A DNA stretch of 64,000 nucleotides, taken from assembly GCA_964016885.1 (NCBI GenBank), contig OZ024740.1, positions 343,542,001 to 343,606,000 of the forward strand. The letters run 5' to 3'. This document shows positions 1 through 64,000 of the stretch, piece after piece (position 1 is the first letter of the stretch; each line of letters begins with the position of its first letter). The DNA is from Eledone cirrhosa (lineage: Eukaryota). The position numbers were made by a program, and so were the translations under genes. The notes beneath the pieces were generated by a model that saw only the letters and a program-made list of their open reading frames with translations, did no database searches and had not been told where the DNA came from.

Positions 1-144
1 GCAATTCCGTGAGAGATTCTAAGAGGAGATGTGTGCCAAAAATCGATAGACAGACAGACAACCACAGTTTTATATATATAGATAAAAGAAAATTTCGATC
101 TATATTGCTGAATACAATAAATGTAATCTGAGTTTTTCGAATAT

Positions 145-250
145 TAATAATTGTTTCTACTTTGGGCACAAGGCCAACAATTACCCAGTACGTTACTGGT
201 ACTTTATTTTATCGACCCCGTGAGGATGAAAGGCAAAGTTAACCTCGGCA
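145..250 (-). mobile_element. tRNA-derived SINE family A, 3' part
   Basis: Matches the repeat ATAATTGTTTCTACTTT.GGCACAAGGCC...TTTTATCGACCCCG.AGGATGAAAGGCAAAGT seen more than 12 times in the window. Confidence 0.85.
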
Positions 251-358
251 TATTAATAATAACATTCGATTCGTTTGAAATTATGCAAACAAGCCTCAAT
301 TTTATAGCCATGTCAATTTTATAACCATGTCAGCCCTTCGGTTGGAGGGCGAACAGAA

Positions 359-402
359 CTGCAGACACTAATGTTTCTGGGTATCACCCTTCATCAGTAC
401 AG
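359..402 (-). ncRNA. type I hammerhead ribozyme motif
   Basis: Minus strand reads CTGTA-CTGATGA-AGGG TGATA CCCA-GAA-ACAT TA GTGT-C-TGCAG; stems I, II and III can pair; GUC cleavage triplet. Confidence 0.75.
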
Positions 403-464
403 ATCACGGTTCACCTGCCAAACTGTCAGAGTTAGTGAAAATATATGGTATTTTCCAAAATAGA

Positions 465-575
465 CAGTGACTGATCGGCCTGATTTTCATATTAGCAGAC
501 TGGCTGATCAGTCAGATCTGCATATTAGCAGATCCACTGATCAGCCAGATTTGCATAATAGCAGACTGGCCAGTC
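465..575. repeat. about three degenerate tandem copies of a ~33-bp unit
   Basis: CTGATC.G.C.GAT.T.CATA.TAGCAGA recurs three times. Confidence 0.7.
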
Positions 576-643
576 AATTTCCTGTATACGAGCGATAAAT
601 GTCCGGCTTTGCCAAATTCAAATAAAAGAAAATTTCGCTCTAC

Positions 644-824
644 ATGGCAGTATCAGTAGAGGGTCGGACGCCATGCTTTCCAGCATAGTTACGTCCCTTT
701 ACGATCTGAGTTCAAATCCCGCCGAGGTTGACTTTGCCTTTCATCCTTACGGGGTCGATAAAATAAAGTACCAGTAATGCACTGGGTAATTGCTGGCCTT
801 GTGCCTAAAGTAGAAACAATTATT
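644..824 (+). mobile_element. tRNA-derived SINE family A, near full length
   Basis: A-box-like TGGCAGTATCAG, B-box GAGTTCAAATCC, body GCCTTTCATCCTTACGGGGTCGATAAAATAAAGTACCAG, 3' end AAACAATTATT. Confidence 0.9.
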
Positions 825-847
825 AATATTCGAAAAACTCAGATTAC

Positions 848-908
<61 letters not shown>

Positions 909-912
<4 letters not shown>

Positions 913-1416
913 TAAACGGAATAGAAAATGCTGACAATTGTTCACAGTTGAAAAATGGTTTAATTAGGAATAAAAGAGTATTAGTGATTGTATGGGTTAG
1001 TATTCAGTTGTGGTTTTAAGTTTTTAAGTTTTTACCGGTTGCGCATTTCTAAATGCTTTTCAAAAATAATTTTGAGATAGAGTGTCCGTGCTGTTTGCTC
1101 TGATCTGATTAGTTTTGGGAATTCTACCTGTTTTTATGTTAAAAAAGTGGCTCCAGCGTTATTTTTGTGTTGCAAAAATGCTTGTGGTCAAAACAATTTT
1201 GATTGGTCGGTAGAGGTCATGTGAATGTAAAAAGTTGATTTTGCTCCAAGACTGTTTTTATGTTAAAAAAGTGGCTCCAGCAAAAATTCTTGGTCAAAAC
1301 AATTTTGATTGGTCGGTAGAGGTCATGTGGATAAAAAATTGGTTTTGCGCCAAGATTGAGAAATACCATTTTTCAACTGTGAACAATTTGTCAGCATTTT
1401 CTATTCCGTTTACCAA
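909..1416. mobile_element. non-autonomous element with ~50-bp terminal inverted repeats in a TA context
   Basis: TTGGTAAACGGAATAGAAAATGCTGACAATTGTTCACAGTTGAAAAATGGT is inverted at ~1365-1416; internal ~95-bp direct duplication (1130-1225 / 1255-1330). Confidence 0.75.
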
Positions 1417-1451
1417 TATATAATAACTTGTGTGTTACACCTCTATTCTTT

Positions 1452-1515
<64 letters not shown>

Positions 1516-1729
1516 TATGTATGTATGTATGTATACGTACATACATATATGTATAAGGACGTACAGTAGTATGTATATATATACATACATGCACACATAT
1601 ATATATGCACGTATCGGTTTACCGAACATTTATTATAATGTTCGGTTTGTTTGTAAACAAACAGCCCGAATTACGCCGTACAGTGTTTAGACAACCACGT
1701 CACCTTTTTGTTCAACACTGACACAGGAA

Positions 1730-1770
1730 CGATGTACTAGTTTCAAGCTTATTAGCTATCGTCAGCATCG
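1730..1770 (-). ncRNA. minimal type I hammerhead ribozyme
   Basis: CGATG-CTGACGA-TAGC TAATAA GCTT-GAA-ACTAGT-A-CATCG; perfect stem I and palindromic stem III. Confidence 0.8.
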
Positions 1771-2337
1771 TATACCTTCCTGCCAGATGGTTGAACGTCT
1801 GAAAGTATATACTCTCCTTATGCATATTAACGTCTGAGCAGCTAATTTGCATATCGAGTGAGTTTAGTCGACTGGGCGCACCGAAACCGATAAATGGAAT
1901 AGAATGAAACGAAATTTCGTTTCTCACTCTTAGTACGGCAGTTACTTAAATGTAAATATGTATGTATGTATACGTACATACATATATGTATACAGACGTA
2001 CAGTAGTATGTATATATATGCATACATGCACACATATATATATGCACGTATCGGTTTACCGAACATTTATTATAATGCTCGGTTTGTTTGTTTGTAAACA
2101 AACAAACAGCCCGAATTACATATATGTGTGTACGTATACATACATACATGCTTACATTTAAGTAAGTGCCGTACTGAGAGTGAGAAATGAAATTTTGTTT
2201 CATTCTATTCCATTTATCGTTTTCGGTGCGCCCGGCCGACTAAACTCACTCGATATGCAAATTAGGCTGCTCAGCCGTTAATATGCATAAGGAAAGTATA
2301 TACTTTCAGACGTTCAACCATCTGTCAGGAAGGTATC

Positions 2338-2378
2338 CGATGCTGACGATAGCTAATAAGGTTGAAACTAGTACATCG
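2338..2378 (+). ncRNA. minimal type I hammerhead ribozyme (mirror copy)
   Basis: CGATG CTGACGA TAGCTAATAAGGTT GAAA CTAG TA CATCG. Confidence 0.75.
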
Positions 2379-2666
2379 TTCCTGTGTCAGTGTTGAACAA
2401 AAAGGTGACGTGGTTGCCTAAACATTGTACGGCGTAATTCGGGCTGTTTGTTTACAAACAAACCGAACATTATAATAAATGTTCGGTAAACCGATACGTG
2501 CATATATATATGTGTGCATGTATGTATATATATACATACTCCTGTACGTATGTATACATATATGTATGTACGTATACATACATACTTACATTTAAGTAAC
2601 TACCGTACTAAGAGTGAGAAATGAAATTTCGTTTCATTCTATTCTCTCTCTCTCTCTCTCTCTCTC

Positions 2667-2730
<64 letters not shown>

Positions 2731-3423
2731 AGAGGTCATATAAGTGTTGAGGTATCGTTTCATTCCTATTCTAAGGCACCCATCTAAGGAATAAGAAACT
2801 ACGATGTAAATAACTCAGAGTATTTGAATCAAGGCAGTAAAAATGCGGAAGACAAAATGACGATTGGACAGTGCAGAGTAAAAAATTGAAATAATCAGAG
2901 AGAGAGAAGGAGAAAACAGAAGAAAGATAAGAGGGGAGAGAACGAAAGAGAGAGGAAGAGAGAGACCAAGATATAGGTAGAATCAATAAAATACAATGTT
3001 ACTGGTTAATCAACCGTCGTTTATTCGAATACTGTAGATGAAGTCATTTACACCATTTTCTAGGGTTTCGCGTTTCCCTCTCCTGGTAGCACGAAGCCCT
3101 AGAAAGATCTTAGAAGACCTGGAATTTAATCCATGAAGATCGGTGATTTGAGTTACAAAGTGTTAAGTATCTTCTTCTCTGGAAACAATGAAAGTTGCCT
3201 GCAGCCGACTGGAACTCAAAATACGCCTGAACAAATAATTCAGCAACTTACCCACTCGGTCATTTTATGTCATCAAAAAACAAAAAACAAAAAAAGGGGT
3301 GGGTGGGTACATGAATGCAAGAATCACGGAGCGACAAGAAAAGCAAATCACGAAAGAGAGAATAGACGGAGTAGGAACGAGGGAATAAGAGAGGGGGTGG
3401 GGAGAGATAAGTACGCACACGCG

Positions 3424-3519
<96 letters not shown>

Positions 3520-3691
3520 TATATGAATATAAATTGAAAGGAAGAGTTAGGGAGTTAGGAAACAGGATGAGAAGGAGTGAGTGTGTGATATACAGGATGT
3601 CTCCCAAAAATATATACACACTTCAACAGCATTCTAATAAATATATGTATACATTATTTTCAGACGATATATATATGTGTGTATGTGTGTG

Positions 3692-3779
<88 letters not shown>

Positions 3780-3854
3780 TATATACATATATATATATGT
3801 GTATGTGTGTGTGTATATATATATAAATATATATATATATAAATACACACACAT

Positions 3855-3890
<36 letters not shown>

Positions 3891-3896
3891 CTACAT

Positions 3897-3964
<68 letters not shown>

Positions 3965-4368
3965 ATATATATAAATGTGTGTGGGGAGGGAATGATAAAA
4001 ATTATCTGGAGAGAAAATGAAAAACAAATGCGTAATGTGTGAGTAAACGGCAAATTTTGATTGGCTGACCGACGTTCTAATTTGTAGCCATGTTTTTTCA
4101 TTCGGCAGTTTCTTTCCTCTCTCGTCCAGTCTTTCATTCTACGCCTACTGCTGCATTTCTCTTCTTCTTTGCTTCTATTTTCCCTTGCTCTGCGTCCGAA
4201 ACAGCGACAGATGGATGCTGATATAAATACAGACAATGTGAGAAAAAGAAACTAGAAATCATGTCAATATCAAGCGGGCCAACTTCATCTTTATTCTCCA
4301 GGCATCTCTACATCTTTTGTATCACCGCTTTATTCTGACGTCAAATCAGGATCTCACCCCCCCCCCTG

Positions 4369-4431
<63 letters not shown>

Positions 4432-4541
4432 TGTATGTTATATAGATAAATAGATTTATAGATAGACAGACGTATAGATAGATAGATACATAGATATGTA
4501 GGTAGCTAGATTGTTGGATGAATCGATAGATATGTAGGTAT

Positions 4542-4581
<40 letters not shown>

Positions 4582-5004
4582 ATTGTTATATAAATAGATT
4601 GATAGATAGGTAGGTAGATAGATAGATAGATTTCATTCTTTTCTCGTCTTGCTTTCATATCTTCACTTGTCCTCTCGCACTTATTTCCGCCGTCCGACCT
4701 TTCAACCGGCAACTTCATCATTTTTTTTTCAGGACAGCTACTTTTTGTTTGTTTGTTGCTTCTCTCTTCTTTCTTTCTTTCTTTTTTGTCTTCTTTCTCT
4801 CTCCCTCTCTCCATCTTCTGTATTTTTTCTCTCTTTGATTGCTTTATTCTTTTTTTTGTTCTTTCTTTCTATCTTTTCATTCTTTGATTTGTACTTTATG
4901 ATAATTATCATTTATCTATTTGTTTTCTTTCTTTCTTTCTTTTTTCTTTCTTTTTTTCTGTCTGTCTTTCTTTCCTTCTTTTTTTTCTTTCCTTCTTTCT
5001 TTTT

Positions 5005-5060
<56 letters not shown>

Positions 5061-5454
5061 ACATTGCTTCTTAAATCGCTTCTTTTTCTCTTTCTCTTTG
5101 TTTCCCCTGGTAGACCACCGCAGGATTTACACTCAGAATTCAGAACTCAAAGAGTCAGAACATATACAGCAGAGTAACTCACAAGATGTTATATGGATTC
5201 CGCCAAGCCATCGACATTGACATGGTTAGTACTTTATTTTATCAACCCTGGAAGGATTGACGGAATAGTTGATTTCAGCGAACTTAAGTCTGCTGGGGTA
5301 AGGTTAATCTGGAAGCAGAGAAAAACACGTTCCTTTGTGTACAAGGGTGAAATGTCCATAGGCTGATCAAAATACTCTCATGGAAAGACCAAATAAGGTT
5401 TATTTTTCAATATAGTTCCTGGAAAGAAACAATGCAATTATTAATGTTGAAATT

Positions 5455-5630
5455 AATTGTTTCTAATTTTGGCATAAGGCCAGCAATAACCAGTACATTA
5501 CTGGTACTTTATTTTATCGACCCCGCAAGGATGAAAGGCAAAGTTAACCTCGGTGGGATTTGAACTCAGTCTGTCAAGAGATGTAACTATGCTGGAAAGC
5601 ATGGCGTCCGACTCTCTATCGATACTACCA
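5455..5630 (-). mobile_element. tRNA-derived SINE family A
   Basis: Same body and reverse B-box GGATTTGAACTC. Confidence 0.85.
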
Positions 5631-6230
5631 AACCGCATTCAAGATTGCATGATTCTAGCATTAACCCTTCATAGTCATCTTATGGACATTTCAGCCGACG
5701 CACGAATCTCCGTGTTGTTACACATTTGCACAGCCACGATTCATGAGAACGTCATTATATTTCTCCACATAGGATTTGCTGCAACAATCTAAATCCACAT
5801 ATACACAGTCAACAACTCAAATAATAAATAATAGAAATATAGCTTATTTGTACAGAGAAGGATATTTCTACATAGGAAAGTAATTCTTGTAATTTTTATT
5901 GATGATATCTTTGCTGGTATTTATTGAATTTAATCTAATTTTCATTAACATTTATATAAACGAGATGAAATTTGGTTTGTATAAACCCCATGAACTAAAG
6001 TACATTCAACAAAATCATGGGCAGCAACGTAGAAACCATACTCTTCGTCCTTAATACTCGCAAACCCCTGTTTATGTATGCACATATGCAAGTTATATAT
6101 ATATATGTAAGTAATATATATATATATATATATATGTAGGAGGTGAGTTTTATTGTAGTACAATAAAGCAATGCAGATATCGGATAAGTAGCACTCTACA
6201 GTTTGTAGGACTGGAGTATAAATAATATAT

Positions 6231-7133
6231 AAGATCAAAAGATGGTTAAAAGAGTTCCATGTATTTTATTATGCGCATTTCAAAAACAAATATCATCATG
6301 CGATGACATTTGCGTTTTTGTCAGATAAAATAGGGAGACATGATATGAAGGTTAAAAAACACTTGTGAATAGTGCAGTTTTAAATCAACATATGAAAAAT
6401 AGTTTTAGATTGATGTGTGATATTTTAAAAAAAATTGAAGGGGGAGGGGGTTGGAAAGGATGAAAAAGGGGAGGAGATGAGAGTAAAGAATGAAGGGGGA
6501 GGAGTATAATAAGGAAGGATGAGATAGGAGGAGAGATGGGTGATAGAGAGAGAGAGAGATAGCTTTTATAACTGAGAAAAATATATTGTTTTACAGAGAG
6601 AGGTTAAAAAACCGTTGGAAGATAATATATAAATTAAAAGAATTTGATAATTAACGAAAAGAAAAATTTAAGAATAATATACAAACCCTACTAACATTAT
6701 TCTTAAATTTTTCTCTTCGTTAATTTTCAAATTCTTTTAATTTATATATTATCTTCCAACGGTTTTTTTCACCTCTCTCTGTAAAACAATATATTTTTCT
6801 CAGTTATAAAAGCTATCTCTCTCTCTCTATCACCCATCTCTCCTCCTATCTCATCCTTCCTTATTATACTCCTCCTCCTCCATTCTTTACTCTCAACTCC
6901 TCCCCTTTTTTATCCTTCCAACCCCCCTTCAATTTTTTTCCCAATATCATACATCAATCTAAAACTACTTTTCATATGTTGATTTAAAACTGCACTATTC
7001 ACAAGTGTTTTTTAACCTTCATATCATGTCTCCCTATTTTATCTGACGAAAACGCAAACGTCATCCCATGATGATATTTGTTTTTGAAATGCGCATAATA
7101 AAATACATGGAACTCTTTTAACCATCTTTTGAT

Positions 7134-7136
<3 letters not shown>
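6231..7136. mobile_element. ~900-bp fold-back palindrome inserted in (TA)n, HHR-bearing
   Basis: 6231-6678 is the diverged reverse complement of 6697-7136, with an ~18-bp spacer. Confidence 0.85.
7035..7104 (+). ncRNA. type I hammerhead ribozyme with long stem II
   Basis: TATTTTAT-CTGACGA-AAACGCAAACGTCATC CCAT GATGATATTTGTTTTT-GAA-ATGCGCAT-A-ATAAAATA; the mirror copy at ~6262-6332 has a core mutation (CTGACAA). Confidence 0.8.
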
Positions 7137-7221
<85 letters not shown>

Positions 7222-8388
7222 CTCATAATAGTGAGTGATGGGGAGTTTGGTTCCTGGTGTATATGTATACATTTACCACACATACACACATTTAAATAAA
7301 CTTTCCTGAATTACAGAAATGAGTAAGTAAATTCTTCATTAATTCATAAACCAATGGTAAATTTATTTTTTTATTTTATTTTATCTATGCTTTTTAAAAT
7401 AGCCTTCACATTAGTTTGAATTTCAGAGATCCTGATTGTGCCCCCCCCCCAAAAAAAAAGGATAAATAATATCTAAATTAATTAATTTATTTATTTATTT
7501 ATTTATTTATTTATTTTTTGATCATGCCCTTTTCACTGACAACATACCTAATGATTCTTCGAAGTGCAAAGCATTATATAAGCTGACTGTGATAGGGAGC
7601 AGTATTAAAAAAATCACCACTGGACAAAACTAATAATATTTTTATCTACATGGTTTGCTTTAAACAAACGGCAATAACTATTCTGCTATAATTCCTACTT
7701 TAGTTAAAATTCAACAATCATATTTCAATGGTCAAATATTGTAACTTTAATAAAATACCCGGGGATCACCGGTCTTTGTTATTGTTTTTGTTTATTTGTA
7801 TTTTACTTCTATATATATATATGCTTTTTGTATTTTACTTCTATATATTCATATATTCATATACATATGAGCATACATACATTATGAGCAAATGGGGGCC
7901 CACGCGCTGGCCACCCAGCGGCCCCGGGTGTCAGAATAGAGGATGGTGAGGGAGACGTACTGGAAAATCAATTCCGGCTTGCGAGGCTCACCCTGATGGT
8001 GGTGAGTTGGGAGGTAGCTTTAGAGCCAAGGACACCAGAAGTCCCCATTGCTCAACAACAAACCTGTCGGAGAGCGACCGATATTTGGAGAGTTTACGCT
8101 CCTTGGCCCAAAGTGCGACAGGGCGTGGGTTAATTAAAATTTTTACACTAGCTTTCACCAACTTTTACCTCAATGGCAGTAGGATCTTGTTTGAGGAAGA
8201 TTTGTTTTCTATCTCTTTTAGTTACACCAGCTTCCATGACATATATATACACATACATATATATACATATATATATATGAATACATATTTATATATATAC
8301 AAACACATATACATACACACATATACATACCTATATATAAATATACATACATATACCTACATGTACATATACACATATATATATATAC

Positions 8389-8466
<78 letters not shown>

Positions 8467-9145
8467 ATATACACATACAAATATATATATATATATAAAT
8501 ATATTTGCATGTGTGTGTTTATTTTGCTAATATTTTTAGTAGATCGAGGTGTCACATACAACATTTCCTTTTTGCTTCATATATATATATAGTGATAAAC
8601 ACACACACACTTGTCTCTAATTTAAGAACACCGACACACACACGCGCGCGTGCTCACATGCTCACATACACACAGAGTCTAATTACGACTTTTGTGAAAG
8701 AGAGAGAGAAATAGAAGTAACGTTAAGAAAAGAGTTATTTAAGAAGCGTTTAAAAATAAATAAATGAAAGTTAGTTATCGAACTATGCAATCATTTTTCT
8801 GTTTTCTTTCTCTCTCTTCCCTAATCCCCCTCTCTCTCTCCTCCCCTCTCTTTCTCTCTTATCTCCTCGCTCTCATCCACTTCCTCCCTTTCTCTACAGA
8901 ATGAAGAACAAATAACAAATAAGTTGTTCGTTTTTAAGGACTGAGTTGTGGGAGGAGGAAGAGGAGTGGTGGGGGGAAGGTTTAATGTTCCCAGGGGTTC
9001 CATTATTGATTTTTATTGAAATCCAATTAGCATGTCCTCTTTCTGAATATTAGCTTAACATATGTGTACAGTTTCATCAGGATCGGATCACTGGTTTAGA
9101 CGCCAACTGGTTACTCACAGACAGACAGAAAATGCCTTTTATATA

Positions 9146-9196
<51 letters not shown>

Positions 9197-9446
9197 TAAA
9201 CAGGGGCTGTATAGTTTCTGGATAAGGTGTACTTATAAAAAGAGGAAAGCAAGAACGGGAGAAAGCTTTTCTTCATCAGTTGTGTGCTGGGGGTCTTGGA
9301 CATTTCAGCACATTAAAGACAATATGTCTCATCCCAGGGCGTCAATAACTCAAGGAAGTTATTTGAAAAAAAAGGGAAGGAGAGAGAAAGAAATAGTAAC
9401 AGAAGGGACGAGGGAAGAAAAAGGAAAAAACAGCGAAAAAAAAAAA

Positions 9447-9682
9447 TATAATAGAAAAAACGACGAAGTTTCGTTTACATATCAAAAAATATTTAATGCG
9501 CATCGACCTGTTACACGCGTTTTGCAGAGGATTAGCTCAAGATGACCAACAGGAGTATGGACCCGACTGGTGATGCAACATGGGACCCCTTGAGTTAATC
9601 CTCTGCGAAACGCGTGTAAAAATACACGTGCAATAAATATTTTTCATATGTAAACGAAACTTCCTCGTTTTTTTCTATTATA
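9447..9682. mobile_element. MITE-like element with ~95-bp imperfect inverted arms
   Basis: TATAATAGAAAAAACGACGAAGTTTCGTTTACATAT...GAGGATTAGCTCAAG is inverted at 9589-9682; TA ends. Confidence 0.7.
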
Positions 9683-9769
9683 TACACTCTGCCTGTACAT
9701 AGAGTGCTTGATTTGGTACCAACACTAGTATTTCACCGTATTATCTACACACTATATATACATATATAT

Positions 9770-9803
<34 letters not shown>

Positions 9804-9932
9804 TCATACACACAAACACACACATATATATATATATGTATTTATATACATATACATAAACATATGCATACATATACATACATATATACACCCATGTATA
9901 CGAAGACGTATAATATACATACATGCATTCAT

Positions 9933-9979
<47 letters not shown>

Positions 9980-9982
<3 letters not shown>

Positions 9983-10531
9983 TTATACTTTGAGAGGGTC
10001 ATGTTGCCAATAAGAAACACACGCACCAGTTGCATTCACTTCAATTTATTATAAATTAAATTTATAAATTTAGGCATTTATCAATTTCTGGTTGGTTGGT
10101 TGGTTCCACAACCAGACGACTGTTCATATATTGTCAAAGTTCTTTCGTCATAAATAAACAAATATAACCACACACAGACACCCGGATGTAACACATGCGC
10201 AAACTAAGCACACAACACACACAAAAACAAGATGGCGTAGGACAGAACAAAGGAGAGGCACAAAAACAAAGAAAAGAATCCCCAGTCACTGAAGAGGTCA
10301 CATAATGTGTGACGAAAGAACTTTGACAATATATGAACAATCGTCTGGTTGTGGAACCAACCGGAAATTTATAAATTCTTAAATTTATAAATTTAATTTA
10401 TAATAAAATGAAGTGAAAACACTGGTGCGTGTGTTTCTTATTGGCAACATGACCCTCACAAAGCATAACAATATCGGTTTCAACACACGTTTTCAGATAA
10501 AGAATCTTGCTAAACAAATTCAGAAACGAAA
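9980..10531. mobile_element. palindromic pLTR-only derivative of the PLE at 41.7-51.5 kb
   Basis: Both ends match the PLE 3' terminus (CTTATTGGCAACATGACCCTC...) pointing outward into (TA)n; HHR at 10285-10327 (+). Confidence 0.9.
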
Positions 10532-10678
10532 TATATATATACACACATACATATATATGTATAGCTATATAAATACATATTTATATATATACAAACACAT
10601 GTACATACACACATATACATATATATATATAAATATACATACATATACCTACATATGCATATACACATATATATACAT

Positions 10679-10808
<130 letters not shown>

Positions 10809-10890
10809 GTTATTCCGGGTTGAATCGGAGGTAACCACAGTAAGTAAGGTACTCAATACATAGCAGAGTATAAAAGTTTTAATATAGATG

Positions 10891-10941
10891 AGATTCTACA
10901 GGACTAGAACTGTTTCATTCTTTAGAAATCATCAGGAATCT
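10891..10941 (-). ncRNA. type I hammerhead ribozyme in a 140-bp insert between (TA)n tracts
   Basis: AGATTC-CTGATGA-TTTC TAAA GAAT-GAA-ACAG TTCTAGTC CTGT-A-GAATCT. Confidence 0.8.
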
Positions 10942-11134
10942 GGGTATCATATATTTATATATATATATATATAAATATACATATACATATACCTATATAC
11001 ATACATATATGTACATATACATATCTACACATACATACACATATATACATATATACATATATAGATATATACATATATACACATACACACATGCGTACGC
11101 ATATATACTTACACATATATGCATATATACATAT

Positions 11135-11168
<34 letters not shown>

Positions 11169-11282
11169 GAAAAAGTAAGACCCCGACGGCAGAGCTCAAG
11201 CCGTTTCGACGGCTATTTCTGAACTCAGAAATAGCCTTCGAAACGGCTTGACCTCTCTGCCGTCGGGGTCTTACTTTTTCCT
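11169..11282. mobile_element. hairpin element family H (half-hammerhead palindrome) in (TA)n
   Basis: GAAAAAGTAAGACCCCGACGGCAGAGCTCAAGCCGTTTCGA... is mirrored about 11222; related copies at 19.6, 19.8, 22.8, 23.1, 37.4, 40.2 and 62.5 kb. Confidence 0.85.
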
Positions 11283-11355
11283 ATATATATATATAGGAAA
11301 AAGTAAAAATCTGTTATTTTAATAAATATATATATATATAGATACAAATACACAT

Positions 11356-11466
<111 letters not shown>

Positions 11467-12001
11467 TATATACACACATATATATATATATATATACAAA
11501 TACGCATAAACATACATACATACAAACAACGTACATATATGTGTGTGTGTGTGTCTAATAAATAATTCTCATACAGCTTAGAATGAATAAAATCCCCATC
11601 ATCATCGTATCAAAAATAGAGATAATAGTGACTTCAGATGAGAAACTTCGCCGACATTATCAGTTTTGCCAGCAGTGGCAAACAGTCTCATGTCGACCTG
11701 AGGACACAGCTATCTCACATTTGTCATAAATATCCTTGATAATGTCTCACTACACATCAACGTTAAAACTGAGTCACAGCCGACGTCACATTGCGTTCAA
11801 TGCAATAACTTTAAATACACACATACATAAATGCATACACATATTCATACATACATGCATACATGCATGTAATACATAAATACATACATGCATATATGCA
11901 TGTATATATGTATGTATGCGTGTATGTATATATGTAAGTATTTATGCATGTGTATATGTATGTAATGCACATATGTACGTATGTATGCATGATATGTATA
12001 T

Positions 12002-12072
<71 letters not shown>

Positions 12073-12084
12073 TATATATACATC

Positions 12085-12134
<50 letters not shown>

Positions 12135-12150
12135 TATATATATACATCTT

Positions 12151-12214
<64 letters not shown>

Positions 12215-12223
12215 TATATATAC

Positions 12224-12284
<61 letters not shown>

Positions 12285-12300
12285 TATATATATACATCTT

Positions 12301-12383
<83 letters not shown>

Positions 12384-12831
12384 GTTTACATACGTACATA
12401 TGTGCATTACATACATGTATACATGCATAAATACTTACATATATACATACACGCATACATGCATATATACATGCATATATACATGCATGTATACATGCAC
12501 ACATAATACAAGCATAGAGACATACATATATAATTCCTACATGCATACATATATATACATATATACATGCATGCATACAAACCTACCTAACTACCTACCT
12601 ACTTATCTATCTATCTACCTACCTACATACAGACATATACATATATTCATATACGCATTCTTATCTACTTACATATATACATACACGCACACATACATGC
12701 ATACATACACACATGCATGTATACATAAATACATGCATACATGCACTCCTACCTACATACATAATTACATATATATATACATGCACCCATACACACATTC
12801 GTACATATATACATACATATATATACATATA

Positions 12832-13443
12832 TGGTGGCTGCCAACTCGTTTTCGAGTACGGCCACTACTTTATATCCATGTAGGAGAACCCCTACCGATG
12901 CGCTGAACGAGTGTGACTTTTTAGTCCAGCCAGCGACTTGAAAACTCTGGTACAAACACTGCACCTGTGACAATTATTGACACATAGTGCTGGGCCCATG
13001 GTGCCATGTAACGACAAGTGCAGAGAGGTCTCCAGATATAAATGTGCCGTGAAGCTTTTATAGTGAGCAAAGGCACTGCACAAAGCCAGTCCCACTCTCT
13101 TAACCAAGATGATATTTACCAAAAAGAAGAACAAGTCAACATCATTGGATACCATCAGGGTTGCAGGTGTTATATCAGAGTTTTCCTTCTCCTAGAATTC
13201 TGCCTTGACAAAGGCTAAGGGGTCATCTCTCCCGGTGATTTTGGATGGCCATTTATGTCAGGTCACCAGTTGGTGCTACTGGTAACATGTATCCCAGCAC
13301 AACCTGTCTCATGGTCGGGTCGTTGGCGACTAAAATGGCAACCCCACTAAGGTTTCTTGGTGAGGAGGGTGACTTTGGACATCCTGCAGGACTAAAAACA
13401 AAACCTGTCAAAGGGAAAAGGAGCTCTTAAGAGTCAATGACCA
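12832..13443 (-). mobile_element. non-autonomous RTE-like retroelement with an inverted 5' segment
   Basis: 12832-13252 is the reverse complement of 34905-35330, while 13282-13443 matches 34748-34911 in direct orientation; 3' end encodes CSVCTRVFKSLAGLKSHTR. Confidence 0.8.
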
Positions 13444-14967
13444 TATATATATACATGCATACATACATACTAGCTACATACATATATATCTAATTACTTA
13501 CCTATCTACATATATACATAAAAACATACATACATATACAACGGGTTGAATATCATTAGCGCGTCGGACAATGTACCTCGTGTTATTCATTCTGGCTATA
13601 TGCGCTTTGTGTTCAAATCTCGCCGATGTCAACTTTCATCTCTTTGTAGTCTATACTTTTCTCCTACTTCTCCCCTTTTCACACCTTTTCTTTCACTGCA
13701 AGATATCGGTTGTTGTTAGTCCTGGGGAGAGGAAGAGCATCACCATGTTTAGATGTACGAGAAATGCTGTGAGTTACGACGAAATCCCTATGTCTCCAGC
13801 ACTGTTTGAGAATTTAGAGGAAAGCAAGGCATATATAATACCTGCATGCATACATACGTTCTTACATGCATTCATACATTCATACATACAAACATACACA
13901 CATACATACATACAAACATACACACATACAAACATACACACATACATACATACATACATACACGCATGCATTCATACATACATGCGTACATGTATACATA
14001 CATACATACATACACACATACATAAATACATACATACGTACATACGTACATACGTACGAAAGAAAATGATCCATCTATTAGGTATGCGAATAGAATGAAT
14101 TTAGATTGAGAGGAACTTGCTTCAGAGCTGTTATGTCAGCAAATGAGTATCGGTGAACAAAAGGGGATAGATTTTGATTATAATTTTATTCCCAAAGTAA
14201 GAACAGTGCACGAATAACACTAATCGAAAATATTTGGAGAACACATTTGCGTAGAGTAAGTATGATACTAAATGTGACAAGAAAGGCCTCATGTGTGAAG
14301 TTCTATGAAGTCACTCGACCTGCATAAAATAGCAACAAAATCTCCAGATTATGTCGTAAGGCTTTGAAAAGAAATGAATTGAAGTGAAAAATAGAATGTA
14401 TAGTTCCTATCTACGCAAGTTCAGCTGGCCTCCTACGGCGCTGCATCTTATAGGGGCTTTATTGAGAATTTGATTATAGACACCCCAGTCCCACCGTGAA
14501 AGCAATGTGTAATGAAGCATCTTGCTCAAGAGCATAACGTGCCAAACGGTCTAGGAATCGACAAAACAAAGTTATGGTCGTGAGTCCGACAGACTAACCG
14601 CAAGGACATACACTTTGAAAATGGACGGACACAATATGTAATCTCCTTTGAAAAAATCAGATGTTCATGGTTGGAATCTGATTCATCATGTGTCTTCTCT
14701 GTCAGGATGAACTTAAAGTTAAGAGAAAACAACAAACCAGGCCCTGGCATTTGCTATGTTGACCGGCTACATCAGATGTTCTCAAACGTATCGGACCACC
14801 GCCCCACTCCGGCCACGTAATGCCCTCAGCGCCTCACCAACCATATTTCCAGAGAGACCTGCCTAAACGCAAATTGTAAATCTAAACTATAATAAAGGAG
14901 TGCAGGACTGTGTCCAGAATATAAGTTTTCATCCCGTTTCTACAATAAGTTGGATTACTTTGAATAA

Positions 14968-15080
14968 ATAATTGTTTCTACTTTTGGCACCAGACCAGCA
15001 ATTACCCAGTGTATTACTTACTGGTACTTTATTTTATCGACCCCATAAGGATGAAAAGCAAAGTTAACCTCGGCGGGATT
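14968..15080 (-). mobile_element. SINE family A, 5'-truncated
   Basis: Family match. Confidence 0.8.
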
Positions 15081-15549
15081 AATAAATTTGAATAAATAAT
15101 GAATGAATAAATTTGAATAAATAATGAATGAATAAATTTGAATAAATAATGAATGAATATTACATAATTTATCTACTAAATTTCGTGGCTGTTCATTAAA
15201 TATAAATTATTACTTATTTAAAGATTCACTTCTTTAACATTTTCAAATGTCAACGCTTCCGGTTAGTGATCGCTTAAATAAACATTCATATATTTCCGTC
15301 ACTAATTTTCTGCTAATGCAGTTTATATATAATATCGTCTTTTTTTAATGTATCATGGATTACGTTACTGATTACATAAGACAGTGTAACGCAGTCCTCG
15401 TTCAATTTCTGTGTATATTGTCAACTACGATTTTATTCGATGTATCATATCTACATGTATATATACTTGCGTATAATATCAATATACACACTACACATGC
15501 TAGCAGAAAAAGCACTCGAAGGGTGGTTTTTCTGCTAGTAATATATAAT

Positions 15550-15690
15550 ATAATTGTTTCTACTTTAGGCACAAGGCCAGCAATAACCCAGTGCATTACT
15601 GGTACTTTATTTTATCGACCCCGTAAGGATGAAAGGCAAAGTCAACCTCGGCGGGATTTGAACTCAGATTGTAAAGGGACGTAACTATGG
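15550..15690 (-). mobile_element. SINE family A with ~20-bp target-site duplication
   Basis: GCTAGTAATATATAATATAA occurs on both sides (15534 and 15690). Confidence 0.85.
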
Positions 15691-16191
15691 CTAGTAATAT
15701 ATAATATAATAAATAAAATCGTTAATTTATAGATAATAAATATAATATATACTATTTATAAATAGATATATATTTTTTATTTTACTATATTTATATATAA
15801 AATGTATCATTTGATATTTAATATACTATTATATCATTTCTACCGCATCTACCGTCCTCTTACGCCCCAGCGCTCTCTAGACCTTCTCAACGTCCCCCGT
15901 GGGGGCGGTAGCACCCACTTTGAGAAAGTCTGGACCACATTTATTCACCAGTCAACAGAGCAACATCCATGAGAAGAGTGGAGAATATAAACTATTAAAA
16001 TATATAAACATATGACGATATATAAGCAAGTTGATAGGAAATGAAAGGCTCAGATAATGTTTTGATGTTTCAGCTTATATTAAAATATTACACTTTATTT
16101 TTTGTATTGAGTACTCATTTTTCTTCTTCCCGTTGCGAGATGTCATGAAACACACAAACACACACGCACGCACACACGCACACACCCACAC

Positions 16192-16242
<51 letters not shown>

Positions 16243-16728
16243 TAGATAAAGAAAAACACAGAGAAAATGTTTTTCTCACACACTCTCTCAATACCAAACC
16301 TGTCAACTCTCCCAGTCCGACGGGGAGATCTCCCACCCACTTTAGGGTGGATGAGAGATGTCTTCTCTTGTGAAAATGAGCATAGCTTTCTTTATGTAAA
16401 ACCACCCGATTTTGCCTCATTTCCCCCCGTTTTGGGACTTCCCGTTGGGTTTTTAGAGGTGGCAAGTCTGCGATACACAAATAATGAGAAAGAGACAGTA
16501 GAAATGAAAGACGGAGAAAGTGATAGAGATGTCTGAGCATGTAAGTGAGTGTATGTAATGTACTAAAATCTTTATTACATTTGCAAAGAAATCAGTATTT
16601 TAGCATGTTCCTGTACGTGAATGTGCATGTATACTGAGCAAATGTACATAGGAGTGTATTAATACATATATAGTTATGTAATACTTATATATATAACACA
16701 CGTGATTTTGTATATATATATATCTATA

Positions 16729-16787
<59 letters not shown>

Positions 16788-18146
16788 GCGTGTGTGTATG
16801 TATGGGGGGATGGGGGTGTATGTGTCTGTGTCTGTGTGTATATTTCTGCATGTGTGTGTATGTATGTTTGTGCGTGTGTGTCTGTGAATTTTATGCGAAT
16901 TATGAGCAAGAGCCAACGAATATAGTAAATGGCAATGTTTTCCTATTATACTTCTGAGACTGAGTGTTTACTTGAAATAAACAAGTTTCAAAGCTACATA
17001 TAGTTTCACAAGTACCATAGGTTATAAATGTACTATTTTATTATCAATTACAGTACAGCTATTTGAATGTATATTGGCTGTTTGTGATCGCGGTTGTATT
17101 CTATTCCCATCGCACCTTTTGTCCATTGATTCTTAGAACAATTTCCTTTAACTGCATTTGGGATTCATAGTAATGAGAAAGGGTTTCTTGTATTCTACCA
17201 GTGTATGAAGATCTTGCAAGTAAATACTGATTGTCAGTTTACGAAACTAAACAATCACATTAAGATATTGAGATAACAATTGCCACCATTGTGCTACCAA
17301 ACTCACTCGCTGTTTCAAAACAAATGTACTTGTCATTATATTTGCTTCGAATATAGCTCCTAATTCGAATGGAAGTAAATGGATGATGTGTTGATGTAAT
17401 GATAGCATAGTGGTCTGGATAACCAAACATGTGGGTTCGACTCGCACGTACGTCAATGCTCATATTTTTCCATTTCTTAGAGGGCTCTAAACGCCACTTA
17501 GCAGGCTAAAATTTATTTTATAAGAAGTACGGCTAAATCTTATATTTTCTATTTCAAACTCGCTAGCTGTTACAAAACAAACGTACTGAACTACCTACCT
17601 GCCTACCTACCTACACACACACATATATATATATATATGTATATATACATTTTGTGTGTGTGCATGTGATATGTAAACGGAAAAACAACGGACAGTGAAG
17701 TTCAATGAAGATATATATTATTTTCATGCTTAATAAAGTAGGAAGAACCTTAACGTTTAGGATGTTAGTCCTTCATAAAAAAAATAGATGAAGAATTAAA
17801 GAAGAAACGGAAAGATAGTGTTCGTTGTTGGTCCGTACAGAGCTGTTTGTGTAAGTGTAGATATGTGTGCGTGTTTACTGTTGGCTTGAACAAAGCTGTG
17901 ATTGGGTGTGATTCTGATCGTACTAGTGACGAGGGAAACTTGAGGGTGAATTTGAGCGCACCTGTGACAGCGGACGATGTAGGGGAGAATATGGCTAGGG
18001 CGCATGTATGCAAGGGGCAAATATAGATTAAAGAAATTGTGTGCGCGAGTTGAGTCCATCAGCGAACCTGGTCCCAAGGCGGAAGATGAAGTTCTGTTCA
18101 GTTTTGGTGTGCAGTATATATATATATTTGCATATATATATATACA

Positions 18147-18198
<52 letters not shown>

Positions 18199-18240
18199 CA
18201 TATATACATATACATATATACATATTGCATATATACATAT

Positions 18241-18299
<59 letters not shown>

Positions 18300-18652
18300 T
18301 TATAAACTAAAATATTTCCAGACACTACTAACTCCGCAGATAATGTTTTGTTCGTATTGCTTCATGTTCTTGAGTATTTTGTTGGTGTTGTTGATGATCT
18401 CAATGTTTTCATGTATCAGCGAAGCAAGAGAATCTGTCATATTTGCATTGCGGTGTCATTGAAATAAAAGCATGGCGTCTATGTGCGAACTCACATAAAT
18501 GCGTACTGAATACACATTCATATCTACTGACATACATCGTTCTGTACACCTTTTTTTTTACAAAATATATAAAACCCTGCACCCAAAAAAGCAAGTAAAT
18601 ACACGCATTGACATTACATGTTCAGAAAAGCATACATAGATATGTATGTAAC

Positions 18653-18689
<37 letters not shown>

Positions 18690-18697
18690 ATGCATAC

Positions 18698-18728
<31 letters not shown>

Positions 18729-19325
18729 AAGAAAGAGAGAGAGAGAGAGAGAGCAATATATACGTGCAGACAAGCAAATATACTTACACACATACATACA
18801 TACATACATACACACATACATACATAATTGCATATATACATACAAACATACATACATACGTACATACATACATACATACATACATACATACATACAGACA
18901 TACATACATACATACATACATTCATACATACATACAAGTATTTACACAATAGTACACGCATACAAAGCAAAATTTCAAATAAAAAAGATTACTAATACGA
19001 ACAAAAATTCACAAAAAAATGGCAGCAAAGCAAATACTCTTTCCACAATTGATCCATGCATGTCAGCTGCAGACTTTTCTCGTTGAAATTTGAATTCATC
19101 AAATTATCAGCTAGACAGTTATATGGCTAAAAGTATTCTGCAGTTTTATAAAGAAAGAAGAAAATTATGAGATAAGCTAGTCAGATAGAGATAATACAGA
19201 TAAAACTGTCATACATTTCGGTATATTTTGTTTTAACTGTAAAAAAATAAATGTAGACAATAGCATATACAGGTGGAAGAGAAGATGCCTAAGTGGTATT
19301 GTAGCAATCAAATTTGTAGACCCAC

Positions 19326-19358
<33 letters not shown>

Positions 19359-19538
19359 TGTATGTATGTATGTATGTATGTATGTATGTATGTATGTATG
19401 TATGTATGTGTGTGTGTGTGTATGTATGTATGTGTGTGTATTTATGTATGTATGTGTGTGTGTATATATGTTTTATGTACGTAAATATGTATGTATGAAT
19501 ATATGTATTTATGTACATTTTCATGTCTCTCTCTCACT

Positions 19539-19572
<34 letters not shown>

Positions 19573-19573
<1 letters not shown>

Positions 19574-19681
19574 GGAAAGGAGTCAGGGGTCCTGACTCCT
19601 TTCCTATTACCCACTCTATTACCGTAAGTATTGAGTACTCTGGTGATTTATGGTCCACCTGGTATCTTACCACACCCTCTC

Positions 19682-19717
<36 letters not shown>

Positions 19718-19882
19718 TTGCAAAACTCATTATGAGAAATTGTGTGTTGAATCATATAGTGTTATATTTTGCGATGGTCATTTTGCCAATTTTGCCCGAC
19801 GGCTGCGCTTCGGCCGTTTCGACAGCTAGATCTAGCTGTCGAAACGGCCGGAGCTCAGTTGTCGGGCTCCTAATTCTTTTCC
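19573..19882. mobile_element. two family H hairpin copies
   Basis: GGAAAGGAGTCAGG-GGT-CCTGACTCCTTTCC plus family tail; GGCCGTTTCGACAGCTAGATCTAGCTGTCGAAACGGCC. Confidence 0.75.
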
Positions 19883-19928
19883 TATATATCTATATATCTC
19901 TATATCTATATCTATATCTATATCTATA

Positions 19929-19960
<32 letters not shown>

Positions 19961-20115
19961 ATATTAAGGATACTATTTCTAGTTATGTATATTTTAAACC
20001 ATAAACAGGGAAGGTCAGTAATTTATTACTACCTTATTACCAGTAAGATAAATAGCTCAATGTAATAACATCAATTGTTCTACAGAGCAGTTATATAGAA
20101 TTCACAAGAATATAT

Positions 20116-20187
<72 letters not shown>

Positions 20188-20358
20188 CAATATCGGAGAA
20201 AGCTTTTTAGCGATACTCCGGCCAAATTCCAACTCACTCAACAAACATTAGGAAATAAGTGATTATATTCCCAATTATGTGTTCGGGGTGCTAACTAAAA
20301 GTATTGCGTGGAAAATTGGCTGTATTATTTCAAATGAGACATATCTAATATATCTCTT

Positions 20359-20485
20359 CCCAGACGGACGTCTCGTTTCATTATAGGACTCCTACAATTT
20401 GGGTGAAATTATACCAGTTTATGTAGGAGCGTGTATACGATCAATAGATATATATTCAAGTGGGCTCCTATAATTCATCAGTGGG
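20359..20485 (-). ncRNA. hammerhead ribozyme with expanded stem II
   Basis: CCCA-CTGATGA-ATTATAGGA...(~80 nt)...TCCTATAAT-GAA-ACG AGACGTC CGT-C-TGGG; part of repeat 20185-20540, homologous to 36770-37120. Confidence 0.75.
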
Positions 20486-20647
20486 TGCCCCAATAATACT
20501 AATATTGATAATCTAACCAACATCAGCATTTAGCGATAATCACTTTCTGTGCCTGAGGTATCTGTCAGGTAGCCAGTCCAGCAGTTCTGAAAGAAGTGCT
20601 CGAACTGATTCAAAAAATGAGGAAGTGAATTACCGCCCAAAAACAAT

Positions 20648-20698
<51 letters not shown>

Positions 20699-20779
20699 AT
20701 ATAAGCTTATGTAATACACACACATAGACAGTACACACTCACAATACACCTCGCTCTCCCATATACATCAGGAATGTTA

Positions 20780-21045
20780 ACAATTGATTCTACTTTTGGC
20801 ACAAGGCCACCAATTATACCAATGCATTACTGGTGCTTTATTTTATCAACCCCGTAAGGATGGAAGGCAAAGTTAACTCCAGCGGGATTTGAACTCAGAC
20901 CGTAAAGGGACGTAACTATGCTGAAAAGCATGGCGTCCGACCCTCTACCGATACTGCCAATGTCAATAATTGTTTCTACTTTTGGCACAAGGCCAGCAAT
21001 TACCCAGCACATTACTGGTACTTTATTTTATCGACCCCGTAAGGA
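20780..21045 (-). mobile_element. two adjacent SINE family A copies
   Basis: Family match at 20780-20960 and 20965-21045. Confidence 0.85.
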
Positions 21046-21414
21046 CTATCATCAATGACATTGTCAATGTCAATAATGATAGTCCATCACTATAAATGTT
21101 AGTTGAGAAAATTGGGTAAAGTACTCCTGGAGATCAAACAATTGGGAAAGATGCTCATGCGTAGAATCAAATGTCGGAATTCTAAAATGCTAGATGAGTG
21201 CGATAACCCCTGCGGCAAAGTCGTCGCTGGCGATTAATTCCTTCTGTTCAGAACAATTTAATCCTGTAGCTAGAAGTGTAATCAACGGTTGATTTAAAAT
21301 GCACCGAGAAAATTTGAAATTTGAAATATGTGTGTTCCAACGCAAATGACCATAATAATTAAAATATTCCATCTGTATAAATAACAGTAGAGAAAATTGG
21401 GAGACAAGAGATAT

Positions 21415-22045
21415 TGCTCCTTCAGCATTAAAGTCTATGTTGAGTGTCTTGCAAAGAGATAAATGGATATTGTGAAGTCCAAGTTCTGATGAACTGTGTA
21501 GGTTTAGTCCATGACGTAGCCCAGCCTACCAGATATCCACACTGCGGCAGATCTTTGAGAAACGGTGGGAATATTTCCAAGAGATGTATGCTTGTTTCGT
21601 AGAACTGGAAAAGACATGTGACCGCGTTCCACAGAACATGTCGTGGAAGGTGATGCAGGAGTATGGCACCAATGGACAGCTCTTTGTATTTGTGGAATAC
21701 AAGGAATGTCCTAATATTTGTGTTCGGTACTAGTATTTGTGTTCGGTACTAAGTCCATTCGATAGAGGTGTCGGATTCTGCCGAGGGTGCGTACCGTCAT
21801 CTCGCCTGTTCATAATCGTCATGAACAGAATTGACAGGCGCAGCGGGGTTGTAAGTAGTATCAAGACCGGTGGGGTAGGATTAGTCGCCTGAAATATGCA
21901 GAGGACATAGTGTTACTTAACTCGCCTAATGTGATCTACATCATGCACTTGATAGGTTTGCAGCCAAGTGCTGCATGGCTGGAATGAAAATTAGTGCTGC
22001 GAAAACTGAGACGCTCGTCTTCTCAATGAAGTCTGCGCAGAGGAT
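21415..22045 (+). pseudogene. degenerate RTE-clade LINE reverse transcriptase fragment
   Basis: Broken frames give CFVELEKTCDRVP, GFCRGCVPSSRLFIIVMNRI, RLKYAEDIVLL and AGMKISAAKTETLV. Confidence 0.75.
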
Positions 22046-22064
22046 CTCCACTCATATATATATA

Positions 22065-22769
22065 CAGGGTGGTCCAAAAAGATGTAACCATTTTTGATAA
22101 AGTAGCATTTTCTATTGAAAGGAAAACTTTACAATTCTTTTCATAGACCTGTCTTACAGGCATGTAAGTTTTGTGTGGTGTAAGTTTTTTCCACGCATAC
22201 CGCCACTTTGTGAGCACAGCTCAATAGTTTTTAATGTGCTCGACCCAAGCTCATCTTGAGGCGGAAGCAAGGAGTGGACATGGATACTGTAATTTATCAG
22301 CAGGATGGAGCAACACCGCATTGCTCCAATGCTTCACTCGAATATCTCCATCGTTACTTCCCTGAAGACAGGCTCATCTCCCGATGCACATTCTCCCGAC
22401 CTATCCCCTTTGGATTATTTTCTGTGGGGATACCTAAAAACAGGGTCTATGCTAACAATCCCCAAACTATTGATGTGCTCAAGAATAACATTCGAACAGA
22501 GATCAGGAGAATTCTCCATGACATGTTGGACAGGGTCATTACAAACTTCAATGTGCGAGTAGCCACAGTGATTCAGGGCCAAGGAGCTTGGATCGAGCAC
22601 ATTATAAACTGAGGAGCTGTGCTCGCAAAGTGGTGGTATGCGAGGAAAAGACTTACACCACACAAAACTTACATGTCTTTAAGACAGGTCTATGGAAAAA
22701 AATTGTAAAGTTTTCCTTTCAATAGGAAATGCTACTTTATCAAAAATGGATACATCTTTTTGGACCACC

Positions 22770-22772
<3 letters not shown>
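22065..22772 (+). mobile_element. internally deleted Tc1/mariner transposon (DD41D/rosa-like)
   Basis: ~160-bp TIRs starting CAGGGTGGTCCAAAAAGAT, TA flanks, remnant IYQQDGATPH...FPEDRLISR / SPDLSPLDYFLWGYLK. Confidence 0.9.
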
Positions 22773-22826
<54 letters not shown>

Positions 22827-23033
22827 GGAAAAAGTTTAACCTCGACGGCAGAGCTCAAGCCGTTTCGACGGCTATTTCTGGACTAAATTCGAATTTAGTC
22901 CAGAAATAGCAGTTCAAACGGCTTGAGGTCTGCCGTCGGGGTTAAACTTTTTCCTATTACCCACTCTACTACCCTAAGTATTGAGTACTTTAGTGTGTTA
23001 TGGTCCATCTGGTTTCTTACCACAACTCCTTCG

Positions 23034-23066
<33 letters not shown>

Positions 23067-23190
23067 AAAAGAGAGAGGACCTCGATAGTTGAGCTCCGGC
23101 CGTTTCCTATTACCGACTCTACTACCCTAAGTATTGAGTACTCTGGTGCGTTATGGTCCACCTGGTATCTTACCAAACCCTCTTTGTTAT
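22827..23190. mobile_element. two family H copies separated by (TA)n
   Basis: Palindrome centred on CTGGACTAAATTCGAATTTAGTCCAG; shared tail TTACCCACTCTACTACCCTAAGTATTGAGTAC...ATGGTCCA. Confidence 0.85.
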
Positions 23191-23985
23191 ATGTAAACAT
23201 ATATATATACACATATATATATATATATATATATAGATAGATATGCATATATGCATATGCGTGTAGTGCTTGTGTGTTACATTAGTGTCTACCCATGTGT
23301 GTGTGTTTGTGTATTTGTGCGTGTGAAGTATTACAGATAAAGAGAGAAAGCAAGTGAAAGAAGATGAGACTATTGAAATATGGAGCAAAGAAAGTGAAGA
23401 GAGGTTGTGTGAGAAAAAGACGAACGAGTGCAAAAGTGTGAGTAAGAATAAATGTGTTAGTGATAAAAAAATGTTGAGTGAGATATATAAATTCACATTT
23501 GTGCAAGCTTACTACAACATTTTGTGAGTGTTTTATTGAATTTCGCTCAACCTTGAGATGTGAAAACCCACATATCTATTTTGAAGACGATCGGCAGCTG
23601 TCGAACGTATCAAGATCGTATTTTAAAATAAAGATAGAATAAAAGCGCACAAAAATACATGAATTTAGACGTATACATTGACTCGCATGCCCATACATAC
23701 ACATACAAACAAAGAGAAACAAACTTATATATGTATACACATTTTTAATATTATATGTTTGCTAGTGGGCTTGCGTAGTCAAAATTGACGGCGGTTCATA
23801 TATACAGTCTACTGTGCTTTAAAACCCTGATAATGAATGTATTGAAGTAGAAGAGAGGAAGTGCTTCCTATAGACGGATGGATATCTGACCAGTGGAATC
23901 CTTCTAAATGTACGTCGATAGGAAATGATTTATGCGTGTGTATGTCTCTCTCTCTATATATATATGTTTGCGTATAATGTGGGTG

Positions 23986-24044
<59 letters not shown>

Positions 24045-24133
24045 TAACATATGAAACAAGAGTATTCTATCACTACTTTGTTATACAATCGACATCTAGA
24101 ATACTTCATGGTTATAAATTATAGCCATATTTT

Positions 24134-24171
<38 letters not shown>

Positions 24172-24354
24172 GGCAGTAGCTGTTGATACGGCAAGAGCTC
24201 AGCCGTCGGGTCCCGACTCTTTATTTTATATACATATATATATATATATATAGAGAGAGAGACATATATACACGTATACACACGCATTCACAAACACTCA
24301 TACATATGTCTCTATCTATATGTAATGTGTATATATGTATCTTTCTCTTCCGCG

Positions 24355-24396
<42 letters not shown>

Positions 24397-24839
24397 GTGT
24401 GTGTATGTGCGTGTGCGTGTGTGTGTGTATGTGTATGGCTGTCAGCGCTCGTGCGAGCGTGTGTTCATTACTGTCATTTTTATATTCTTTTATTTTCCCA
24501 GAAATTACACGTGTATATTTATCATAATTACAATGGAGTGGCTAAAACAAAATATTTCTTTTTATCTGGTAACATTGTTAGCGAAACTAATTCTTTGTAA
24601 TCCTGCTAAAAGGCATATTTAATCTGTGTTTCGTTATTAATATATTATATACATAATAAATACACCTGCCGCACATATATCTTTTAATATTTCTGCCAAT
24701 TAATAGTAATATATCTGTAGATATATTTGTATTTTTATTGATCTGAGACTTCGCAACAATGATTTCTCTATGTAGTGAATAAATAATGATGAGGACTAGG
24801 AATATGATGTTCTAGTCATTGATGATGTTTAGGATATGG

Positions 24840-25073
24840 TCGTAACAATGAAGACGGCGACAACCATGCTGATGATGATGGTGATGATGATGGTGGTGAT
24901 GGTGATGGTGATGGTGATGGTGATGACGATGACGGTGGTGATGGTGATGGTTTTTGTGATGATGATGATGATGATGGTGGTGATGATTATTGTGATGATG
25001 GTGATGATGATGATGATGATGATGATGATTATGATGATGATGGTAATGATTATTGTTTGTAGTGGTAGTTGTA

Positions 25074-25123
<50 letters not shown>

Positions 25124-25275
25124 GGTGCTTGTGACGACGACGACGACGACGACGACGATGAGGATGATGATGGTAATGATTAATGTGATGGCGGTGTTTT
25201 TAACGATGATGATGATATGATATTAACGATGGCGATTATGACGACTATGATGACGACGATGATGACAACGACGAC

Positions 25276-25326
<51 letters not shown>

Positions 25327-25330
25327 TGTA
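24840..25330. repeat. compound (GAT/GGT/GAC)n trinucleotide tract
   Basis: Direct inspection. Confidence 0.95.
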
Positions 25331-25435
25331 ATAATGGTTGATGGTGATGATGTTTTGTATCATAAATATTTCGCCCCGGTTAAGTAATAAAATACGTAGA
25401 TGCATTTATTGGTCTTCTTGGCGGTTGAAAGTATA

Positions 25436-26150
25436 CACATATTTATACATACATGTATTTATATATACATACATGTATTTATATATACATACATGTATTT
25501 ATATATACATACATGTATTTATATATACATACATGTATTTATATATACATACATGTATTTATATATACATACATGTATTTATATATACATACATGTATTT
25601 ATATATACATACATGTATTTATATATACATACAAGTATTTATATATACATACATGTATTTATATATACATACAAGTATTTATATATACATACATGTATTT
25701 ATATATACATACATGTATTTATATATACATACAAGTATTTATATATACATACATGTATTTATATATACATACATGTATTTATATATACATACAAGTATTT
25801 ATATATACATACATGTATTTATATATACATACATGTATTTATATATACATACACGTATTTATATATACATACATGTATTTATATATACATACATGTATTT
25901 ATATATACATACATGTATTTATATATACATACATGTATTTATATATACATACATGTATTTATATATACATACATGTAATTATATATACATACATGTATTT
26001 ATATATACATACATGTATTTATATATACATACATGTATTTATATATACATACATGTATTTATATATACATACATGTAATTATATATACATACATGTATTT
26101 ATATATACATACATATATTTATATATACGTACATATATTTATATATACAT
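25436..26150. repeat. 20-bp minisatellite (ATATATACATACATGTATTT)n, ~35 copies, followed by (TACA)n to ~26747
   Basis: Direct inspection. Confidence 0.97.
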
Positions 26151-27277
26151 ACATCGATACATGCATGTATACATATGTACGTTCATACATATCTACATAC
26201 CTTCCTGCATGCATACATACGTACGTGTATACATATAGAGATGCGTGCATACATACATTCATGCATACATACATACATACATACATACATACATACATAC
26301 ATACATACATTCATGCATACATACATACATACATTCATGCATACATACATACATAGAAACATACATACATACATACATACATACATACATACATACATAC
26401 ATGCATACATACATACATAGAAACATACATACATACATACATACATACATACATACATTCATGCATACATACATACATAGAAACATACATACATACATAC
26501 ATACATACATACATACATACATACATTCATGCATACATACATACATAGAAACATACATACATACATACATACATGCATGCATGCATGCATGCATACATAC
26601 ATACATACATACATACATACATACATACATACATACATACATACATACATACATACATACATACATACATACATACATACATACATACATACATACATAC
26701 ATACATACATACATACATACATACATACATACATACATACATACATAAGGGATCAAATAACATGATAGATGACTCCAAATATGACATTCAGAGCGTTTCT
26801 TTTAACAGACAGCATCTTTATATAAATCATCATATCTATATTTGTATTAACAACTACTTGATTGAACTACAGAGAAAACACCCTTCATAGCTATTAATGT
26901 CCCACTAGATCCTGAAACCAAATGGATGCTTCCACAGAAACAATGAAACCAATTATCTCTATCTCGCAGCATAGTGGAAGATTTAAGAAATTCACTTTGC
27001 AACCAAAATGTTCTGGGTTCAATCTCACTGCATGTCATCTTGAATAATTGTAGGTTTTCATAGTAAAATTTAGTAGATGGAAAATGTTTGGAAGTTCGCC
27101 AGATAGACTATACATGTAATTCTATGAACCTGCTTTGTCACTCACTGAGTCACACTGAATCTCCACGAGAATAACATTAAGGACACGTGTCTGTGGAATA
27201 TTCAGCCACTTATACATTAATTTCAAGAGCGTGATCATTCGAAGATCGAACGATTGTAACACTCCTAATTGTAACTA

Positions 27278-27710
27278 ATAATGATTTCTTATATAGGCAC
27301 AAGGCCAGTCATTTTGGGGGAGGGGAAAGTCAATTAAATCGACCCATGTGCGTGGCTGGTACTTTATTTTATCGACCCCGTAAGGATGAAAGGCAAAGTT
27401 AACCTGGACGGGATTTGAACTCAGATCATAAAGGGTCGTAACTCTATGCTGCAAATCATTGCGTCCGACCCTCTACCGATACTGCCAATCCACTGCCCTA
27501 TAATTCTAACTAATAATAAATAACTGTTTCTACTTTAGGCACAATGCCAGCAATTACCCAGTGCATTACTGGTACTTTATTTTATCGACCCCGTGAGGAT
27601 GAAAGGCAAAGTCAACCTCGGCGGGATTTGAACTCAGATCGTAAAGGGACGTAACTATGCTGGAAAGCATGGCGTCCGACCCTCTACCAATACTGCCAAT
27701 CCACCGCCCT
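27278..27710 (-). mobile_element. two SINE family A copies (long and short variants)
   Basis: 27278-27500 has the extra TTTTGGGGGAGGGGAAAGTC segment; 27520-27710 is the short form. Confidence 0.9.
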
Positions 27711-27774
27711 AGACGTTGACGAGAATCATTTCGAACATATTATAGATATCAATATAAATAACGTGACTAGATAA

Positions 27775-28130
27775 AGTGTGTATCTCGGAGATGAGAGAGT
27801 CACTCCAAGTAGAGCCGTTACTTCTCCGAATTGAAAGATCACAGCACCGATACTATAGGCATGTGGGTAGAATGTCTCAGAAAATAATCGCTGGACAGAT
27901 TTTACGGAAAAAACTAACCGGCAGGAGATCCAGGTGCATACCCCGAACAAGATGGTTGGATAACATCCTTGAGCTTACTGGTCAAGCTTGGGGATCCAGC
28001 CGGATCAGTTGGAGACGGTTGCTTCTGACAAGACCCGCTGGAAAGAGTGTTTGAGGATTCTGCCACCACGACCCTCTCAGGAATAAGTGGGTGAAGAATC
28101 AGAATAAGAATAAGAATAAGAATAAGAATA
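27775..28130 (+). pseudogene. 3' end of an RTE-clade LINE with (AGAATA)n tail
   Basis: VEPLLLRIERSQ...HVGRM...GRRSRCIPRTRWLDNI followed by a short UTR and tandem tail. Confidence 0.75.
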
Positions 28131-28426
28131 TAAATAAACATTTATATAAATGAACAGGCAAATAAATAAACATTCTCGGGCCTGAATGAGTGTATATCTC
28201 TGATACAGTTGTTTAGTAGAACATCCTTAATAAGAGTGATCGGATTGGATCACGGTCGTGTTTTCATTCCTGGTCTTCATCAGGGTTTAACCTCTATTTT
28301 TCATGATTGTATGGGTTCGAAAGACCATCGTGCTGATTGGGAAGGGAAGTGGGAATGTCTAAAAATCACAGCCTGAGTGAAAGTCAATTAGTCTTTCTCT
28401 CTCCCTCTCTTTCTCTCTCTCTCCCT

Positions 28427-28495
<69 letters not shown>

Positions 28496-28631
28496 TACAC
28501 ACACACACATATATATATAGACACATATCGGTTATCATAATATGATAGTAAAACATTATATAATAATATAGTGACATACCCGTTTAAACTGCGATACAAA
28601 AAGCATACACATGGCTTACACGGCTTTAGAT

Positions 28632-42175: not shown

Positions 42176-45100
42176 TTAATTGTAAGTTGTGATGTTGCTG
42201 TTCCACTCATATTTTCTATTTAATTTTGGTTTTAATTCTTTTATGCTTACTGCCTCTGTAATTTGCCTAAACATTGCGTCTTTCTTGTGTGTGGATTCTA
42301 TTTTTATTTCTATGCTCTCTAATTTACCCCTGTGTTCTATCTTAGCATGTTGGTAGAGCACAGATGATTCTTTACTATCTTGGAGGTCTCGCCAGTGTTC
42401 ATTTATTCGTTCCCCTATACTACGAGCTGTCTCACCTATGTACACTATATTTTTGTTTCTACATTGTCCCTCAGTACATCTTATGCTATATACTACATTT
42501 CTAGTTTTACAGTTAATATGGGGGCTTATTTTACAGGTTATACATTTCTTATCTATACATGAGGGTCTTTGGAACGGGTATGTCTTGCTAATAAGTGTTT
42601 TTACGGAGGTACCAGGTCTTTCTACTATCTTAATATTGAGATTATGTTTCTTTAGGGCCCTTCTAAATTTGTAGGCTAGTTCACCTCTAGGGGTTGTATT
42701 GATGAACATTACACTCTGGTATTTATTGCTATCATACCATGAGTTTATTCTATTGGCCTTGTTCTTAGTTCTTTCTATTCTATTCCAAAATTTGCTCCTA
42801 TACAAGGGGCAGGTCCCATTTATGTCATTATTTACCATTTTTTCCCATTTGGTTCTGGCTCCTTTATACACTCTGATTCTATCTCTCTGATTGTAGCCAG
42901 ATAACTGCATACGGTGGATGAAGTGTTGTATGTGTCTCTCTAGTTCTTTGGGGTTGCACATGCGGGACACATTTCTCATCACCCGTACCAAATCCGCAAT
43001 CAGTATGTTGATTTTGGTATGGTCCGAAATGGCCGAGTTTCGGTGGATCAGATGTTTGGAAGTCATGGGTTTGGCATAATGGGAATGGAGGATTTGTTTT
43101 TGGTTGTTAATAGTATCTAACCAGAGCTCTGTGTCTAGTACAGGTAATCGATGGTTGGGGTGTCTACTTGGGTAGTCTATAGTAACTCTAATGCTCTGGT
43201 GGATGGAGTTTGCTATTTGCTGGATGCTTTCCATTGTGTTTTTCTCAGGTTCCTGACTGTTCTTTAGTGGGGGTGTCTTAACTACGATGTTTATATCATC
43301 TACGTAGCGGGAGTACATTATCAGGGTTAATCTGTCTTCTAATTGTTCTTTAAGTTTTTGTTTAAGTCTACTGTCCCACCATACCATGAACAAGTTAGCT
43401 ATGTCGCCTGCAATGCTAACACCAATGGCTGCTCCTTCCTCTTGGGCATATGTTTTACCATTAAATTTGAACATATGTTCCTTAAGGGTTAATTTTATGC
43501 TGGCCCCTACCGCATGTGCAATCATTTTCTTCAGTTCATCGTGGTTTTCGGGTGTCCGTATGGCTCTGGTCCACCCGTTCCATCTATCTGTGTGGGTTTT
43601 CTTGGCCATTGAGGTAATGGTAGGTGGTCTGCCTCTTGCTGGTCTTGTAGGGCACAGGTTGCTAAGGTCATAAGTGTCTAGGTAACTATTACTATGGGTA
43701 AGCTTAAGTAGAAGTCCCAGCTCACTGGTATCAGTCCCACGGAACTCAACCTTGCTCTCGCTGATCATTTCGACGCATTTCTCCACAGCAAAATCCACAT
43801 CAATAGATGGATACAGGGACACAACATCCATACTGCCTATTATGCAGTTTGTTAGGTCCCCAGATCGGTTACCCGCGTCGATTCTGCTGAGGAGGTCCTC
43901 CGTGCTGTCACACACATCTGGGGACATCTCAATGATGGGGCGTATGATCAGGGAGAGGAAGTAGGACAGTCTGTAGTTACTAGCAATGTTAGCCCCACAG
44001 ACTGGCCGTGTTGGTGGTCCCGCGACAGGGTCCCAGCCCGTTTTATGGTCCTTTCGAAGCCCATACAACGCCGGCACGTCATTGTTCCAGGCCTGGAAGT
44101 TGTTGGCAGTCCTTTTGTTGGGCTGCATTATATTTGTCCACATCACCATATGGGCATTGAGGGTTTTTTCTCTGTCCTCATGCTCCTGTGGTGTTACCTC
44201 TCTTGTGTTAGTGATGTGGGGTTGCATTGCCTGGATGTAGTTTGGCAGGCTGTCAACCGACATTCTGCCAGACTTGTCTGTTGGAAAGCATGCTATCTCT
44301 CCATTACGCGAGCGCTGCATGAGCTTACGCAAGCCATTTGCAGATTCTTCTCCCAGTTGCTGGGCCTCTATTCTATTATGCTTCTTGCTATACTGTTCTA
44401 TAATATTTCTAAGTTCGGATTTAGCTATACTAAATTGTGCTTCTGTTTGTTCATCGACCTGCGACGGCAACTGCGTGCGTTTGTTAAATGGCAAAGTCGT
44501 GGCGTGGACTCGTCGTAGGTCGAATGATTTATCGGAGGGATTATAAAACGGAGAGTTCCAGGCTGCTGCTTTATGTGTACTTGCGCTATTGTTAGTTGTG
44601 TTGTTTCTATTTCCACCAACAGCAGCAGCCTCAGCTTCATGGTTGTTTCTATGTCTCTCATAATTACTCCTGTCTCTTTCCACTGGCTCAATGTTGTTAT
44701 CTACCCTATTTTGTGTGTCTGTGTGTTCGTCTTGGTTATTCTCTTTGTCCTTAGTCTCCCTACTCCTTTTAATCCTATTACTTTCTCTTATTTCTCTGAT
44801 TTCTGTGCTACTGTCATTACTTGTTTTCTGTGTCTGTGTGTTTGTTAAGATTGTAGTGGTGGTGAGAGGCATTGAATGTGTGTGTGTTGTTGTTGTTGAT
44901 GTGTGTTGTTGTTGATGTGTGTTGTTGTCTCCGTGTGTGTGTGTGTTATCGTTGTTGTGTGTGTTGTTATTGTTGTTTGTGTTTGCTTGTCTGTTGTTGT
45001 TGTATCTGGGTATGTTGCTGTTGTTGTTGTTGTTGATGTGTGTGTTGTTGTTATTGTTGTCTCCGTGTGTGTTGTTATTGTTGTTTGTGTCTGCGTGTCT

Positions 45101-45982
45101 GTTGTATCTGGGTATGTTGCTATTGTTGGTATTGTATCTGGGTATGTTGCTATTGTTGTTGTTATTGTTGTTTGTGTCTGTGTGTCTGTTGTTGTTGGGA
45201 TGTGTGTTGTATATGTGTGTGCGTATATTGTTGCTTTTGTTTTTGTTTTTGATGCTCCAGCGTAGTTTCGTAAATGATTTTTCTATTTCTGACAGACAAC
45301 TAATCATATTTACCTTCTTGAATGTCGCAAATTTGGGTGGCAGACGTAACACAGACATTTCATTATTATCTATTTTCGTGTTTCCATAAATGTTGGTATT
45401 TTTATTGTTGAACTCTTCAGATAATGAGGTGTCGGCCATGTTGATACCGTCAATTTTGTCGGGATATCTATTGGTATACTCTATAGTATCCCGATTTAGC
45501 TTTGCCTGTTTAAGCCACTTTAATTTTCTGTTAAAGTGCTTATTACATTCTTGAGTAATGTACTGTTCTTCGGGGCGTATAAGGCTTATAAATGTTAGTT
45601 TTTCTGCTGGTGTGGTGATTTTAGATATTTCATCTATTAGGTTACGCTTTAGTTTTTCTTGATGACTTAATTCTCTATAGATCTTCTTTTTTATGTTTAG
45701 AATTAAAGTTCGTTTTAGCCTATCTGCTTGTTTTTTGGTGAGTTGTAATCTTCTAACGTCGGTATTGATGGTGTTGGTGTAGATTCTAGAAGTGGTGCAC
45801 AGTTTTATGAAGTGTAGTTGTCGAGATGTTATGGTTTTTCGTAGACAACAGAACATGGTGGTTTTCAGTATCTTGTTAGCCTGGCTAAGGCTTACGATAT
45901 TTCGTTTCTGAATTTGTTTAGCAAGATTCTTTATCTGAAATCGTGTGTTGAAACCGATATTGTTATACTTTGGGAGGGTCAT
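42176..45982 (-). CDS. PLE polyprotein: reverse transcriptase + Cys linker + GIY-YIG endonuclease
   Basis: LPPKFA, TDKSG, PALYGLRKDHK, RPVC, SMDVVSLYP, GAAIG..IANLFM, RYVDDI, CIDKKCITC, VVYSIRC..YIGETAR..ERINEH; open frame from 46006, first ATG at 45982. Confidence 0.95.
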   Translation of the reverse strand: MTLPKYNNIGFNTRFQIKNLAKQIQKRNIVSLSQANKILKTTMFCCLRKTITSRQLHFIKLCTTSRIYTNTINTDVRRLQLTKKQADRLKRTLILNIKKKIYRELSHQEKLKRNLIDEISKITTPAEKLTFISLIRPEEQYITQECNKHFNRKLKWLKQAKLNRDTIEYTNRYPDKIDGINMADTSLSEEFNNKNTNIYGNTKIDNNEMSVLRLPPKFATFKKVNMISCLSEIEKSFTKLRWSIKNKNKSNNIRTHIYNTHPNNNRHTDTNNNNNNNSNIPRYNTNNSNIPRYNRHADTNNNNNTHGDNNNNNTHINNNNNSNIPRYNNNRQANTNNNNNTHNNDNTHTHGDNNTHQQQHTSTTTTHTHSMPLTTTTILTNTQTQKTSNDSSTEIREIRESNRIKRSRETKDKENNQDEHTDTQNRVDNNIEPVERDRSNYERHRNNHEAEAAAVGGNRNNTTNNSASTHKAAAWNSPFYNPSDKSFDLRRVHATTLPFNKRTQLPSQVDEQTEAQFSIAKSELRNIIEQYSKKHNRIEAQQLGEESANGLRKLMQRSRNGEIACFPTDKSGRMSVDSLPNYIQAMQPHITNTREVTPQEHEDREKTLNAHMVMWTNIMQPNKRTANNFQAWNNDVPALYGLRKDHKTGWDPVAGPPTRPVCGANIASNYRLSYFLSLIIRPIIEMSPDVCDSTEDLLSRIDAGNRSGDLTNCIIGSMDVVSLYPSIDVDFAVEKCVEMISESKVEFRGTDTSELGLLLKLTHSNSYLDTYDLSNLCPTRPARGRPPTITSMAKKTHTDRWNGWTRAIRTPENHDELKKMIAHAVGASIKLTLKEHMFKFNGKTYAQEEGAAIGVSIAGDIANLFMVWWDSRLKQKLKEQLEDRLTLIMYSRYVDDINIVVKTPPLKNSQEPEKNTMESIQQIANSIHQSIRVTIDYPSRHPNHRLPVLDTELWLDTINNQKQILHSHYAKPMTSKHLIHRNSAISDHTKINILIADLVRVMRNVSRMCNPKELERHIQHFIHRMQLSGYNQRDRIRVYKGARTKWEKMVNNDINGTCPLYRSKFWNRIERTKNKANRINSWYDSNKYQSVMFINTTPRGELAYKFRRALKKHNLNIKIVERPGTSVKTLISKTYPFQRPSCIDKKCITCKISPHINCKTRNVVYSIRCTEGQCRNKNIVYIGETARSIGERINEHWRDLQDSKESSVLYQHAKIEHRGKLESIEIKIESTHKKDAMFRQITEAVSIKELKPKLNRKYEWNSNITTYN

Positions 45983-46115
45983 GTTGCCAATAAGAAATAC
46001 ACGCACCAGTTGCTTTCACTTCAATTTAATTTAATATATATTTATAAATTTACAAATTTATAAATTTCTGGTTGGTTGGTTGGTTCCACAACCAGATAGT
46101 TGTTTATATATATAT

Positions 46116-46160
46116 AGTCATAGTTCTTTCGTCACACACTCTGTGACCTCTTCAGTGACT
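46116..46160 (-). ncRNA. minimal hammerhead ribozyme in second pLTR
   Basis: Identical to 41835-41879. Confidence 0.85.
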
Positions 46161-46456
46161 GGGGATTTCTTTCTTCGTTTCTGTGCCTTTCCTTTCTTCT
46201 ATCCTACGCCATTTTGTTTGTGTGTGGGTTGCGTGCTCAGTTTGCGCATGCGCCACATCCGGGTGTCTGTGTGTGTTTGTGTTCATTTTTCTATTTTTCT
46301 ATTTATATTTGTTTGTTTATTTATTTATTTATTGTTGGTTGGTTGTTTGTTCTATGTGTGTGTGTGTTTTCATTTTGTCTTGTGTGTGTTTTCATTTTGT
46401 GTGTGTTTTCAATTGTAAGTTGTTTATATATGTGTGTGTGTGTTTTCATTTTGTCC

Positions 46457-49400
46457 TTAATTGTAAGTTGTGATGTTGCTGTTCCACTCATATTTTCTAT
46501 TTAATTTTGGTTTTAATTCTTTTATGCTTACTGCCTCTGTAATTTGCCTAAACATTGCGTCTTTCTTGTGTGTGGATTCTATTTTTATTTCTATGCTCTC
46601 TAATTTACCCCTGTGTTCTATCTTAGCATGTTGGTAGAGCACAGATGATTCTTTACTATCTTGGAGGTCTCGCCAGTGTTCATTTATTCGTTCCCCTATA
46701 CTACGAGCTGTCTCACCTATGTACACTATATTTTTGTTTCTACATTGTCCCTCAGTACATCTTATGCTATATACTACATTTCTAGTTTTACAGTTAATAT
46801 GGGGGCTTATTTTACAGGTTATACATTTCTTATCTATACATGAGGGTCTTTGGAACGGGTATGTCTTGCTAATAAGTGTTTTTACGGAGGTACCAGGTCT
46901 TTCTACTATCTTAATATTGAGATTATGTTTCTTTAGGGCCCTTCTAAATTTGTAGGCTAGTTCACCTCTAGGGGTTGTATTGATGAACATTACACTCTGG
47001 TATTTATTGCTATCATACCATGAGTTTATTCTATTGGCCTTGTTCTTAGTTCTTTCTATTCTATTCCAAAATTTGCTCCTATACAAGGGGCAGGTCCCAT
47101 TTATGTCATTATTTACCATTTTTTCCCATTTGGTTCTGGCTCCTTTATACACTCTGATTCTATCTCTCTGATTGTAGCCAGAGAACTGCATACGGTGGAT
47201 GAAGTGTTGTATGTGTCTCTCTAGTTCTTTGGGGTTGCACATGCGGGACACATTTCTCATCACCCGTACCAAATCCGCAATCAGTATGTTGATTTTGGTA
47301 TGGTCCGAAATGGCCGAGTTTCGGTGGATCAGATGTTTGGAAGTCATGGGTTTGGCATAATGGGAATGGAGGATTTGTTTTTGGTTGTTAATAGTATCTA
47401 ACCAGAGCTCTGTGTCTAGTACAGGTAATCGATGGTTGGGGTGTCTACTTGGGTAGTCTATAGTAACTCTAATGCTCTGGTGGATGGAGTTTGCTATTTG
47501 CTGGATGCTTTCCATTGTGTTTTTCTCAGGTTCCTGACTGTTCTTTAGTGGGGGTGTCTTAACTACGATGTTTATATCATCTACGTAGCGGGAGTACATT
47601 ATCAGGGTTAATCTGTCTTCTAATTGTTCTTTAAGTTTTTGTTTAAGTCTACTGTCCCACCATACCATGAACAAGTTAGCTATGTCGCCTGCAATGCTAA
47701 CACCAATGGCTGCTCCTTCCTCTTGGGCATATGTTTTACCATTAAATTTGAACATATGTTCCTTAAGGGTTAATTTTATGCTGGCCCCTACCGCATGTGC
47801 AATCATTTTCTTCAGTTCATCGTGGTTTTCGGGTGTCCGTATGGCTCTGGTCCACCCGTTCCATCTATCTGTGTGGGTTTTCTTGGCCATTGAGGTAATG
47901 GTAGGTGGTCTGCCTCTTGCTGGTCTTGTAGGGCACAGGTTGCTAAGGTCATAAGTGTCTAGGTAACTATTACTATGGGTAAGCTTAAGTAGAAGTCCCA
48001 GCTCACTGGTATCAGTCCCACGGAACTCAACCTTGCTCTCGCTGATCATTTCGACGCATTTCTCCACAGCAAAATCCACATCAATAGATGGATACAGGGA
48101 CACAACATCCATACTGCCTATTATGCAGTTTGTTAGGTCCCCAGATCGGTTACCCGCGTCGATTCTGCTGAGGAGGTCCTCCGTGCTGTCACACACATCT
48201 GGGGACATCTCAATGATGGGGCGTATGATCAGGGAGAGGAAGTAGGACAGTCTGTAGTTACTAGCAATGTTAGCCCCACAGACTGGCCGTGTTGGTGGTC
48301 CCGCGACAGGGTCCCAGCCCGTTTTATGGTCCTTTCGAAGCCCATACAACGCCGGCACGTCATTGTTCCAGGCCTGGAAGTTGTTGGCAGTCCTTTTGTT
48401 GGGCTGCATTATATTTGTCCACATCACCATATGGGCATTGAGGGTTTTTTCTCTGTCCTCATGCTCCTGTGGTGTTACCTCTCTTGTGTTAGTGATGTGG
48501 GGTTGCATTGCCTGGATGTAGTTTGGCAGGCTGTCAACCGACATTCTGCCAGACTTGTCTGTTGGAAAGCATGCTATCTCTCCATTACGCGAGCGCTGCA
48601 TGAGCTTACGCAAGCCATTTGCAGATTCTTCTCCCAGTTGCTGGGCCTCTATTCTATTATGCTTCTTGCTATACTGTTCTATAATATTTCTAAGTTCGGA
48701 TTTAGCTATACTAAATTGTGCTTCTGTTTGTTCATCGACCTGCGACGGCAACTGCGTGCGTTTGTTAAATGGCAAAGTCGTGGCGTGGACTCGTCGTAGG
48801 TCGAATGATTTATCGGAGGGATTATAAAACGGAGAGTTCCAGGCTGCTGCTTTATGTGTACTTGCGCTATTGTTAGTTGTGTTGTTTCTATTTCCACCAA
48901 CAGCAGCAGCCTCAGCTTCATGGTTGTTTCTATGTCTCTCATAATTACTCCTGTCTCTTTCCACTGGCTCAATGTTGTTATCTACCCTATTTTGTGTGTC
49001 TGTGTGTTCGTCTTGGTTATTCTCTTTGTCCTTAGTCTCCCTACTCCTTTTAATCCTATTACTTTCTCTTATTTCTCTGATTTCTGTGCTACTGTCATTA
49101 CTTGTTTTCTGTGTCTGTGTGTTTGTTAAGATTGTAGTGGTGGTGAGAGGCATTGAATGTGTGTGTGTTGTTGTTGTTGATGTGTGTTGTTGTTGATGTG
49201 TGTTGTTGTCTCCGTGTGTGTGTGTGTTATCGTTGTTGTGTGTGTTGTTATTGTTGTTTGTGTTTGCTTGTCTGTTGTTGTTGTATCTGGGTATGTTGCT
49301 GTTGTTGTTGTTGTTGATGTGTGTGTTGTTGTTATTGTTGTCTCCGTGTGTGTTGTTATTGTTGTTTGTGTCTGCGTGTCTGTTGTATCTGGGTATGTTG

Positions 49401-49985
49401 CTATTGTTGGTATTGTATCTGGGTATGTTGCTATTGTTGTTGTTATTGTTGTTTGTGTCTGTGTGTCTGTTGTTGTTGGGATGTGTGTTGTATATGTGTG
49501 TGCGTATATTGTTGCTTTTGTTTTTGTTTTTGATGCTCCAGCGTAGTTTCGTAAATGATTTTTCTATTTCTGACAGACAACTAATCATATTTACCTTCTT
49601 GAATGTCGCAAATTTGGGTGGCAGACGTAACACAGACATTTCATTATTATCTATTTTCGTGTTTCCATAAATGTTGGTATTTTTATTGTTGAACTCTTCA
49701 GATAATGAGGTGTCGGCCATGTTGATACCGTCAATTTTGTCGGGATATCTATTGGTATACTCTATAGTATCCCGATTTAGCTTTGCCTGTTTAAGCCACT
49801 TTAATTTTCTGTTAAAGTGCTTATTACATTCTTGAGTAATGTACTGTTCTTCGGGGCGTATAAGGCTTATAAATGTTAGTTTTTCTGCTGGTGTGGTGAT
49901 TTTAGATATTTCATCTATTAGGTTACGCTTTAGTTTTTCTTGATGACTTAATTCTCTATAGATCTTCTTTTTTATGTTTAGAATT
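46457..49985 (-). pseudogene. 5'-truncated second copy of the PLE ORF (RT and EN intact)
   Basis: Identical to copy 1 apart from L/F at RMQxSG; homology stops at 49985. Confidence 0.9.
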
Positions 49986-50028
49986 CAAACATCTGATCCA
50001 CCGAACTCTTCTTTTTTATGTTTAGAAT

Positions 50029-50912
50029 CCAAACATCTGATCCACCGAAACTCGGCCATTTCGGACCATACCAAAATCAACATACTGATTGCGGATTTGG
50101 TACGGGTGATGAGAAATGTGTCCCGCATGTGCAACCCCAAAGAACTAGAGAGACACATACAACACTTCATCCACCGTATGCAGTTCTCTGGCTACAATCA
50201 GAGAGATAGAATCAGAGTGTATAAAGGAGCCAGAACCAAATGGGAAAAAATGGTAAATAATGACATAAATGGGACCTGCCCCTTGTATAGGAGCAAATTT
50301 TGGAATAGAATAGAAAGAACTAAGAACAAGGCCAATAGAATAAACTCATGGTATGATAGCAATAAATACCAGAGTGTAATGTTCATCAATACAACCCCTA
50401 GAGGTGAACTAGCCTACAAATTTAGAAGGGCCCTAAAGAAACATAATCTCAATATTAAGATAGTAGAAAGACCTGGTACCTCCGTAAAAACACTTATTAG
50501 CAAGACATACCCGTTCCAAAGACCCTCATGTATAGATAAGAAATGTATAACCTGTAAAATAAGCCCCCATATTAACTGTAAAACTAGAAATGTAGTATAT
50601 AGCATAAGATGTACTGAGGGACAATGTAGAAACAAAAATATAGTGTACATAGGTGAGACAGCTCGTAGTATAGGGGAACGAATAAATGAACACTGGCGAG
50701 ACCTCCAAGATAGTAAAGAATCATCTGTGCTCTACCAACATGCTAAGATAGAACACAGGGGTAAATTAGAGAGCATAGAAATAAAAATAGAATCCACACA
50801 CAAGAAAGACGCAATGTTTAGGCAAATTACAGAGGCAGTAAGCATAAAAGAATTAAAACCAAAATTAAATAGAAAATATGAGTGGAACAGCAACATCACA
50901 ACTTACAATTAA
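50029..50912 (+). pseudogene. inverted 3' fragment of the PLE ORF (thumb + GIY-YIG)
   Basis: SKHLIHRNSA...EWNSNITTYN is identical to the C-terminus of copy 2. Confidence 0.92.
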
Positions 50913-51208
50913 GGACAAAATGAAAACACACACACACATATATAAACAACTTACAATTGAAAACACACACAAAATGAAAACACACACAAGACAAAATGAA
51001 AACACACACACACATAGAACAAACAACCAACCAACAATAAATAAATAAATAAACAAACAAATATAAATAGAAAAATAGAAAAATGAACACAAACACACAC
51101 AGACACCCGGATGTGGCGCATGCGCAAACTGAGCACGCAACCCACACACAAACAAAATGGCGTAGGATAGAAGAAAGGAAAGGCACAGAAACGAAGAAAG
51201 AAATCCCC

Positions 51209-51253
51209 AGTCACTGAAGAGGTCACAGAGTGTGTGACGAAAGAACTATGACT
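51209..51253 (+). ncRNA. minimal hammerhead ribozyme in inverted pLTR
   Basis: Same motif on the + strand. Confidence 0.85.
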
Positions 51254-51466
51254 ATATATATATAAACAACTATCTGGTTGTGGAACCAACCAACCAACCA
51301 GAAATTTATAAATTTGTAAATTTATAAATATATATTAAATTAAATTGAAGTGAAAGCAACTGGTGCGTGTATTTCTTATTGGCAACATGACCCTCCCAAA
51401 GTATAACAATATCGGTTTCAACACACGATTTCAGATAAAGAATCTTGCTAAACAAATTCAGAAACG

Positions 51467-51500
<34 letters not shown>

Positions 51501-52410
51501 GTAGAACTTTATTATATACAATTATAACCATTATCATTTACCTAAAGTATACTGTATCACTAATACATAATATAAAATATATCCATATATAACTCCCAAG
51601 TATCTTTATATACATAATTTTCAGTTAACTTCTAAATTTTTTGATTGTTTTTACTTTGAGCTAGGAATAATTAATACATGTACACACGGTTATATATGGG
51701 TATATATTTAGTTTTAACATGCCTCAACCTATTATTTTTTTTATTTTCATTTTATTTTCATTATCATTTACCTAAAATATACGGGCTCATTAATTAATTA
51801 ATATATATCTATATACATAACCGTTATTTAAATTTTATAACAATAAGTACTTCAAAAGCTTTATATACCTAATACGTTGACAATAACTAACTTCATTAAA
51901 GATTACATTTAGGAAAATATTCAACAGTGTAAACTTTCCTTAATAATGGCCAGCTAAACCCTTTTAATCTTATCATCAACAAATTCAGAAGCTTAGAAAT
52001 GTTAACACACTTATAAAATTTACAAAACTAATATATAAATAACCACCAATTTAAAAAAACAACAAAATATTGATTCTTCACCCTAAGATAACATAAATTA
52101 AATATTTTCAAACTTAAACGTTTAACTTTCGGAAAAAAATCTCCTTCTGCATACATTACCCCCCTTCTGTCACTGACTGTTATAATTCATGAAATGCTTT
52201 GCTAGATAAATTGTAGTATCATACATATTAAAATCTCGATAACTGGTACATTAAGCAACGTTTTTCTTACTCACACATTCTCTATTGAATTTATTACGTT
52301 TTCGCATTTTCTCATTATTAGGGTATAAATGTTAAATTTTCTCTTAGGTTAATCACTACCTTGATTAAATCTTAACCATTTAACATCTCAGGGTATGTCA
52401 TATATCATTA

Positions 52411-52460
52411 TATTGTGTCTGATGAGGACGTACTGTTGTACATCCGAAATATGTATAATA
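52411..52460 (+). ncRNA. hammerhead-like motif of the host PLE
   Basis: TATTGTGT-CTGATGA-GGACGTAC TGTT GTACATCC-GAAA-TAT-GTATAATA; stem III and cleavage site are ambiguous. Confidence 0.65.
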
Positions 52461-52762
52461 AAATGTAATTGATCAAAAGAACATCTATTTTATTAATATT
52501 TATATTCTAATATTAATAACTCCGGAAAATTATTTTACCGTAAAGTGCTTCCAATCTACTGTAAAACTCATTCTTTGATATACTCATTGAATTTTGTTTA
52601 ACTCTTCAATATATATATTGTTTATTTATTAAAATAACAATTTAAAGTTTAAATAAAGAATCGCTCTATGGTTTTATATATTTTTATATATATATTATCC
52701 TTGTCGATCCCTCTCCGGATTTTCGTCTTCGCATTTATTATTATTACTACCCCCCCCCCCCC

Positions 52763-52819
<57 letters not shown>

Positions 52820-53062
52820 TCGTTTCTGAATTTGTTTAGCAAGATTCTTTATCTGAAATCGTGTGTTGAAACCGATATTGTTATACTTTGGGAGGGTCAT
52901 GTTGCCAATAAGAAACACACGCACCAGTTGCTTTCACTTCAATTTAATTTATTATATATTTATAAATTTACAAATTTATAAATATATAATAAATTAAATT
53001 GAAGTGAAAGCAACTGGTGTGTGTGTTTCTTATTGGCAACATGACCCTCCCAAAGTATAACA

Positions 53063-53063
<1 letters not shown>
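52820..53063. mobile_element. mini-palindrome derived from the PLE 3' terminus (no HHR)
   Basis: Mirror about TTTATAAATTTACAAATTTATAAA; arms end at the same two PLE endpoints in (TA)n. Confidence 0.9.
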
Positions 53064-53112
<49 letters not shown>

Positions 53113-53114
53113 AG

Positions 53115-53278
53115 TAATAATTGTTTCTACATTTGGCACAAGGCCACATATTATCCAGTACATTACTGGTACTTTATTTTATCGACCCCGTAAGGATGAA
53201 AGGCAAAGTTAACCTCGGCGGGATTAGAACTCAGAATGGCAAGGGCTGTAATTCCATGCGTCAAAGCATGGTGTCCGA
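53115..53278 (-). mobile_element. SINE family A
   Basis: Family match. Confidence 0.85.
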
Positions 53279-53432
53279 ATAATAATAGATGAGGGCGTAC
53301 CAACGTTTTTGGTACCCTTGAAATATGTATAATAAAATACACATGGTTTTATAAATATAGTTTTCATTTATTTATATCGGTGCCCCAGCATGGCCTCAGC
53401 CGGATAGCTGGAACAGGTAAAAGAGTAAAAGA

Positions 53433-53508
<76 letters not shown>

Positions 53509-53784
53509 TAGTCTTTATTTCCTCGACACTGAAAGAGTAGACATCCGTGAGATACAAATTCAGAACGTAAAATGGTAAAATGAAATACTGAAAAACATGT
53601 TTGTCTGTAACTCTGCCGGTTCTATAATTTCAACCAACTTCTACTCAAACGGGATTAGAACGTAACTCATTACTTTAAATTATTTAGTTCGACGCTCTTC
53701 CGTTTCTGGGATTGATTAACATTGGTTAGTCATTTTAGGATAAATAATTGATCGCAGCTGGTTTTAATCATTGGTCTAAGCGGC

Positions 53785-53828
53785 CGATTGTTGTTGTTGA
53801 TGATTTTGTTGTTGTTGTTGATTTTGCT

Positions 53829-53863
<35 letters not shown>

Positions 53864-54007
53864 TGTGGCTGTTGTGGTGGTTGCTGTTGCTGTTGCTGTT
53901 GTTGTTGTTGCTGTTGTTGTTGTTGCTGTTGCTGCTGCTGTTGTTGTTGTTGTTGTTGTTGTTGTTGCTGTTGCTGCTGCTGCGGTTGTTGTTGTTGATG
54001 ATTTTGC

Positions 54008-54056
<49 letters not shown>

Positions 54057-64000: not shown

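Follow-up and report, generated by a model that had tools for sequence, protein, structure and literature searches.

Mini-palindromes of a Penelope-like element in Eledone cirrhosa turn at an AT hairpin of the pLTR and suggest cDNA fold-back combined with twin priming

In LINE-1 twin priming, both strands of the target prime and the product has a head-to-head junction with microhomology; LINE-1 inversions consist of non-overlapping parts of one RNA, with a poly(A) end and a target-site duplication (TSD). Self-annealed 3' ends are also reported to prime inverted duplications of LINE-1 (10.1101/2024.12.14.628481). For Penelope-like elements (PLEs), inverted copies, tails and a bias towards (TA)n are standard, and the origin of their tandem and inverted structures has been called an open question (PMC8557442). 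The inverted junctions of Penelopes consistently hold palindromes, which were best read as self-priming, and palindromes of 18 and 38 bp were described at the pLTR ends of Adineta vaga Penelopes (PMC3846280). In the anole PLE, the tail lies between two internal reverse transcriptase (RT) starts, and in vitro the target is cut and extended on each of its strands; the steps after first-strand synthesis are left unvalidated in the accessible text of that study (PMC11167929).

The window analysed here is a stretch of 64,000 nucleotides from Eledone cirrhosa (GenBank assembly GCA_964016885.1, contig OZ024740.1, positions 343,542,001 to 343,606,000 of the forward strand), and all coordinates below are positions within it. 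It is AT-rich with many (TA)n tracts and includes an assembly gap, an N run of 200 bases at 30258-30457. A young insertion at 41676-51472 (unstranded) is an endonuclease-bearing (EN+) PLE. It starts with a short end at 41676, continues as a partial tandem of two units to 49984, and carries its long end on an inverted arm of 1445 nt at 50028-51472 (long-end arm 1.4 kb, short-end arm 8.3 kb). The inverted arm matches unit 2 exactly, and one internal site differs between the units. This is the architecture of EN+ PLEs, i.e., a pLTR from a partial tandem, an inverted 5'-truncated copy and a one-sided tail. As regards target-site duplication, all ten ends of the five copies of this family in the window sit in (TA)n. 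The tail, 60 nt at 45897-45956 (minus strand), spans the interval from ORF +26 (short end) to ORF +86 (long end) and would be bounded by two RT start sites. The pLTR end repeat contains the ORF start, an AT hairpin and a putative ribozyme, namely, a minimal type I hammerhead-like motif at 41836-41879 (minus strand; core 41874-41846), of which the core and stems I and II are supported by a pattern scan and by folding. Further hammerhead-like cores occur at 46155-46127, 51214-51242, 10289-10317 and 38300-38272; a hammerhead was absent among the 150 of 378 Rfam matches that were listed.

The intact ORF of 1268 aa (42176-45982, minus strand) comprises an N-rich insert, a TERT-like RT, a CX4CxxC linker and, at the C-terminus, a GIY-YIG endonuclease. 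Upstream of the RT, an Asn/Thr/His-rich low-complexity insert spans 44900-45400 (minus strand). A Pfam scan of the full-length ORF returned 0 families, and a scan of its C-terminal 740 aa gave RVT_1 (E 2.5e-4, under the curated cutoff) and GIY-YIG (E 2.4e-4, 21.8 bits vs. a cutoff of 22.6). The AlphaFold model of the RT (pLDDT 88.6) had TERT as all of its best four Foldseek matches (top E 2.5e-9), and the RT as modelled is akin to telomerase RT, as is characteristic of EN+ PLEs. Sequence searches of the PDB gave no useful information, with an E of 0.16 at best in one and a bacterial defence RT at 2.8e-5 in another. The YIG lies at residue 1181, in the same ORF as the RT, and the linker before the endonuclease, of the CX2-5CxxC type, lies at residue 1142, with cysteines that are invariant in 45 sequences. 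RT motifs A and B are 131 aa apart (residues 719-850), the median being 132 in 112 homologues with a pattern match. The nearest protein relative is an Octopus vulgaris protein with 70% identity.

The C-terminal GIY-YIG, the CX2-5CxxC linker and the (TA)n bias are shared with the EN+ PLEs Nematis and Neptune, and the short linker and endonuclease are, judged by eye, closest to the Nematis rows (PMC8557442). According to the accessible text of the same source, the canonical Nematis and Neptune clades have no insertion between motifs A and B, whereas the present element has one, and a hand count gives an A-to-B spacing of only ~63 aa in the Poseidon row. Naiad and Chlamys elements have a fingers insertion of 20-40 aa (PMC8557442) at the same position as the ~68 extra aa found here, as compared by position and length, but their endonuclease is N-terminal, which separates them from this element. 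The mix of RT spacing, Nematis-like endonuclease and hammerhead lies outside the clades described in the accessible part of PMC8557442 and possibly marks an unnamed PLE lineage, with 140 hits. Poseidon PAc of the green anole likewise has a tail defined by two ends within the ORF start, targets that are rich in AT, and a pLTR hammerhead, but its tail is 30-40 nt long, and the accessible text of that paper does not treat inversion centres (PMC11167929). It also belongs to a different clade, Penelope/Poseidon being described, in the part of PMC8557442 covered, as lacking the linker Zn finger. Pen2, Pen2a and Pen3a of Adineta vaga resemble the element in their head-to-head inverted pLTRs, tail at one end, ORF start in the pLTR, junction palindromes, two-way TATA motif in the pLTR and N-rich ORF inserts; they differ in that copies with TSDs are found there, whereas the copies here sit in (TA)n (PMC3846280). 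That paper favours self-priming on an antisense template, and its accessible text holds no test of loop polarity, register or arm alleles. The element also stands apart from LINE-1 in that both arms copy the same pLTR, apparently from two fixed internal starts, and have no poly(A).

The original prediction placed an AT hairpin in the pLTR at 41760-41786. Such a hairpin is present one to two bases away, at 41759-41784 (plus strand) in the terminal pLTR, ~70 nt upstream of the ATG, while the proposed layout of 12 + 3 + 11 nt has to be replaced by a foldable form with an 11-bp stem and the 4-nt loop TACA. Other copies are located at 46040-46065 (plus strand), at 51304-51329 (minus strand) and, inside one of the mini-palindromes, at 52958. 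The references of both subfamilies (A and B, see below) have no other perfect inverted repeat as long as the hairpin, which is included in the MFE and centroid folds of the cDNA strand. An 11-bp stem was obtained in 0 of 1000 shuffles of the 450-nt region; with the 47-nt AT block shuffled alone, it was obtained in 99 of 5000 shuffles for A, and a 13-bp stem in 22 of 5000 for B. The hairpin is made of tandem palindromic units and arises as a by-product of these. As RNA it folds weakly (-5.5 and -7.4 kcal/mol), and a GC stem of equal stability lies immediately upstream. The hairpin might also act as a TATA box, a parallel being the two-way TATA motif in the pLTR of Adineta vaga Penelopes (PMC3846280).

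Two mini-palindromes in the window (both unstranded) are built around this hairpin. In m53 (52821-53066, subfamily A), the long (tailed) arm is on the left and the short arm on the right, and both ends are (TA)n; its central hairpin (52958-52983, plus strand) has an 11-bp stem and the loop TACA, and 93 of 95 pairs are mirrored about 52970.5, vs. 40 for the next-best centre. In m62 (61684-61931, subfamily B), the short arm is on the left and the long arm on the right, the stem is 13 bp, and 88 of 95 pairs are mirrored about 61779.5 (next-best centre 40); in both cases the outermost pairs extend into the TA flank. Each centre equals the loop centre of the parental hairpin, so the predicted exact mirroring about the hairpin was borne out. 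The same applies to the expectation that each mini keeps the loop variant of its own subfamily: m53 has the subfamily-A flank and the loop ACA, and m62 the subfamily-B flank and the loop AGG, the loops of B copies being AAG or AGG. Read from the long arm, the loop is native in both.

An alignment of all 11 arm and pLTR sequences gives two subfamilies that are ~10-14% apart. Both arms of m53 are A-type, as in the intact element, and both arms of m62 are B-type, as in the copies at 9977 and 38048. Arm-to-arm distances are 8-11% between m53 and m62 and 1-3% between m53 and the intact A element, and the arms of m53 differ from each other at only 1 of 94 sites. Since each mini carries the alleles of its own subfamily in both arms, derivation of one from the other is unlikely, and the alleles support an independent origin of hairpin-centred minis in the two subfamilies. 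The minis are not clones of each other, and a segmental duplication was ruled out by the similarity, which stops at the TA flanks. A MITE or other DNA-transposon derivative is unlikely: the ends differ by the 60-nt tail, and the parent encodes an RT, with no symmetric TIRs of the transposase type. Regarding microRNA precursors, the Rfam scan gave, among the matches listed, only sub-threshold microRNA matches (MIR5070 at 72.2 bits vs. a gathering threshold of 100, and MIR530 at 61.3 vs. 85), i.e., a generic match to a long stem. Annotation pipelines will score palindromes of this kind as microRNA-like stems or as MITEs, although they belong with PLE debris.

Five inverted copies of the family are present in the window, and the hairpin is the turning point in two of them, m53 and m62. 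The large element and two subfamily B copies (both unstranded), m10 (9977-10534) and m38 (38048-38777), traverse the hairpin in both arms and turn elsewhere, with junction homology of ~0-2 nt: m10 turns at 10150/10151 and m38 near 38504, each with ~1 nt of microhomology, and the central junction of the large element (49960-50050, unstranded) is an A-B-A-B templated duplication of both arm ends with little microhomology. Within the latter, two cDNA ends with a common motif (9/10 similar) form a short quasi-hairpin, a junction that we take to be like synthesis-dependent microhomology joining. The arms of m38 have private alleles in common, which fit copying and also later conversion between the arms. 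The hammerhead cut was considered as the cDNA end and is not supported, as it lies ~69 nt upstream of the hairpin centre; the short arm of m10 ends ~13 nt beyond this cut, inside stem II. An origin of the m10 arms from different masters (columns 157 and 173) was dropped, the signal being, on a rough estimate, at about chance level for 11 mismatches. Were single breaks placed uniformly, at least two of four to five turns would fall on the hairpin with a probability of 3e-5 to 1e-4 if the exact register is required and of 0.006 to 0.08 if a target of 15-30 nt is allowed, in a test that is post hoc. Of the 18 cDNA lengths per subfamily with a predicted paired 3' end, three (A) and five (B) fall to the hairpin, a joint chance of ~0.05. 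The favoured reading of these two events is that the hairpin is a preferred turning site and not an obligatory one.

The original prediction also pointed to a parallel with a 'family H', which it left without a definition; the likely candidate is a second family, which comprises seven small inverted elements in the window (11169-11281, 19575-19685, 22827-23034, 23065-23187, 37383-37503, 40195-40395 and 62508-62670; H11 to H62 below), itself likely another PLE family. Its members sit in (TA)n and have a tail of ~77 nt, H11 apparently having two short ends, and the window contains no intact parent. Symmetric centres are found in five copies, at five different distances from the short end, some centres of the family being loop-free or of 1-2 nt. 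The other two, H23 and H37, are asymmetric, with no symmetric centre (8/15 and 7/15 pairs). H62 turns within a native 5-bp GC hairpin, but in a register other than that of the hairpin. In H40, arm mismatches cluster towards the outer (distal) end, which is not so in two other aligned copies. The parallel is therefore a loose one: inverted copies do turn at weak stems, but the position differs in all seven, and the register of the native GC hairpin is not used. Turning thus seems to happen at many weak stems, with a strong stem merely concentrating the turns.

Two features of the minis point towards fold-back. The same AT block contains loop-free palindromes of 14 bp (A, -9.7 kcal/mol) and 18 bp (B, -12.9 kcal/mol), whereas the observed looped register, taken as pairing between strands, reaches -7.7 (A) and -8.7 (B) kcal/mol, with duplex energies based on nearest-neighbour values of the literature. 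The register of both minis is the looped one, that of the predicted intramolecular fold; as two strands would pair better in the loop-free register, this points to intramolecular folding. The second feature is loop polarity, since the loop is native from the long (tailed) arm in all four scorable symmetric elements (m53, m62, H19 and H62; p = 1/16 under symmetry), H62 (62629) resting on one base and H19 (19589) on three. Three of the seven symmetric elements could not be scored for want of a tail (H11), a loop (H22) or a native reference (H40). Together, polarity and register support fold-back in a way that is suggestive but not conclusive.

Other features point to a second template. In each of the five copies, a long end (ORF +86) is paired with a short end (ORF +26), and the distal clustering of arm mismatches in H40 is a further indication. 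At column 71, 11 nt inside the short end, all three B copies have G in the long arm and A in the short arm (rough chance 0.005-0.02); the private alleles common to the m38 arms lie further in than this column. In three of the five asymmetric elements (the large element, H23 and H37), the short-end arm outruns the long-end arm; in H23 and H37, neither arm can have been copied from its partner. The inverted arm of the large element might alternatively stem from a switch of the cDNA onto its own internal unit; this would need passage through a TA run and the short site and an exact stop at the long site. The fixed long and short ends, the arm-specific base and the longer short-end arms require a separately primed second cDNA, although m53 by itself has no sign of two templates. 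The idea of hairpin-directed fold-back arising independently in two subfamilies is thus retained as far as separate origin, register and loop polarity are concerned, but fold-back alone is insufficient and the hairpin is used in two of five copies.

The explanation that we prefer, and to which we give about an even chance of being correct, combines twin priming at two RT start sites with snap-back of the long-primed cDNA at the hairpin. By analogy with the anole enzyme, the element's enzyme would cut both strands of a (TA)n tract and prime a cDNA on each, using the long start site for one and the short site for the other, and the two cDNAs would be joined head to head, mostly with little homology. 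At times, the long-primed cDNA would halt after ~165 nt, within the distal stem of the hairpin, and its 3' end would snap back on the hairpin and copy itself. If this snap-back copy then annealed to the short-primed cDNA of the other strand, a perfect mirror with the native loop at its centre would result, in which the inner part of the second arm was copied from the first cDNA and the outer part from the short-primed cDNA. The order of these events, the source of the second arm and the reason for the stop are what we infer; the anatomy, the centre, the register, the loop polarity and the separate origin in two subfamilies are what the copies show. On this model, the minis would be abortive insertions of the EN+ PLE. 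A polarised form of twin priming, in which only the tail-primed cDNA snaps back and thereby supplies the homology for joining the short-primed cDNA, is put forward more tentatively. In vitro, neither start site was tied to a particular strand by the anole enzyme (PMC11167929), which does not account for the pairing of long with short ends in five of five copies. What weighs against the preferred model is that it draws on two hairpin-centred events only, that three of the five copies pass the hairpin without turning, and that the hairpin is weak and has an equally stable GC stem just next to it.

Much of this could be had without any fold-back, if two cDNAs annealed through the hairpin sequence as 11-13 bp of microhomology. 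Twin priming of this kind explains why ends are long and short and covers the column-71 allele, the large element and the junctions with little homology, and the loop-free or nearly loop-free centres of family H are in line with it; it predicts, however, the stronger loop-free registers and loops that are native from either arm equally often, while the minis use the weaker looped register with the loop of the long arm, and we consider it unlikely, if the most serious of the competing accounts. A post-insertion central deletion in which the hairpin repeats of both arms served as microhomology, by host repair or replication slippage, shares the same expectation of four registers and runs into the same difficulty. 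Larger inverted copies are known in both subfamilies, each stem is itself palindromic and hence provides direct repeats in the arms, and microhomology deletions have been reported in Penelopes (PMC3846280). Such a deletion would nonetheless presumably replace a spaced repeat with a near-perfect palindrome of lower stability, and it is given very little credence.

The converse account dispenses with the second cDNA: a single cDNA folds back and serves as its own template, as in the original prediction and in the self-priming proposed in PMC3846280, and the product is then cut back to the short site by the endonuclease. Register and loop polarity are explained by it, as are the near-identical arms of m53 and the private alleles common to the m38 arms. 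It cannot yield a differing short-arm base in three of three B copies, nor the short arms that exceed the long arms in H23 and H37, and is regarded as improbable. The least probable of all is a MITE-like spread of the minis as units from one or a few palindromic founders, in which the common centre would be due to descent. The arm-specific base is conserved in three B copies and the minis are 91% alike over 336 nt including the TA flanks, as such spread would have it, but m53 and m62 match different subfamilies in both arms, and the three B copies have three different centres.

That inversion centres coincide with palindromes is already in print (PMC3846280), and the minis are a clean example of this known PLE behaviour. 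What is added here is a set of three read-outs that need only a genome and separate fold-back from strand annealing, namely, the register, the polarity of the loop with respect to the tail, and alleles that are specific to one arm. A literature search in which subscription papers and supplements were thinly covered found no centre histogram or loop-polarity test for PLEs, and the accessible part of a retrozyme preprint (10.64898/2026.07.22.740005) contains nothing on inversions. If the polarised form of twin priming is right, an expected number of thousands of mini-palindromes would record the second half of PLE integration through their centre, loop polarity and arm-specific alleles, and the record would come from a lineage in which the endonuclease is C-terminal and the fingers insertion unusually long.

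The window holds further repeats. A third PLE-like inverted element (40679-41635 and 51497-52760), with 342-nt arms that are 99% complementary, hosts the large PLE in its internal TA tract; it has a hammerhead-like motif at ~52419-52449 (by eye), and pieces of its long end are found again at 37151, 39883 and 61231. Two more head-to-head inverted elements lie beside TA tracts, each with a hammerhead-like core: 1517-2644, with a complex duplicated centre (core 2343-2367, by pattern), and 6217-7151 (core ~7045, by eye). Older imperfect palindromic elements to which no family was assigned are found at 9461-9667, 39061-39273 and 39495-39831. A frameshifted non-LTR retrotransposon with RVT_1 and zf-RVT matches is located at 32492-34427 (minus strand), and about ten copies of a 180-nt repeat that resembles a SINE or a LINE end occur at 645-900, 5454, 14959, 15550, 20772, 27342-27710, 35676, 39320, 53112 and 59018.
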